NCBI GenBank assembly: GCA_038227875.1
Contig: JBBRPR010000016.1
Location: forward strand, 32,001-96,000
From: Planctomycetota bacterium
GTDB taxonomy: Bacteria > Planctomycetota > SZUA-567 > H5-PLA8
Length of the DNA: 64,000 nucleotides
Direction: 5' to 3'
The position numbers and the translations under genes are program-made. Below the pieces are notes generated by a model. That model had not been told where the DNA came from. It did not search any database and saw only the letters and a list, made by a program, of their open reading frames with translations. This document shows positions 1-64,000 of this stretch, in pieces; positions within the stretch are counted from its first letter, which is position 1; each line of letters opens with the position of its first letter.

Positions 1-1
1 C

Positions 2-2488
2 GTTCAAAGCGGTTATCCAGTAGTGGTCTATGAGGCGGGGAGCGACGTCGATGGCGATCCGTTGACCTATTCGATTATCAGCGGACCTGCGCACGGCACG
101 TTCAGTGGACCCATCGTTACCTGGATGGGAAATGCATTGACCTATACGCCCAATGCTGGTTTCGTCGGGACCGACACCATTACCTATAAAGTCAACGATG
201 GCGTACTCGACAGCACGCCCGGAACCCTCACGTTTACAGTTACGCTGCCGGAATTGCCGCCAGTCGCCGCATTTCAAGCGCTAAGCACGCCTGACAATGT
301 GCCGCTGCCGATTGCGTTGTTCGGGACTGATCCCAACAATGATCCGCTGTATTTCGAAGTGCTGACCCAGCCTTTACACGGCGTGTTGACCGGCACGCCT
401 CCGAATTTAATTTACACCCCGACGCTCTACTATTCGGGTCCCGATGCGTTTCTGTTCAGAATCGGCGACGGCAAGCTGTTCAGCGCCGCGGGGATGATTT
501 CAATCACCGTCTCACACACCAATATTCCTCCGACTGTTGCCATCACATCGCCAGTGAACAATGCATCGTTCGCGGCGCTCTCGCCCATCGTCCTGACCGC
601 CACCGCTGGAGATGTTGATGGAACAGTATCGAAAGTTGATTTTTATCAGGGCACAACTCTGATCGGAACGGCTACCAGCAGTCCTTTTAAGCTCACGTGG
701 AATTCGGTTCCGGCCGGCACCTACAGTTTGACTGCAGTAGCTACGGACAACTCCGGCGCAACGACGACCTCTGCAATTGTGACGGTCACGAGCGCCAAGA
801 CCGTTCCCGTCGTGAGTTGGAGCAATCCAGCGGCGGTGGTTTACGGAACCGCGCTGAGCGCCACGCAACTCAATGCCACGACGAGCGTGCCGGGAACGTT
901 TGTCTATACGCCCGCCAGCGGCGTTGTGTTGAACGCAGGCGCCCAAACACTTTCGGTTACATTCAAGCCGACGGATGTCGTGAATTATACCAACGTGACC
1001 CAGACGGTTACGCTCACGGTGAACAAGGCTCCGCTGACGATTACTGCTGACGCGAAGACCAAGAAAATCGGCGCGCCACTGCCAGCCTTGACGGCCAGCT
1101 ACTCTGGATTCGTCAACAACGACTCTGTTGCCTCGCTCAGCATCGCGGCAACGCTGACGACGACAGCGACCGCCGCCAGTCCCGCTGGAACGTACCCGGT
1201 TAATGTCAGCGGCGTCGTCAGCACAAATTACGCGATCACCTACGTGGCAGGAACGTTAACCGTAACGAATTTAGTCGTCCCGACGATCACCTGGGCCAAC
1301 CCCGCAGCGATTACCGCAGGCACAGCGCTCAGCGCGACGCAGCTTAACGCCACTGCAAGCGTGCCGGGGACGTTCGTTTATACGCCCGCCAGCGGGACTG
1401 TACTGAGCGCGGGTACACAGACGCTGTCCGTTACCTTTACTCCAACCAATACTACAGCGTATTCCACCGCGACGGCGACGGTTTCAATTCTGGTGAATAA
1501 AGTCACGCCAATCATCACATGGACCAATCCCGCTGCGATTACTTTCGGAACCGCGCTCGGCGCCACGCAGCTCAGTGCATCCGCAAATGTCCCCGGAGCG
1601 TTCGCGTACTTGCCAACCACTGGAACCGTGCTCGCCGTGGGAGCCCAAACGCTCACCACCATATTTACGCCCACCAACACAGCACTGTATGCCACCACAC
1701 CTGCGCGGGTGACTCTCCAGGTCAACAAGGCAACGCCGGTCGTCACGTGGCCCAATCCCCCAGCGATCCCCGTGGGGACCGCCCTCAGTGCCGCGCAGCT
1801 CAATGCGACCGCGAATGTCGCCGGCACCTTCGCCTACACGCCAGGCAACGGTACCGTTCTGACGGTTGGGACTCACACCGTGACCGTCGTCTTCACACCG
1901 AGTGACTCGTTCGACTACACACCCGTGACTCAGTCGGCCATCGTCACCGTGACGGCGTCGGGCGCTGGAACTGTCGGCGGGGTCGGCACACCGAATGACG
2001 TGGGCGCTGCGGGCACCGCACGAAATCCAATCCCGATAACGATGACCAAAGTACAAGGCGTCGTAAAACCGGCAGCCGGACATGATTCCGCAGTACTTTC
2101 GGGAGTCATCCCGAACGTCGCCAGGGGATTCTCGCCCGCTGGCAAAGTGCTTTCAGTCACTCTCAATGGAGCCACCGTCGACTTCACTCTTACAAGCACC
2201 GGCCATGCGAAATCGGCCAATGGAGCGAGCGTCGCGAGCCTGAAATTCAAACCGGTGCTCCACAGCAAGACCACGCCCAAATCGCTCTTTCAAGGCGGCA
2301 ACGTCTCCTTCACCATTGCGCTAAAAGCGGGAACGTGGTCTTCAGTCTGGGGCATGAATCCCAACATTGGCGCGACGTCGCTTGTCGATCTGGCCACGAC
2401 GATCGTTCTTGATGGTACTTACTACGCAGCCACATTCGAAGTGAAGCTGACGTCGAAGCCCAAATTGGGCGGCTCCTTCAAAAACTAG
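2..2488 (+). CDS. Large Ig-like/MBG repeat surface protein (5'-partial)
   Basis: The frame is open from the window edge. It has cadherin-like Ig repeats (DVDGDPLTYSI..P.HGT, DPNNDPL..EVLTQPLHG), a Big_7-like domain (PPTVAITSP..DVDGTVSKVDFY), an MBG-like domain (KAPLTITADAKTK) and four P.ITW.NPA.I..GTAL.A.QL.A repeats. Confidence 0.85.
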   Translation, partial: VQSGYPVVVYEAGSDVDGDPLTYSIISGPAHGTFSGPIVTWMGNALTYTPNAGFVGTDTITYKVNDGVLDSTPGTLTFTVTLPELPPVAAFQALSTPDNVPLPIALFGTDPNNDPLYFEVLTQPLHGVLTGTPPNLIYTPTLYYSGPDAFLFRIGDGKLFSAAGMISITVSHTNIPPTVAITSPVNNASFAALSPIVLTATAGDVDGTVSKVDFYQGTTLIGTATSSPFKLTWNSVPAGTYSLTAVATDNSGATTTSAIVTVTSAKTVPVVSWSNPAAVVYGTALSATQLNATTSVPGTFVYTPASGVVLNAGAQTLSVTFKPTDVVNYTNVTQTVTLTVNKAPLTITADAKTKKIGAPLPALTASYSGFVNNDSVASLSIAATLTTTATAASPAGTYPVNVSGVVSTNYAITYVAGTLTVTNLVVPTITWANPAAITAGTALSATQLNATASVPGTFVYTPASGTVLSAGTQTLSVTFTPTNTTAYSTATATVSILVNKVTPIITWTNPAAITFGTALGATQLSASANVPGAFAYLPTTGTVLAVGAQTLTTIFTPTNTALYATTPARVTLQVNKATPVVTWPNPPAIPVGTALSAAQLNATANVAGTFAYTPGNGTVLTVGTHTVTVVFTPSDSFDYTPVTQSAIVTVTASGAGTVGGVGTPNDVGAAGTARNPIPITMTKVQGVVKPAAGHDSAVLSGVIPNVARGFSPAGKVLSVTLNGATVDFTLTSTGHAKSANGASVASLKFKPVLHSKTTPKSLFQGGNVSFTIALKAGTWSSVWGMNPNIGATSLVDLATTIVLDGTYYAATFEVKLTSKPKLGGSFKN

Positions 2489-2530
2489 CCACTGCTCCAC
2501 GTGAGACCGAGCGACGATGCGTAGAGGCGA

Positions 2531-2559
2531 ATGACATCCCATAACGCCCATGGTATACT
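2531..2559 (+). promoter_or_regulatory. sigma70-like promoter for metG
   Basis: ATGACA, 17-bp spacer, TATACT, with TG-N before the -10 (extended -10). Confidence 0.6.
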
Positions 2560-2606
2560 TCCAGTTCCGCATGCCTGGCATGCGTTGAACCGGAGGCACT
2601 GCTGCA

Positions 2607-4337
2607 TTGAAAAAAGTTCTCGTAACCAGCGCGCTACCTTATGCCAATGGGCGCGTCCACATCGGGCATCTCGCGGGCGCTTATCTTCCATCTGATATTT
2701 ACGTGAGGTGGCTGCGGCTGAAGGGCTGCGACGTCCGCTACATTTGCGGCTCTGACGAACACGGCGTCCCGATCACGCTCACGGCGCTGAAACGCAAAAC
2801 CACGCCGCAACTGGTGGTTGACGAATTCCACGCCGCCAACGGCGCAGCCTTCGAAGCAGCAGATGTGAAGTTCGATATCTGGGGGCGCACATCCAGCGCC
2901 GAACATCATGCGCTGACCCAGCAATTTTTCACGCGGCTCTACAACAAGGGCTACATCGAGAAACGCACGACGCAGCAGTTGTACTCCGAAAAGTCGAAGA
3001 TGTTCCTGCCCGATCGTTACGTTGAAGGAGAATGCCCCGTCTGCCACGACGCCAATGCGCGCGGCGATCAGTGCGATAAATGCGGGAGCACGTACGAAGT
3101 CACGGAGTTGATCAAGCCGCGAGTTGCGATCGAAGGCGACGGCTCGACGCCGGTGCTGAAGTCGACGGCGCATTGGTTTTTGAAGCTCGACGCGTTCTCC
3201 GACCGCTTGAAACAGTGGGTGGCGACGCACGCCGACGGCACGCCGCAGACGTGGCGCGTCAATGCGCAACGCGAAGCGAATTCGTGGCTGAAGCGCGGCC
3301 TGCAGCCGCGCGCGATCACCCGCGATACAAGCTGGGGCGTGGAAATCCCGTTGCCCGAAGATGCTGACGCTCCAGGCAAACGACTGTACGTCTGGTTCGA
3401 CGCGCCGATCGGGTACGTCACGTTTACGCAACAGTTATTCGCGAAGGAAGGAACGCCGGAGCGTTGGAAGGAGTTCTGGCAGAATCCCGATGCGGAGATC
3501 ATCAACTTCATCGGCAAGGACAACATTCCGTTCCATGCGATCACATGGCCTGCGATGCAGATCGGCGCGAACGAAGATGTGCCGGCAGGCGAGAAGCCGT
3601 ACCAGCTCGTCACACAAGTTGTCTCCAATGAATTTTTGAATCTCGGCGAGGACAAGTTCAGCAAATCGCGCGGGAACATCATCGAGATCGGCTGGTTTGC
3701 CGAAAAGTACGGCAGTGAAGCGCTGCGTTACTACCTCACGGCCGTCGCGCCGGAGGGCAGCGACAGCACATTCACATGGGACGATTTCCTGCAGCGCTAC
3801 AACGGCGAACTCGCGGACATCCTCGGCAACTATGTTCATCGCGTGGTGACGTTCGCGGTCAACAAGCTCGGAGCGAAGGTTCCTGAGGTGAGCGATCTGG
3901 GCACTCATTCGGCGTTTGCAGCGGAGACGCAGACGGCTGTGTCGACGACGGGCGTGCTGCTGGATGGCTTTCAGTTCCGCAACGCGATCTCCACCGTGAT
4001 CGCCAGCGCGCGCGCGGGCAATGTGTACTTCGATTCCAACGCGCCGTGGAAGTCGATCAAGAGCGATCCGGCGGAATGCAACCGGCTGATCTATGTCTGT
4101 CTGTGCCGCGCGGCGGCGATCGGCTTGATGCTCCGCCCGTTCCTGCCCAAGAGCGCCGCGGCAATCCTGAAAAACTTCGGCCTCGAGAATGCATTTGCGG
4201 CCGGAAGTTCGAACCTGCGCGCTGAAGATGTGGTTAAGCCCGGCGCGATAATCAACAAGCCGGAAGTACTGTTCAAGAAGCTTGAAGCGAAAGATCTGCC
4301 GCAGGACGAAGCGGCGCCGAAAGACGTGAAGAAGTAG
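2607..4337 (+). CDS. metG: Methionine--tRNA ligase (short form)
   Basis: TSALPYANGRVHIGH (HIGH), GSDEHG, Zn knuckle CPVC..CDKC, YVWFDAPIGY, KFSKS (KMSKS-like). TTG start after GGAGG. Confidence 0.97.
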   Translation: MKKVLVTSALPYANGRVHIGHLAGAYLPSDIYVRWLRLKGCDVRYICGSDEHGVPITLTALKRKTTPQLVVDEFHAANGAAFEAADVKFDIWGRTSSAEHHALTQQFFTRLYNKGYIEKRTTQQLYSEKSKMFLPDRYVEGECPVCHDANARGDQCDKCGSTYEVTELIKPRVAIEGDGSTPVLKSTAHWFLKLDAFSDRLKQWVATHADGTPQTWRVNAQREANSWLKRGLQPRAITRDTSWGVEIPLPEDADAPGKRLYVWFDAPIGYVTFTQQLFAKEGTPERWKEFWQNPDAEIINFIGKDNIPFHAITWPAMQIGANEDVPAGEKPYQLVTQVVSNEFLNLGEDKFSKSRGNIIEIGWFAEKYGSEALRYYLTAVAPEGSDSTFTWDDFLQRYNGELADILGNYVHRVVTFAVNKLGAKVPEVSDLGTHSAFAAETQTAVSTTGVLLDGFQFRNAISTVIASARAGNVYFDSNAPWKSIKSDPAECNRLIYVCLCRAAAIGLMLRPFLPKSAAAILKNFGLENAFAAGSSNLRAEDVVKPGAIINKPEVLFKKLEAKDLPQDEAAPKDVKK

Positions 4338-4381
4338 GGCGCAGCGTCGTCCGTCGTTTACCTGCGGGAGACAGAGTCCGA

Positions 4382-5308
4382 ATGCGACATGTAATTCTGG
4401 CCATGACACTGCTCTGTTCCGGAATTTTTGCGGCCAGCGAAAAGCCGTCCGGCACGGAGATCAAGGCGGCGCTGGAGCGCGGAAAAATCGTACGCGACGT
4501 CAAGGAACTCATTCCCGCTGCGCTGGGCAAGAATGCGTTTGTGATCAAGATCAACGGCGTGCGTTGCGGACACGGAATTACGACGCTGGAAGACGCGAAG
4601 GGCGAAGGCGGCGCGGTCTACAAACTAACGGAAGAAGCCCGCTCGGCGCAGGCCGACGACGATTCGGCGCGGATCTATGACTATAAAGGGACATACCTCC
4701 TCAACAGCCGGCTCGGGCTGGTTTCCGGCACGTTACGCTGGAAAGAGACGACTAAAAATCTCGCTGAGAAGAAAGACGATGTGACGGAAGAATCCTGTTC
4801 CATGCGCGTGGAGAAAGACGTGCTGAAATGGGAGGCGACCGTCGGAGGCGAGACCACGAAAGACAGCACGCCGCTCAATGGAGAAACGCCGATTCCGCAG
4901 AGCATCCTCTGCTCGCTGTCGGCGTTTCTTGGAAAATCGAGCGAGGGATTCGGCAAGCCGATCTGCGTGCCCGAACTGTCACCGCGCGCAGACAAGGATG
5001 CGTTCGACATTCAGACCGCCTGGGTCACGTTCGAGCAAGCCAAGGAGAAATCGACCGCCGGATTCGCGAAATTGATTCACCTCGTCGGTGCGCCGGAACG
5101 CAAAGAGATCGAAGGCCTGTCCAGCGTGTCGTGGTCCGCGCCACAGGTGCTGACGCTCGATGGCGTATCGATCACGAGCTACCCGGCGGCCGCGCCTGGA
5201 ATTGATGTAGAGCCGATTGCTCCGGAGAAGCTGGATCCGGATGCGTCCCTGGACCTTGCCAAAATCGCGGCGGCGGCAAGCGAAGTCATGGGGCCAAAAA
5301 AGCCGTAA
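4382..5308 (+). CDS. Hypothetical secreted protein
   Basis: N-terminal signal peptide MRHVILAMTLLCSGIFA; follows metG on the same strand. Confidence 0.7.
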   Translation: MRHVILAMTLLCSGIFAASEKPSGTEIKAALERGKIVRDVKELIPAALGKNAFVIKINGVRCGHGITTLEDAKGEGGAVYKLTEEARSAQADDDSARIYDYKGTYLLNSRLGLVSGTLRWKETTKNLAEKKDDVTEESCSMRVEKDVLKWEATVGGETTKDSTPLNGETPIPQSILCSLSAFLGKSSEGFGKPICVPELSPRADKDAFDIQTAWVTFEQAKEKSTAGFAKLIHLVGAPERKEIEGLSSVSWSAPQVLTLDGVSITSYPAAAPGIDVEPIAPEKLDPDASLDLAKIAAAASEVMGPKKP

Positions 5309-5366
5309 TTAAAACGCAGCGAAATCGTCGAACTCCTGAGATTCTGAATCGATGGAGCAGCACAGT

Positions 5367-7037
5367 ATGCGGGTTCGCGCGGCATTGACCTTCCTGATAC
5401 TCGCAATGCTGCCTCTTCACGCAGCGACGGTATTACTGAAGGACGGCTCAACGCTCAGCGGAGACATTCAAAACGTCGAGTGGGATTTCTACTCGGTCCT
5501 GCAAACCACGAAATCCGGCACCGCGCGCCGCATCATTCCGCGCTCAGACGTTGTGAAAATTGACGGCGCATCGGACGCTGAAAAAGCAATTCTTGGGCGC
5601 CCCGATCCGGATTTCGATACCAGCGAAGAGCAGAATCGCAACGAGTTGCCGATCGAACGGCACCTGGCGGTCGAAGCGCTGCAAGCGTGGTACGGCGCGG
5701 ATCTGGATTTAAAAGGCGACGCGGCGCTCGCGAAATCCGTGCAGCGCGCGGAGGCGCTGATCATCGGCTACCTGCGGGTGAATGATGCGGCCAAGCGCAA
5801 ACTGTGGCTCGACGAATTGCAGGACCTGAAACTCGAGCCGCAAATGGTGCGCGCAATTCTGCAGAGCGGTCCGTATGCGCTGGGCGCGGAGTTGAAGACC
5901 GGCCGCTTTCGCATGCGCACTCCCGTGAACGGCGTCGAGGGCGGCATCGTCAATTTCACGGCGCACGTTCCGGAAAGTTACACCAGCAGGAAGAAGTGGC
6001 CGGTGATTCTGCTGCTGCACGGCACGCTGAACAACGGCGATCAGTACATGAATTTCTGGCTGAAGGACGAGATCGCAGCCGGCTATATCCTCATCGCGCC
6101 GTGGGCCAATCACGCGCACGCATATGGGCCTTCCGTTCTGGGTCGCGGGCAGGTTTTCGCGGCGCTCGAATGGGCGCTGACACATTACCGCGTCGATCCC
6201 GACCGCGTGTATATCACGGGATTGAGTATGGGCGGCGCAGGCGCCAAGCGTCTGGCAATTTTTCAACCCGACCGATTCGCGGCGGCTTGTTCGGATTCTG
6301 GCGCGCCGCTGGATCCCTCGCTGGAGGCGCAGTACAAAAATCTTTTCACTGTGCCGCTCTATTCGTGGAGCGGCGCGCGCGATCAGTTGGTGCCGAATGC
6401 GGTAGTACTCCACGAGAAGGAACTGGCCGAGGCGCTCAAACTTCCCCTCACGTACGCGATCGATCCCAATGGTGATCACGGCTCAAATCCCAACATCGCC
6501 GCGGATGCCGTGAAATTTTTCGAGGACAAAAAACGCTCGCGCTACCCCGATCGCGTAGTGCTGGCCTCGCAGGAGGACGAGCAGGGACTGCGGCATCACT
6601 ACGTCGAGATCACCCGCGCTGACGAGGCCGCAAATGTCCCGTATATGTTCAACGTGCTGAACATTATGAAAGTCGTCGACTATCCAAGCGGCGATCTGGA
6701 CAGAGCGCGCGATTTGAAAACAATGGTGGAGAAAGGCGGCGAGATCATCGTCGACCACCGCCGCATGTGGCGCAAAGCACGTGAGCTGGATCTACATCTC
6801 GATAAAGCCAAGAACACCGTGGTGCTCGACAGCGCCGCGTTGGTCCGAGCGTTCCGGATTTTCGTTGACGACGAGATGCTCGACCTCGATCAGGAGATCA
6901 AGGTCAGCTACAAAAATCAAATCGTGGCCACGCAGAAAATTACGCGTTCGATTGCGTTCATGCTGGAGGAAGCACGAAAGCACGGCCGACGAGATTTGTC
7001 GTACTGGGGCGCTATTGATGTGAAGCTCGCGCAGTAA
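5367..7037 (+). CDS. Secreted alpha/beta-hydrolase (esterase/peptidase)
   Basis: Signal peptide, WPVILLLHG, VDPDRVYITGLSMGG nucleophile elbow, GARD, GDHG. Confidence 0.8.
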   Translation: MRVRAALTFLILAMLPLHAATVLLKDGSTLSGDIQNVEWDFYSVLQTTKSGTARRIIPRSDVVKIDGASDAEKAILGRPDPDFDTSEEQNRNELPIERHLAVEALQAWYGADLDLKGDAALAKSVQRAEALIIGYLRVNDAAKRKLWLDELQDLKLEPQMVRAILQSGPYALGAELKTGRFRMRTPVNGVEGGIVNFTAHVPESYTSRKKWPVILLLHGTLNNGDQYMNFWLKDEIAAGYILIAPWANHAHAYGPSVLGRGQVFAALEWALTHYRVDPDRVYITGLSMGGAGAKRLAIFQPDRFAAACSDSGAPLDPSLEAQYKNLFTVPLYSWSGARDQLVPNAVVLHEKELAEALKLPLTYAIDPNGDHGSNPNIAADAVKFFEDKKRSRYPDRVVLASQEDEQGLRHHYVEITRADEAANVPYMFNVLNIMKVVDYPSGDLDRARDLKTMVEKGGEIIVDHRRMWRKARELDLHLDKAKNTVVLDSAALVRAFRIFVDDEMLDLDQEIKVSYKNQIVATQKITRSIAFMLEEARKHGRRDLSYWGAIDVKLAQ

Positions 7038-7042
7038 CCGCG

Positions 7043-7810
7043 TCAGGCCTGACCCAGCAACTCGGCCGAGTTGAGTTCCCGTACGCGGCGGAGCGTTTCA
7101 GGGGAAACATCGCTGCCGACGTTCAGCTTTTCCGCAACCGCTTCGAAGTAATAGAACGGCGAGTGGCTGCCAAAGACGATCCGCTCGCCACTGACGATCT
7201 TGAGCGCGTTGACCAGAGACTCACCGGATTCAACGGACGAAAGTTCGACCCATAGATTTTTCGCGGCGCTCTGCAGGTGCTTGAGTTCCGCATGATACGC
7301 TCCGCAGGCGAGGAAGCGGTTCTTCGGATGCGCGGCTGCCAGGGCGGCAACGTCCGCCGCCGGAACTCCGGGCACTTTCATCAGCGGGTGGTGCGCGCGC
7401 TCATCGACCATACGGAGCTGGAAGCTCACCGGCACATTTTCGGCGGCGGCCATCTCGAGCAGTTTTGTTACGCGTGCATCGTTGACCGGAAAGGAGTGGT
7501 AATTGGGCAGGAGCTTAAAGCCGCCGCAACGCCAATTTTTCAGGCAAGCGGCCGCATCGTCGAGATAGGTCGCCAGCGACACGTCAATCACCGCGAAGGG
7601 CACAAAAAACGGATCGGCTGAAACGGAAGTGAGCAGCGGCTCGTTACCCTCCATGGGATCGGGCAGGAGCACAGATTCCACCGCGGCAACCCAAGCCTGG
7701 GTCACGCCATGTTGCTTGAGATGAACCTTCAGGCCTTCGAATTCGGTCTGCGCAAGCTGGCGGAACGGCCAGTGACCGCAGAAAACGCTGGTATCGACAA
7801 GCGGAGTCAT
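7043..7810 (-). CDS. Amidohydrolase_2 family protein
   Basis: VDTSVFCGHWPFR, KLLPNYH, RIVFGSHSPF; overlaps its upstream partner by 4 bp. Confidence 0.85.
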   Translation of the reverse strand: MTPLVDTSVFCGHWPFRQLAQTEFEGLKVHLKQHGVTQAWVAAVESVLLPDPMEGNEPLLTSVSADPFFVPFAVIDVSLATYLDDAAACLKNWRCGGFKLLPNYHSFPVNDARVTKLLEMAAAENVPVSFQLRMVDERAHHPLMKVPGVPAADVAALAAAHPKNRFLACGAYHAELKHLQSAAKNLWVELSSVESGESLVNALKIVSGERIVFGSHSPFYYFEAVAEKLNVGSDVSPETLRRVRELNSAELLGQA

Positions 7811-8634
7811 CGGCGTGCCTCCTGTGCCAATTGAGGTACCGGATTGAAGCGGAGTACGCGCACGGCGTTATCGTGAAGGATCAGGCGGAGCTGCTCCGGC
7901 GTCAATGCCGCGCCGAGGACACGGCCGACCTGCGTGCCGAAGTCTCGGATGGGCCAATCGGAGCCGTAAATCACGCGCTCCGCGCCAAGTTGCCGCACCG
8001 CGTACTCCACGAGCGCGGCCTCTGGCTGCCCGCCGGACGTATCGATCAGCACATTCGGGCAATCGGCGATGTCGAGTACGCCGCGCGCGCCATCCCCGGT
8101 GAGATGCGCCATGATGATTGTGACTTTCGGAAAGCGCCGCGCCAGGTCTGCGACTTCCGCGGGCGTGGATTCTCCCGTTTCCTCCACGTTAGGGGTCTGC
8201 TTGTACCAGGCGTGGTAAAGGATCGGGACGTTCAGCTCCTCGACGCGGCGGAGAATTGGATCGTGACGGCGATCGGTGGCCTTCACCGCGACCCAGAATT
8301 TCAAGCCCTTCATCCCGCCGCGGACGACGCAGCGTTCGATTTCTCCGAGCGTGAATTCCGGCGGGTGGCTGACGTTGACGTAGCAGAATCCGGTGAAGAA
8401 TTCCGGATGTCGTTTCATTGCGGCAAGCGTGTTGGAATTGACGGTCGTTACATGCTCGGGCTGCGGATTCCAGCCGCCCACAGAAATCAGATTTCCCAGC
8501 ACAACACTGTGCTCCACGCCGTGGCGCCGGGCGAGCCGTATCATCGTTTCCATCTCCACTTCGGATGGAACAGGTCCGCCGGATTCGAGATGCGTGTGAA
8601 TATCAATAATGGGATACGGAGGTGCGCTGCCCAT
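7807..8634 (-). CDS. Amidohydrolase_2 family protein
   Basis: IIDIHTH, GLKFW, IIMAH, RVIYGSDWP. Confidence 0.9.
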   Translation of the reverse strand: MGSAPPYPIIDIHTHLESGGPVPSEVEMETMIRLARRHGVEHSVVLGNLISVGGWNPQPEHVTTVNSNTLAAMKRHPEFFTGFCYVNVSHPPEFTLGEIERCVVRGGMKGLKFWVAVKATDRRHDPILRRVEELNVPILYHAWYKQTPNVEETGESTPAEVADLARRFPKVTIIMAHLTGDGARGVLDIADCPNVLIDTSGGQPEAALVEYAVRQLGAERVIYGSDWPIRDFGTQVGRVLGAALTPEQLRLILHDNAVRVLRFNPVPQLAQEARR

Positions 8635-8688
8635 GATTGTTCCCCGCGTGCTTAAGAATTAGTTCACGGGGATTGTACAGAACGCCGC

Positions 8689-11601
8689 CTATCCGCGCCA
8701 GACCTGCAGCAGTTTGTTGGCGGCCAGCGCCACGTCTTTGCGTTTGTCCTGTGCGAGCGCTTCGATCAGCTTACGCAGCGCGCGGGCGCGGTGCGTTGCT
8801 GCGGCATCGAGCGCCGCGCGGACCACCGGCGCCGCCGGGTCGCGCAGCGCCTCGGCCCAGAACGGACGGTTGAGTTTCAATTCCTTGCGCGAGCAGTGAA
8901 GCGTGCCGCGCAGTACAGTCTGTCGCGCGCTGACGCTCATGTCGAGGAACACCTGCAGCAGCGGCAGGCAGTCAGTGAATTCGTAGCGGTAACTGAACAG
9001 GCACCACGCCACGCCTTCGCGATCGCCGGCGGCGGCGCGCTGGCGCAGTAGCAGCAACAACACCTGTCGCCAGACTTTAGAATCCATGCGTTTGCGCAAC
9101 GTATTGAGGAAACTCAACCGCGCCTGCAGCGGTTGTTGCGTCCAATTGGGCATCGCTTCCAGATCGTCCCGTTCAGCGGCGCAGGCCATCGCCTCGACCA
9201 TCGCGTTGACGATCCCAGTCTCTTCGCGGCGCGCGCGTCCCCAGCGGCTCCACAAGCGTCCGAAATATTCGGGAGGCGAGTATATCGCGACGGCGGCGAG
9301 CACACGGTTGACGCCGACATTGCCGAGCAGCGGATCGAGCGAGAGCAGCACCGACGGCCAGTGTTCGGTGTCGAGCCGGTACGAGAGCGAGCGGGCTTCG
9401 CGCAGCAATTCTGCCATCGGCGTGTTCCTGGGCCGGTTGCAGAGATCCGTAAGAATCCGTTCACAAGCGTCGCCGGGATCCTGCCGTGCGCTGGCGCGTT
9501 TATGTGGACCGAGGCGCAAAATCGCATCGACGAATTTCGTGGCCAGCCATTCGGCGCCGTCGACGATGTCCTTGCGACTGCAGATTTCGCGCACCCATGC
9601 ATGTGGGTCAAGCGACTCGCTGCCGACTTCGAGCACGTAATGTCCGTCAAAGCCCGACCAGTTTCCGCCGACATGCTTGCGCAGCGCTTCTCCCACAAAT
9701 GCGCCGCACGCTTCCAGGTCGTCGTCGTCGAGCGACGCGGCGTCGGCAAAGACGGCGCTGGCGATCAGGCCGATGCCTTCTTCATCGAGCGTCAGCAGAT
9801 CGTCGCCTTCGCCCCAATATTGCATGACGGCCTGCGCGAGTTCCGACATGCGCTGATCGATCTCGTTCTCCGGCGCCGGCAGTTCGCGAACCGCCCGAAT
9901 GTCGGGGCGCTCTTCCAGCGAGGGCCCCTGCGCGAGCGGACGGTCGAGCGCGCGGTCGACCGTCGCAACGCGCAGATGACGTAGGAGCGCGTCGCGCTGA
10001 TCGGCCTTCAAGCCGTGAAGTTCCAATCGCAATCCACGTCCCGGATGGAGCGGCGGGAGCAGTCCGGCGGGCAAGCCTGGAGTTCCCTCGCTCAGTGACT
10101 TCGCCTTCTTACGGCCGCGCGGTACGCCGGAGAGCACGGCTGCATCGAGCCGAATCCAACGCACGTCCAATTCAGGCTCCAGAGCCTTGTCGTTTTTGCG
10201 CGGAAGCGTCGGCAGCACGCGCCGTGCTTTCCAGCGGACCACCGCGCTGGGGTGCGCGCGCGCCAGCCGTTCGACGTGCGCGCGAATACCGGCCGCGACG
10301 GTGTCGGTCATGGGAAGGCTCAAGACATGCCGCAATACGCCCGGCGCCTTGCTGCGCAACGCACGGCGGAGCATCGCCAGAACGCGGTTGGAATCCAGCC
10401 ATGCGTGTAGCGACCAGTGATCGGGCAGGCGTGCTTTGAAGAGTTCCGCCTGCCATTGTTCCAGGAGTCGTTCCTGTGCGTTGGGATTGCCCATCACCGC
10501 CATCCACAGCAGCCTCGCCGCGTGGGAATCATCGGGGACGTAACCCCGCAGGCCGGGGAAGAGCAGGTCGGGAAAATGATCGACGTCGGGAATGCCCTGC
10601 GCGGCGAAGCGTGCCAGCAGCGCTTCGGATTCCGCATTCGCCCCCAGCCGCGCCAGTTCGCGTGCGATAAAGAGGTAGTCGTGGTTGCCCTGCGCGGGCA
10701 GCGGCGGATTTTTTCCCGGACGGCCCAGCCCGGCCACATTCAAGAACCAGCGCAGATCGTCGATCGCTTCCTTGCGATCACACGCCCCGGCGGCGAATTT
10801 CGCGGCCGTCAGGTGGCTCCATGCTTCCGCGTACACCCAGATCGACGCGGCGGAGACCGTGGCGTCTTCAATAATCCACGCGCGCAGCACAAATTGAATG
10901 TCGAATGCGCCCATGCGGCCCAGTGGTGTGAGCAGATGTTGCAAACGGACCTGTCGGTGCGCGCGCCGTGCGGCCAATGCTCGCGACCAGAGTTCCCCGG
11001 CGTGTTCGCTCTCGCCCAGCGCGCCCAGTGCTTCGGCGGCGGGAATGCGCGCGGGGCTCAGCTCCCAGCAGAGCGGCAGGCATTCGACGAGCAGTTCGCG
11101 GCGCTTGAGTTTCCAGATCGCCAGCGCGGCGATCTCGCGCAACTTCGGCGAATGGTGCTGCAAGAGCGTACGAATGTCGTTTTCGCGCAGCGGCGCTTTG
11201 ATCGAACATGCCGCATCGACGAGCGCCCGGATTCGCTCAATCGCTTCGGCGTCCGGCGTGGCGTGTTCTACGCGCGCCGCTTCGCGGTGGAAACGCTGCG
11301 CGATGGCCGCGCCGGTTTCATACCAACTGTCAACCGTGGCTGCATGCAGAACGGCTTCGAGTTCCTTGAACGACCGCGCGTGCAGAATCGTGGCGACGGC
11401 ACGACGAATCACAGCGTCGCCGCCCAGCTGCTGAAAGAGGTCCCAGATTTCGCGGCGCTGGCGTTGATCTTTTAAATGCCGGGGAGCATGGAGCAGGTTG
11501 TGAGCGAGCGAATCGGGATTGCTTTGGGCAAGTTTTGTCACATCGACAAGGCGTTGTCGCCGTTTGCGCTGAACCAGCCGTCTACCGTGTCGTAGTGGCA
11601 T
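8689..11601 (-). CDS. Large hypothetical helical (HEAT-like) protein
   Basis: About 970-aa ORF directly downstream of rsmE; Ala/Leu/Arg-rich HEAT-like segments; GAFVGEALRKHVGGNW motif. Start uncertain. Confidence 0.65.
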   Translation of the reverse strand: MPLRHGRRLVQRKRRQRLVDVTKLAQSNPDSLAHNLLHAPRHLKDQRQRREIWDLFQQLGGDAVIRRAVATILHARSFKELEAVLHAATVDSWYETGAAIAQRFHREAARVEHATPDAEAIERIRALVDAACSIKAPLRENDIRTLLQHHSPKLREIAALAIWKLKRRELLVECLPLCWELSPARIPAAEALGALGESEHAGELWSRALAARRAHRQVRLQHLLTPLGRMGAFDIQFVLRAWIIEDATVSAASIWVYAEAWSHLTAAKFAAGACDRKEAIDDLRWFLNVAGLGRPGKNPPLPAQGNHDYLFIARELARLGANAESEALLARFAAQGIPDVDHFPDLLFPGLRGYVPDDSHAARLLWMAVMGNPNAQERLLEQWQAELFKARLPDHWSLHAWLDSNRVLAMLRRALRSKAPGVLRHVLSLPMTDTVAAGIRAHVERLARAHPSAVVRWKARRVLPTLPRKNDKALEPELDVRWIRLDAAVLSGVPRGRKKAKSLSEGTPGLPAGLLPPLHPGRGLRLELHGLKADQRDALLRHLRVATVDRALDRPLAQGPSLEERPDIRAVRELPAPENEIDQRMSELAQAVMQYWGEGDDLLTLDEEGIGLIASAVFADAASLDDDDLEACGAFVGEALRKHVGGNWSGFDGHYVLEVGSESLDPHAWVREICSRKDIVDGAEWLATKFVDAILRLGPHKRASARQDPGDACERILTDLCNRPRNTPMAELLREARSLSYRLDTEHWPSVLLSLDPLLGNVGVNRVLAAVAIYSPPEYFGRLWSRWGRARREETGIVNAMVEAMACAAERDDLEAMPNWTQQPLQARLSFLNTLRKRMDSKVWRQVLLLLLRQRAAAGDREGVAWCLFSYRYEFTDCLPLLQVFLDMSVSARQTVLRGTLHCSRKELKLNRPFWAEALRDPAAPVVRAALDAAATHRARALRKLIEALAQDKRKDVALAANKLLQVWRG

Positions 11602-11611
11602 AAAATTATGG

Positions 11612-12349
11612 TCAATCCAGGACTGCACGAGTGATGGAACACGCTGCAATCGCCGCTGTTTCTACTCTAAGCACGTTCCTTGCCAGTTTTACCTGTCGCA
11701 ATCCGTGCGTCTTTCCCAGCGCCAACTCCTCCGGCGAAAACCCGCCTTCAGGTCCGATAAATATCAGCACCGATCGAGAGACCAGATTTGAGCGCTCTGC
11801 TTGAAGTAGGTCGACAAGGCTCATTTCCGCTCGCGGTTCGGCAATCAATGCCAGCGAGCTCTGCGCTTCGAGCTCGATGGCCTTCGCAAACGAAATCTCC
11901 GCGGAAATCTGCAGCGGTTCATTGCGGCCGCTCTGCTTGGCCGCTTCGTCGGCGATGCGCCGCAGCCGAGCGACGCCTTCGGCCTCGTCGTCTTTCGTCA
12001 CCACGCTGCGCGAGTAATGTATGGGGATCAGGCGATCAAGACCCAGCTCGCTGCACTTTTCAACCAATACTGAGGCGCGTTTGCCTTTCGGCCAGGCCGC
12101 AGCGATGGCAAGCCGATGGACATTTGTCTGCGGTTGATTGACGGACTGGATGCGCGCGGCGTATTCCCCGGCCGTTGTGGTGAGGACCGCAGTGGCACTG
12201 CGGCCGGCGCCGTCGAACAATTCAATCGGCGCGTCGTGATCCAGGCGCAGCACGCGGGCATGGCGAAGCTCGTCCGGCGGCAGGATCAGCGCATCGCCCG
12301 GGCCGACATGCTCCAATGATTCCACGCGAAAACGGCGCACTTTCGACAT
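11612..12349 (-). CDS. rsmE: 16S rRNA m3U1498 methyltransferase
   Basis: HARVLRL, EKCSELG, EAAKQSGR, IGPEGGFS, LRVETAA. Confidence 0.95.
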   Translation of the reverse strand: MSKVRRFRVESLEHVGPGDALILPPDELRHARVLRLDHDAPIELFDGAGRSATAVLTTTAGEYAARIQSVNQPQTNVHRLAIAAAWPKGKRASVLVEKCSELGLDRLIPIHYSRSVVTKDDEAEGVARLRRIADEAAKQSGRNEPLQISAEISFAKAIELEAQSSLALIAEPRAEMSLVDLLQAERSNLVSRSVLIFIGPEGGFSPEELALGKTHGLRQVKLARNVLRVETAAIAACSITRAVLD

Positions 12350-12382
12350 GACCTGATTTTCTCCGCTCTGCTCGCTACGACG

Positions 12383-13192
12383 TTACCCGCGCGCGAAGGA
12401 TGCTGCGCGGATATTTTTGATTCCGGCTGCGTGCAGCGTGCGCGCGCATTCGGAAACGGTACTGCCGGTCGTAATCACGTCGTCGATAAGCAGAATGGAA
12501 GAGGCGGCGAAGCGCCTGGCCAGTTTGGAATTGCATGCGAATGCGCCATCGAGATTGACGCGGCGCCTTTCACGGCCCAGCGTGGCCTGGGCTGGAGTGG
12601 GGCGGATCTTTTCGAGCAGCGCCGGTTCGCAGCGCAGCTTCAAGCGTCCGGCGACGCGGCGCGCGAGCTCTTCGGCCTGATTAAAGCCGCGTTCGCGCAG
12701 ACCCCGCCGCGTCAGCGGCGCAGGCACCACGATACAATCGGGCTGAATCAGCTTTGTGGCTTCGATGCGGCGCGCCAGAATCTCTCCCATCAAATGAGCG
12801 ACGTGGATATTGCGTCCAAATTTCAGCGCGAGCACAACGTCGCGGACCGGTCCCTCAGAATAGACGGCGGCCGCTGCAATCGCTTCGATGAAACGCGGCG
12901 GAAACGAGCGGCACGAACCGCATTCCGCGACCATGCCCGAACCCAGGCCCACTGCATCGCCGCAGCGGCTGCAGCGGTCGGAGCCGATCCAGCGCACGCG
13001 CGTGGCGCAGGCGAGGCAGAGCACCTTATTCTGCGCCGGCTGCAGCGGAATGCCGCAGGAACTACAATGCGGCGGGAAGATCAGATCGAGCAGGGCGTCC
13101 GCGCCACGGCGGAGCCGTGGCAGCGGCGCGGTGCCGGCGAACGCAGGTGACTCGAAGAGGAGCGTGCGGGTTTCGCGATCGAGTGTTTGCAA
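12383..13192 (-). CDS. comF: ComF family protein (double zinc ribbon + phosphoribosyltransferase)
   Basis: LIFPPHCSSC, CxxC pairs, RGFNQA, LLIDDVITTGST. Confidence 0.9.
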   Translation of the reverse strand: MQTLDRETRTLLFESPAFAGTAPLPRLRRGADALLDLIFPPHCSSCGIPLQPAQNKVLCLACATRVRWIGSDRCSRCGDAVGLGSGMVAECGSCRSFPPRFIEAIAAAAVYSEGPVRDVVLALKFGRNIHVAHLMGEILARRIEATKLIQPDCIVVPAPLTRRGLRERGFNQAEELARRVAGRLKLRCEPALLEKIRPTPAQATLGRERRRVNLDGAFACNSKLARRFAASSILLIDDVITTGSTVSECARTLHAAGIKNIRAASFARG

Positions 13193-13295
13193 GAAGCGCG
13201 TCCTTGAAGCGTGTTGAGTTCGCAGGTTCCCGTTTAGAGCTGTATTTCCACCATTTCTTTTATCACAAATCGGCAGTGCTCAAATGCGAATCCGG

Positions 13296-15518
13296 TCACT
13301 CGATTGGCGGACGCTCCGCGACGAAATTGTAAATGTCCTGGCCCAGTCGCGGATCCTCCAGATTTTGAGTCGTGACCAAGCGCTCGCCGTCGAAATGACG
13401 AAGGACAAATCCTTGCCGATGCAGATCGCTTAAAAGGATGCGTGCCGTGTAATGGAAGCTGTACGCAGCGACATCGACGGCTTCAAAAAAGAGCGTGACG
13501 TCGCGACAACGTGCCAGGGTTTCGTGCGCACCCTCCAGCACCAGACGCTCCGCGCCCTCGACATCGATCTTGAGCACGTCGACGCGGGCCACATTCAGCT
13601 CTTTCAGTGCCGCGTCAAGCGTAGTGGTTTCGACGGATTCCCACTTTTCAATCTTCTGTCCGGCGTGGGCAGTTTTGGCCAGCGAGTTCATCGCGCCATC
13701 GGTGGAGATCGCCAGCGATGCCGTGCCCGCCGAGGCGCTGACAGCTTTCGAGACGATCGTAACATTGGTCAGTTGATTTAAAGAGACATTTCGCCGCAGC
13801 AGTTCAACGTTGCGCGGATCGGGCTCGAAGGCGATGACACGGCCTTCGGGTCCCACCACGCGCGCGGCAACGACGGTGAAAATGCCGCCGTTGGCTCCGA
13901 TATCGACGAAGATTCCGCCGGATTTCAGACGTTCCCGGATGAATCGTAGTTCCGCGCCCTCGAACGACCCGTTGAACAGGCAGAACCCGATAATTGAATC
14001 GGCTGGATAGACGAATTTAGAGCCGTCCGGAAGAGTAAAATTCGCCAGACCTGGTTTTAAAATGCAACGCACGCGCCAGAGTTTATTCATCACGGCGACG
14101 CGGAAATCGGAGAGACCAAACATGGCGATGATGCTAACACCGCACGCGAGCACGCGCGAAGCGTCGTTCGGCGCGAGCCAGCACAGCGGAATTCCGAGAC
14201 CGAAAGCAACCATCGGACGGGCCAGCCAGCCCAACCACATCCGCGAGGTCACATGCGCGAGGCTGAAACCGAGAATGGTCAGCAGCCACGCCAACTGATA
14301 GCCGGCGTTTCCGGCCACTGCGCCGTTCAGCCCAAACTTGGACGCGCCGAGCGCAATAGACGCGATCGCGAGCAGCGCGCTGCAAAGGACGATTGCTGCA
14401 GTTTCGCGCGTGGCTTTCAGGCCCAGGCACAGCATGTAGCCGGTCGCATTGAGCGAGTAGAGCGCGTAAATCACCATCGCCAATCGGAACGGAAGAACGA
14501 AATCGTCGACAGGAAGCCCCGGCAGCATCAGCGCCAGAATCCGCGCGGCAAACGCGAAGAAAATCACCGCGAGCGCCAGCGCGACGATCGCATTAGCCTC
14601 CAACGCGCGACGGAGCCGCGGCCGCGCGTACACGGCGTCCTGTGCGGCGAGCAACCGGCTGACTTCCGGCAGCAGAGGTTGCACGCCGATCGCCGAGAGC
14701 GAATTGATTTGCCCTGCAACGGAGGTGATTGCCGCGTAGATGGCAGCCACCGAAGCGCCGAGAATGCTGCCCACGACGAGACGGTCAGCCTGGCTGAAAA
14801 TCTGTGAACCGAGTGTCGAGAGGCAGGTCCACCACGCTTGAGTTCCCACCTCGCGCGCGCGCGCACGGTTCCAAGCGGGTTTCAGGCGAGCCGGACCGAG
14901 TAGCAGCGCTGCGTAGGCACCATGGATCAGCAGACCTGCCGCACTGACCCAGACCTGCCAGTGCATGAACTCGACGGTCTGGCCACCGCGATTTGCCAGT
15001 ACAATCATGCCGAGATTTGCTGCACTGGATTGCAGCGTGAGCAGCACATTCATCGGTCCGTAGCGCTGAAATCCCTGCTGTACGCCCAGCGCGAGTTGCT
15101 GCATCAAACGCGTCCAAACCCACGCACTTCCGAGACGCAGCGCTGCCGCGAGTTCCGTGCATTGCAGTGCGGTGAGCTTGCTGAATTGTGCGGCAATCAG
15201 TTCGGCATCGAAGTAAAGTCCGACGGACAGCACGGTAGCCATGACGATGGTGAGGGCGCTTAAAAAGGTCAGCGATGCTGTGACATCCCGCGGTTCGTCG
15301 CGGTCGCGAGCGACAAAAACGATCGTGGTGAGATTCAGTGCCGACTCGGCCACCGCGACCAGGGCGACCAGCGAAGCGGCGAGCGTCCAGACGCCGTAAG
15401 CTTCCAGTCCCGCGAACTTGACGACGTAGCGGATCGTGGCGAGGCCCACGGCGGTGCGGACCAGCGCGCCAGCGATGTTGTAAATTCCGTTTCGCGACAC
15501 AGGACTTATTCTATGCAA
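13296..15518 (-). CDS. Oligosaccharide flippase (Wzx-like) fused to FkbM-family methyltransferase
   Basis: N-terminal ~480 aa are multi-TM with G..AYG.W and QADRLVVG; C-terminal VDIGANGG, FEPDP, KIDVEGAE. One continuous ORF. Confidence 0.85.
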   Translation of the reverse strand: MHRISPVSRNGIYNIAGALVRTAVGLATIRYVVKFAGLEAYGVWTLAASLVALVAVAESALNLTTIVFVARDRDEPRDVTASLTFLSALTIVMATVLSVGLYFDAELIAAQFSKLTALQCTELAAALRLGSAWVWTRLMQQLALGVQQGFQRYGPMNVLLTLQSSAANLGMIVLANRGGQTVEFMHWQVWVSAAGLLIHGAYAALLLGPARLKPAWNRARAREVGTQAWWTCLSTLGSQIFSQADRLVVGSILGASVAAIYAAITSVAGQINSLSAIGVQPLLPEVSRLLAAQDAVYARPRLRRALEANAIVALALAVIFFAFAARILALMLPGLPVDDFVLPFRLAMVIYALYSLNATGYMLCLGLKATRETAAIVLCSALLAIASIALGASKFGLNGAVAGNAGYQLAWLLTILGFSLAHVTSRMWLGWLARPMVAFGLGIPLCWLAPNDASRVLACGVSIIAMFGLSDFRVAVMNKLWRVRCILKPGLANFTLPDGSKFVYPADSIIGFCLFNGSFEGAELRFIRERLKSGGIFVDIGANGGIFTVVAARVVGPEGRVIAFEPDPRNVELLRRNVSLNQLTNVTIVSKAVSASAGTASLAISTDGAMNSLAKTAHAGQKIEKWESVETTTLDAALKELNVARVDVLKIDVEGAERLVLEGAHETLARCRDVTLFFEAVDVAAYSFHYTARILLSDLHRQGFVLRHFDGERLVTTQNLEDPRLGQDIYNFVAERPPIE

Positions 15519-15559
15519 GCGCTACAATTCGCACGATCAAATCACGGCGGAGGCGGGCG

Positions 15560-16303
15560 ATGTCGCGGGTCAAAGATATTCTGTTTGCATTGCGCAATTC
15601 CGAGCAGCTCCACATCTATCGCGACTTCCTGAGTGATCATTACCAGCGGCACAATCTCGCGCGCCTGCAGCATCTCGCCAGCCTGGGGCTCGAACTGGAC
15701 CGCAAGCACGTACTCGAAGTCGGCGCGGGAATCGGCGACCACAGTCTCTTCTATCTGTATAGGGGTTGCGAGGTACTGCCGACCGATGGCCGTCCGGAAA
15801 ACGTCGACTTCATCCGCAAGCGCCTGGGCATCCGCGCCGAGGTGCTCGACCCGGAGCAGCATCCCGAACAACTGGGCGCGCTGGGTAAGTTCGACCTTCT
15901 GCATTGCTACGGCTTTCTATATCACATCGCGAATCCAGAAGTCTTTCTCGAACACGCCGCGAAATCCGCGCACACGCTTTTGCTGGAGACCTGCGTCTCG
16001 TGGGGCAAGGATGTGCAGAAAAACGTGGTTTCGGAGCAGGCAGAGGTGCTTTGCCAGGCTCTGCATGGGAAAGGCTGCCGCCCAACGCGGCCTTGGATTT
16101 TTCAGACGCTGCAACAGCACTTCAAATATGTCTACTGTTCCCGCACGCAGCCGAAGCATGCGGAATTTCCGCTCAATTGGGAGCAGCCCTTCGCCAATCC
16201 CGCGCTGCTTTCGCGCGCTGTTTTTGTCGCCAGCCACGCGCCGGTGGCGAGCGTGAAGCTGACGAGTGAGTTGCCGATGCACTATGAGGATCATTCAAAA
16301 TGA
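15560..16303 (+). CDS. Class I SAM-dependent methyltransferase
   Basis: VLEVGAGIG, FDLLHCYGFLYH. Confidence 0.85.
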   Translation: MSRVKDILFALRNSEQLHIYRDFLSDHYQRHNLARLQHLASLGLELDRKHVLEVGAGIGDHSLFYLYRGCEVLPTDGRPENVDFIRKRLGIRAEVLDPEQHPEQLGALGKFDLLHCYGFLYHIANPEVFLEHAAKSAHTLLLETCVSWGKDVQKNVVSEQAEVLCQALHGKGCRPTRPWIFQTLQQHFKYVYCSRTQPKHAEFPLNWEQPFANPALLSRAVFVASHAPVASVKLTSELPMHYEDHSK

Positions 16304-16355
16304 TTTGCGCACGATCAATTCTTGAGGTACATTAGACAAAGTTTGGAGGTTGTTT

Positions 16356-16433
16356 GTGAATTCAATGGGTCTGTACTTTTACGCATACTTTACCTTTCCC
16401 TGGCGTCGGCCAGGGCTGAGGGAAGCTGCGTAA
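16356..16433 (+). CDS. Aromatic-rich leader peptide MNSMGLYFYAYFTFPWRRPGLREAA (attenuator)
   Basis: GGAGG 6 nt before the GTG; 7 aromatic codons (3 Tyr, 3 Phe, 1 Trp) within 10 codons; upstream of a terminator and DAHP synthase. Confidence 0.85.
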   Translation: MNSMGLYFYAYFTFPWRRPGLREAA

Positions 16434-16460
16434 ACGTTCCAAACGTTTAAGCCGTCCTTC

Positions 16461-16492
16461 AAGCCCTGGGTGATCTCAGGGCTTTTTTGTTT
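16461..16492 (+). terminator. Attenuator terminator upstream of DAHP synthase
   Basis: AAGCCCTGGG-TGAT-CTCAGGGCTT plus T tract; the 5' arm AGCCCTGG is complementary to CCAGGGCT (16410-16417) in the leader. Confidence 0.85.
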
Positions 16493-16542
16493 CGCCAAAC
16501 GTGCGGCGTGAAGGTCCCCGGGACACCAGTAAAGGATCAGAG

Positions 16543-17601
16543 ATGAAAGAGAAAATCGAGAACCAGAACATCCTGGAGGCTACGCCCTTGGTGTCCCCGA
16601 ACGCCGTTCAAAAGAAGCTGCCCATCTCGCCGGGCGCCGCGGACGTGGTAATCAATACGCGACAGGCGATCCGCGACATCATTCACGGCCGCGATACCCG
16701 CCGCATCCTCATCGTCGTTGGTCCCTGCTCGATTCACGACACCGAAGCGGCGCTCGACTACGCGAAGAAACTGAAAGCCGTCGCCGACGTCACGCGCAAC
16801 GAGCTGGTCATCGTGATGCGCACCTATTTTGAGAAACCGCGCACGACCGTCGGCTGGAAGGGACTGATCAACGACCCGCTGCTCGACGGCTCCTGCAACA
16901 TCGCCGAAGGCTTGAATCTCGCCCGCACGCTGCTGCTGAACATCAACGCCATGGGCCTGGCCTGCGCCAGCGAAATGCTCGACCCAGTCACGCCGCAGTA
17001 CATCGCGGACCTGGTGAGCTGGGCGGCGATCGGCGCGCGCACGACCGAAAGCCAGACGCACCGCGAAATGGCCAGCGGATTGTCGATGCCCGTGGGCTTC
17101 AAGAATGGCACCGACGGCAGCCTGCAAGTCGCATTGAATGCCATGATTTCCGCGCGGCATGCGCACAGTTTCCTGGGCATCAACGCCGACGGCATGACCT
17201 CCGTGATCAAGACCAAGGGCAATCCCGATCGTCACGTCGTGTTGCGCGGCGGCGGCGGTGAAACGAACTTCAGTCCCGCCGACATCGCCGCAGCGGCGGA
17301 GCTCGTGAAAGACGAAGGCGTCGTCCGTCCGGTGATGGTGGATTGCTCGCACGGCAACGCCGACAAGGATCACACGCGCCAGGCCACGGCCTGCCGCGAA
17401 GTCGCCCGCCAGATCGCCTCCGGCCAGAACAAGATCATGGGCCTGATGATCGAAAGCCACATCAACCCCGGCAAGCAGAGCTGGAAGCAGGGCGTGAAAC
17501 TCGCGTACGGCGTGTCGATCACCGACGCCTGCATCGGCTATCCGGAAACGGAAGTGCTGCTGAAGGAACTGGCGGAAGCGGTGAAGCAGGGCGGGAAGTA
17601 G
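16543..17601 (+). CDS. aroG: 3-deoxy-7-phosphoheptulonate (DAHP) synthase, class I alpha
   Basis: GPCSIHD, YFEKPRTTVGWKGLINDP, AIGARTTESQTHRE, VDCSHGN, YGVSITDACI. AAAGGA RBS before ATG 16543. Confidence 0.96.
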   Translation: MKEKIENQNILEATPLVSPNAVQKKLPISPGAADVVINTRQAIRDIIHGRDTRRILIVVGPCSIHDTEAALDYAKKLKAVADVTRNELVIVMRTYFEKPRTTVGWKGLINDPLLDGSCNIAEGLNLARTLLLNINAMGLACASEMLDPVTPQYIADLVSWAAIGARTTESQTHREMASGLSMPVGFKNGTDGSLQVALNAMISARHAHSFLGINADGMTSVIKTKGNPDRHVVLRGGGGETNFSPADIAAAAELVKDEGVVRPVMVDCSHGNADKDHTRQATACREVARQIASGQNKIMGLMIESHINPGKQSWKQGVKLAYGVSITDACIGYPETEVLLKELAEAVKQGGK

Positions 17602-17609
17602 CGTTTCTA

Positions 17610-17812
17610 AATCTCGCGCAAAGACGCAAAGACGCAAAGAACAGCAACGGAATTGGGATTGCTCTGACACTCTCGTCTCGGGCGCGGGCACGCATGTCCG
17701 CGCGCGAGACCAGCAGTGGGCCAATTGGCCCACTGGTCAAAAACAAACAATTGGACCGTCAAAATCAAAGTCCGTTGCCGTTCTTTGCGGCTTCGCGGCT
17801 TTGCGTGAGATT
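17610..17812. repeat. ~200-bp inverted-repeat element with CGCAAAGA-type arms
   Basis: 42-bp arms (17610-17651 and 17771-17812, 5 mismatches); internal perfect 22-bp palindrome at 17714-17735. Confidence 0.8.
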
Positions 17813-18524
17813 AAAAACCCCGCACGACCGGCCAGACCGCTTTCCACGCCGCCGTCAACGCGGCCGAGGCTGTGTCACTGCGCTTTTTCAGTTCCATCAA
17901 GCGCGCGATGTTGGTCGGACGCTTGAAAATGAAGCGCGTGATTTTTCCCGCGCGTACATTGCCGTCGGCATCGAGAAATTTCGAGACTTCCGACGGAAGT
18001 TCGTCGTCCACCGAATCGCTGACCACGCGTAGCACGAACGGCGTGCATCCGCCGGCTTTTGCAGCCGGAGTGGCGATGGCGAACGATTCCATGTCGACGG
18101 CGACAGCACCGGACGAAATACCGAGCGCCCGTTTGTCTTCGCGGAGGAAGACCGGTTCGCGGACGGAAGTCAGCGGCCCGGCGTGAAATCGGACACCGGC
18201 GGAACTTAGCGCGGCGGTGATCTTGCCCACCAGCGTGGCATCGACATTGATTTTTTCGACGGAATCGCCACGCAGAATTTCCGTCGCGACGATGATGTCG
18301 CCGACTTCAACTCCGTCTTTCAAGCCGCCGCAAAAACCGGTCGAGCAGACGAATTTCGCGCTGGCGAAATCAAGCCCGGCAACCGCGCGGGAGGCTGAAT
18401 CCGGACCGACGCCGCCACGGATCAAGTTCGCGCGAGAGTGCTCGGAAGGTGAAATGCCTCTGCCAACGGCGGCCAATTCGTCGCGAATTGCGCCAATGAT
18501 AATCACGGAGGGAAGGTCGGGCAT
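17811..18524 (-). CDS. Nucleoside phosphorylase family protein (HpnG/MTA nucleosidase-like)
   Basis: GGVGP, STGFCGGL..VGDIIV, AVDMES, LRVVSD; lies close to an hpnA-like gene. Confidence 0.85.
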   Translation of the reverse strand: MPDLPSVIIIGAIRDELAAVGRGISPSEHSRANLIRGGVGPDSASRAVAGLDFASAKFVCSTGFCGGLKDGVEVGDIIVATEILRGDSVEKINVDATLVGKITAALSSAGVRFHAGPLTSVREPVFLREDKRALGISSGAVAVDMESFAIATPAAKAGGCTPFVLRVVSDSVDDELPSEVSKFLDADGNVRAGKITRFIFKRPTNIARLMELKKRSDTASAALTAAWKAVWPVVRGF

Positions 18525-18743
18525 GGACGCACCTTTTACCAGATAGCTATAGAGCAGCACAGAAGGATTCACAGCATCAATCAGAAAGTTCACCGATAAC
18601 CTATTTGTTCAAATTCCATCAGCGGTTCCCGGCGTGCAACTTGCAATGCTCCTATGTCCTGCTGTCGCATTAACTTTCCAACTTCTGGCCCTTGTTTTGT
18701 GCTACTTACGCGGCCAGACCATCGCATCTGCGGAGCAGGAACA

Positions 18744-19184
18744 ATGGAATCTCAATCCCGGGAAACGTCCAAACGGCCCGCTCGAATTCTAATCGTGGAG
18801 GATGATCCGGGTGTCAGCTATGCCGTCTCGCGCTGGATGCAGGAACAGAACGTCAAATCGGTGATCGCCGAATCGACGCAGGAAGCGTTGGACATGCTCC
18901 GCGACGTGGTGTTCATCGAGGCCACGTTCGACGGCTTACTGGTCGACTACAACCTCCCCGATGCCACCGGCATGCGCGTGATCCAGGAATTCCGCGACGA
19001 GTTTCCGAACATGCCCGTCGCGCTGATGACCGGCAACGTCAACATCTACATGGAACTCTGGCTGCGCGCTCGCAAGATTCCGCTCTTCCGCAAGCCGCTC
19101 GAACTGGTCTCACTTCAGGCCTGGGTCGAGGCGCTGAAACCGTCGGCAGTGAAAGCCAGTTCGCCGCCGCCCGCGGCCACCTAA
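18744..19184 (+). CDS. Single-domain response regulator (receiver)
   Basis: ILIVEDD, LLVDYNLPD..G, LMTG, RKP. Confidence 0.9.
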   Translation: MESQSRETSKRPARILIVEDDPGVSYAVSRWMQEQNVKSVIAESTQEALDMLRDVVFIEATFDGLLVDYNLPDATGMRVIQEFRDEFPNMPVALMTGNVNIYMELWLRARKIPLFRKPLELVSLQAWVEALKPSAVKASSPPPAAT

Positions 19185-20158
19185 ACGTATTTGTTTTCGC
19201 GGTACCACGCGACGGCCCGAGCCAGAGCTTCTTCGGGCGGCGTTTGCTTCAATCCCAATTCCTTCACGGCCTTCGCGCAGTCGACCCACATCCGTTTCTT
19301 GGCCATGCGCACGCCTTCCAGCGAGATCGTCGGCGTCTTGCCCAGCATCAGTGAAATCTTGGTGTTGAACCAGCCGCCCATGTACGCGAAGGCGTAGGGC
19401 ACATGCATCGTCGGCGCGGACTGGCCGGAGATTTTTCCGAGCGCCTGGCAGATTTCCATCAGCGTCATGTTTTTGCAGCCGAGGATGTAGCGTTCGCCGA
19501 TCTTACCTTTATCGGCGGCGAGCAGATGGCCTTCGGCGCAATCGCGGACGTCGATCAGATTCAATCCGGTGTCGATGACCGCGGGCATCTTGCGCTTCAG
19601 GAAGCGGACGACCATTTCGCCTGTCGGCGTGGGCTTGTTATCCAACTCGCCGATCGGCGCGGTCGGATTGACAATAACCACCGGCAAGCCCTTCGCCGCG
19701 AGTTCCCGTGCGACCTGCTCGGCCTGAAATTTCGTGCGCTTGTATGTGCCGACCATCAGGTCCAGCGAGACCGGCGTCTCCTCCGTGCCCAGCCCATCTT
19801 TGATGAATCCGATGCAGCCGACCGTCGAGGTGTAGACGATGCGCTTCACGCCCGCGGAGCCGGCGGCTTCGAGCAGATCGCGCGTGCCTTCGACGTTCGA
19901 TTTGTACACTTCCGTCGGATCGGAGACGTCGAAGCGATAATCGGCAGCCACATGGTAGAGACCGGAGCAACCTTTGACCGCCGCGTCCAGCGACGCCCGG
20001 TCGCGCAGGTCGCCCTGCACCGTTTCGAATTTCAAATCAGAGAGCCACGACAGATTACTGGTCTTACGCACCAGCAATCGTACGGCTTCTCCGCGTTTGA
20101 TCAGGGCGCGCGCAACGTGGTTGCCGACGAACCCGGTGGCACCGGTGACGAGTATCAT
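19181..20158 (-). CDS. hpnA: Hopanoid-associated NAD-dependent epimerase/dehydratase
   Basis: LVTGATGFVG, HVAADYR, YKRTK, VNPTAPIG..D.KPTPTG. Confidence 0.85.
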   Translation of the reverse strand: MILVTGATGFVGNHVARALIKRGEAVRLLVRKTSNLSWLSDLKFETVQGDLRDRASLDAAVKGCSGLYHVAADYRFDVSDPTEVYKSNVEGTRDLLEAAGSAGVKRIVYTSTVGCIGFIKDGLGTEETPVSLDLMVGTYKRTKFQAEQVARELAAKGLPVVIVNPTAPIGELDNKPTPTGEMVVRFLKRKMPAVIDTGLNLIDVRDCAEGHLLAADKGKIGERYILGCKNMTLMEICQALGKISGQSAPTMHVPYAFAYMGGWFNTKISLMLGKTPTISLEGVRMAKKRMWVDCAKAVKELGLKQTPPEEALARAVAWYRENKYV

Positions 20159-20236
20159 GAGAGGAAGACGGTTACCCGAAAAATCGAAAATGGGAAATGG
20201 AAATTGCAGTTGCTCCGGTTGCGTTTGCGACGCGGA

Positions 20237-21820
20237 CTACAAACTGCGCATCGTTTCGCGCCAAACGCTTTTCAACGCATCGCCTACTGCTCCACCGGTG
20301 TCGATCATACAAACGGCGTCGAACCCTTCGTCCGTCGTCGGCGCTTCGAATCCCGCGAGCTGCTCACGGGCGACGGCGAGATCGGCTTCCGAGCCGTGAA
20401 GTTCGCCGGACGTCGTTCGCGCTGAGATGTGTTCCGCGATTTTTTCGGCCGGACAGTTTGCCCAGATCAAAATCGCGCGCGCTCCGCAGCGCTTCGCCAC
20501 CTGAAGCGGCTGCGCGCGCGTCGCTTTGCGGGTGTAGGTACCATCGAGGACAATCGCACGCTTTTCCCCGAGCGCCTTCGCCGCGCGCTCGTGAAGTGCT
20601 TCATACACGCGTTGGGATACAGCCGGCGCGTAGCGTTCGGCCGCGGGAGTGCCGCGCGGCACGATCTCATCGCGGACGAAATCCGTGGCGGCGTGTTCGC
20701 ATTTCAAGCGTGACGCCAGAGAACGGGCGAGGGAGCTTTTTCCCGAACCGGCGACGCCGCAGAAGACGAAGAGTATCGGCTGGTTCTTAATCGCGTAGCG
20801 CACGCAGAGATCGAAAAGCATCCGCGCCTGCTCGCGCGATTTCGCGCGCTGCGCTTCCGCGACGTGAACATCGGCCTGAATCCACGCCGCGACCTTCCCT
20901 TTAATGAACGCGCGGTAGCCGAGATAAAAATCGAACAGCTCCGCCGGCATCTTTGGGTCGCAGCGCTTCATGTAGCGATGGAGTAGTGCGGCGCTCAAGT
21001 CTTCGCGGCCGCGCGAATCGAGATCCATCGCCAGGTATGCGACGTCCAGCGCGCTGTCGACAATGCGGAAGCGGTCGTTGAATTCGATGCAGTCGAAGAG
21101 TAGCGGCGGCGCGTTTTCCGGCAGACAGATGTTCTCTGCGCGCAAGTCGCCGTGGCCGTCGACCACGAATCCGTCGCTCGCGCGCCGCCGGATTTCGTCG
21201 GCGTGGTTGGCGAGGTAGCGGTTGGCGCGCCGGGCGATCAACTGCAGCGCTTCCGGCGCGAGAATCGCGGAATCGAGCTCCTTGCCTTCGCGCAGGTTTT
21301 CTTCCACGTTGCCGCGCACCGATTCCAGATCGCCGAGGCCGCCCGGTGGAATCGTACCGCGCTGCGTGAGATAAAATGGCGCGAGCACCTCGGCCATCGC
21401 TTCCGCGTCCCTGGTCGTGACGCGATGTTTGTTCAGCAGATCATCGAGCATCCGGTCGGCCGGCAGCCGGCGCATCCAGACGCACCAATCGATGACTTCG
21501 CCGGCTGGTGGCGTTTTCGCGTCGGTCTGGATTTGCGCGGAGCCGTCGGCAGTTTTCAGAACAGGAATTAGGCCGCGATAAAGATCCGGGCAGAGACGGC
21601 TGTTGAGCGTGATCTCGCGATCGCACGCCCAGCGGCGCTGTTCCAGCGTCGTGAAATCGAGGAAGTCGAACTTCACGTGCTTCTTCAATTTGAATGCGTA
21701 CGAGCGCATGAGGTAGATCCAGCCGATGTGCGTCTGCAGCAATTCGACCGGCCCTTCAGCGGCGTCGAGGCCGAAGGCTTCGGGATTGAGCGGCAGGGCG
21801 CCGGCTTGTGGAGAGCTCAT
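20237..21820 (-). CDS. Aminoglycoside-phosphotransferase-like + AAA_33 kinase fusion (Rv2004c-like)
   Basis: QTHI, FLDFTTLEQR, GHGDLR..NI, FDCIEFN; C-terminal P-loop GVAGSGKS. Confidence 0.88.
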   Translation of the reverse strand: MSSPQAGALPLNPEAFGLDAAEGPVELLQTHIGWIYLMRSYAFKLKKHVKFDFLDFTTLEQRRWACDREITLNSRLCPDLYRGLIPVLKTADGSAQIQTDAKTPPAGEVIDWCVWMRRLPADRMLDDLLNKHRVTTRDAEAMAEVLAPFYLTQRGTIPPGGLGDLESVRGNVEENLREGKELDSAILAPEALQLIARRANRYLANHADEIRRRASDGFVVDGHGDLRAENICLPENAPPLLFDCIEFNDRFRIVDSALDVAYLAMDLDSRGREDLSAALLHRYMKRCDPKMPAELFDFYLGYRAFIKGKVAAWIQADVHVAEAQRAKSREQARMLFDLCVRYAIKNQPILFVFCGVAGSGKSSLARSLASRLKCEHAATDFVRDEIVPRGTPAAERYAPAVSQRVYEALHERAAKALGEKRAIVLDGTYTRKATRAQPLQVAKRCGARAILIWANCPAEKIAEHISARTTSGELHGSEADLAVAREQLAGFEAPTTDEGFDAVCMIDTGGAVGDALKSVWRETMRSL

Positions 21821-21929
21821 GCAAACATTCTACGCACCATCGGGCAACTTGCGAAAGGCTAATGCTATGCCGATATCCGGACGAAAACGCAAAAGGATTC
21901 GAAATTCCGTGAAGTTTCACTCTAAAAAT

Positions 21930-21958
21930 TTGACAGGTTGAATTTTGAAGGGTAAGTT
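21930..21958 (+). promoter_or_regulatory. sigma70-like promoter for the leader/ABC operon
   Basis: TTGACA, 17-bp spacer, TAAGTT. Confidence 0.7.
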
Positions 21959-21996
21959 TCGGCATCGATTTTCCGTGCGCTTCGGAACACGAGTAC

Positions 21997-22134
21997 ATGC
22001 AAACGCCACACATCATTCTTCTGCAGCAAAGCAAGGGTTTGTCCTCGGCAACCCGTGCGATCGATCGTGCCTCCCGGCTTTGGGCGTATTTGAAGTTTGC
22101 GCGTCCGCAGGTTCGTGGAGGTCTGGCACCGTAG
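21997..22134 (+). CDS. Putative 45-aa leader peptide (MQTPHIILLQQSKGLSSATRAIDRASRLWAYLKFARPQVRGGLAP)
   Basis: Short ORF between the promoter and a terminator; weak RBS (GAG). Confidence 0.5.
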   Translation: MQTPHIILLQQSKGLSSATRAIDRASRLWAYLKFARPQVRGGLAP

Positions 22135-22159
22135 GTCGGTCTTAAACGTGTTTGCGTTT

Positions 22160-22197
22160 AAACCTTCCTGGGTGCGAGCCCCGGAAGGTTTTTTTTT
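22160..22197 (+). terminator. Intrinsic terminator in the 5' leader of the ABC transporter
   Basis: AAACCTTCC-T-GGG/CCC-C-GGAAGGTTT hairpin followed by a T run, 34 nt before the ATG. Confidence 0.8.
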
Positions 22198-22231
22198 GCA
22201 CCGATCAAATTCTTGAAGAAGGGGAAGCGTC

Positions 22232-24514
22232 ATGTCCAGTCAGACTCTTGCTGACGACCGCGCGATTATCGAGACGTATCTCGAGCAGCCGTCTCAGTTG
22301 CCCCGCGACCTGCGCAGCCGCATCGAAGCGCAATGGGGCGGCGGCCCGGTTCAACTTTACGCTCTGGCCGACCTCGACGCGTCCATGAATCTGGCGCAGA
22401 CGTGGGTGGCACTCGGGCCCAAACACATCGCACTCGCGACCAGCGACGGCCAAATCCGCGCGTTCGAACGCTCACGCATCAAAGCGGTTCGCAAAAGTCC
22501 GGGCTTGAGCTGCACGACCGTCACGTTTCAAGACGCGCCGGGCGAACCTGCCGTCGCGGTCATCCGCTACACGCACCGGCAGCGGCGCGCGATGGAAAAT
22601 CTGCAGTACGTCATCGAGCAGCAACTGAAAGGCGCGCCAGATCCTGAAGGCGATGCCGACGGCATCTATTCCAGTTCAGTCGCACACGCGATCAAGGAAG
22701 CGCAGTCTTCCGTAACGAAGAACAAACTCGCGGTGCTGTGGCGATTGACGGCCTACTTGAAGCCGTACCGTGTTCGCATGGGGTGGGGGATGGCCGGCGC
22801 GACGCTGATGACCTTGATCAGCCTCATCCCGCCATACCTCACCGGCTACATGCTCGACAAGGTCATCCGACCCTACGAAGCGGGAACGTTGCCGCAGGAC
22901 GCGGCCGTTCACATCGGCTGGCTGCTGATCGCCGGCATCGCGGCGACGTACCTGATCCGTGAAGTGTTCGTCTGCGTCCGGTTGAGGACGCTGGCGATGC
23001 TTGGCGAGTTCGTCGCGCTGGACATCCGCACGGAGCTCTACGAACATCTGCAGACGCTGAGTCTCAACTTCTTCTCGAGCAAACGCACGGGAAGCTTGAT
23101 CAGCCGCGTGACGTCGGACACCGACCGGCTCTGGGAATTCCTGGCCTTCGGCGTGGTCGAAGTGGTGCTCTCCGGCGTAATGCTGATCGGTCTGGGGTGC
23201 GTGTTGATCAGCCTCGACTGGCGGCTGGGCTTGATGATGGCGCTGCCGGTGCCCGCACTTTTCTACGCGATCTACTGGCATGGGCAGAGCATGCAGCGAA
23301 TTTTTCTGCGGGCGTGGCGGAAGTGGTCGCGTGTGACCGACGTGCTCTCCGACACGATCCCCGGCGTGCGCGTGGTCAAGGCGTTCCATCAGGAAGATCA
23401 GGAGAAGAAACGCTTCGCCGTTCGCAACACGGATGTAACCGAAGAGTTCAACAACATCCACGCGTCATGGACCACGTTCTGGCCGATCTTGATGCTGGCG
23501 ATTCATCTGCTCTTTATCGGCGTCTGGATGTTCGGCCTGCCGCGCGTGCTCCACGCGGGCACGCCGGGCTGGGCGCCGCTGACGTCGGGAACATTCGTCT
23601 CGTTCCTGCTCTATTCGACGATGTTCGGTCAGCCGATCGAAGTGATCGGCCAGACGGCGCGCATGATGAATCGCGCGACGAGCTCCGCGTATCGCATCTT
23701 CGAAGTGCTCGACACCCGGCCGGAGATCAAGGAATCGGCCGACGCGATCAAGCTCAGTCCTGTGCGAGGCGCAGTGCAGTTTGAGAACGTGACGTTCGCC
23801 TACGACGGCGTGCGGCAGATTCTGAAAGGCGTGTCATTCGATGTTCAGCCCGGCGAGATGATCGGACTCGTCGGGCCATCAGGCGCCGGGAAAACAACGA
23901 TAACCAATCTGCTCGTCCGGTTTTTCGAAGCGACCGGCGGGACGATCAAGATCGACGGCGTGAATTTGAAGGACCTGGACACCGGGCATTTCCGGCAGCA
24001 GGTCGGGATGGTGCTGCAGGATCCGTACCTCTTTCACGGCACGATCCTGGAGAACATCCGCTACGGCCTGCCTGCGGCGAATCTGCCGGAAGTGATCGCG
24101 GCGGCGAAAGCGGCCAACGCGCACGACTTCATCTGCAAGCTGCCGTACGGTTACGACACGCTGGTGGGTGAACGCGGGCACACGCTCTCCGGCGGCGAGC
24201 GGCAGCGGGTCTCGATTGCTCGGGCGGTGCTGACCAATCCGCGGATTCTGATTCTCGACGAAGCGACCAGCAGCGTCGACACGGAGACCGAGCGGAAAAT
24301 TCAACAGGCGCTCGACCGCTTGATCGCCGGCAGAACCGTCTTCGCCATCGCGCACCGGCTCTCGACGCTGAAACGCGCCAGCCGCCTGTTCGTGATCGAA
24401 GATGGAAAACTCGCCGAAGAAGGTACGCACAGTGAACTTCTGGCGAAAGAAGACGGCATCTACCGGAAGCTCCACAACCTGCAGCAGGAGCTGCACGAAA
24501 TGTACGCGGTCTAA
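22232..24514 (+). CDS. ABC exporter (N-terminal extra domain + TMD + NBD)
   Basis: GPSGAGKT, LSGGERQR, ILDEATSSVD, IAHRLST; six-TM domain; ~150-aa N-terminal extension. Confidence 0.93.
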   Translation: MSSQTLADDRAIIETYLEQPSQLPRDLRSRIEAQWGGGPVQLYALADLDASMNLAQTWVALGPKHIALATSDGQIRAFERSRIKAVRKSPGLSCTTVTFQDAPGEPAVAVIRYTHRQRRAMENLQYVIEQQLKGAPDPEGDADGIYSSSVAHAIKEAQSSVTKNKLAVLWRLTAYLKPYRVRMGWGMAGATLMTLISLIPPYLTGYMLDKVIRPYEAGTLPQDAAVHIGWLLIAGIAATYLIREVFVCVRLRTLAMLGEFVALDIRTELYEHLQTLSLNFFSSKRTGSLISRVTSDTDRLWEFLAFGVVEVVLSGVMLIGLGCVLISLDWRLGLMMALPVPALFYAIYWHGQSMQRIFLRAWRKWSRVTDVLSDTIPGVRVVKAFHQEDQEKKRFAVRNTDVTEEFNNIHASWTTFWPILMLAIHLLFIGVWMFGLPRVLHAGTPGWAPLTSGTFVSFLLYSTMFGQPIEVIGQTARMMNRATSSAYRIFEVLDTRPEIKESADAIKLSPVRGAVQFENVTFAYDGVRQILKGVSFDVQPGEMIGLVGPSGAGKTTITNLLVRFFEATGGTIKIDGVNLKDLDTGHFRQQVGMVLQDPYLFHGTILENIRYGLPAANLPEVIAAAKAANAHDFICKLPYGYDTLVGERGHTLSGGERQRVSIARAVLTNPRILILDEATSSVDTETERKIQQALDRLIAGRTVFAIAHRLSTLKRASRLFVIEDGKLAEEGTHSELLAKEDGIYRKLHNLQQELHEMYAV

Positions 24515-24519
24515 CGGAA

Positions 24520-24558
24520 GGGGTCAGGGGTCAGGGGCCAGAACAGCGAACAGCAGAA
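24520..24558 (+). repeat. AGGGGTC heptamer tandem repeat
   Basis: aggggtc-aggggtc-aggggcc followed by gaacagc x2; the same unit occurs at 57641. Confidence 0.6.
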
Positions 24559-24573
24559 AAAAGGAGAGGGAAA

Positions 24574-25101
24574 ATGCCTGTACTTGAAGCCATGGCGCCA
24601 CGGCGGGATTCACGCCGGGCGCAGACGAACTCCGAGCATTGTACCGCGCTGTCCGTCGGGCGAACGCCGGACGGGCAGCTTGCGGCGAGCAAGGACGGCG
24701 TGACCACGCCCGTCCGCGTCTGCCGCTGTTTTCCGTGGAGCGAACCGGCGAAGTTTATTTCGTTGCGCGATGAGAAAGAAAATGAAATCGCGCTGATTGA
24801 AAAACTCGCCGACCTCGATCCGAAATCGCGCGCCATCGTCGAAGTCGCTCTGGCCGAAGCCGGATTCGTGCTCCAGATCGAACGCATCGAAGCGGCGGAA
24901 GAAGTGTTCGAAATCCGTGCGTGGAAAGTTCAGACCAAGCAGGGGCCGCGCACGTTTCAGACCGCGCTCGACGAGTGGCCGCGCGAAATCTCCAGCGGTG
25001 GTTACCTGGTCCGCGACATCTCCGGCGATCTGTTCCACATCGCCAATCCGGAAGGGATGGACGACAAGAGCCAGAAGATTCTCTGGTCGATGGTGGATTA
25101 G
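24574..25101 (+). CDS. DUF1854-like protein
   Basis: VRVCRCFPWSEP..FISL.D, W.VQT.QG.R.F, D..GD.F.I; adjacent to the ABC exporter. Confidence 0.8.
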   Translation: MPVLEAMAPRRDSRRAQTNSEHCTALSVGRTPDGQLAASKDGVTTPVRVCRCFPWSEPAKFISLRDEKENEIALIEKLADLDPKSRAIVEVALAEAGFVLQIERIEAAEEVFEIRAWKVQTKQGPRTFQTALDEWPREISSGGYLVRDISGDLFHIANPEGMDDKSQKILWSMVD

Positions 25102-25137
25102 TTCTGACTCATTCCAATTCTAAAGAGGAGCGATGCG

Positions 25138-25908
25138 ATGAACGCGTATCACAAAGCCAATCAGATTCGCTGGGAACACGCCTCCGCGAGCTGGGCGCGC
25201 GGCGCCGAAAGCCGCGGGCTCTGGCGATCGGCGTACAGCAACTCCGCCGCGGTATTGCTGGCGGAGGAACTGGCGATCCTCGGCGACATCCGCGGGAAGT
25301 CTGTCTGCGTGCTGGGCAGCGGCGATAATCAGGCGGTCTTTGCGTTCGCCGGTCTGGGCGCAGTGGTGACGTCTGTCGACATCTCACAGAAGCAACTGGA
25401 TGTCGCGAGGCAACGCGCGGAGACCCTTCGCGCATCCGTCAAGTTTGTCTGCGCCGATGTCAGCAATTTGAAGGCGATCGCTGCGAACTCGTTCGACATA
25501 GTCTACACCGGAGGACACGTGGCGGTGTGGGTCTCGGAACTCGCAAAGTACTACGCCGAAGCCACGCGTATACTCAAATCTGGCGGACTGTTTCTGATCA
25601 ACGAGTATCATCCGTTCAGGCGGCTCTGGCGCGATGCGGCGCCGAAACTGGAACTGCAGTACGGCTACTTCGAGCGCGGGCCGCACGCGCACGATTACAC
25701 CGACGACATCCTCGTTCGCAAACCCGGGTCGTTGCGCTGTTATGAATTTCACTGGACGGTCAGCGATTTCATGACGGCCGTGTTGAAAGCCGGCAACGAA
25801 ATTGTAGCCGTTCACGAAGTCGGCGACGAAAATGAAGGCTGGGAATCCACACCCATGAAAGGCCTGCCGCAGTGTCTCGTGATCGCGTCGCGAAAGAGGA
25901 ACGCATGA
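25138..25908 (+). CDS. Class I SAM-dependent methyltransferase
   Basis: VCVLGSGD, VTSVDIS, FDIVYT, LKSGGLF.INEYHP. Confidence 0.88.
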   Translation: MNAYHKANQIRWEHASASWARGAESRGLWRSAYSNSAAVLLAEELAILGDIRGKSVCVLGSGDNQAVFAFAGLGAVVTSVDISQKQLDVARQRAETLRASVKFVCADVSNLKAIAANSFDIVYTGGHVAVWVSELAKYYAEATRILKSGGLFLINEYHPFRRLWRDAAPKLELQYGYFERGPHAHDYTDDILVRKPGSLRCYEFHWTVSDFMTAVLKAGNEIVAVHEVGDENEGWESTPMKGLPQCLVIASRKRNA

Positions 25909-26693
25909 ACATCCCGCTCTACCAGGTCGATTCGTTTTCGCGGACGGTCTTCGGCGGCAATCCGGCCGCGGTCTGTCCGTTGGAACGGTGGCTAACCGAC
26001 GCGCAGATGCAATCAATCGCGCTGGAGAACAATCTCTCGGAAACGGCTTTTCTCGTCGGCAACAACGGCACATACGACCTGCGTTGGTTCACGCCCACGC
26101 GGGAAGTGGACCTCTGCGGACACGCCACGCTGGCCAGCGCGTACGTCGTCTGTACATATCTCGAAGCTGCGAGCAAGCAGGTAGCATTCAGCACACGCAG
26201 TGGAATTTTAAACGTCCGCCGCGACGGCGACTTGTTCGTCATGGACTTTCCCGCGCGACCGAAAGAAACCGTTGCCGCGCCACCCGCGCTGGCACAGTCT
26301 CTCGGCGCGGTGCCGCGGGAAATTTACTGGTCGGTCGATCGGTTCCTGGCTGTTTTTGATTCCGAAAAAGACGTGCGCGCTCTTGCGCCGGACTTTTCAC
26401 GCATGGCGACGTTGTCGGGAAGTATTGGCGTTATCGTCACGGCTAAAGGCAGCGGCGAGACGGATTTTGTTTCTCGCTTTTTTGCTCCGCAATCGGGCAT
26501 TCCGGAAGATCCCGTCACCGGCTCTGCCCATTGCACGCTTATTCCATTCTGGTCACAGCGACTGGGAAAGACGCGCCTGTACGCGCGGCAAGTTTCCGCT
26601 CGCGGCGGAGAGTTGTTTTGCGAATTGCATGGCGCGCGCGTGGATATCGCCGGTTACGTCGCTCCTTATTTACAGGGCACCATTAACTTGTAG
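25905..26693 (+). CDS. PhzF family isomerase
   Basis: QVDSF..GGNPAAV, NLSETAF, EVDLCGHATLA, EDPVTGSAH; ATGA overlap with the upstream gene. Confidence 0.93.
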   Translation: MNIPLYQVDSFSRTVFGGNPAAVCPLERWLTDAQMQSIALENNLSETAFLVGNNGTYDLRWFTPTREVDLCGHATLASAYVVCTYLEAASKQVAFSTRSGILNVRRDGDLFVMDFPARPKETVAAPPALAQSLGAVPREIYWSVDRFLAVFDSEKDVRALAPDFSRMATLSGSIGVIVTAKGSGETDFVSRFFAPQSGIPEDPVTGSAHCTLIPFWSQRLGKTRLYARQVSARGGELFCELHGARVDIAGYVAPYLQGTINL

Positions 26694-26741
26694 TTGTTGG
26701 ACTTTTTGGCACACTGGCCTTCCTCGGAGCGCTGAAACACC

Positions 26742-28004
26742 ATGTCGTCCGCGATGAAAACGTTGATTTCGCTCGGTCTCGCTCACGCGCTGCTGGAGTG
26801 GTTTTCCGGCGTCTGGCCGATCTTCAAAGTTCTCGCGCATCTCGACCTCGCCACGTCTGCAAAAATTGTCGCCGCCACCAGTTTTCTCGCATCGATTCTG
26901 CAGCCCGTCTTCGGCATGTGGGCCGACAAGGGTTATGCCAAACGGATGGCCTTGATCGGCACGGCCGCCACGTTTCTATTGATGCTCGTCGGACCAATCA
27001 GCAACCAGATGCCCGTGTGGGGGCCGCTCTGCGTTTATGCGGTTCTCGGCGGAGTGACGCTGCTGTCCCGACTCGGTCATTCGGCGTTCCATCCGGCCGG
27101 CGCGTCGCTGGCGGCGCATGCGTTTGATGGCCAGCGGCACACCTCCAGCATCGGCATCTTCATCAGCATGGGCTGGATCGGCTATGGCCTTAGCCAGATC
27201 GCATTCAGCGCGGCGTATTTGAACTTGAACGGCCACACGGAAATTCTGCTCATCCCCGGCGCGATTGTGATGCTCTGGATCATGGCGTGGTGCAAACCCG
27301 CCAGCCAGCCTCATGCTCGTGCGCATTATCCGTGGTCGGAAAAAATGCGCGACATCTGGGGTTACCGCCGTGACATCGGTTTACTCTTTGCGCTGCTGTG
27401 CCTGACCGGCGCGGCTAATTCGGCGCTCTTCTTTCTCTTCCCGGAGTTCCTCGCCGAGAAAGGTTACTCGGGATGGGTCCTCAACGGCGGCGCGCAGGGA
27501 TTTATGATCGCCGGCACCGCGCTGGGCGTCGTGATCAGCGGCTACTGCGCCGAAAGCATGGGCGAGCGCTTCGCGCTGCTGGTCGCCATGGCGATGAATA
27601 TCATCGCTTGGCACGGCTTCCTGATGATGCCGCTGCTGCCCGGTACGGTGTTTCTGCCGGCGTGCCTGGTGATCGGCTTGCTCTTCGGTTTCGGCAGCAC
27701 GCTGCCGATTTCCATGGGCCAGAAATTGATCCCGCGCAATGCGAGCATGATCAGCGGCGTGATGATGGGCTGGACGTGGGCGCTGGGCAATCTCGCGCCG
27801 ATGGCCGCTGCGTACCTCGCCGAAAATCCGCAGCTGCGCATGTACGGCGCGTTGACGATCCTGGGCGTGCTGAACGTGCTGGCACTGATCTGCGCCGTCT
27901 TCCTGAAGCCCGCGCCGCAGGCGAGCCCCGCGATTCATGTCGCCGCGCCGGTTTCGACAGTTGCGACGTCGCAGAGTTCCACGCGACTGCCCGTACAGTC
28001 CTGA
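26742..28004 (+). CDS. MFS transporter (Fsr-like)
   Basis: About 12 hydrophobic segments, LQPVFGMWADK, GHSAFHP. Confidence 0.88.
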   Translation: MSSAMKTLISLGLAHALLEWFSGVWPIFKVLAHLDLATSAKIVAATSFLASILQPVFGMWADKGYAKRMALIGTAATFLLMLVGPISNQMPVWGPLCVYAVLGGVTLLSRLGHSAFHPAGASLAAHAFDGQRHTSSIGIFISMGWIGYGLSQIAFSAAYLNLNGHTEILLIPGAIVMLWIMAWCKPASQPHARAHYPWSEKMRDIWGYRRDIGLLFALLCLTGAANSALFFLFPEFLAEKGYSGWVLNGGAQGFMIAGTALGVVISGYCAESMGERFALLVAMAMNIIAWHGFLMMPLLPGTVFLPACLVIGLLFGFGSTLPISMGQKLIPRNASMISGVMMGWTWALGNLAPMAAAYLAENPQLRMYGALTILGVLNVLALICAVFLKPAPQASPAIHVAAPVSTVATSQSSTRLPVQS

Positions 28005-28010
28005 CTGCAG

Positions 28011-29516
28011 TTACTTCTCGCCAATGCAGTAAAAATTCTGCTCGCCGCGCAGGTACATCCGCCCGCCTTCGTAGATGGGCGTGCTGAGCGTGATTTCGTG
28101 GTACTTCTCGATCCAGTAATTCTGCTCCCAGCCTTTGGGCATCGTGTAGTCGATGTTATTCTTCGCGACGAGCTTGAATTCGCGCCCCGGTTCGATCACC
28201 AGCGTGCAGCCGGCGTTGTCGGTCATGTAAATGTATTTTCCGACGAGCGCCGGGCTGGCGCCGATTCCGCATCCCAGCGTTTTCCGCTGCTTCGGATTTT
28301 TGAAATCGAACGGCAGATTCTTATTGTACACGATCGCATCGGCCTGTTTCGTCTTGGTCGTATCGACCACGACCAGCTTGCCCCAGTTGGAAAGACAGTA
28401 GAGCAGCCCGTCGTGATAGATCGGCGACGCGGTATAAAAATTGAACATCGGTTCCCACTTCTTTGACGGATCGTCGATTGGAAATGAGACGCGGTTGTAT
28501 TCTTCCTGAATCAGCGGCGTGTACTTGAGTTCCCCGGCGTTGCTGTCGATCTTGAAAAACGCCGCGTTGCCGCCGGTGTAGTAGACGGTGTTTTCATGCA
28601 GCGCAGGTAAATTACCGCCGACGTCCCGGGGCGATGGCAGGACGATTTTGCCGTCGCTGACGCGGATCACGTTGCAGCCCACAATGGCATAGTCGACGCC
28701 GTTGACTTTATACGGCAGGATCGAATAGCCGCCGCCTGCCGTGCGCCACAATTCAGCGCCGGTGGTTTTGTTGTAACCGACGAGCGCCGTCGTTTGCGCG
28801 ATCAACGTGTCGCCGATCAAGGCGGGCGAATTGGCCTGTCCGTGCTCGCCCCACACCGGCGTCATCGACTCGTAGTGCGACCACTTTTTATTGCCATCCA
28901 AGTCGTACGCCGCGGTAACGCCGCTGCCGGAAGTAATGTAGATCAGCTTGCCGTCCGAGCACGGCGTTGCGGCCGTGTAGCCCGACCAGCTTTCCACCCA
29001 CATGTCCGGTGGCAATTTCACCTTTCGATCCGCCTTGCCGGTCAAATCATTGATCTTTTTCTGGAGCTCGTACTTCTGATTATAAAGTTCCTGCGTCCAT
29101 CCGCTGGCGACGAAGCCGTCGTTGATCTTCTGCAACTGCCCGACCAGCGGTTCGATCTCGGCAAAGGCCGGATTCGCTTTTTTCTCCTCTGCGGTCAGGT
29201 TGTCGATCGGCGGATGGGAGCGGATCCACAGCACCTTGCCGGTATTCTTGTTCATGCAGACCAGATCGTAGGGCTCGGAACGCGTGATCAACTTGTCGCC
29301 GATGATGATCGGCGTTGACCACGTGTAGCACGGCAGCTTGGTCTCCCAGACGATATTTTTCTTCTCGCCGCTTTCGCTGCGCGACCAGGTGGTCGGTGGA
29401 TGCGCGTCCGGATAGACGCCGCTGCCGTCGCCGCGCCAGCCGACGTTCGTCTCCGCTGCGATTGTCGGTAAGGAAATCACGGCCAGAACAGTCAGCAGGG
29501 CTTTTCGGAATTGCAT
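28011..29516 (-). CDS. PQQ-like beta-propeller secreted protein
   Basis: Signal peptide, WRGDGSG.YP, IVWETKLP...STPI, AYDLDG.KKW, YLRGE..FYCIG. Confidence 0.85.
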   Translation of the reverse strand: MQFRKALLTVLAVISLPTIAAETNVGWRGDGSGVYPDAHPPTTWSRSESGEKKNIVWETKLPCYTWSTPIIIGDKLITRSEPYDLVCMNKNTGKVLWIRSHPPIDNLTAEEKKANPAFAEIEPLVGQLQKINDGFVASGWTQELYNQKYELQKKINDLTGKADRKVKLPPDMWVESWSGYTAATPCSDGKLIYITSGSGVTAAYDLDGNKKWSHYESMTPVWGEHGQANSPALIGDTLIAQTTALVGYNKTTGAELWRTAGGGYSILPYKVNGVDYAIVGCNVIRVSDGKIVLPSPRDVGGNLPALHENTVYYTGGNAAFFKIDSNAGELKYTPLIQEEYNRVSFPIDDPSKKWEPMFNFYTASPIYHDGLLYCLSNWGKLVVVDTTKTKQADAIVYNKNLPFDFKNPKQRKTLGCGIGASPALVGKYIYMTDNAGCTLVIEPGREFKLVAKNNIDYTMPKGWEQNYWIEKYHEITLSTPIYEGGRMYLRGEQNFYCIGEK

Positions 29517-29734
29517 GCGGATACCTCTTCAATCAATGGTCGACGGCGTCGCGGTCACATCTACTTTATCCTGAATTGGCCCCATCCATGGGAAGGAATT
29601 TGCAAATCCAAGGATCAGCGCCGTGCGTTGTGCCGAAGTCAATCGTGGCATTCATCTTCGATGGATCCACACGCGCGGTAACTTGAAGCGTGGTAGGGAT
29701 CGTTTAGGATGCCAGCATTCCAAATCGAGGTCCC

Positions 29735-29980
29735 ATGATTAAAGCCATCGAAGTGCCGCCGCTGGGAGAGCAGAAGCAGACGGAAACGCAGCTCAACGCG
29801 TGGTTCGTCACCGTCGGTCAGGACGTGAAGGCTGGTGACGACATTGCAGAGCTGGTCACCGACAAGGCCGCGTTCAATCTTCCCGCGTCGGAAGCCGGTA
29901 AGATCGTGAAACTGCTGGTGAAGGAAGGCGCAAAGATCAAGCCGGGCGACCGTTTGGCAGAGATTGAAACCGGTGGCTAA
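29735..29980 (+). CDS. Stand-alone lipoyl-domain protein
   Basis: W.V..G..V..GD.IAELVTDKA (lipoyl Lys); 81 aa. Confidence 0.88.
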   Translation: MIKAIEVPPLGEQKQTETQLNAWFVTVGQDVKAGDDIAELVTDKAAFNLPASEAGKIVKLLVKEGAKIKPGDRLAEIETGG

Positions 29981-30716
29981 CAGCCCGTTGAAAAAGCTCA
30001 ATTCCGCCGAGTTTCACCGTGAAACGCCTGGCAGTAAAGGCGTTTCGCGGCGCAGCACAGGGGTTTATCAACGGGCTGCTAAGCGGCCGAAGAAAAAATC
30101 AAACCGCCGTGGACGATTCATTGTTTTGGACGGTCCGGACGGAGCGGGGAAATCGACGCAGGCCCTGCGGCTCGCGGAGCGCCTGAAAGCGCGCGGAATC
30201 GACGTGCTCGCGCTGCGCGAACCCGGCGGCTCGGCAGTCGGCGAAGCGATCCGGAGTCTCGTGCTGGAGCACCGCAAAGAAAAAATGTTCGCGCTGACGG
30301 AAACGTTTCTCTTCCAGGCCGCACGCGCGCAGTTGATACAGGAGATCATTCAACCGGCGCTCGACGCTGGAAAGTGGGTGATCTGCGACCGCTTTCATTT
30401 GTCCACGCTCGTCTACCAGGGCTTCGCTGGCGGCGTGGATCCCAAAAGCGTGCGTACGCTCTCGACGCTCGCCTGCGACGGCGTGAAGCCCGATCTCTAC
30501 CTCGTAGTCTGGGTCGCGCCAAAGATCGGCATCGCCCGCCGGGCCGACCGCCCGGCCGACCGCATGGAAGCGAAAGGCGAAAAGTTCATCCGCGACGTCG
30601 CCAACGCCTACCGCCGCGAAGCGAAGCGCGACAAGCAGTACACATTCGTCGATGGCGTCGGCGGCCTCGAGGACGTCGAAGCCAGAATCTGGAAGCACGT
30701 GGAGCCGGAACTATGA
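29973..30716 (+). CDS. tmk: Thymidylate kinase with in-frame N-terminal MITE insertion
   Basis: FIVLDGPDGAGKSTQ, REPGG, ICDRF.LSTLVYQG; the GTG start at 29973 overlaps the end of the lipoyl gene. Confidence 0.93.
   Translation: MANSPLKKLNSAEFHRETPGSKGVSRRSTGVYQRAAKRPKKKSNRRGRFIVLDGPDGAGKSTQALRLAERLKARGIDVLALREPGGSAVGEAIRSLVLEHRKEKMFALTETFLFQAARAQLIQEIIQPALDAGKWVICDRFHLSTLVYQGFAGGVDPKSVRTLSTLACDGVKPDLYLVVWVAPKIGIARRADRPADRMEAKGEKFIRDVANAYRREAKRDKQYTFVDGVGGLEDVEARIWKHVEPEL
29981..30078. mobile_element. 98-bp MITE-like element
   Basis: TIRs CAGCCCGTTGAAAAA / TTTATCAACGGGCTG; CTAA direct repeats on both sides; internal hairpin GTGAAACGCC..GGCGTTTCGC; homolog at 45613. Confidence 0.8.
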
Positions 30717-30857
30717 ATTGCGGATTGCGGAATGCGGATTGCGGATTGGATTGGCGTTATGCCAACCCCAAGTTCGATTTTCCCAATTCGAAAACGCAAT
30801 TTCATCGATGGGGATACCCACGCTCTAATCCACAATCCGCAATCCGCAATCCGCAAT
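30717..30857. repeat. Inverted heptamer-array element (GCGGATT / AATCCGC)
   Basis: Left arm 30717-30752 and complementary right arm 30827-30857. Confidence 0.85.
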
Positions 30858-30876
30858 GGCCGTCGGAGACGGCCTC

Positions 30877-32112
30877 ATGAGTTTCGACGCGCTCATCGGC
30901 CAGGCGCCGGCAAAAACGTATCTGCGCTCCGTCCTCGCCTCCGGGCGCCGCGGACACGCGTTTTTGTTCAAAGGTCCCACCGGCGTGGGCAAGCGCACGG
31001 CGGCGTATGCGTTCACGCAGTTGATCCTCTGCCAGCATCCGCCGGCGCCCGACCGCTTCTGCGGCGAATGCCGCTCCTGTCGCTGGTTCGCGGCGCGCAA
31101 AGGGGCTCAGCTCGAACACCCCGATATGATCAGCCTGATCAAGCCGACGGCCGGCGACGACAAGCTCGTCGGCGATCATGAGCCGATGATCCGCCTCGAA
31201 ACCGTTCAGCATGTCTGCGAGCAGCTCCACCGTTCGCCGGTCTCGGGAAATTACCGCGCGGTGATCATCCCCGAAGCGCAACGCCTCTGCCGCGGTCAGG
31301 CGGAAGCCGCCAACGCCTTCTTGAAAACGCTCGAAGAGCCGCCGCAGTCGTCGCTCATCGTACTGACCAGCAGCCAGCCGGAAGGTCTGCTGGAAACCAT
31401 CGTCTCGCGCGTCCAGGCTGTCACCTTCAAGCGGCTCTCGACCAGCGACGTCCGCACCGGACTGAACGTGCGCGCCGCAAGCTCGGGCGGAAAATTTGGC
31501 GAGCAGGAAATGGAGCTGGCCGCGCGGCTCTGCGACGGCAGCCTTGGCCGCGCGCTGGAATTGCTCGACGGCGATTTGAAACACTGGCGCGCGCTGGTGC
31601 TCAAAGAGCTCGGCACGTTCGGCGCGCGTTCCTGCCCGCATTTCGGCGTGCTGCTCTGGGCCACCGCTGACGCGGAAGGCAAGCGCCTCTTTGAAGTGGA
31701 AGAAGCGGCCGGCAAGGCCAATAAAGAAGTAGAGGAAAGCGCTGCGAGTACCGATGATGATACTGAAGGGGAAGCTGAAGCCGCGAAGACCGAAGCCGGA
31801 TGGAAGCGCTATGTCTTCCGTCGCATGCTGGAAATCTGCGAGGTCTGCTTCCGCGATGGTATGATCCGGGCCGCCGTGAACTCGGGTGCAGCACCGGCGG
31901 GTAACGGCGGCGACGCCGGGGAGTTGCTGCTGCAGCCCGACCAGGCCGCGCTGGCCGAAAATCTGGCGCGGAAATTTGGCGCCACCGGATGCATGAAAGC
32001 ATTATCTGCTCTGCGAGAAGCGCTCCTTGCGGTACGCTTGTACGTCCGCGGTGACGTGGTTGGGCGCGCGCTGGCGGGCAGGCTGGTGGATGCGATGAGT
32101 CTACACGGGTAA
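30877..32112 (+). CDS. holB: DNA polymerase III delta' subunit
   Basis: HAFLFKGPTGVGK, CGECRSC, HPD, ANAFLKTLEEPP, TIVSR; follows tmk; GGAG RBS. Confidence 0.9.
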   Translation: MSFDALIGQAPAKTYLRSVLASGRRGHAFLFKGPTGVGKRTAAYAFTQLILCQHPPAPDRFCGECRSCRWFAARKGAQLEHPDMISLIKPTAGDDKLVGDHEPMIRLETVQHVCEQLHRSPVSGNYRAVIIPEAQRLCRGQAEAANAFLKTLEEPPQSSLIVLTSSQPEGLLETIVSRVQAVTFKRLSTSDVRTGLNVRAASSGGKFGEQEMELAARLCDGSLGRALELLDGDLKHWRALVLKELGTFGARSCPHFGVLLWATADAEGKRLFEVEEAAGKANKEVEESAASTDDDTEGEAEAAKTEAGWKRYVFRRMLEICEVCFRDGMIRAAVNSGAAPAGNGGDAGELLLQPDQAALAENLARKFGATGCMKALSALREALLAVRLYVRGDVVGRALAGRLVDAMSLHG

Positions 32113-32258
32113 TTTTGAGTGTTTAGTTTTTAGTTTTTAGTTTTGAGTTGTGTTTGAAAAGAAGCGTTCAATTTGAGGGTGGGTTTTGAAAATAAGCATT
32201 GAGGACGCATTGCCAGAGTGCAACGCAACTCAAAACTTAGAACTCAAAACTCAAAACT
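32113..32258. repeat. Inverted heptamer-array element (TTTTGAG / CTCAAAA)
   Basis: Left arm 32113-32150 and complementary right arm 32226-32258. Confidence 0.85.
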
Positions 32259-32265
32259 GACCACC

Positions 32266-32646
32266 ATGGCCGACGAACGGGAAGACGAACAGAAACTGTC
32301 ACAGATCCTGCTGCGGGATGACCGCTTTGCGCGGGATGCGTATCGCTTCGTGCAGGAAGGTCTGGAATTCACCGTGCAGCGCCGCGGCAGGCGTGGGCAC
32401 GTCAGCCCGCGCGAACTGCTTGAAGGGCTGCGCGACATGGCCAAGGAACGCTTCGGCCTGATGGCCCGCACCGTCCTCAACCAATGGGGCGTGATGAAGA
32501 CCGGCCACTTCGGCGAAATCGTCTTCAACCTCGTTGACGAACAGATCATGTCGAAAGAAGATTCCGACACGCGCGAGGATTTTCAGGACGTCTACGATTT
32601 TGAAGAAGTCTTCGACCACGGCATGCAGATTGAAATTGAAGAGTAA
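32266..32646 (+). CDS. Minf_1886-like Verrucomicrobia/Planctomycetes-restricted protein
   Basis: D.RFARDAYRFVQEGL, HVSPRELLEG.R, FGLMARTVLNQWG, FGEIVFNLV, DF.DVYDF. Confidence 0.8.
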   Translation: MADEREDEQKLSQILLRDDRFARDAYRFVQEGLEFTVQRRGRRGHVSPRELLEGLRDMAKERFGLMARTVLNQWGVMKTGHFGEIVFNLVDEQIMSKEDSDTREDFQDVYDFEEVFDHGMQIEIEE

Positions 32647-32715
32647 TGTTCAGTGAGTTGCGATATGAAAAGTGGAGCAGTTGAGAACAGCGGATACGGA
32701 TTTTAAGGAAGAGTG

Positions 32716-34173
32716 ATGAGCGAGCACGAAATCACGGTGCTGGATGTGCTGGAGCGGTCCTGTCAGCGTGCCCCGCAGAGCGTGGCGATTGCGCTGCCGG
32801 ACAACGCGGTCATCACCTACGAGCAACTCGTCGCGAAAAGCAAGCGCGCCGGCGCGGCCATCGCGGCCGCCAACAAGAGCGATGTCGTCGCGCTCTTCTT
32901 CCCGATGGTCCCTGAATTCGTCATTGCCTACCTTGGCGCGCTCTACGCCAACAAATGCGTCCTGCCGCTCAACCTGCTCCTGCCGCCTGAAGAGATGAAG
33001 TGGATTCTGGCCGACGCCTCCGCCGAGAGCATCGTCGCGCCGCCGTCGCTGGCCGAAAAGGTCGCGCCGTTGGGCTTGCCGGTGATCAGTTTCGCGGATC
33101 TCTTCGGCACTGAGCTCTCGCCCGCCGCGCCGCGCCCGACTCCCGAATCGCTGGCCACACTTCTCTACACGTCCGGCACGACCGGCAAGCCCAAGGGCGT
33201 GATGCTGACGCACAAAAATCTCGCCTCGAATGCCGCCAGCGCCATCGACGCGATGCGGTTGGAAGCGTCGAGCCGCTTTCTCTCCTGCCTGCCGACGTTC
33301 CACTCCTTCGCCATCACCGGCACAATCCTCGCGCCGATCGCCGCGGGCGCATCGCTGGCGGCGCTGCCCAAGTTCGATCCGGAAGCCGTCCTCAACCTCG
33401 TCTCGACTTTGAAGTGCGACACGCTGCTGATGGTGCCGTCGATGTATCGCCTCGTCACCCGCATGCAGGAACGGCGTCCGCACGAATTGAAAATCCGCCT
33501 CGCTGTTTCCGGCGCCGAAGCGCTGCCCAGCGAAGTGCGCGAACGTTTCGAAAAAGTCTTCGGCGTCCCGCTGCTCGAAGGCTACGGCCAGACGGAAACC
33601 TCGCCAGTGATTTCGTTCAACATGCCGTGGGCCAACAAGCCCGGCACCGTTGGCAAACCGATCAAGGATGTCAAAGTCCGCATCACCGACGCGGCGACGC
33701 TTCAGGAACTGCCCGCGGATACCACCGGCGAAATCTGGATCAGTGGCCCCAACGTCATGAAGGGCTACCGCAATCGCGCTGAAGAGACCGCCGCCGTGCT
33801 TACCGCCGATGGCTGGCTGCGCACCGGCGACATGGGCGAGCTGACGTCCGATGGATTTATTCGCATCACCGGCCGCCTCCGGGAAATGATCAAAGTGGCT
33901 GGAGAAATGGTCTTTCCGGCTGAAGTCGAGCACGCGCTGCTGACCCATCCCAACGTCTTTGAAGCCGGCGTCGCCGGCGTAAAGGACGAACGCAAAGGCG
34001 AAATCGTTAAAGCGTTCGTTGTGCTCAAACCAGATCAAAAAGTGACCGAAGATGAGTTGCTGCAGCATTGCCGTACGAATCTCGCATCCTATAAGGTGCC
34101 GAAAGCGATTGAATTTCGTACGGAGTTACCCAAAGGCCCTACAGGGAAGGTATTGCGTCGGTTGCTGAAATAG
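32716..34173 (+). CDS. Long-chain acyl-CoA ligase (AMP-binding)
   Basis: YTSGTTGKPKG, EGYGQTE, GWLRTGD, LPKGPTGKV. Confidence 0.92.
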   Translation: MSEHEITVLDVLERSCQRAPQSVAIALPDNAVITYEQLVAKSKRAGAAIAAANKSDVVALFFPMVPEFVIAYLGALYANKCVLPLNLLLPPEEMKWILADASAESIVAPPSLAEKVAPLGLPVISFADLFGTELSPAAPRPTPESLATLLYTSGTTGKPKGVMLTHKNLASNAASAIDAMRLEASSRFLSCLPTFHSFAITGTILAPIAAGASLAALPKFDPEAVLNLVSTLKCDTLLMVPSMYRLVTRMQERRPHELKIRLAVSGAEALPSEVRERFEKVFGVPLLEGYGQTETSPVISFNMPWANKPGTVGKPIKDVKVRITDAATLQELPADTTGEIWISGPNVMKGYRNRAEETAAVLTADGWLRTGDMGELTSDGFIRITGRLREMIKVAGEMVFPAEVEHALLTHPNVFEAGVAGVKDERKGEIVKAFVVLKPDQKVTEDELLQHCRTNLASYKVPKAIEFRTELPKGPTGKVLRRLLK

Positions 34174-34265
34174 AACCTTTTGCCTCAGCGTTTTCGGCTT
34201 GGTCGAAAATTTGCGCTGCTTCACCCCTAGTAGCCGAGCCTAATTTAGATAAAATAGAGAGTAAC

Positions 34266-34778
34266 GTGTCACGAGCCAAGCAGACGCCAAACAATTTTAG
34301 TTTCGTCATTCCCGCCGTCCTGGCCGGAATGGAGCGTCCCGGCACGTTTTCAAAATTGCGCGACGACTGCGAATTCCTCAAAAATCACAAGATCAGCGCC
34401 ATCGTCTCGCTCACCGAATCCCCGCTCGAACGTGTCTATATCGAAGAGTTCGGCTTCCGCTACCTGCATCTGCCCGTCGCGGATTTCACGCCGCCCAGCA
34501 TCGAACAGGTCGACATTTTCTTGAATTTTCAGCGCAAGGCCGAGTCCGATTCGCTCGCTACTGTGGTCCACTGTGGCGCAGGACTGGGGCGAACGGGCAC
34601 GATGCTGGCCTGCGCCCTTGTCTCCCGCGGATACGATGCCGATGTCGCCATCGATAAGCTTCGTACCCTGCGGCCCTATTCCATCGAAACGCTGGAACAG
34701 GAAGATTGTGTAAGACTTTATGCCGATGTGGTGGCCAAACGCGCGGCGGGCGGTAACATCGAGGGTCCTGATGAATAG
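34266..34778 (+). CDS. Dual-specificity protein phosphatase
   Basis: HLPVADFTPP, VHCGAGLGRTG (CX5R), LRPYSIET.EQ. Confidence 0.92.
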   Translation: MSRAKQTPNNFSFVIPAVLAGMERPGTFSKLRDDCEFLKNHKISAIVSLTESPLERVYIEEFGFRYLHLPVADFTPPSIEQVDIFLNFQRKAESDSLATVVHCGAGLGRTGTMLACALVSRGYDADVAIDKLRTLRPYSIETLEQEDCVRLYADVVAKRAAGGNIEGPDE

Positions 34779-36045
34779 GACTCAGGATCCAAGCATGGCC
34801 CGAAAGGGACCCAAAACTTTCGAACAGGTGGCTGTCGAGAACGGCCTGGTGACTGAAATCCAGGTCCGCGAATGCCTTTCCGAGCAGGAATCCGCTCGCA
34901 AGGACGACAGAGACCCTGATGAGCTCGAACAGATCATGCTCCGCAAGGGGTTCATGACGGAGCAGGAAGTTCACGCCGTGAAAACGGCCCTCGGACGCAT
35001 CACGCGCGACGAGGAAAAGGGCGAACCGCTCCGCATCGGCAACTACGAAATCATCGGCAAGATCGGCGACGGCGGACTGGGCACCGTGTACAAGGCGCGC
35101 CAGATCTCCATGTCCCGCGACGTCGCGTTGAAAGTCCTCCACAAAAAGTGGCTGACCGACGAAGAATTCAAAAAGCGCTTTCTGCTCGAAGCCCGCCTCG
35201 CCGGCCGCTTGAGCCACCAGAATCTGATCCAGGTCTACGACGTCGGCCGCGACCGCGGCATTTATTACTTCTCGATGGAATTCGTCGACGGCGAGACCGT
35301 CGAAGACCAGATCGAACGCGAAGGCCCGCTGGAAACGGCCAAGGCCATCGACGTGGTGATCCAGGTCCTCCGCTCGATCACCTACATCAAGCGCTTCGAC
35401 ATCGTCCACCGCGACATCAAGCCCGGCAACATCATGATGACGCGCAACGGGCTGGTGAAACTCGGCGACTTCGGCTTCGTGAAATCCAAGCTCGACCCCG
35501 TCATCGCCACCGAAGGCGAAGTGCTCGGCACTCCCGATTACATCTCGCCCGAACAGGCCATGGGCATGGAGAACATCGACTGGCGCTCCGACCAGTATTC
35601 GCTGGGCTGCACGCTCTATCACATGCTCACCGGCAAGCCGCCGTACGAAGGCTCGGGCAGCTCGGTGATGCGCCAGCACATCAAGTCCGATCTCCCGGAT
35701 CCGCGCACGATCAACCCCAAGATTCCCGACTCGGTCATCCAGATCCTCGAACGCATGATGGCCAAGGATCCCAACGACCGCTACCTCGACACCGACCAGT
35801 TCTTCGAAGACCTCGAGCTGGTGAAGATGGGCCAGGTCCCGTCGAGCGCCCGCCTGGACGCCGGCAAGTCGACGATCATCCGCGCCTTCAAGATCGAGCA
35901 AGTCCGCGCTCAGCGCGCCAAAACCGAAGTCGAAATCCTGCGCGAAGAAGTCCAGCGCATGAAAAAGTACATGACCGCCGCGTTGGTCGCTGCCGGAGTG
36001 ATGGCCGTGATCGCCCTCGGCGCACTGCTGCTTCACCTGCACTGA
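34771..36045 (+). CDS. Ser/Thr protein kinase with C-terminal TM
   Basis: IGDGGLGTVY, VALK, HRDIKPGN, DFG, GTPDYISPEQ. Start is 34771 or 34795. Confidence 0.94.
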   Translation: MNRTQDPSMARKGPKTFEQVAVENGLVTEIQVRECLSEQESARKDDRDPDELEQIMLRKGFMTEQEVHAVKTALGRITRDEEKGEPLRIGNYEIIGKIGDGGLGTVYKARQISMSRDVALKVLHKKWLTDEEFKKRFLLEARLAGRLSHQNLIQVYDVGRDRGIYYFSMEFVDGETVEDQIEREGPLETAKAIDVVIQVLRSITYIKRFDIVHRDIKPGNIMMTRNGLVKLGDFGFVKSKLDPVIATEGEVLGTPDYISPEQAMGMENIDWRSDQYSLGCTLYHMLTGKPPYEGSGSSVMRQHIKSDLPDPRTINPKIPDSVIQILERMMAKDPNDRYLDTDQFFEDLELVKMGQVPSSARLDAGKSTIIRAFKIEQVRAQRAKTEVEILREEVQRMKKYMTAALVAAGVMAVIALGALLLHLH

Positions 36046-36115
36046 GCTCTGTGCTGAGCACCTCCTCCCATAATCCATGGTTGTTCACGCGATCCGCGCC
36101 CAGTAACCTCGCGGC

Positions 36116-36712
36116 ATGACTGGCACCTCGGCTGAAACTCCTGGCACCACCCATCGTGGCGCCGCGATTCCCTTGATCGTCTCGCTCGCGGCCACCGCCG
36201 TTACCGTTTTGATCCTGCGCGGAGAAGGGCGACGCTGGTGGTGTGCGTGCGGGGAGCTTTCTCTCTGGGCCAGCAATATTAATTCATCGCATTGCTCGCA
36301 GCATCTGTTCGATCCGTACAGTTTCACGCACGTCGAACACGGACTGATCGCGTTCAGTCTGCTGACGTGGTTGCGTCCGGGCTGGAGCGTCACCTGGCGG
36401 CTGTGCGCGACGGTGCTCTACGCTTGCGGCTGGGAGATCCTGGAAAACTCCACGTACATCATTGAGCGTTACCGCGCGCACACGCTCGCGCTCAATTACC
36501 TCGGCGACAGTGTTGGGAACTCGATGGGCGACATTCTGTCGTGCGTCACGGGTTTTGCGATCGCCAGTAAACTCGGCCTGCGCCGGACGCTGGTGCTGTT
36601 TGTGGTGCTGGAGCTAATGCTGCTGGTGATCATCCGGGATAATTTGACGCTGAATGTGGTGATGTTGCTTTATCCGGTGAATGGGATTAAGGCGTGGCAG
36701 ATGGGAAGGTGA
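36116..36712 (+). CDS. DUF2585/UPF0314 membrane protein
   Basis: GRRWWCACG, SQHLFDPYSFTH..HG, WEILEN...IERYR, GDSVGNS.GD, IRDNLTLNV.ML. Confidence 0.88.
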   Translation: MTGTSAETPGTTHRGAAIPLIVSLAATAVTVLILRGEGRRWWCACGELSLWASNINSSHCSQHLFDPYSFTHVEHGLIAFSLLTWLRPGWSVTWRLCATVLYACGWEILENSTYIIERYRAHTLALNYLGDSVGNSMGDILSCVTGFAIASKLGLRRTLVLFVVLELMLLVIIRDNLTLNVVMLLYPVNGIKAWQMGR

Positions 36713-36967
36713 TTATTCAGCGCGGAATTCCTGCGACACCCATTCTCCAACCTCACTAACCAAAGTGTGATTTTTTAGTCGCGATAATAGACAAAAGATA
36801 AAATACGGAATCAGCAGTACGGCGAAAACGGCGCCAAAAGTTAGAAACCAGGTAATCTTGCCTGAGATGATGATACGCGTATTCATTAAGAACAGGCCAG
36901 ACACAACCAGGGCCAAGGCGATTATTGCAATCATCAAGTAACGTTGAAAATGAACTCCTGACTCCAC
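36713..36967 (-). CDS. Small AT-rich 2-TM hypothetical protein
   Basis: Two hydrophobic segments; no clear RBS. Confidence 0.4.
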   Translation of the reverse strand: MESGVHFQRYLMIAIIALALVVSGLFLMNTRIIISGKITWFLTFGAVFAVLLIPYFIFCLLSRLKNHTLVSEVGEWVSQEFRAE

Positions 36968-37286
36968 AATTGCGCGCGCGGAATTTAACCGTCTATCGGA
37001 CCAGATAAGCCGTACATTTACACCCTGAAAAAGTCCACGCCGGGCACGAACTACACGTTCGGCGTATTTCAGTTTTACGGTCTTGTTGTCACCGGCGACT
37101 TGATGCTGCGTTATCGTATGAAATGCTTAGATCTGAAATTCCGATCCTAAATTTTTCGCCAAGCGTTTATGTGTCTTGAAGGTTGCGACATCCAGGCCTT
37201 TTACAATATCTGCATCGGGTATGTTGCCGATTGGAATATCATAATATGGCATTCGCAACTCCCTTATACGCTGACTTGCAACACGA

Positions 37287-37625
37287 TCACGGTTGGTGCT
37301 TCCTCAACATCCACTCACACGTCCCCACCGCCACGCCGAGAATCAGCAGCGCCACCGCCACGTCGATCGCCACGCCCGATGCCGACCACGCCGAGAATCC
37401 GCTGGGAAACGATTTGTAACAGTCCTCCGGCCAGCCGCGCGCTTTCGAGTGTTCCCAGTGACGGACGAGCATGCCCGCTTCCGGTTGGACCAGCGGTTCG
37501 CTTTCCAGATTGGCGCTGAGGCGCGGATGCGAGTTGAGGAAGACGAGTATCCCCGCCATCAGCACGAGCACCAACCGGGTGCGGAGTTGCAGCGCGAAAC
37601 GCGAGCGGGACGGAATTTTGCCCAT
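37287..37625 (-). CDS. Small membrane protein, RFxLxL...GWP family (paralog 1)
   Basis: RFALQLRTRLVLVLMAGILVFLN...RGWP...TM; shares these motifs with the next two genes. Confidence 0.7.
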   Translation of the reverse strand: MGKIPSRSRFALQLRTRLVLVLMAGILVFLNSHPRLSANLESEPLVQPEAGMLVRHWEHSKARGWPEDCYKSFPSGFSAWSASGVAIDVAVALLILGVAVGTCEWMLRKHQP

Positions 37626-37713
37626 GAGCCAGGAGTCTAATCGGCAGAGTCGTGCATGAAAAGTCGCGCAATTCACGTCCAATTTAATGTAACCCTCTTG
37701 TGGAGAATCTGCT

Positions 37714-38346
37714 GTGAAGAGCGAAACCTCGTGGAGCGTGCTGGTCGTGTCCAATGTGCTGATGTCGCTCGTAATCACCTTTTCCTGCGTCGTGGTGGCA
37801 GGATTTGCGGTCGAAGGGCTGCTGCGACTGACGCGGGGAATGGATAGCGTGGGTGGATACCGCTTCGACTCGAGTCAGATTCAGATCGTGGTACTGGAAT
37901 ATTCCGTCGTCAGCGGCTTTCTGATGTCGCAGGTTTGTTTTGCATTGCGCTATGTCCAGCGGGGCGAAAAGCCGTGGCGAATCTTCCCGTTTCGATTGCG
38001 CATCCGCCTGGCGACCGCGCTGGCGCTGATGCTGGCGGCCAGCGGCATTCTCTGGTTGAATTTACCGACGGCCTCCGCGCTGAACACATCGGATAATCGC
38101 CTCTATTCATACCAAGGTTGGCCTTTCACGTTCACGGAGTACAGCTCTGCGAATCCGGCGGGGTCTCAACGAGATGCACAACCCGATGACCTCAATCGTA
38201 ACTATACCGCCGCCATTGCAAATGTTCTGATTTGTGGCGATGTTCTGCTGGTACTTGCGCTGATGACGGACCTATTTCTTTCCCGACGTGAACGTGACAG
38301 CGCAGCAATCGAGGCAATCCCCACGCATACAGGAGCCCCCGTATGA
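37714..38346 (+). CDS. Membrane protein, GWP family (paralog 2)
   Basis: W..L.VSN.L, SQVCF, RIRLATALALMLAASGILWLN, YQGWPF, CGDVLLV. Confidence 0.75.
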   Translation: MKSETSWSVLVVSNVLMSLVITFSCVVVAGFAVEGLLRLTRGMDSVGGYRFDSSQIQIVVLEYSVVSGFLMSQVCFALRYVQRGEKPWRIFPFRLRIRLATALALMLAASGILWLNLPTASALNTSDNRLYSYQGWPFTFTEYSSANPAGSQRDAQPDDLNRNYTAAIANVLICGDVLLVLALMTDLFLSRRERDSAAIEAIPTHTGAPV

Positions 38347-38975
38347 AGCCCAAGCTCAACTGGACTACGCTGCTCGTTTCCAATGCGCTACTGACTCTGC
38401 CAGTGACGTTCACCTTCGGGGTGCTCGGATTTCTGCTGGGCGATCTCCTCAATCTGTTGGCGCACGACGGCAACCTCCATTTGCTTCCCGAATACATGCG
38501 CCAGGAAGAAGCCCTTCGTGGAGTGTGCATTGCCGCCATGCTTCTCGCCGGCTTCGCCACCTCGCAGATCTGCTTCGTCGTGCGCGTGATCCGCGAAGAT
38601 ACCGCTCCGCTCTGGTCCCTGCGCTTCCGCCTGCTCACGTCGCTGATTCTGATGCTGGCCGCTGCGGGATTTCTGTACCTGAATGTACGCACCGTTGTCC
38701 TGCAGGATCAGACCAATTACACGATGGTGCGATACGGCTGGCCGTTTCAATATCTCCGCGAATCCACGTGGACGGGTTCGGCGCCGGAGCAGTACTGGTT
38801 CCACTTCAATTTCGGCTTGAACTTTCTCTTCTGCGGCGACCTGCTGCTGGTAATCATGGTCGTGATCGAGTTCTTTTTGTCGCGCCGGAAAACGGCGGAA
38901 ATGAGTGCGCCGAAATTGAGCGTCGTTTCGATCGAGAACGGATCGCTGCCGAATTTGGCGAACGTTCGAGTGTAG
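38343..38975 (+). CDS. Membrane protein, GWP family (paralog 3)
   Basis: W..L.VSN.L, SQICF, RFRLLTSLILMLAAAGFLYLN, RYGWPF, CGDLLLV; ATGA overlap with paralog 2. Confidence 0.78.
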   Translation: MKPKLNWTTLLVSNALLTLPVTFTFGVLGFLLGDLLNLLAHDGNLHLLPEYMRQEEALRGVCIAAMLLAGFATSQICFVVRVIREDTAPLWSLRFRLLTSLILMLAAAGFLYLNVRTVVLQDQTNYTMVRYGWPFQYLRESTWTGSAPEQYWFHFNFGLNFLFCGDLLLVIMVVIEFFLSRRKTAEMSAPKLSVVSIENGSLPNLANVRV

Positions 38976-39011
38976 AAATGTCAACCCCGACGTGGCTTCA
39001 AGAATGGATCG

Positions 39012-39368
39012 CTACTCTTGCATGCGCGCGACGGCGTTCTTCTCGTCCATGAAGGCGATGCGAATGCGGTAGTTGGCGAGTTCCTTCTCGTCGAGCATGG
39101 CGTAGATCATGATGATCAGCTTATCGCCGATGCAACCCAGGCGCGCGGCGGCGCCGTTCAAGGAAAACGCGCCGGCTTTCTTGCCGGTGATGGCGTAGGT
39201 GGTCCAGCGTTCGCCGTTATTGACGTTGGCGATTTCAACCTGCTCGCCTTCGACGATGTTCAGTCGGCGCATCAGGTCTTCGGGGATGGTCATCGAGCCG
39301 ACGTAATTGAGACTGGCGTCGGTGACGGTGGCGTGGTGAATTTTGCAGCGGCAGACGGGTCTGAGCAT
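39012..39368 (-). CDS. panD: Aspartate 1-decarboxylase
   Basis: KIHHATVT, YVGS (Gly-Ser autocleavage site), NNGERWTTYAI, NGAAAR. Confidence 0.95.
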   Translation of the reverse strand: MLRPVCRCKIHHATVTDASLNYVGSMTIPEDLMRRLNIVEGEQVEIANVNNGERWTTYAITGKKAGAFSLNGAAARLGCIGDKLIIMIYAMLDEKELANYRIRIAFMDEKNAVARMQE

Positions 39369-39548
39369 TTCGGTATCCCACATTCAGTGACGACTAACGT
39401 GGCAGGCACGAACAACTTCTGATAATTCTAGTGCGCGGCAGTTCCGTCCGCAACGGCGTGAATTTTTGCGCGGATTTCGCGCATCGGCGCCACGCGACGG
39501 GCGTCGAAGAGGGTGGATCATTCTGCGAATTCATCAGGAGACGTTGAG

Positions 39549-40817
39549 ATGCGCACTGCTGCACTGTTGATCGCCGGACTGAGTCTGCTGTCGGCGAGCG
39601 TTTTCGCGGAAGAACCGGCACCGGCCTCCACCGATGGCGTGCTGCCGCTGACGCTGCTGGAAGCGTCGCGCAGCGGCGATGACAATGCCGCGGGAAAGGG
39701 CAGCATCGAGCTTGCCGTTGCCGCGCTGGCCGAGACCCCGCAGGGACGGTCGGGTCTCGCGATCAACAGCCCGGATGAAATGCGATTTCCCTACAGAATG
39801 GACTTCGATGCCCCCGGCGTCACGACCGCGGCGCTGAAGGCCGGCACGATCAAACTCCTGAAGCCCGGCGCGGACCATTCCCTCGTGCTGTGGGTGAAGG
39901 CGTCGATGGGCGACAACTACACGTACACGGTTCCCGTTGCGCTCTCGCGTTCCGGCAACACGCTCACGCTGGTGCTGGAACATTGGTACGACAACGGCGA
40001 CCGCGACAAGTCGTATTCGGTTCAATACAACTACCTGATCGACTCCGGGAAACTGGCGGCCGGCGAGTACAATCTGCGGCTCGTCGTCCGCTCGTTTCTG
40101 TTGGGCGATCAGAAGGGCTCGGTGCTGAAGCAGGCGTACAGAAGCAACAGCACCCGCGAAGGCGCGCTGAAATTTTCCGTGGGAGAAACGTCCGCCGCCG
40201 GCGACGTGCCGGTACTGAAAGAGGCGAAGGCAATCCCATCTGGACCGGCACTGGACGCCTTCTGGCAGTTGCCGCGCTGCGCGAAAGGCGCGGCGCGAGC
40301 GGAGAAGCACCCCAATCCCGGCGTCTACGCGGGAACGTTGGACATCCAGGCTTGGCTGAAAAGCACGCGGGTCGAAGCACCCGAATTGACGGCGCCCGCG
40401 CCGGCAGACCCGGTCTACGCGATGGTTGTCGGTCCGCTCATGAACTCCGGCGATTCGATCCGCCTGCGCAGCATCTGCAACATTTTTGACACGAAGAAAA
40501 TCACGCTGGAAGTGGAACTGTACCAGGACGACCGGCCGCGTCTGCAGAACGTTCGGTCGCATCCTGTGCTGCTGGTGCCCCTGCAATTTTCGGGCGCCGG
40601 CACGTACACGGTGGAAGTGCAATGGATCGGCTTGCACGCCAAGGATTCAAGCGGCCCGTACGTTCCCGAATCCGACGCCGTGGCGGCCGCATTGAAGAAG
40701 CTGGAGAACACGCGCGAGCTTGTCGTCGCTGCCGATCCCAACGCCGTGACGCCAAAACCGTCCTCGCCGCGCAACCCGCCGCCGACTGCCAAGCCGGGGG
40801 CGAATTCGGATTTCTAG
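39549..40817 (+). CDS. Hypothetical secreted protein with internal duplication
   Basis: Signal peptide MRTAALLIAGLSLLSASVFA; AGGAG RBS. Confidence 0.72.
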   Translation: MRTAALLIAGLSLLSASVFAEEPAPASTDGVLPLTLLEASRSGDDNAAGKGSIELAVAALAETPQGRSGLAINSPDEMRFPYRMDFDAPGVTTAALKAGTIKLLKPGADHSLVLWVKASMGDNYTYTVPVALSRSGNTLTLVLEHWYDNGDRDKSYSVQYNYLIDSGKLAAGEYNLRLVVRSFLLGDQKGSVLKQAYRSNSTREGALKFSVGETSAAGDVPVLKEAKAIPSGPALDAFWQLPRCAKGAARAEKHPNPGVYAGTLDIQAWLKSTRVEAPELTAPAPADPVYAMVVGPLMNSGDSIRLRSICNIFDTKKITLEVELYQDDRPRLQNVRSHPVLLVPLQFSGAGTYTVEVQWIGLHAKDSSGPYVPESDAVAAALKKLENTRELVVAADPNAVTPKPSSPRNPPPTAKPGANSDF

Positions 40818-40901
40818 TTCCGAGTGTGATTTAATTTGATTCGATGAAAAACCGAACGTGTTTGTGAATATTCTGGGGCTGACTATCATCTCTGGCGATT
40901 A

Positions 40902-41450
40902 TTGCCATGGATGCGGAGCCCTATGACAGAAGAGCCTATTGTCGTCGACGTTCGTCTTACACAAGCCGACTACATGCACTTCAACAAATGGCATTTTTAT
41001 AAGAGAAATCCGATCAGTAGTTTTTTGGTCGTCATGTCGTATCTCTCTATAGGTCTATTTCTCCTTGTGAATCTCTGGCCAAACCGTTGGATTCAATGCG
41101 AATTTACCCAATCCCTGTACATGCTCATTCTGCCATTCTTCTATTTGGTGTTCATTCCGTATTCGGTCGTCGCCGGATACAAAAAAATGGCAAAGTCCGA
41201 TCCCTCCCGTCTGGAAATGCATTACGAGTTTCTACCCGATTGTATTCGAGTAACGTTGCCCGCGTCCAAAGTTGAAGAGACTTGGGCAAATTATCAGAAT
41301 GTGGTCGAAACTCCGTCGCACTATTTTCTTTACCTAAGTTCGGTGCAGGCTCGCATTATCCCGAAGCGCGACCTGTCAGAGGACAAACTCGCCACTTTCC
41401 GGGAATTCATTGACCGCAACATCGACAAGACGAAACTCGTTCGCGGCTGA
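40902..41450 (+). CDS. YcxB-like membrane protein
   Basis: Two TMs, then W..Y..VVET...F.LY......IIPKRD; lower GC. Confidence 0.8.
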   Translation: MPWMRSPMTEEPIVVDVRLTQADYMHFNKWHFYKRNPISSFLVVMSYLSIGLFLLVNLWPNRWIQCEFTQSLYMLILPFFYLVFIPYSVVAGYKKMAKSDPSRLEMHYEFLPDCIRVTLPASKVEETWANYQNVVETPSHYFLYLSSVQARIIPKRDLSEDKLATFREFIDRNIDKTKLVRG

Positions 41451-41509
41451 ACACAGCCGCTTTAATGCGGCAGCAACTGGTCGAAGTGCCTCACGTTGTG
41501 CGCGAAATC

Positions 41510-41531
41510 GTGGTCGCAAATTTGCGACCAC
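41510..41531. other. Perfect 22-bp palindrome
   Basis: GTGGTCGCAAATTTGCGACCAC equals its own reverse complement. Confidence 0.8.
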
Positions 41532-41603
41532 CCAAAACCAACGACCTCGCAAACCAAATATGGACTGATTCCGGCAAAGGTGTGAGCGCGGCTTGCGAAA
41601 TTC

Positions 41604-41747
41604 TCATGCCGCGCGCGCAGCCACAACCGGGCGCAGGCGTTTCTTCTCGACTCCGCAGCGCTGGCAAACTGAGGTATGGCTCGCGTCGGCGTGCTTCGTG
41701 GTCGTTTTGCAAGGGGCGCAGTAGTGGACGGTCGTTTGTGCTTTCAT
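41604..41747 (-). CDS. 47-aa zinc-ribbon protein B (MKAQTTVHYCAPCKTTTKHADASHTSVCQRCGVEKKRLRPVVAARAA)
   Basis: CxxC-x5-H-x8-CxxC; purine-rich RBS (AAAGGGAAG); paralog of 41983-42159. Confidence 0.8.
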   Translation of the reverse strand: MKAQTTVHYCAPCKTTTKHADASHTSVCQRCGVEKKRLRPVVAARAA

Positions 41748-41787
41748 CGGTCTTCCCTTTCTCTCGTGGGTGTAGCGTCCTGGGTTG

Positions 41788-41828
41788 AAAAAAGAAAAGG
41801 GCCGGAGGTTTCTGGCCTCCGGCCCTTT
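41788..41828 (-). terminator. Attenuator terminator B
   Basis: Perfect 13-bp stem AAAGGGCCGGAGG/CCTCCGGCCCTTT followed by TCTTTTTT on the minus strand. Confidence 0.85.
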
Positions 41829-41857
41829 CACGCTTCTGAAAATTTCAGTTTAGCGGG

Positions 41858-41959
41858 TCAGGTCGAAGGCCTTTCAAACGAAAGATGAACGCAGCAGCGA
41901 ATGGCGGCTACGCGCTTCGAACACATGGACCAGCTAAACAGACCTGACGTCAGATTCAT
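41858..41959 (-). CDS. Leader peptide B (MNLTSGLFSWSMCSKRVAAIRCCVHLSFERPST)
   Basis: 33 aa, 3 Cys; the last codons (GCCTTCGACCT) are complementary to the 5' arm of terminator B. Confidence 0.7.
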   Translation of the reverse strand: MNLTSGLFSWSMCSKRVAAIRCCVHLSFERPST

Positions 41960-41982
41960 CGTTGCACTCGGATTCCTTAAAC

Positions 41983-42159
41983 TCAATTCCAACGGGCGTC
42001 TTCGCTGTGTTCCTGGCTCGGGCTGGACTTCGCTACGACGCGACTGAGGTTCTTGATCGCTCCGCAGCGCAGGCACACAGAAGTCGTTTCCGACTCCGTG
42101 TGCTTGGTCGTTGCTTTACAGAGACTGCAGTAGTGAAGGCTGGTCTGTCTTCGTTTCAT
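41983..42159 (-). CDS. 58-aa zinc-ribbon protein A (MKRRQTSLHYCSLCKATTKHTESETTSVCLRCGAIKNLSRVV...)
   Basis: CxxC-x5-H-x8-CxxC; 19 of 32 core residues identical to protein B. Confidence 0.8.
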   Translation of the reverse strand: MKRRQTSLHYCSLCKATTKHTESETTSVCLRCGAIKNLSRVVAKSSPSQEHSEDARWN

Positions 42160-42176
42160 GCTCAATCCCGATGGGT

Positions 42177-42216
42177 AAAACAAAAAGGGCCGGAGGTTTT
42201 TAAACCTTCGGCCCTT
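42177..42216 (-). terminator. Attenuator terminator A
   Basis: AAGGGCCGAAGG-TTTAAAAA-CCTCCGGCCCTT followed by TTTGTTTT on the minus strand. Confidence 0.82.
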
Positions 42217-42239
42217 GCACTTACGGGGTTGCTGGCAAG

Positions 42240-42347
42240 TCAGGCCGAAGATCTCTGAGTTTTCAAGTGTGCAAGACCGACAACGATCTTACGACGCATA
42301 CATCCGCAGGCGCACCAGCTCTGTGTAAGGCGACGAACCGAAGACAT
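42240..42347 (-). CDS. Leader peptide A (MSSVRRLTQSWCACGCMRRKIVVGLAHLKTQRSSA)
   Basis: GGAG RBS 6 nt before the ATG; 35 aa with CxCxC; the last codons TCTTCGGCCT pair with the 5' arm of terminator A. Confidence 0.75.
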   Translation of the reverse strand: MSSVRRLTQSWCACGCMRRKIVVGLAHLKTQRSSA

Positions 42348-42385
42348 GGGGCGCTCCAGAACTTCCACAGACAGTTGCACCTATC

Positions 42386-42415
42386 TAATTAACCCCTTTT
42401 AAGGGCTGCTGTCAA
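42386..42415 (-). promoter_or_regulatory. Putative promoter of the tandem cassette
   Basis: TTGACA, then an AT-rich imperfect -10 (TTAATT/TAATTA) at 17-18 bp; the spacer holds a near-palindrome CCCTTAAAAGGG. Confidence 0.5.
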
Positions 42416-42459
42416 GAGGTGCGGGAAACAGAATTTTCTAAGTCTTTTGGAATCGTAAA

Positions 42460-45400
42460 TTATTTTTTGACGTCCGACACCGCCCCGTATTCGGTCTCAT
42501 CTTTCATCAGGTCCCCGCCGCCGCCGATGCCTGTTTCCACGTCGCGGACGGTCAAGTGGTAGAGACCCGCCGGTTCGTTGAGACCCAGCACAATCTGGAA
42601 TTCCTGCTGTCCTTCCGCAGCGACGAACGTCTGCGTGTACGCGGGCAGGAGCACCCCGGCGTCGTTGGTCAGCTCGGCGTGAAATAAATGCGTGCCGGGT
42701 GTGATTCCCAGCGCGGCGCTCAGCGTCGCCGTGACTTTGAAACTGCCGCGCGGGTCGATGCGGCGGAGCTTCACATTGAGGTGCTCGGCCTTGTACGGTA
42801 GCGCGGAGAGCAGTGTCGGCCGCAGCGCATCGAGCCGCGCCTTCACCGCCGCGCCGGCGCCGAGGAACTGGCCGGTCCGCATGTCGTACCAGTAACGCGT
42901 GACTTTGTCGGTCGTGCCGACCCAGACGGTCTGATCGTTGATGGCACTGCCGAAACGGCGCTGGATGCCAAAGAGCTCGTGGTCCGCGCCAAAATGGAAG
43001 CGAGCCTGATGCAGACCGCGGATCGGGACGCTCTCTTCCGACCACACTTTTAGCGGACTGCCGGAGCAGGCTTCGCCGAGCAGATCGCCGAGGACCAGGC
43101 GCAACGCTTCACCGCCGGTGGGTTTGCCGAATTGCTTTTCGTAGTCGGCGCGAGAAACGTCAAAGTAAGTGAACAGCGCCGCATCGGGAGCTTCACGCAG
43201 CGCGCCGTAATCCTGCAGCATCAGATTCAGGTAAACGAAGTGGCCCGCCCTGTTGGCTTTGGTCAGGAAGGCCGGCGCGCCCGACAGCGTCCCAGCTCCC
43301 ACGGCCGAACCCCGCGCCGCGACGCCGGGTTCCATTGCCCGCAACTCGGGCGACGAGGGACCGACGGGCTTGCGCGTCGCAGCGTCAATCAAGGTCACGC
43401 GCGCGGTGCTGGCGTCGGAGTTGGCATCATTGATGGTCAATTCTTTTCGCACGATTCCAAACTCGGCGTCGAGCGCTCCGGCGCACAGACTCTCCGCTGA
43501 GAATGTCGGGCGGCGCTTGCCGCTGCCGTCGAACAGTCCGCAGGCGCCGTCGGCGACGACCAACCCGCCGGCGCGGGCGAAAGCGCGGATCGCGACGGTT
43601 TCTTCATCGCTGAGCGAGACGACTTTGGGCAGGATCAGCACTTTCGTGTGGGAACTGGCCAGCACGCCGCTGTGCAGTTGCTGCGCGTTCAGATAAAGGG
43701 GCGAATAGCCGAGGTCTTCCAGCAGCATCGACCAGCCGCGCAAAGCGGCGAAACCCGTGTTGCTGGCCGCGTCGCGATCCATCCAATCTTGAGCGCTGGC
43801 GCGCTGGCAGTCGAGCAGCCAGTTCACCTGCAGTGAGCGCGGAGAATAGTAGAGCGCGACGGCATCGCGGACGGGCGTGGCGGCTTGGCGCAACTGCGTG
43901 ATGCCGCTGCTGAGCGCGCGGAAATCGGCGGCGAGCGCCTTGGTCGCGGGAAGCGTCTCTTGCTTGTCGTCGACGAGTGCGCGGGCATCGGCAATGCAGC
44001 CGTTGTCGCCGCGCAGCCAGCGGTCCCAGAGCTGATGAACATCCGCCGGATGGTGGCCGCCCAGCGCCGAGAGCCAGTGCATCGACGGCGCAAAGTTGCG
44101 GAGCAATTCGCGGCTGTACGCGTCGTCGTGTTCTTCAGCCCAATCGAGCACCTTGCTCAGCTGTGCGGCGTCCCAACCATTAAAGGGGGAGGGCGCAGCC
44201 AGTCCCGTTAGGCCGGCGCGGACTTCGTAGGGCGAATTGGCGCCGTGCTGCAGTTGCGCTTTGAATTCCCGCAGCATGCGCGTGAAGGCAAAATCATTAA
44301 ACGAGCGGAAGTCGCTCCACGCGGCGAAATTATCGTTGGCATCGTTGACCAGCACCGGCCGCGCACTGACGGGTTCGGGCACCAGGCTGAAACTGGTCTT
44401 CGGCTTGTCGGTCAGCAGCACTTGATCAGTGGTCGGCGGATGGACCTGATCCCACTTGGCAAAGTTCGAGCCCCATTCGCGGTTGAGCGCCGGGAGCGTG
44501 TGGTAGCGCCGCTGCAGCCACGCGCGGAAAACGTCGAGCGTGCCCGGCGCCATGCTGCCGTCGAAGGGTGCGTTACGGTTGGGTGACAGCGACAAGGCAT
44601 CGCCCAGCGACCAGCCCAGCGGCTGAAAGCCGCGCTTGGCCGTCAGGCCCGCGTCGATGTGTTCGGACATCTGCGCCACGGCGGCGTCATCAAACAACGA
44701 GAGCCCGCGCTGCAGCGCCGCGGCATCGCGCGATTTGCGGTACTGAAGGTAGGTCTGCTCCAGCGACTTTCCGGCCTTGAGCAGATTCTCGTCCGGCGCG
44801 ATCAGTTCACTGAAAAACGGCAGCGCCTGGCGCGTGTAGGTCGTCGGCGCATCGCTGGAGTCGCTCGCGCCGCCGGAGATGCCCAGCTCGCGGAGCTTCT
44901 GCCAGGCCTTGGGCGTGAGGAATTCGCCGCCGCGCAACGCGACGACGTACTCGTCCCACGGCTGCGGCGCATGGACCTGGAAACGGGTCTGCGCCACGAT
45001 GGCGGCGGGAATCGGCGCTTCGGTATCGTTCTGGCGCGGCGTGATGCGCACGACCACGAGGCGATGCAGCTGCCCGACGCAATGGTCCGGCATGGTGATG
45101 CTGAAGGCGATCGGTTCGCCGGGAGTTGCTTTGAAGGCGTCGACATTGTATTCGCCCATCACGCGCTGCGCGCCGTCGACCCAGAGCAGCTTCAAGCGCT
45201 CGGCGGGGGTCGTCGTGGCGAGCGTGCCTTCCAGCGGCGACTTGGCGTCGATCTCCAGCCGCGTCAGGTGCAGGGTGTAGGTCGCGTCTTCTTTTTTCGA
45301 CGTGACTTCGACGCGTTCGGGATGGATCGGAAGTTCGGAGCGGTCGACAAATTCAGCGCCGGAAGATGAAGATGATGTCAGCGCGGGCGCGGTGTAGTCA

Positions 45401-45597
45401 ACGTCGAGCGGCTTCTCTTCGGCCATCTTGCGCAGCGAGGCCACGTCGCTCTGCCCGACATGCGCCGCATGATCGCGTGACGACGCGTGGTCGTGCGACG
45501 TGTTCGTCGCGCAACCGGCGCAGAGCGTCAGCGCGGCCACGGCCAAAACACGGCGGCGGCTCCGGCGAGCAAAAAGTGGCTTGGGGCTAATTGGCAT
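42460..45597 (-). CDS. GH42-like glycoside hydrolase with trimerisation domain; putative Tat lipoprotein
   Basis: FRAWLQRRY.TL.ALNREWG, WSDFR.F, VALYYS, KVLILP...LS; N-terminal RR plus LCAGC lipobox-like. Confidence 0.75.
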   Translation of the reverse strand: MPISPKPLFARRSRRRVLAVAALTLCAGCATNTSHDHASSRDHAAHVGQSDVASLRKMAEEKPLDVDYTAPALTSSSSSGAEFVDRSELPIHPERVEVTSKKEDATYTLHLTRLEIDAKSPLEGTLATTTPAERLKLLWVDGAQRVMGEYNVDAFKATPGEPIAFSITMPDHCVGQLHRLVVVRITPRQNDTEAPIPAAIVAQTRFQVHAPQPWDEYVVALRGGEFLTPKAWQKLRELGISGGASDSSDAPTTYTRQALPFFSELIAPDENLLKAGKSLEQTYLQYRKSRDAAALQRGLSLFDDAAVAQMSEHIDAGLTAKRGFQPLGWSLGDALSLSPNRNAPFDGSMAPGTLDVFRAWLQRRYHTLPALNREWGSNFAKWDQVHPPTTDQVLLTDKPKTSFSLVPEPVSARPVLVNDANDNFAAWSDFRSFNDFAFTRMLREFKAQLQHGANSPYEVRAGLTGLAAPSPFNGWDAAQLSKVLDWAEEHDDAYSRELLRNFAPSMHWLSALGGHHPADVHQLWDRWLRGDNGCIADARALVDDKQETLPATKALAADFRALSSGITQLRQAATPVRDAVALYYSPRSLQVNWLLDCQRASAQDWMDRDAASNTGFAALRGWSMLLEDLGYSPLYLNAQQLHSGVLASSHTKVLILPKVVSLSDEETVAIRAFARAGGLVVADGACGLFDGSGKRRPTFSAESLCAGALDAEFGIVRKELTINDANSDASTARVTLIDAATRKPVGPSSPELRAMEPGVAARGSAVGAGTLSGAPAFLTKANRAGHFVYLNLMLQDYGALREAPDAALFTYFDVSRADYEKQFGKPTGGEALRLVLGDLLGEACSGSPLKVWSEESVPIRGLHQARFHFGADHELFGIQRRFGSAINDQTVWVGTTDKVTRYWYDMRTGQFLGAGAAVKARLDALRPTLLSALPYKAEHLNVKLRRIDPRGSFKVTATLSAALGITPGTHLFHAELTNDAGVLLPAYTQTFVAAEGQQEFQIVLGLNEPAGLYHLTVRDVETGIGGGGDLMKDETEYGAVSDVKK

Positions 45598-45612
45598 CGG
45601 CGCTTAGTCTAG

Positions 45613-45709
45613 CAGCCCGGAGTAAAAGGTCCATTCCGTCGAGAGTTTCCGTGAAACGCCGGGCTGTGTCGGCGTTTCATGGCGTCAGTCGAGTGTTTTG
45701 TCCGGGCTG
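45613..45709. mobile_element. 97-bp MITE-like element, second copy
   Basis: TIRs CAGCCCGGA..AAAA / TTTTGTCCGGGCTG; CTAG on the left; same internal CCGTGAAACGCC..GGCGTTTC hairpin as the 29981 copy. Confidence 0.7.
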
Positions 45710-45857
45710 CGGGAGTCTCTGGCACTTGTCCATTTGTTCCGGCCACCTATCGAGGTTACACTTGATTGCGTTGTCAGGTCACGGGTGAACACGAACACAA
45801 CGTTATCGGACCCTTGCGGGCTGTGCTGCGCTCGCGTCACGAACGAGGGAGCACTAC

Positions 45858-47030
45858 ATGTCATCACTGCTGGATCAGGCCAAGGCCATCGGACCGGAAC
45901 TCGTCGACATCCGCCGGGATCTGCATCAGCATCCGGAGATCGCCTGGGAAGAATTCCGCACCGGCCAGCGCACCGCCGATTTCTGTGAACGCCTGGGCAT
46001 GCGCGTGATCCGCAATGCCGCGAAGACCGGCACCGTCGCGATTCTTAATGCCGACAAGCCCGGCCCGGCGCTGGCGCTGCGCGCCGACATGGACGCGCTG
46101 CCGATCCAGGAAGAAAATCAGGTCGCGTACAAATCGACCATTTCCGGCAAGGGCCATCTCTGCGGCCATGACGCTCACACCGCGATGCTGATGGGCGCGG
46201 CGAAAATGCTGGCCGGATACAAGGACCAGATTCCGTTCCCTGTCCGTTTCCTCTTCCAGCCCGCCGAAGAAGTCCCTAAGGGCGGCGCAGAGGTGCTGAT
46301 CAACGAAGGACATTTGAATGGCGTCGCCGAAGTCTTCGGACTTCACGTCAACCCGCTGCTGCCCTGCGGCACGCTGGGTTCGCGCAACGGCGCCTTGATG
46401 GCGAGCATGGACCGCATCGAGATCAACGTCGACGGCGTCGGAGGACACGGCGCGATGCCGCACCTCAGTTGCGATCCCGTCGTCGCGGCCGCGCAGATCA
46501 TCGTGGCGCTGCAGAGCATCGTGGCGCGGCGCATCGATCCGCTGGAATCGGGCGTGGTCAGCATCTGCCAGTTGGATGCGGGATCGGCGTTCAACGTGAT
46601 TCCATCCAAAGTGCGCCTGATCGGTACGATGCGCAGCCTGACGCCGGAAATCTGGAACGCGCTGCCGCAATGGGTCGATGAGATCGTGACCAACATCGCC
46701 AAGGGCATGGGCACATCCGCGCGCACGGAGATCATCCGCGGCACGCCGGTGCTGGTCAATCACGCCGAACCGCTGGAAAAGATGAACCGCGCGTTCCGGC
46801 GCATTGGCGGCAATCCCGTCGAAGTGAAGCCGACGATGGGCGGCGAAGATTTCGCGTCGTACTTGCTGAAGACGCCGGGCTGCTTCGCCTTCATCGGCGC
46901 CGGCAACGGCTCGCCGGAAACGTCGCAGTGCTTCCACCACCCGCGCTACAACATTGACGAAAAAGTCCTGCCGTGGGGCAGCGCGTTGTTTACGCAAGTG
47001 GTGCTGGATCGGGCCGGCGTCACGGTTTGA
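45858..47030 (+). CDS. M20D family amidohydrolase
   Basis: RRDLHQHPE, LRADMDALP, HLCGHD.H, FQPAEE, GGHGAMPH, GGEDF, HHPRY. Confidence 0.93.
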   Translation: MSSLLDQAKAIGPELVDIRRDLHQHPEIAWEEFRTGQRTADFCERLGMRVIRNAAKTGTVAILNADKPGPALALRADMDALPIQEENQVAYKSTISGKGHLCGHDAHTAMLMGAAKMLAGYKDQIPFPVRFLFQPAEEVPKGGAEVLINEGHLNGVAEVFGLHVNPLLPCGTLGSRNGALMASMDRIEINVDGVGGHGAMPHLSCDPVVAAAQIIVALQSIVARRIDPLESGVVSICQLDAGSAFNVIPSKVRLIGTMRSLTPEIWNALPQWVDEIVTNIAKGMGTSARTEIIRGTPVLVNHAEPLEKMNRAFRRIGGNPVEVKPTMGGEDFASYLLKTPGCFAFIGAGNGSPETSQCFHHPRYNIDEKVLPWGSALFTQVVLDRAGVTV

Positions 47031-47032
47031 AA

Positions 47033-47383
47033 ATGAAGACCACCGGTCCCGGCATCTTCGATAACGACGTCGCGCAAGGCGTGCGCGCGGAGTTCAACGC
47101 GTCGGTTGCGGAAGGCCTGAGCGTCTTCGCCGCGGCGGAACGCATCCTGGCCAAGCCCATCGACTTTCTAAAAGAGACCGACCGCGACCAGATTTTTCTG
47201 GCGCTCGCGGCGCTGCAACTGGAACACGGTTTGATCCAGCCCAAGGTCAAGAAGAACGCGCTGACCATCATTATTCTCGGCGACGAACTGGAACGCTGGG
47301 AGGCCTCCGCACCGGAATCGTACGAAGCGCGAAAGAAGGTCCTCCAGGATTTGCGCGAGCGACTCACGGCCACGTTAGGCTAG
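47033..47383 (+). CDS. DUF4259-like protein
   Basis: N-terminal G.GIFDND.A; C-terminal W...R.KVL.DL.ERL. Confidence 0.7.
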   Translation: MKTTGPGIFDNDVAQGVRAEFNASVAEGLSVFAAAERILAKPIDFLKETDRDQIFLALAALQLEHGLIQPKVKKNALTIIILGDELERWEASAPESYEARKKVLQDLRERLTATLG

Positions 47384-47416
47384 GCGCGTTTTTTCTCAGT
47401 CCGCAGTCCTTCGTCC

Positions 47417-47839
47417 TCACTCCTTCCGCTTGTTCTTTTTCGAGCCGTCATAGATCGCGGTGAGCACGTTAAAAATTCCGACGCAGACGATGATCGGGCC
47501 GTAGACGGTGGGAGCTCCGGTGCTGAAGCGAAAAATCGTGTACGCGATGCCGCCGACGATCATCAGCAGGCCGAGGATGATGCGGACGGACACGGGCTTG
47601 CGTTCGATCTCCGGGACGCCTTCGCCGCGTTCCGGGCGGTCGGCACGGTCGCGCACGCCTTTCAATTCCTTGACCGGCGATTTTTTGCGGAGGTCTTTGA
47701 CGTCGCTCAAGTCCGGGGCGCGGCGCGCTTTGACGGGCGGTAAGTCGGCCGTGGGGCCGCTGATGATGCAGCCCGGACAGTCGGTCTCATCCGACTTCTT
47801 AATGAAGGTTTTGTTACACGTAGCACATTTCGCGAGCAT
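47417..47839 (-). CDS. Zinc-ribbon + 2-TM protein
   Basis: CATC..CPGC at the N-terminus, two C-terminal TMs. Confidence 0.7.
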   Translation of the reverse strand: MLAKCATCNKTFIKKSDETDCPGCIISGPTADLPPVKARRAPDLSDVKDLRKKSPVKELKGVRDRADRPERGEGVPEIERKPVSVRIILGLLMIVGGIAYTIFRFSTGAPTVYGPIIVCVGIFNVLTAIYDGSKKNKRKE

Positions 47840-48098
47840 GGTTTTTCAGTTCGACCGCTAACCCGAGGTTAAATCAAGACGTACGCGAACCCTCTCCCTT
47901 AGGGACCCAGTCACGAAGGGAGAAATCAGCGTACTCGTTTAAGGGTATTTTTGCACATGTGCAAACAATTTCTTAACAATTCCGACGAATTCATGTGGTA
48001 TGTTTCTATCAACTAAAGCGTGAAACGAAGCGGGCAATGGGGCTCGCGAAGTACAAAGCGTGCAAAGAGTTAAGAAGCGGCCGGAGAAGGGAGTATGG

Positions 48099-49166
48099 AT
48101 GAATAAGCTGTTCGGTACAGTGGTAGGTGTTGGGTTTATGTTCGTATGGTTGGCAGGTTGGACCGCAGGGACGGGATACTTCGATTATCAGGTCGGCCGA
48201 GGGTTCATCAAGCAGCTCGAGGCCCGTAAGTATGCCACAACTTCTGGGACCATCGATAGCAGCCAGGTGATCGATAAGAGCGATGACGACGGCAGCAGTT
48301 ATGCGGTTGAAGTCAAGTATCACTACACGGTCAACGGTCGGGTTTTCTCCAGCAACGTTTTCAATTACGGCACGAAGTCGGCTTCCCAGTCGTGGGCCAA
48401 TTCTGTGGTCGGGATGCACCCGGCCGGATCGACGACCTCCGTCTACTACAACCCGGCCAACCCACAGGACGCGCTGCTGACTCAAGGCATCGATGGCAGC
48501 ATGCTCCACTCGGTGGTTTTCCTGATCCCGTTCAACGTGATCGCGCTGACCATCCTCTACGCGCTGCTCTACGGCCTCTTCTATAGGAAGAAGTCGACGC
48601 AGGAACCGGCCGGCGGCATCCCGGTAAGCACCGACGGCTCCGTGACGCGCGCGACTTTTCCGATCTTCTCCCCGCTGCTGGCTGGCGCGATTGCAATGGG
48701 CGGTAGCGCGTTTCTACTGACGTTCCTGCTGGTCTTCACCAGCGGCGCGTACCCGACGCCGCTCTGGCCGGGCGTGCTGGCGCTGCTGACGGTCGCCGGA
48801 GCGGGAATCGTCGCGTACAGTTACGTCGCCAACTGGAATCGCTGCAGTTCCCGGGACCTGCTGATCGATCCACAGCGCAAGACCATCCAACTCCCCCAGA
48901 CCTGCGGCCGCAAGACGGCGCTGACCGTTCAATTGGAATCGCTGGCGGCCGTCGAAGTTGAGAAGTACTCCAAGACCGACAACGACGGAGACACAACCCA
49001 CTATTTCGCCCCGACGCTCGCCTGGAGCGATCCCGCGGGGTTGCGCACCGCGCGAGTGATCGAGTGGACCGATCAGGCGCAAGCTGAAGCGTTTGTGAAG
49101 TGGCTGCGGGAGGTGCTCTCCGGCGATTCCAAGCCGGTGGATGCACATCTTCGACAACAGGCATGA
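48099..49166 (+). CDS. DUF3592-like membrane protein
   Basis: TTSGTI.SS.V, V.Y.YTVNG, VYYNPANP..A.L. Confidence 0.8.
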   Translation: MNKLFGTVVGVGFMFVWLAGWTAGTGYFDYQVGRGFIKQLEARKYATTSGTIDSSQVIDKSDDDGSSYAVEVKYHYTVNGRVFSSNVFNYGTKSASQSWANSVVGMHPAGSTTSVYYNPANPQDALLTQGIDGSMLHSVVFLIPFNVIALTILYALLYGLFYRKKSTQEPAGGIPVSTDGSVTRATFPIFSPLLAGAIAMGGSAFLLTFLLVFTSGAYPTPLWPGVLALLTVAGAGIVAYSYVANWNRCSSRDLLIDPQRKTIQLPQTCGRKTALTVQLESLAAVEVEKYSKTDNDGDTTHYFAPTLAWSDPAGLRTARVIEWTDQAQAEAFVKWLREVLSGDSKPVDAHLRQQA

Positions 49167-49278
49167 ACGCTATTTTTGAATAGATACGACTATAAAATCC
49201 TGTAAGGTTTTTTGAATCACAATTTTCGACGCACGCCGATGAGTCCACAGTTGACGTGAACTATTTGGAGGTACCACG

Positions 49279-49845
49279 ATGTTTTTTCTGCGCGTCCGAC
49301 CGACCTCCATTGCCGGCAAGAAAGCCGGGAAGATCGGGCTGATTCCCGCGATTCTCATCGCCTTGGGATTTTTCGGATCGCTTTCGGCGCTCTATCTCGT
49401 CGGAGTTCGCGCAACCGCCGTGGATCCCGAGGCGGAAGCCCGCGCCACGTTGCATAAGCAGATTACCTATCAGTTTGAACTCGCCTCCTCGCGATTCAGC
49501 AAACTGCTGCCGGTTGACGATGCTCCCAGCGGGTTTCCGACCACGTTGAAGGGCAAGACGGCCGTGGTGATGCCGATGGGCATGCTCCACGATCTTCATT
49601 GGGATCTGCCGATGGATCTCTGCGCCGAGCAGCCAGACCAGGTAAAAAATGTGATCGTCGTCTCGACGAAGAAAGAGCCGGGCATTGCGGCGAGCCTGTA
49701 CCTCTTCAATCTTGAAACGCGAAAATGCCTGGGCAAGCTCACCGTCAAATCCACGCCGGACATGTCCGACCCACAGAGCGGTTACCGCTTTGTCAACGGA
49801 GCGGTCAGCGATGCGTTCTGGGCCTGGCGTGACAAGTTAAAATAG
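49279..49845 (+). CDS. Hypothetical membrane-anchored protein
   Basis: GGAGG RBS; one TM. Confidence 0.65.
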   Translation: MFFLRVRPTSIAGKKAGKIGLIPAILIALGFFGSLSALYLVGVRATAVDPEAEARATLHKQITYQFELASSRFSKLLPVDDAPSGFPTTLKGKTAVVMPMGMLHDLHWDLPMDLCAEQPDQVKNVIVVSTKKEPGIAASLYLFNLETRKCLGKLTVKSTPDMSDPQSGYRFVNGAVSDAFWAWRDKLK

Positions 49846-49851
49846 GCGCAC

Positions 49852-50349
49852 TTATTTCAGGCGTTCGTTCAACCAGGCGCGCATGCCGTTGACGAAGACT
49901 TTGTTTTTCGCCTGATGCGTGCGGGTGTTGAGCAACAGTGTAAAAAACAGCGAGCACGCCGCGCCAAAAAATCCGCCTGTCAGCATTCCACCACCCACCA
50001 CAAATTGAACCACGCCGCGCTGTACCGTTGCGGCATGGCGCGCGGTGAGATCCGCCGTGTCGACATTGCCCATCGTGGCCCAGAACACCAGGACGCCCAG
50101 GACCGCACCCAGGCTGGTTGAGCGCTTGATAATGCGGGAGTCATGTTCGTCCAGATAGGAGCGCTGCGTCACCATCACGCGTTCGTCGGGCCCCTGCATC
50201 GATCCGCCGGACATCATGCGGATGTCGGCGCCCATGCTCCAGCCCTTGCGCATTTTGATCATGCCGTCGATCAGCGTAACGGAGTATTCTCGCCCGTAGC
50301 GCTTTTCCAGAAGATCGTAAACGTGGTCAGCGTTGGCGGCTTGGACCAT
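49852..50349 (-). CDS. Hypothetical 2-TM protein
   Basis: GGAGG RBS; two hydrophobic segments. Confidence 0.65.
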   Translation of the reverse strand: MVQAANADHVYDLLEKRYGREYSVTLIDGMIKMRKGWSMGADIRMMSGGSMQGPDERVMVTQRSYLDEHDSRIIKRSTSLGAVLGVLVFWATMGNVDTADLTARHAATVQRGVVQFVVGGGMLTGGFFGAACSLFFTLLLNTRTHQAKNKVFVNGMRAWLNERLK

Positions 50350-50693
50350 AGACAGCGGCCTCCGTCAAATAGGATCGAAGCAACAAAAGTGGGTAACGTC
50401 CAGAATAATAATTTGGGCGTGTAGAGTCAATTACGTCACACGAAATTCTGCACTTGGTGCAAGTGCGTCCGCAGTGGCTCCGTAGCCCCGAAATAAGATC
50501 GTCTATTTCCCGCCCTGACGCTCGACAAGCACCGCCCCACAGTTAGCATCGTTCGCAGGTCTTTTTTCGCCGAATTCCCGTAACGATTAACATCGAGCGG
50601 CATCAAGACTAATGTAAACAGAATACCGGTAAGTTTCGGTATCTCTCAACCGTATCAATGGCAGTACTTCTTCAGGCTTACTTTGAGGTTCCG

Positions 50694-53600
50694 ATGATCC
50701 AGGAAAATCTCAAGCAACGGCTCGACGCACTCCGTGGCACGCTGCGCAAGGCGTGCGCGCTCGATGGCGCCGGGCGCGTGGTGCTGGCCATTGTCATCGG
50801 TATCGTCTCGGCGATTTTGCTCGACTACTTCTTCTTCTGGCGCGACCGGCCGGTTAACACCGGGTTCCGCGCGGTGATGCTGCTCTCGTTTGTGGCGACC
50901 ATCGCGGCCCTGGCCTACCGCTACATTCTCTCGCCGCTGACGGTGCCGCTCTCGATCGACGACATGGCCCTCTCCGTCGAACGCGAATTTCCGCAGCTCA
51001 ACGACAGCCTGATCTCCACGATTCAGCTCACGCGCATTCTCGCTTCCGACGCCACGATCAGCACGCCGATGGTCGAAGAAGTCGCACGCCAGGCGCACGC
51101 TTCGACCGGCGCGCTGGATTTCGACAAGGTCGTGAAGTTCGATCGCATCAAGCCGCGCCTGTACTGGGCCGGCGGGTCGCTGGCGCTGCTGCTGCTGCTC
51201 TGCGTCACGCCGGTGGGTGGATTCATCATCGTCGGCGTCTGCCGCTTGTTCAATCCGCTCAGCAACATGCATTATCCGGAACTCACGCACATCGCCATAA
51301 AGGGCGAGCAGCACGAGATCGTGGTGCCGCGCAAGGATTCGCTCCACATCATCGCCGAAGCGACCGGCAGCATTCCCAGCAAGGCGTACATCCGCTTCAA
51401 ATACAGCGAGAACGGCGACTTCAACAAGCCCGAACCGATCACCACGATGAAGCCGGTCTTCGATGCGCAGAACCACATCGTCGCCAAGGAATTCGATTAC
51501 GAATACCAGTCGGTCGGCTCCAGCTTCGAGTACATCATCGAAGCCGGCGACAGCGAGACGTCGACCCACATCGTCCGCGTCGTCGACCGCCCTGAACTGA
51601 ACACGATGGCGATTCAGTACGAGCCGCCGAAGTACATCGCCGACCAGCCGCTGCCGTGGAAGCTCGGCGACCGCACGCTGCGCAACGTGGTCGGCACCCG
51701 CGCCACGATCAAGGGCGAAGTCAACAAGCCGTTGGTCTCCGCGACGATCAAGATCGGCGGCGGTGAGCCAACTGAAATGGTGCTCTCCGACGACGGCAAG
51801 ACCTTCCTCCACACGCTGGCGCTCGAGAAGAACACCGACTACGACATTTTCCTCAAGGACAAGGACGGTCTCGACAACCGCCAGTCCAAGATTCACAACC
51901 GCATCGTCGCGGTGCCCGATGCGCCGCCCGAGATCGCCTGGAAACTCCCCAACACGGATCTGGAAGTCGCGCCGACGGCCAACGTCGCGCTGGCGATGGG
52001 GCTCTCCGACGATTGGGGGTTGCAGAAGGCGTTGATCAAGTTCAAGCGTTACAAGATGGTCGCGCCGCCGGCAAACGGGGCCAACGGCCAAGCCGCGCCG
52101 CCGCCGCAGATCGATCCCAACAGCCCCGCGGTGGAAGGCAACTTCGAATTGACCGACGCGGAAGATGGCGTGGCCTTTGGCCGCAACGTCCTGCGCATGA
52201 ACATGACCAAGGACTGGGCGCTGACCGAACTGGGTTTGGAACCCGGTGACGTGGTCGAATACTGGGCGGAAGCCTACGACTGGTGCCCGACGATCCGCAA
52301 GCCGTCGAAGGTCGATCTCTTCCACCTGCGCGTGCTCTCGGCCGATGAAATCAAGCGCCGCCTGGACATCGAACGCCTGCGCCTGATCGACGATCTGAAA
52401 GTCATCATCCGCGATCAGGAAGGCGACAAGAAGCAGGTCGAAGCGATCAAGGATCACCTCGGCTCCGGCAACGCGTTCGAAAATCCCGACCGCGCCAAGG
52501 TGTCCGAAGCCGGCTCGCTGCAAGACGAAGTCCGCCGCAAGACGCAGAATCTGCAGAACGCGTTCTCGAGCCTGATTGCGCGCTACAAGGCCAACGGACT
52601 CGACACGCCCGACGAAACGCAAAAGCTCCAGAACATGGCCAACACGCTCGGTGAAGAGCACATGACCAAGATGCCGGAAGCGGCCAAGGACATCACCGCC
52701 ACCGCGCTGGTCAAGCAGGATGCCGACCGCGTCGCGCACCTCAAGAAGGCCGCCACCAAGCAGGAAGAAATCCTGACCGACCTGCGTGGCCTGCTGGAGC
52801 AGATGCAGAAGTGGGCGGAGACCGAAGAGTTGCTGCGCATGACCCGCGAACTGCTGATCAAGCAGCGCGGCGTGACGCGCCTGACCGGTGAATTCAAAGA
52901 CCGCCTCGGCACCAAGTCCCCGGCCACGGCCACGAAGGAAGAAGCCGGCCAGGTCAAAGCTCTGGAACACGAAGAACGCGACTGCGCCACGGACATGAAG
53001 GCGCTGGAAATCCGCATGCAGCAGGCGATGGCCAAGATGTTCGACCTCGACAAATGGGTCCACAAGAACATCAGCGACGCCTACAAGATCGCGCAGAACA
53101 CCGACGCCACGCCTGACAACCCCGACCTCCCCGTCGGCAGCGACAAGTCCCCGGGCATCGAAGACAAGATGACGCTGGCCCAGACCAAGATCCGCGAAGA
53201 CTTCGCCTTCGGCGTGGCGATGGGTTCCCAGCGCGGCGCGGAATTGGGACTCGAACGCATCATCACCGTCCTGAGCCGCCGCCGCGAGCCGGACCAGCAG
53301 ATCCTCAAGGAAATCGACGAAGCCAAGCGCAACCTCCAGAAGATCCTGGAGCAGCAGAAGGACCTGCACAAGAAGACCGACAACATCATGAACAAGCAGG
53401 ACCTGCAGCAGAGCATCCAGCAGGCGCAGAAGCAGCTCAAGGAAGTGCGCCAGCGCCAGCAGGAGCTGATGAAGCAGACCACCGCGATGCAGCCGGAAAG
53501 CGACCCGCGCGCCGATGCGCTGGCCAACCGCCTGGAAGACGCCAAGAAGAATCTCGACAACCTGATCAAGGAAGAGAACGACATCTTCAAGAAAACCGTC

Positions 53601-56324
53601 GACCAGCTCTCCGACGCGGAGAAGGAAGTCGCCCGCTCCGTTCACGAACTTGATGAACTGGAGAACGAAGAGCGAGCGATGGCCAAGGAAAGCGAAGCGC
53701 TGAAAGACAGCTCCATCGAAGATGCGCTCCGCTCGCAGTATGAGCAGATCAAGAAACTGCGCGGCCAGCAGAACGACCTCCGCGCCAAGACCTCGATGGC
53801 CGACAGTGCGCCCGACAAGGCCAAGGGCGCCGAGGCGCTCAAGCAATTGAAAGAAGCGGAAGCCAAGCTCGAGAAGGACACGCGTGAGATGCTCGCCGCG
53901 ATGCCGGCCGCCGCCGAAAAACTCGCCAAGCAGACGCCATCGTCGCTGGCCGCTCAGGCTGCGGCCCACGCCATTCAGCAGGCGCAGAGCTCCGCGTTGC
54001 ACGCGCCGGATGAAATGAAGAACGCCGCCGACCAGTTGGCCAAGCCCAGCGGCAAGGACGCGATCGAAGCGCAGGCTGAAGCCGAAAAGAAGCTCGGCGC
54101 CGCCGAAGAAGCGCTGCTCAAGGCCATCAACGCGGGCCATAAGCAGTTCGAAGACGCAATGACGACCAACGCCAACCGCCAGGCCGACGCGCGCCAGAAA
54201 CTCGACGACGTCTCCAACCGCCTCGCGGCGCTGGTCCGCAACGCCACGACGCCGGAACTGACGCAAAAAGACCCGAAGCTCGCCGAAGCCGCCAAGGGTG
54301 CATCGAAGGCGATGCCCGAACTGGAAAACAGCGGCAATGCCATGGGCGAAGCGACCGACACGCTGCGCCAGGGCTCCGGCAAGAACGATCACGCCAGCGC
54401 TCAGAAGGGCTCCGGCATGCAGACGACGGCGGCCGACAAGATCGCCGCCGCCCGCGCCGCGCTGCAGGGCGTCTCCGAAGCGCTCGCCAAGGACAAGCAG
54501 GGCGAGCACGGCAAGACTGGCGACGCGCAAGGCAGCGCGCAGACCCAGGCGCAGGGCTTGCAGAGCCAAATCGAGCAGCTCTCGAAGGACATCAATTCGG
54601 CGGCGGGCAAACCGTCGGCGGAAGCGCAATCCGGTGCGGCCGGCAAGGTCGGCGAAGCCTCGAAGAACATGGGCGACGCGCAGGCGAACCTGAAGAAGCC
54701 CGATCCCACCAGCGCCACGCGTAACGAATCGAAGGCCATCGACGCGCTGGAAGAGGCGCGCGACAAGCTCAACGAACTGCGCCGCCAGGTCGAAGAACTC
54801 AAGACCCCCGCGCGCAAGTTGGAACGCCAGCAGAAGCAGTTGAAGGACGAAGCGCGCAAGCTGGCCACCGACATCGACAAGCTCGAAAGCCAGATGCCGC
54901 AGAAGTCAGAGACCGATCCGAAGGCCGCCGACGCCGTCAAGAACGCCTCCAACAACATGCAGAACGCTCAGAACAGCCTCAGCAACAGTGCCAACACCAG
55001 CGAAGCCAAGACCAGCGAAAGCAAGGGTGGCGAGGGTTCGAAGTCCAAGGGCGGTGAAGGCTCGAAGGGTGGTGAAGGTTCCAAAGGTGGCGAAGGCTCC
55101 AAGGGTGGTTCAGGTTCGAAAGGTGGAGAAGGTTCGAAGGGTGGGGAAGGGTCAAAGGGCGGAGAAGGATCAAAAGGCGGCGAAGGTTCCAAGGGCGGCG
55201 ACCAGGGCAAGGGCGATCAGGGCAAGAACGCCGACGACGACAAGAAGGATGCCGCGAAAGAACAGGAACAGGCGTTGAGCGAACTGGACAAGGCGCTCAA
55301 GGCGCTCGACGATCTCGCCGGCCGCGCCGAAAAGGAACCCGATCCGCGCAGCGCCGCGGCGCTCAAGCGCTTGGAAGAGCCGCAGAAGGCCCTGCGCGAT
55401 GAAGTGCTGAAGCTGCAGAAGAAGCTCGATCAGCTCAAGGACAAGACGGGCAACCAGAAGGCCGACAAAGCCTCGTCATCCAGCCAGTCGGCGAGCAAGA
55501 ATCAGTCGGCGGCCTCCGGACAGATGGGCCAGGGCAGCCAGAGCGGTGCGTCGAGCTCCGAAGAAGAAGCCGAGCAGGACCTGCAGGACGCGCTGGATAA
55601 CCTCGACGACTTCCAGAAGCAGATGCAGGACCAGCAGCGCAACGAGACTCTTTTCCAGATCGAACAGGAACTGAAGAAGATGGTCGGCATCCAGAAGGAC
55701 GTGCTGGGCCGCACTCAGGAAGTCGAAAAGCTGCGCCCCAGCCCGACCGATTCGCTGCCGCGCGCGGCGAAGATCAAGGTCAAGCAGGCCTTTAGCGATC
55801 AGCAGAAGCTGGCCGATTCGACCAAGGTCATCGTCAAGAAGCTCGCCGACGCGCCGGTCTTCGAATGGGTGCTCCAGACCTGCACTGAAGACATGAACGA
55901 AGCCGCCGCGCGCCTGGACAAGGAAGACTCCGGCATCTCCACGCAGGACATCCAGGAAGACGTCGTCCGCAAGCTCGGCGAACTGATCGAAGCGCTCCGC
56001 AAAGAACGGACGAAGTCCGGCGGCGGAGGTGGTGGTGGTGGCGGCGGAGGCGGCAAGCAGCCCCTCGTGCCCCCGTTGGCCGAACTGAAGATGCTGCGCA
56101 TCATGCAGCGCGACGTGAACGCCAAGACCAAGAAGATCGACGAAGAAGTCTCGAAGACCAAAGCGAACGATCTGTCGAAAGATCAGAAAGACCGACTTCG
56201 ACGAGCGGCGGTGAAGGAAGAAGAGATCTCGCGCGTCACCAGCAAGATCGCCGACGACCTCGGCGGCGGCGGCGGTCCCGCTCCGCAGCCGGAGAAGGAA
56301 GACGATAAAGAAGATAAACCGTAA
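50694..56324 (+). CDS. Giant membrane-anchored coiled-coil protein (DUF4175-like)
   Basis: Three N-terminal TMs, VERxFPxLNDSLIS, Ig-like region (D.PPE, DDWGL, L.PGD.VEYW.EAYD), long Q/K/E/A coiled coil, PLVPPLAELKMLR.MQ. GAGG RBS. Confidence 0.88.
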   Translation: MIQENLKQRLDALRGTLRKACALDGAGRVVLAIVIGIVSAILLDYFFFWRDRPVNTGFRAVMLLSFVATIAALAYRYILSPLTVPLSIDDMALSVEREFPQLNDSLISTIQLTRILASDATISTPMVEEVARQAHASTGALDFDKVVKFDRIKPRLYWAGGSLALLLLLCVTPVGGFIIVGVCRLFNPLSNMHYPELTHIAIKGEQHEIVVPRKDSLHIIAEATGSIPSKAYIRFKYSENGDFNKPEPITTMKPVFDAQNHIVAKEFDYEYQSVGSSFEYIIEAGDSETSTHIVRVVDRPELNTMAIQYEPPKYIADQPLPWKLGDRTLRNVVGTRATIKGEVNKPLVSATIKIGGGEPTEMVLSDDGKTFLHTLALEKNTDYDIFLKDKDGLDNRQSKIHNRIVAVPDAPPEIAWKLPNTDLEVAPTANVALAMGLSDDWGLQKALIKFKRYKMVAPPANGANGQAAPPPQIDPNSPAVEGNFELTDAEDGVAFGRNVLRMNMTKDWALTELGLEPGDVVEYWAEAYDWCPTIRKPSKVDLFHLRVLSADEIKRRLDIERLRLIDDLKVIIRDQEGDKKQVEAIKDHLGSGNAFENPDRAKVSEAGSLQDEVRRKTQNLQNAFSSLIARYKANGLDTPDETQKLQNMANTLGEEHMTKMPEAAKDITATALVKQDADRVAHLKKAATKQEEILTDLRGLLEQMQKWAETEELLRMTRELLIKQRGVTRLTGEFKDRLGTKSPATATKEEAGQVKALEHEERDCATDMKALEIRMQQAMAKMFDLDKWVHKNISDAYKIAQNTDATPDNPDLPVGSDKSPGIEDKMTLAQTKIREDFAFGVAMGSQRGAELGLERIITVLSRRREPDQQILKEIDEAKRNLQKILEQQKDLHKKTDNIMNKQDLQQSIQQAQKQLKEVRQRQQELMKQTTAMQPESDPRADALANRLEDAKKNLDNLIKEENDIFKKTVDQLSDAEKEVARSVHELDELENEERAMAKESEALKDSSIEDALRSQYEQIKKLRGQQNDLRAKTSMADSAPDKAKGAEALKQLKEAEAKLEKDTREMLAAMPAAAEKLAKQTPSSLAAQAAAHAIQQAQSSALHAPDEMKNAADQLAKPSGKDAIEAQAEAEKKLGAAEEALLKAINAGHKQFEDAMTTNANRQADARQKLDDVSNRLAALVRNATTPELTQKDPKLAEAAKGASKAMPELENSGNAMGEATDTLRQGSGKNDHASAQKGSGMQTTAADKIAAARAALQGVSEALAKDKQGEHGKTGDAQGSAQTQAQGLQSQIEQLSKDINSAAGKPSAEAQSGAAGKVGEASKNMGDAQANLKKPDPTSATRNESKAIDALEEARDKLNELRRQVEELKTPARKLERQQKQLKDEARKLATDIDKLESQMPQKSETDPKAADAVKNASNNMQNAQNSLSNSANTSEAKTSESKGGEGSKSKGGEGSKGGEGSKGGEGSKGGSGSKGGEGSKGGEGSKGGEGSKGGEGSKGGDQGKGDQGKNADDDKKDAAKEQEQALSELDKALKALDDLAGRAEKEPDPRSAAALKRLEEPQKALRDEVLKLQKKLDQLKDKTGNQKADKASSSSQSASKNQSAASGQMGQGSQSGASSSEEEAEQDLQDALDNLDDFQKQMQDQQRNETLFQIEQELKKMVGIQKDVLGRTQEVEKLRPSPTDSLPRAAKIKVKQAFSDQQKLADSTKVIVKKLADAPVFEWVLQTCTEDMNEAAARLDKEDSGISTQDIQEDVVRKLGELIEALRKERTKSGGGGGGGGGGGGKQPLVPPLAELKMLRIMQRDVNAKTKKIDEEVSKTKANDLSKDQKDRLRRAAVKEEEISRVTSKIADDLGGGGGPAPQPEKEDDKEDKP
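55026..55226 (+). repeat. In-frame GGEGSK tandem repeat
   Basis: Nine 18-bp units encoding GG(E/S)GSK, then GDQGK x2. Confidence 0.9.
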
Positions 56325-56396
56325 GGGATTGGGCGAAGACGGGATTCGGGATTCGGGAATCGGCAACACAACGCGGCCAGTGGTGAGGATGTTCTG

Positions 56397-57623
56397 ATGA
56401 AACGATTGACGTCGGCCTTGATCTGTGTGCTTCTCTGCTGTGCGGCGGCTTCAGTGCGCGCGGCTGACGACAGCAGCGGCGACATGTCGCTGGAACTTTA
56501 CCAGAAGATCAAGGGGCACTTCGACGTGCTTTACGGCGCCAGCTCCACGCTGGTCGCCGTCTCGCCGCCGAATAAAGCCGAGACCGAGAAGGCCCTCCGC
56601 GCCGACTGCGCTGAAAGCAAAGATGCGCTGATCAAGGCGCTGAAGTCCAAGAAATCCCTCCACCGCGAATTGGCCGCCCGGGCGCTGGAATACTGCGGCG
56701 ACAAGAAGGCCGCCGTCGAAGCGCTCAGCGCCGCGCTGAACGGCGACCCCGACGAATCCGTGCGCCGCGCCATCGCCGGAGCGCTGGCGAAGCTCCCCGA
56801 CGCCCGTGCCGTCGATGCCTTGATCAAGGGCTTGAGCGACACCGGCGATTCGATCCGCGGCATCTGCGCCTCGGCTCTGGGAAACATCAAAGACACCCGC
56901 GCCACCGACCCGCTCCTGAAGGTCCTGAAAGACGACGAAAAGCCGATCGTCCGCCTCCAGACGGCCCTGGCGCTTTCGAAGATCAAGGACCCCGCCTCGC
57001 TGGAACCGCTGAAGAAGGCCCTCGATCAGGAAAAAGACGAACGCGTCAAAATGGCCATCGCCGGTGCGCTCCGCGGCGTGATGAAGGACAGCGACAAGGG
57101 CGAAAAGGGCGACAAGGAAAGCGCCGAAGAGAAGGTCCCGACCGCCGGCGAAGCCGCCAACGAACTGGCTCAGCTGTCCAAGGAGATGAAGGAAGTCGAA
57201 GAGAAGCTGCGCGAAGACCGCCACGATCAGGCCGTGCAGGCACAGGGTACCGGTATCGAGAACAAGCTCGTCACGCTTATTGAGAAGATGAATAAGATGG
57301 GCAGCGGCCAGGGCGAAGGCAAGAAGGACGGCCAGGAACAGCGCCAGCAGCAGCAGCAGAGTCAGGGCAACCAGAAGAACAACGGTCCCAAGAACGCGGG
57401 CAGCGGCCTGAAGGACTCCCAGCTGGGCTCCTCCGTGCCCCAGGGCGCGATCAACGCTGCGATGGTTGCCGGCAAACAGGACGCCTGGGCCAAGCTGCCT
57501 CCCGCGCAGCGCGACGAACTGCTCCAGGCCTTCCGCGAAGACATGCCCATGCGCTGGAAGAAGCGCCTGGAAGCCTACTTCACCTCGATCGCCGCCGAAG
57601 AATCCAAGAACGACGGCAAGTAA
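56397..57623 (+). CDS. Secreted HEAT-repeat protein (paralog 1)
   Basis: Signal peptide; HEAT_2-like repeats; C-terminal WAKLPPAQRDELLQAFREDMPMRWKKRLEAYF. Confidence 0.88.
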   Translation: MKRLTSALICVLLCCAAASVRAADDSSGDMSLELYQKIKGHFDVLYGASSTLVAVSPPNKAETEKALRADCAESKDALIKALKSKKSLHRELAARALEYCGDKKAAVEALSAALNGDPDESVRRAIAGALAKLPDARAVDALIKGLSDTGDSIRGICASALGNIKDTRATDPLLKVLKDDEKPIVRLQTALALSKIKDPASLEPLKKALDQEKDERVKMAIAGALRGVMKDSDKGEKGDKESAEEKVPTAGEAANELAQLSKEMKEVEEKLREDRHDQAVQAQGTGIENKLVTLIEKMNKMGSGQGEGKKDGQEQRQQQQQSQGNQKNNGPKNAGSGLKDSQLGSSVPQGAINAAMVAGKQDAWAKLPPAQRDELLQAFREDMPMRWKKRLEAYFTSIAAEESKNDGK

Positions 57624-57640
57624 GCGCGCGCTTACGCGCG

Positions 57641-57673
57641 AGGGGTCAGGGGCCAGGGGTCAGGGGTCAGAGG
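57641..57673 (+). repeat. AGGGGTC heptamer tandem repeat
   Basis: aggggtc-aggggcc-aggggtc-aggggtc-agagg. Confidence 0.7.
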
Positions 57674-57978
57674 TGGGCGCGAGCACGGCAAAGTATTTTG
57701 TGCTTCGCGCGGTGGGGACTAAGTAGGCAGAAGGCAGTGGCAGTCAGCAGTACATGGCGCCCAGTGCCGGACGCGCCCCGCCGACGAAAAATTCATCATT
57801 CATCAATCATAATTCATCGTTCGCACTTCACCATTCTGCTCGAAATCCGGTGTACTCAAATAGACACGTCAAAGCCGACTCACAGGTGCCAAAACAATTC
57901 TTCGTATCATGCACAAAAAAGGGGACTTCTGGTACGCCATGTGGTTTGATGAAATACAGCACGTTCCGGAGGTCGCCC

Positions 57979-59280
57979 ATGCGCCAAACTTTCCGAACTT
58001 TCCACCTGGCCGACAGACCTGACTTGATTGGGTTAAATGGGCGTCTCAAACCGCGACGCTCAGACCTTCAGGCCCCGAGTCCTGAAGGTCCACCTCTCCC
58101 CCTTCTGACCTTGTCCTGCTCCCTTCTATTATGTCTGCTCACGTGCGTCGCACCTGCCGCGCAACCCACACCCGACCTGCCCCTTGATGTCTACCAGAAA
58201 CTGAAATCCGACTTCGACGCCCTCTACGGCGCCAACGCTACCTTGGTCTCCAACGCCCGAGCTCAAAGCCGCCAGGACGCTGAACGCGAACTGCGCGAGG
58301 ACGCCGCCGAAAACAAAGAGTTGCTGCTCATCGCCTTGCATTCGTCGGCGGGTCTCAAGCGCGAACTGTCCGTGATGGCGCTGGAATACTGCGGCGACAA
58401 GAAGGCCGTGGTCGACGCGCTGCAGCCGCTGCTTTCCGGTGATCCGGAAACCAGCGTCCGCCGCGCCACCGCGGCTGTCCTCGGCCGGCTCCCCGATGCC
58501 GCTTCTGCCGACACCCTGGTCAAGGCGCTCGACGATGCCGACGACATCGTGCGCGGCTTAAGCTCCGCGGCCCTGGGCAACATCCGCGACAACCGCGCCA
58601 TCCAGCCCCTGCTGCGCGTCTTGAAAGAAGACGCCAAGCCCATTGTGAGACTGCAGTCGGCCATGGCGCTGGCCCGGATCCAGGACGAAAGCGCCGTGAA
58701 GGGCCTGAAGGCCGCGCTGGATTCCGAAACCGATGAACGCGTCAAGACCGCCATCGCCGGAGCGCTCCGCGCCAGCCTCGGCATGGACGACGAAACCTCC
58801 TCGCTGCCGCCCGTCAGCCAGACGGCCAGTGAACTCGCGCAGCTGGCTCACGACATGAAAGAGGTGGAAGGAAAGCTCCGCGACGATCGTTACGACCAGT
58901 CGGTCCAGTCGCAGGGGCAGGGCATTGAAGACAAGCTCTCAACGTTGATCGACAAACTGGACGCACAATGCAACAGCAGTTGCTGTACACAGAAGAAACA
59001 AGCGCAACGCACCGGCAACAAGAACACCGCCAGCAAGAACAAGAATGCCGGCAGTCCGATGACCGACTCGCAGCTCGGCGCGTATGTGCCGCCGGGACCT
59101 CAAGGGAACGCCGTCGCGGCGTTCGTGACCGGCAATCAGGACAAATGGTCGAAGCTTCCGCCGGCGCAGCGCGACGAACTCTTCCAGGCCTTCCGCGAAG
59201 ACATGCCCGAACACTGGAAGCGCCGCCTCGAGGCGTACTTCACGTCCATCGCCGCCGAAGAAGCCGCCCGCGGGAAGTGA
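57979..59280 (+). CDS. HEAT-repeat protein (paralog 2)
   Basis: GGAGG before ATG 57979; colinear with paralog 1 (ALEYCGDKKA, KPIVRLQ.A.AL, WSKLPPAQRDELFQAFREDMP). Confidence 0.85.
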   Translation: MRQTFRTFHLADRPDLIGLNGRLKPRRSDLQAPSPEGPPLPLLTLSCSLLLCLLTCVAPAAQPTPDLPLDVYQKLKSDFDALYGANATLVSNARAQSRQDAERELREDAAENKELLLIALHSSAGLKRELSVMALEYCGDKKAVVDALQPLLSGDPETSVRRATAAVLGRLPDAASADTLVKALDDADDIVRGLSSAALGNIRDNRAIQPLLRVLKEDAKPIVRLQSAMALARIQDESAVKGLKAALDSETDERVKTAIAGALRASLGMDDETSSLPPVSQTASELAQLAHDMKEVEGKLRDDRYDQSVQSQGQGIEDKLSTLIDKLDAQCNSSCCTQKKQAQRTGNKNTASKNKNAGSPMTDSQLGAYVPPGPQGNAVAAFVTGNQDKWSKLPPAQRDELFQAFREDMPEHWKRRLEAYFTSIAAEEAARGK

Positions 59281-59281
59281 A

Positions 59282-59357
59282 GTTGCAGGCGGGACGCCAG
59301 CACCACAAATGTGACGCGTCCGAACAGTATTTGTGGAGCAGGCGTCCCGCCTGCAAC
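59282..59357. repeat. REP-like inverted doublet
   Basis: 29-bp arms GTTGCAGGCGGGACGCCAGCACCACAAAT / ATTTGTGGAGCAGGCGTCCCGCCTGCAAC. Confidence 0.8.
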
Positions 59358-59430
59358 CTTTTGTCCTTGCTCGCCACCCTTTTTCATTTTTACATTACAC
59401 ACTTTATCGCCGTGTGGTAATTAACTGTCC

Positions 59431-60357
59431 ATGTCATGGACTCGCAAACATCTGCTCGGCCTCGAAGAACTTTCGAAGGCGGAAATTCTTCAGATCCTCG
59501 ATAAGGCGCAGTCGTACAAAGACGTCTCGTCGGGCAACATCAAAAAGCTCCCCGTGCTCCAGGGGCGCTGCGTCGTCAACCTCTTCTTCGAGAGCTCCAC
59601 GCGAACCAGTAATTCGTTCGCGCTCGCGGCCAAACGCCTCTCGGCCGACACGATGAGCTTCTCGAGCTCCGGCAGCTCCGTCTCGAAAGGCGAGACGCTG
59701 ATCGATACGGCGCTGAACATCCAGGCGATGGGCATCGACGCGTTCGTCATCCGCCACTCCGCGCCCGGCGCACCGCACCTGCTGGCGCGCCACGTCAAGG
59801 TTCCGGTCGTCAATGCCGGCGACGGCTGCCACGAACACCCGACGCAAGGCCTGCTCGATCTCTTCACGATCCGCGAAGTCTTCAACAAGTTCGAAGGCCT
59901 GACCGTCTCGATCCTCGGCGACATTCGCCACTCGCGCGTCGCCCGCTCCAACGCGTGGGGTTTGAAGAAACTCGGCTGCCGCGTGATCCTCGCCGGCCCC
60001 CCGACGCTCATCCCGCAGGCCATCGGCGACGCGCTGGGCGTGGAAGTCAGTCACGACATCAATTCCGTGATCGAACAGTCCGACGTGCTCAACTGCCTGC
60101 GCATCCAGTTCGAACGCAAAGCTGCGACGTTCTTCCCGAGCACCCGCGAATACGCCGCGATCTACGGACTCAACGAAGAACGAATGAAGCGCTGCAAACC
60201 CAACGCGATCATCATGCACCCCGGCCCGATCAACCGCGGTATCGAACTGACGCCGGAACTCGCCGACGGCCCGCGCAGCGTGATCCTCGATCAGGTCGAG
60301 AACGGATTGGCGGTGCGGATGGCGGTGTTGGATCTGTGTATGACGGCGGCCTCATGA
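59431..60357 (+). CDS. pyrB: Aspartate carbamoyltransferase catalytic subunit
   Basis: FFESSTRT, NAGDG.HEHPTQ.LLD, GDIRHSRVARSN, MHPGPINRG. Confidence 0.97.
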   Translation: MSWTRKHLLGLEELSKAEILQILDKAQSYKDVSSGNIKKLPVLQGRCVVNLFFESSTRTSNSFALAAKRLSADTMSFSSSGSSVSKGETLIDTALNIQAMGIDAFVIRHSAPGAPHLLARHVKVPVVNAGDGCHEHPTQGLLDLFTIREVFNKFEGLTVSILGDIRHSRVARSNAWGLKKLGCRVILAGPPTLIPQAIGDALGVEVSHDINSVIEQSDVLNCLRIQFERKAATFFPSTREYAAIYGLNEERMKRCKPNAIIMHPGPINRGIELTPELADGPRSVILDQVENGLAVRMAVLDLCMTAAS

Positions 60358-60570
60358 ACCCGGAGGGTTCACAGCCATTAGCCGGTGGTTGAGCGCAGCG
60401 ATACCACCGGACAGATGCCCTTAACCGACTCAGCACCCCGGAGGGGTGCCAGCGGCGTCGAGGGCCGTAGTGCTAGCACCCCTGCCGGGGTGCTGATCGA
60501 CTGACACGACGTACCCGGTGGTGTCGCTTCGCTCAACCACCGGCTAATAGCTATGAACCCTCCGGGTTCA
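60355..60570. repeat. 216-bp nested inverted-repeat (REP/MITE-like) element
   Basis: The ends TGAACCCGGAGGGTTCA..TTAGCCGGTGGTTGAGCG and CGCTCAACCACCGGCTAA..TGAACCCTCCGGGTTCA are complementary; inner TCAGCACCCC/GGGGTGCTGA pair. Confidence 0.85.
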
Positions 60571-60583
60571 CTGGAGAAAACGA

Positions 60584-61906
60584 GTGTCCACTCTGCTTCT
60601 GAAAAACGGCCGCGTCTTCGATCCTTCCCAGAAATTGGACAAGGTCGCCGACATCCTCATCGACGTTGCAACAGGGACGATCGCGAAAATCGGCTCCGGC
60701 CTGTCCGGCGACACGACCCTCGACTGCTCCGGCAAGCTCGTCTGTCCGGGGTTCATCGACATCCATGTTCACTTCCGAGAGCCAGGCTTCGGCGCGAAAG
60801 AAACCATCGCCACCGGTTCGGCGGCGGCCGTGCACGGCGGGTTCTGCACCGTCGTCACCATGCCCAACACCGATCCGCCGATCGACAATCCGACCTCCAT
60901 CGCCTACCAGTACCTGCAGGCGCGCAACGCGGGCAAGGCGCGGCTCTTTCCGATGGGCTGTATCACCAAGGGACGCGCGGGCACGGAGCTCGCCGAGCTG
61001 GGCCTGATGGCGCTGCCCAACAGCGGTTACCCCGGCGCGGTCGCCTTCACCGACGACGGCGCGGCGGTGCCCAGCAGCCAGGTCATGCGCTCGGCGTTCG
61101 AGTACGCCCAGTCGCTCAACCGCGTCATCGTCGAACACTGCGAAGACCACGACCTCTCGCACGGCGCGATCATGCACGAAGGCAAGGTCAGCGCGGCGCT
61201 GGGCATCAACGGTTACCCCAGTGCGGCCGAAGAGATCATCGTCGCGCGCGACATCCGCCTGGCCAAGCTCGCCAACGCGCGCTTCCATGTCTCGCACATT
61301 TCCGCCAAGGGCGCCGTGCAGCTCGTGCGCGAAGCCAAGGCCAAGGGCGCGAAGGTCTCCGCCGAAGTCAGCCCGCATCATCTCCTGCTGACCGACGAAT
61401 GCTGCCGCGGCTTCGATCCCGTCTACAAGATGAATCCGCCGCTGCGTGAAGCCTCCGACGTCGAAGCGTGCCTCGAAGGCCTGCTCGACGGCACCATCGA
61501 CTGTTTCGCCTCCGATCACGCGCCGCACACGAGCGAAGAAAAAGCGCGCGAGTTCATCGACGCGCCCAACGGCATCATCGGCCTGGAATCGAATATCGCC
61601 GTGCTGCTGGCGAAGCTGGTGCTGACCGGCAAGATCCCGCTCGCCCGCTTCGTGGAAGCCTGGACCTCCGCGCCCGCCAAGTGCCTGGGCCTGGATCAGT
61701 TCGGCGTCACTGGCAAGCTGCTGGAGAAAGGCAACGCCGACATCACGGTCCTGGATCTCGATCAGGAATGGAAGCTCGACGCCGCGGTCTTCAAATCCAA
61801 AGCGCGCAACTGCCCGTTCAACGGCTGGGCCTTGAAGGGCGCGCCGGTCTACACGATCGTCGGCGGCGTGGTGCATGAGGCGATCGGGTTGACAGTCAGG
61901 AAATAG
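60584..61906 (+). CDS. pyrC: Dihydroorotase
   Basis: PGFIDIHVHFREPG, MPNT.P, EHCED, KMNPPLR, SDHAPH; GTG start after GGAG. Confidence 0.96.
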   Translation: MSTLLLKNGRVFDPSQKLDKVADILIDVATGTIAKIGSGLSGDTTLDCSGKLVCPGFIDIHVHFREPGFGAKETIATGSAAAVHGGFCTVVTMPNTDPPIDNPTSIAYQYLQARNAGKARLFPMGCITKGRAGTELAELGLMALPNSGYPGAVAFTDDGAAVPSSQVMRSAFEYAQSLNRVIVEHCEDHDLSHGAIMHEGKVSAALGINGYPSAAEEIIVARDIRLAKLANARFHVSHISAKGAVQLVREAKAKGAKVSAEVSPHHLLLTDECCRGFDPVYKMNPPLREASDVEACLEGLLDGTIDCFASDHAPHTSEEKAREFIDAPNGIIGLESNIAVLLAKLVLTGKIPLARFVEAWTSAPAKCLGLDQFGVTGKLLEKGNADITVLDLDQEWKLDAAVFKSKARNCPFNGWALKGAPVYTIVGGVVHEAIGLTVRK

Positions 61907-62029
61907 GTTTTTGTACTCACGCGGTGCCGCCCAGAATGGAAACCAGCGGGATTCGGGAATCGGGAATCGCCGTAGCCGAATCCCGCTCGTAGCAGCTTCG
62001 CAACTTGCGTGAGAAAAAAACCTCCGCAC

Positions 62030-62058
62030 TTGCACCCAGCCGCCACTGACTTTATCCT
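62030..62058 (+). promoter_or_regulatory. sigma70-like promoter for carA
   Basis: TTGCAC, 17-bp spacer, TATCCT. Confidence 0.5.
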
Positions 62059-62105
62059 CTGCGGGATTTGAGATTTTCAAGCCGTTCGCTTCGAGAAAGG
62101 ATTCC

Positions 62106-63260
<1,155 letters not shown>

Positions 63261-63266
63261 CGAACT

Positions 63267-63401
63267 GAGTCATTGGTCATTGGTCATCGGTCATCGGTCA
63301 TTTGTCATTTACGAAGAGCGTAGTTGCGAGCCCAAGCTCCTGCCTACCGCTCCACGTAAATGACAACTGACCGATGACCATTGCCCAATGACCAATGACT
63401 C
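63267..63401. repeat. Inverted heptamer-array element (GTCATTG / CAATGAC)
   Basis: 47-bp arms at 63267-63313 and 63355-63401. Confidence 0.88.
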
Positions 63402-63474
63402 TGTTTCACTTTCGTATGGTTTATAGCCCTAAGCCTCATACAATTAGTGCCGTCGTAGGATGAGAGGATCGGCT

Positions 63475-64000
63475 ATGCGACTCATTCCGCTGCTGGTGTT
63501 TGTTCTCGCGCTGGGATTGCGCGCTGAAGATGCGCCGGTTGTGGAATTGAGCGATCTGCCGGTCCAGGATCCCGCCTACGTCGATCCGCTGGCCCGCGAC
63601 GTGGCCTCTTCCACCGAGACTCTGAATTCGAACGATTTTCAGGCCGCTCAGAAGCAGCGTATCGAAGAGACGTTGTCCGCGAGCGAAGAGGTTTTTCGCC
63701 ACGCGCTGCGGCTGAACAATCGGCGTTTTGGTCTGCGCGGATCGGTCAATGAATATGCGATGCGCCGCCTCGAAGCGAACCGATCGACCATCGTGATCGT
63801 CCCGTTCGGCGCCGAAATCCGTTCCAAGGCGCTCGTGGCCTTCACGCGTAAGCTGCCCATCACCAGTCAACGCGTGGCGTTGCTGGCCGATGGTTCCATC
63901 GTTCGCGTCGAGAACACCGCGCAGCTCCACGCGCTGATCGCCTCGACCCTGCGCAACAGCCACTGCACCATCGAACTCCGCCGCGACTGCACGCCCGATG
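63475..64000 (+). CDS. Hypothetical secreted protein (3'-partial)
   Basis: GAGGA RBS, MRLIPLLVFVLALGLRA-EDAP signal peptide, open to the window end; absent from the ORF track. Confidence 0.7.
   Translation, partial: MRLIPLLVFVLALGLRAEDAPVVELSDLPVQDPAYVDPLARDVASSTETLNSNDFQAAQKQRIEETLSASEEVFRHALRLNNRRFGLRGSVNEYAMRRLEANRSTIVIVPFGAEIRSKALVAFTRKLPITSQRVALLADGSIVRVENTAQLHALIASTLRNSHCTIELRRDCTPD

Follow-up and report, generated by a model that had tools for sequence, protein, structure and literature searches.

In the enterobacterial trp, his, leu, thr, phe and ilv attenuators, a ribosome positioned at the leader's stop codon masks the antiterminator strand. The locus considered here lies on the minus strand of the window, by which we mean the whole 64,000-nucleotide stretch of Planctomycetota DNA that was analysed. 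Like the classical enterobacterial systems, it has a promoter, a short leader open reading frame (ORF) and an antiterminator that overlaps the 5′ arm of a terminator. Unlike them, it has no run of regulatory codons, no detectable 1:2 anti-antiterminator, no biosynthetic operon downstream and no match to an Rfam leader family.

The whiB7 attenuator of mycobacteria and other Actinobacteria relies, in the available portion of its description, on a long, species-variable upstream ORF (uORF) that has no single codon run (PMC10274678). According to the same portion, efficient translation of the uORF leads to a rho-independent terminator and stalled or inefficient translation to an antiterminator and read-through, general translation stress being what is sensed (PMC10274678). 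To the extent covered by that account, the present locus is similar in two respects: a small protein with four cysteines, encoded by a promoter-distal gene, is its sole output, and its variable leader ORF, which also lacks a codon run, would by the look of the sequence allow read-through when translation is slow. It differs from whiB7 in its Planctomycetota host and the lack of any sequence relation, in its output, a plain zinc ribbon of 47-70 aa outside any Pfam or NCBIfam family rather than a WhiB-like Fe-S transcription factor, and in that the cassette can be duplicated in series.

Another parallel is anti-TRAP (rtpA/yczA) of B. subtilis, for which the accessible sections of the source describe a tRNA-charging or translation signal that leads, through antitermination, to a very small zinc-binding protein (PMC11255114). 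Within that partial account, the common feature is a very small zinc-binding protein switched by transcription antitermination, which in our case is predicted. The B. subtilis signal is read by a T-box that recognises uncharged tRNA-Trp, whereas Rfam finds no T-box here, and neither profile-against-PDB nor fold searches returned a significant relation to anti-TRAP. In the anti-TRAP system, control has a second layer, in series with the first, which comes from a leader peptide containing Trp codons. Finally, in the mycobacterial polycysteine leaderless short ORFs, or "Cys ribulon", stalling at Cys codons reports the cysteine supply, and translation is controlled by unmasking of a ribosome-binding site before cysteine-metabolism genes, as far as the available text of the preprint goes (bioRxiv 10.1101/834739). 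The leaders in the window likewise carry Cys codons in an upstream short ORF; set against that text, they differ in using a terminator switch, in that their Cys residues are unconserved and in that no Cys metabolism gene is linked.

With attenuator-gated small Cys4 regulators known from whiB7 and anti-TRAP, and Cys-responsive polycysteine leader ORFs from mycobacteria, the original prediction overstated its case in knowing of no account of such a module. The mechanism belongs to a known class, and what is new is the cassette together with its outputs. Since the mechanism is textbook material, it is for its outputs and its host, and not for a new principle, that the cassette has value. For Planctomycetota, no leader-peptide attenuator was found in the literature searched or in Rfam. 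PMC4833913 deals in its accessible part with leader genes and reinitiation and concerns something else. The cassette would offer a conserved, compact leader-peptide attenuator in Planctomycetota, with clear predictions for mutagenesis, and, for two orphan miniprotein families, a way into their function.

On the minus strand, the elements follow one another as TTGACA promoter, leader ORF A, terminator A, ZnA, leader ORF B, terminator B and ZnB, and every element listed in the original prediction was found in its place. The −35-like hexamer TTGACA of unit A (42410..42415) is followed after a 17-nt spacer by a −10-like TTAATT (42387..42392), read from the sequence and presumed to function as such. 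Leader ORF A (42240..42347), with GGAG 6 nt before its ATG, has 35 codons and a TGA stop and encodes MSSVRRLTQSWCACGCMRRKIVVGLAHLKTQRSSA. Intrinsic terminator A (42177..42216) consists of a hairpin at 42185-42216 with one A-C mismatch, followed by a T-tract, and matches the covariance model with 83.4 bits. ZnA (41983..42159), a Cys4 zinc-ribbon miniprotein, has 58 aa with WN at its C-terminus. Leader ORF B (41858..41959) starts 24 nt after the ZnA stop codon and encodes, in 33 codons plus TGA, the peptide MNLTSGLFSWSMCSKRVAAIRCCVHLSFERPST. Intrinsic terminator B (41785..41829), a hairpin at 41829-41795 with a 14-bp stem and then a T-tract, matches the model with 85.8 bits. It is followed by ZnB (41604..41747), a Cys4 zinc-ribbon paralogue of 47 aa that lacks the WN tail and shows 55% identity to ZnA over 38 residues. 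The original prediction has no enzyme or transporter downstream, and within the window there is no other gene there: the next one (40902-41450) is convergent, on the plus strand. The pieces of DNA runs X2-X4 that cover the cassette contain no natural variants, the covered parts being 100% identical.

Twelve homologous cassettes share a common plan, which is an ORF of 25-44 codons, an intrinsic terminator paired by the end of that ORF and a gene for a Cys4 zinc ribbon of 47-70 aa. Two are units A and B of the window, six belong to genomes of its Planctomycetota family and four (L029, L030, L031 and L033) to metagenome contigs. The six comprise L007 (genome G008), L009 (G001) and L065, L066, L067 and L068, the last four having been found by covariance model R1, with E values from 8e-13 to 7e-7, in G012, G006, G014 and G004. 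Few lineages stand behind the set: L065 is nearly the same as L066, and L029 is close to L030. In four of the 12, the zinc-ribbon gene downstream belongs to a different sequence family; the cassette is linked to a zinc-ribbon gene even where the sequence family of that gene differs. Of the 24 loci with a Zn-family gene that were inspected in genomes of the family, 20 lack the cassette. At L008 in G005, the nearest genomic homologue of ZnA, a promoter and a short ORF are present and the terminator is not convincing.

Homologues devoid of the leader ORF or of its complementarity to the terminator would have spoken against the original prediction; both features are present in all 12 cassettes. 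An ORF that begins with ATG, runs for 25-44 codons and ends at the homologous stop (11 TGA and one TAA) occurs in every one, and an equivalent ORF arises in only 5-12% of shuffled leaders each. The joint probability over 11 cassettes (L066 dropped) is ~1e-12 if independence is assumed, and the cassettes are not independent. Judged from these comparisons, the leader ORF is maintained across relatives. The peptides vary greatly in length and sequence and are conserved in the last three to four residues only, with the frame to the common stop kept open, and nine of the 12 have a Pro-Pro motif directly before the stop. Shine-Dalgarno matches upstream of several of the leader ATGs are weak.

The end of each leader is complementary to the 5′ arm of its terminator, and here we call the two strands R2 and R3. 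In unit A, R2 (42242..42251) comprises the last 9 nt of the ORF and the U of the stop codon and pairs with 42205-42214: UCUUCGGCCU, read from 42251 to 42242, forms 10 bp, two of them G-U, with GGGCCGAAGG at 42214-42205. In unit B, the helix joins R2 (41860..41870, read from 41870 to 41860) to 41825-41815; it spans 11 positions, of which one is an A-C mismatch. Both pairings are exactly those first predicted. In both units the stop codon comes immediately afterwards and contributes its U as the final paired base; in all 12 cassettes R2 consists of the terminal ~10 nt of the ORF together with this U, and the stop falls at a fixed position of the antiterminator.

Complementarity of this extent has to be weighed against the genomic background. 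As a control, the best complement to the 5′ arm within 67 nt upstream was scored for 890 terminator-like hairpins across the genome. The mean was −10.1 ± 3.2 kcal/mol, with unit A ranking 15th and unit B 242nd of the 890. The pairing of unit B alone is, given that rank, within chance; what carries the pairing beyond chance is its conservation, every one of the 12 cassettes having it at an equal position relative to the stop. The antiterminator is paired in 90.8% of its cells in alignment A7, and sliding the partner by one to three columns lowers this to 34-67.5%. When transcripts are cut before the 3′ arm of the terminator (R4), RNAalifold finds the antiterminator helix de novo, with 11 pairs and −17.96 kcal/mol. 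The helix is the minimum free energy structure of the truncated transcript in six of eight cassettes, unit A included, with another fold in B and L031; for the R2-R3 stretch taken alone, it is that structure in all 12. The helix shows no more covariation than do shuffles, 205-313 of 500 of which reach the observed values. It is conserved complementarity, rather than covariation, that backs the predicted antiterminator helix.

These data also bear on a reading in which nothing is regulated. The leaders could be independent small-protein genes, each with a somewhat leaky terminator, the complementarity of R2 and R3 being without regulatory effect. Expression of the Zn genes would then come from constitutive read-through or unrecognised promoters. 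In favour of this, the ORFs have clearly been kept, the complementarity of unit B lies inside the genome background, and the lower-scoring covariance-model matches (L077, L086, L087 and L069) are indeed plain gene-end terminators. The peptides, however, are unconserved outside their last three to four residues, the leaders of L065 and L066 differ by four non-synonymous and five synonymous codons, and the stop is found at the identical antiterminator base in 12 of 12 cassettes. We consider ordinary gene ends unlikely, and return to them with the spacing of the Zn genes below.

A GC-rich hairpin with a T-tract is present in all 12 cassettes. In the terminator, 94.6% of the cells are paired and the covariation score exceeds that of 500 of 500 shuffles. 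Covariation, proposed in the original prediction as a check, bears out the terminator; in the antiterminator it is not significant. The sequence of the terminator stem is unusually invariant across genera. This could point to an RNA with a function of its own, either because the terminated leader of ~190 nt serves as a small RNA or because the zinc ribbon regulates its own synthesis via the GGCCGGAGG hairpin. In the latter variant, the basic zinc ribbon would bind this nearly invariant leader hairpin in the manner of ribosomal-protein leaders; small basic zinc ribbons have a fold common among nucleic-acid binders, and those studied here give weak, non-significant matches to RNA polymerase and ribosomal ribbons. 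Moreover, the sole RNA-library fragment, a single adapter-flanked insert of metatranscriptome run X8 (42210..42342, no strand assigned), covers leader A only and not ZnA; it is 100% identical, and is a weak hint, DNA carry-over being possible. Against this, a maintained ORF and a fixed stop would be left without a role, one RNA would have to be recognised by two unrelated-looking protein families and no Rfam match exists. The invariance of the stem can be explained by a triple constraint, because R2 and R4 must each pair with R3. A small RNA or an autoregulatory hairpin is, in our opinion, improbable.

A riboswitch, in which an aptamer in the leader would bind a ligand and control the terminator, is scarcely credible. 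In its favour, the cassette has a 5′ leader in which the terminator and the antiterminator exclude each other. However, the 5′ two thirds of the leaders are unalignable and have no common structure, conservation being limited to R2, the linker hairpin and the terminator, and no Rfam family reaches threshold. In Rfam 15, which includes leaders, T-boxes and riboswitches, nothing matches at the gathering score, a permissive search included; the best match is BjrC68 on terminator B (26.5 bits, threshold 39), with nothing else at E < 0.1.

We think it fairly probable that each unit is a three-element, ribosome-dependent (leader-peptide) transcription attenuator that is on when translation slows. 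This proposal combines the anatomy of the cassettes with the established model of leader-peptide attenuation, whose geometry, as originally predicted, is present and conserved, the stop abutting the antiterminator strand in every cassette. The library insert over leader A also counts, weakly, in its favour. Transcription would start from a strong sigma70-like promoter. R2 would be the final ~10 nt of the leader ORF with the first base of the stop codon, R3 the 5′ arm of the terminator, GGGCCGGAGG, and R4 its 3′ arm, followed by the U-tract. A ribosome that promptly reaches the end of the leader would cover R2, allowing R3 and R4 to pair and transcription to terminate before the zinc-ribbon gene; the Pro-Pro motif before the stop may lengthen its stay on R2. 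Should the ribosome lag behind, stall more than ~15 nt upstream or be missing altogether, R2 would pair with R3 as soon as the latter is made, and the resulting hairpin, at −19 to −25 kcal/mol, would block the terminator and let the miniprotein gene be transcribed. The miniproteins are apparently made only under slow leader translation. For R2, the best upstream partner is, in most cassettes, no better than that in shuffled upstream sequence. Since there is no detectable 1:2 pairing, unlike in the classical attenuators, an untranslated leader should also read through and not terminate. Read-through without leader translation would, in turn, mean that the switch reports a general slowing of translation and not the supply of one amino acid. 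The inputs sensed may then include many amino-acid shortages, translation inhibitors and poor coupling.

A more specific version of the attenuator would stall at the leader Cys codons under Cys-tRNA shortage, with the Cys4 miniproteins reporting cysteine or thiol status. It is suggested by the clusters in the leaders of the window, with CxCxC in leader A and both C and CC in leader B, by at least one Cys in seven of the eight ZnA-type leaders, with CCC in L030, and by the distance of the Cys codons, which are far enough upstream to leave R2 free. The mycobacterial polycysteine leader ORFs, in the part of their description available, are known Cys-responsive attenuators (bioRxiv 10.1101/834739). 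However, the number of Cys per leader is 3, 3, 1, 2, 2, 4, 0 and 2 in the ZnA-type cassettes and 0, 0, 1 and 0 in the second type, with none in L031, L065, L066 and L068 and one in L007 and L067, and no linked gene belongs to cysteine metabolism. Pooled over 11 leaders (L066 dropped), 18 Cys are observed against 11.8 ± 3.3 from nucleotide shuffles (P ~0.045), and the +1 frame of the same leaders holds 23 TGY codons. The excess of Cys in the leaders is not significant, and the 12 have no residue run in common. Sensing of Cys-tRNA, as envisaged in the original prediction, is accordingly not a conserved property, and we regard cysteine-specific attenuation as quite unlikely. Under the preferred reading of a general attenuator, some sensitivity to cysteine may come on top in the lineage of the window, whose Cys codons are clustered (CxCxC; C, CC).

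Upstream of the leaders, TTGAC occurs 62-93 nt before the ATG in 11 of the 12 cassettes, unit B being the exception, and the relatives have ATTAAT, ATTTAG, ATTAAG or TTAGTT at the same −35/−10 spacing. A simple consensus promoter scan did not flag the TTGACA of unit A, because the −10 element is non-canonical. For unit B, no promoter of its own is visible, which places it in series behind terminator A, as had been claimed. From the end of the terminator element (hairpin and T-tract) to the Zn start codon there are 15 nt in A and 39 nt in B; these gaps leave no room for a Zn promoter, which in both units counts against the objection that each zinc-ribbon gene might have its own promoter after the terminator. 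The distance from T-tract to Zn start is 15-48 nt in six cassettes (A, B, L065/L066, L067 and L068), and with at most 48 nt none of them has room for an own promoter. In the other six (L007, L009, L029, L030, L031 and L033) the gap is 77-133 nt, the Zn genes there might have a separate promoter, and some of these spacers hold a conserved box, also present in cassette-free homologues, that could be a separate promoter or operator. The longer gaps, and the box before several of those Zn genes, fit ordinary gene ends, against which stand the short distance in the former six and a linkage to zinc ribbons that persists across differing sequence families.

Among 17 genomes of the family, adjacent covariance-model matches occur only in that of the window (G000). 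The tandem module of the original prediction therefore holds for this genome and fails as a general feature, being absent from the other 16; going by these matches, it is a lineage-specific duplication and not a property of the system. Since unit B kept no promoter after the duplication, ZnB would need read-through of two terminators, and two terminators in series would be expected to give it a steeper, higher-threshold response. The two units in series, supplied by nature, are suited to testing what the stacking of attenuators does to a response.

The outputs of the cassettes are basic Cys4 zinc ribbons of 47-70 aa. The AF2 model of ZnA is a four-strand ribbon over residues 1-42, and ZnB retains 11 of 11 invariant columns of alignment A2. 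In Pfam, NCBIfam and PHROGs, the miniproteins have just sub-threshold, generic zinc-ribbon matches; Foldseek with the AF2 model found nothing in the PDB at E ≤ 0.001, the best E of a profile against PDB sequences was 0.14 and the ESM Atlas returned only unnamed hypothetical clusters. By analogy with WhiB7 and anti-TRAP, the miniproteins are probably small regulators or binding factors of a stress response. It is tempting to go further and to propose that tiny Cys4 zinc ribbons are a recurrent, dedicated output of bacterial translation-stall sensors, forming one unrecognised stress circuit that includes the Planctomycetota cassette; this idea is speculative and rather doubtful. If it were true, the miniprotein would act during faltering translation by binding to ribosomes, RNA polymerase or a regulator, as WhiB7 and anti-TRAP do in their respective hosts, and serial duplication, as seen here, would set graded thresholds.

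The second zinc-ribbon family has no Pfam or NCBIfam match above threshold. It has the CxxC-x14-CxxC spacing in common with the ZnA family; homology between the two was considered and is unsupported (hhalign probability 6.8%). All four of its strong members in the 17 genomes carry the cassette. The ZnA family counts 84 cluster representatives among 1.84 billion proteins (E ≤ 0.001).

On the minus strand of the window, directly downstream of a GH42-like gene (42460-45597, stop at 42460, 1045 aa), the sequence reads a -35-like TTGACA (42415-42410) and, after a 17-nt spacer, TTAATT in the -10 position (42392-42387). Leader ORF A, with 35 codons and a preceding GGAG, occupies 42347-42240 and is followed by terminator A, a GC-rich hairpin with a T-tract (42216-42177), and by ZnA (58 aa, 42159-41983). 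Leader ORF B (33 codons, 41959-41858) begins 24 nt after ZnA and leads to terminator B (41829-41785) and ZnB (47 aa, 41747-41604). The two proteins are 55% identical; the DNA similarity of the units is largely confined to the terminator and the motif CCTTCG(G/A)CCTGA. Since no promoter for unit B was found in the sequence, ZnB sits behind two terminators, in agreement with the serial gating put forward in the original prediction. The absence of any other output, also claimed there, holds as well: the next gene (YcxB-like, 40902-41450, plus strand) is convergent, and therefore the ZnA/ZnB transcript can include no further gene. A palindromic hairpin, GGTCGCAAATTTGCGACC, lies between these convergent genes at about 41505-41535 (minus strand) and may be a shared terminator. 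A large GH42-like gene also directly precedes the cassette at the metagenome locus L031 (47-2644), so that synteny with the window reaches beyond the cassette itself.

The pairings first reported between the end of each leader with the stop-codon U (R2) and the terminator 5′ arm (R3) are exact: in unit A, 42251-42242 with 42214-42205 (10 bp, two G-U), and in unit B, 41870-41860 with 41825-41815 (11 positions, one mismatch), and in both the pairing ends with the stop-codon U. As a chance control, the whole genome was scanned for terminator-like hairpins, and the best complement of the 5′ arm was scored in the 67 nt upstream. Among the 890 hairpins (mean best complement -10.1 ± 3.2 kcal/mol), unit A ranks 15th and unit B 242nd. 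Taken alone, the window pairings are only partly beyond chance; what decides the matter is the comparison with relatives.

Of the 60 related genomes searched, the Zn protein family occurs in 13 of 16 others from the window's family and in none of the 44 outside it. Among the genomic homologues, L007 (genome G008) and L009 (G001) are the closest two in which the layout is intact, and four metagenome loci (L029, L030, L031, L033) share it. The 3′ halves of these six cassettes and of A and B were used for a covariance model, which gave four further strong matches, in G012, G006, G014, and G004 (E 8e-13 to 7e-7). Each match shows the leader ORF, the R2 motif, the terminator, and a promoter of the type seen in the other cassettes. 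These precede a Cys4 zinc-ribbon protein of another kind (..HCPHCSGVLRAFGDTGKWACERCQQVV..), whose sequence is not significantly related to that of ZnA (hhalign probability 6.8%); the CxxC-x14-CxxC spacing is common to both families. Among the 17 family genomes, the strong members of this second family have the cassette in 4/4 cases. Leader and hairpin are conserved upstream of Cys4 miniprotein genes, as the original prediction requires, in 12 cassettes including the window's two. Within the family's genomes, 20 of 24 Zn-family loci are without a cassette, and at L008 (G005) a promoter and a short ORF are present and a convincing terminator is missing. The covariance-model search of the 17 genomes found tandem cassettes in the window's genome only.

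Lower-scoring matches (L077, L086, L087, L069, L070) were rejected as ordinary gene-end terminators. L077 (G004:C174:9895-10002) sits where the gene for ribosomal protein L20 appears to end and pheS to begin; the last bases of its upstream ORF complement the terminator 5′ arm, which may reflect a pheST-type attenuator or coincidence. A third type of Zn-ribbon gene (DLRYCAACKSTQKH type), at L010 and L013 (G012, G006), starts a few bases past a hydrophobic ORF of about 32 aa (MKRPERDLVLLVIGVACVLAAVAGLIRLLMGA in L013). This pairing of small genes differs from the cassette and has no terminator.

The terminator is well supported by the alignment, with 94.6% of cells paired and covariation above 500/500 shuffles. 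For the antiterminator R2:R3, 90.8% of cells are paired, versus 34-67.5% in slid controls; its covariation is not significant against shuffles because both strands are nearly invariant. Significant covariation was found in the terminator alone. In transcripts cut before the 3′ arm (R4), RNAalifold predicts the R2:R3 helix de novo (11 pairs, -17.96 kcal/mol), and this helix is the MFE structure in six of eight truncated transcripts, B and L031 being the exceptions. The isolated R2-to-R3 stretch folds as the antiterminator in 12/12 (-18.9 to -25.1 kcal/mol), with a small hairpin usually forming in the linker. No upstream partner for R2 was better than in shuffled sequence; therefore, no trp-type anti-antiterminator is detectable.

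An ATG ORF of 25-44 codons ends at the homologous stop (11 TGA, one TAA) in all 12 cassettes, and the 5′ parts of the leaders are not alignable. Shuffled leaders yield an equivalent ORF in 5-12% of trials each; the joint probability of about 1e-12 assumes independence and, since the cassettes are related, overstates significance. Judged from sequence, the leader ORF appears genuine. The peptides are alike only near the end (..PPA, PPLA, PPV, PSA, PST, SSA), with Pro-Pro near the stop in 9 of 12, and the leaders of L065 and L066, two second-type cassettes, differ at four non-synonymous and five synonymous codons. Such codon differences and the little peptide conservation fit a regulatory leader, not a functional protein.

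Leader ORF, terminator, and R2:R3 complementarity, found in 12/12 cassettes, form the geometry of ribosome-mediated attenuation that was originally proposed. Given this layout and what is established about attenuation, the cassette most likely works as a ribosome-dependent terminator switch. A ribosome at the leader end would cover R2, so that R3 would pair with R4 and transcription would stop; with the ribosome delayed, stalled, or absent, free R2 would capture R3 and the Zn gene would be transcribed. Pro-Pro near the leader stop may keep the ribosome at R2. In A, B, L065, L066, L067, and L068, the Zn start codon comes 15-48 nt after the matched terminator element (hairpin and T-tract), and these Zn genes must therefore depend on read-through. 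The gap is 77-133 nt in L007, L009, L029, L030, L031, and L033. ZnA-type genes at L009, L031, L033, L007, L011, L012, L016, and L018 have a TTGAATCGTCATAC-like box immediately before the Shine-Dalgarno, about 45 nt ahead of the Zn start in L009 and preceded by AATTTGTGAACA at some loci; it is common to several cassette spacers and to homologues that lack the cassette and lie behind an ABC ATPase of the corrinoid/heme/siderophore type. The box may be the gene's own promoter or operator and, given the wide gap and its occurrence at cassette-free loci, the Zn gene there may also have its own promoter/operator. The L007 spacer includes a short tandem repeat, GGTGAGT x4-5, about 10-60 nt past the terminator. 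The single trace at the RNA level is one adapter-flanked insert in a metatranscriptome library, identical to 42210-42342, which does not show transcript ends and may be DNA carry-over.

The original prediction named Cys-tRNA shortage among the possible signals, and the leaders argue against it. Their Cys counts are 3, 3, 1, 2, 2, 4, 0, and 2 in the ZnA-type and 0, 0, 1, and 0 in the second type; the pooled 18 Cys compare with 11.8 ± 3.3 expected (P ~0.045), the +1 frame is higher at 23 TGY codons, and 4/12 leaders are Cys-free. By analogy, the sensor would be better described as one of general translation slowdown, like the whiB7 uORF (PMC10274678). In the window's own lineage, the switch may lean towards cysteine. 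In logic, the cassette comes closest to whiB7; anti-TRAP is likewise an attenuator-gated small zinc protein (PMC11255114). The mechanism falls within the known class of leader-peptide attenuators, and to that extent the claim of novelty does not stand; it does for the cassette itself, which matches no Rfam family and of which the literature search found no description.

The AF2 model of ZnA is a confident four-strand zinc ribbon (residues 1-42) with a disordered acidic tail. In 14 of 17 rows of A2, the alignment of ZnA-type proteins, this tail is followed by a C-terminal WN (in ZnA, the last two codons, 41983-41988, minus strand), ZnB, L008, and L009 being the exceptions; in one relative (L012/L034) the tail is rich in His, HHHHHPHHQHSHGH. 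ZnA-type miniproteins form a rare family, with 84 representatives at E <= 0.001 in 1.84 billion proteins, and have no match among curated families, solved structures, or named Atlas clusters. By analogy, they could act in a translation-stress response, as small regulators or as binding factors. In relatives, the neighbours of the Zn gene include a TetR regulator and an efflux component of the HlyD type, both absent around the cassette in the window. The TetR-family regulator follows the Zn gene in five relatives (L031, ~3400-4030; L033, 3212-3817; L041, 590-1180; L043, 1781-2383; L049, 1789-2427), with a perfect palindrome of the ACTGACCGGTCAGT type before the regulator, and in L031 the regulator is followed by an HlyD-type membrane-fusion gene.
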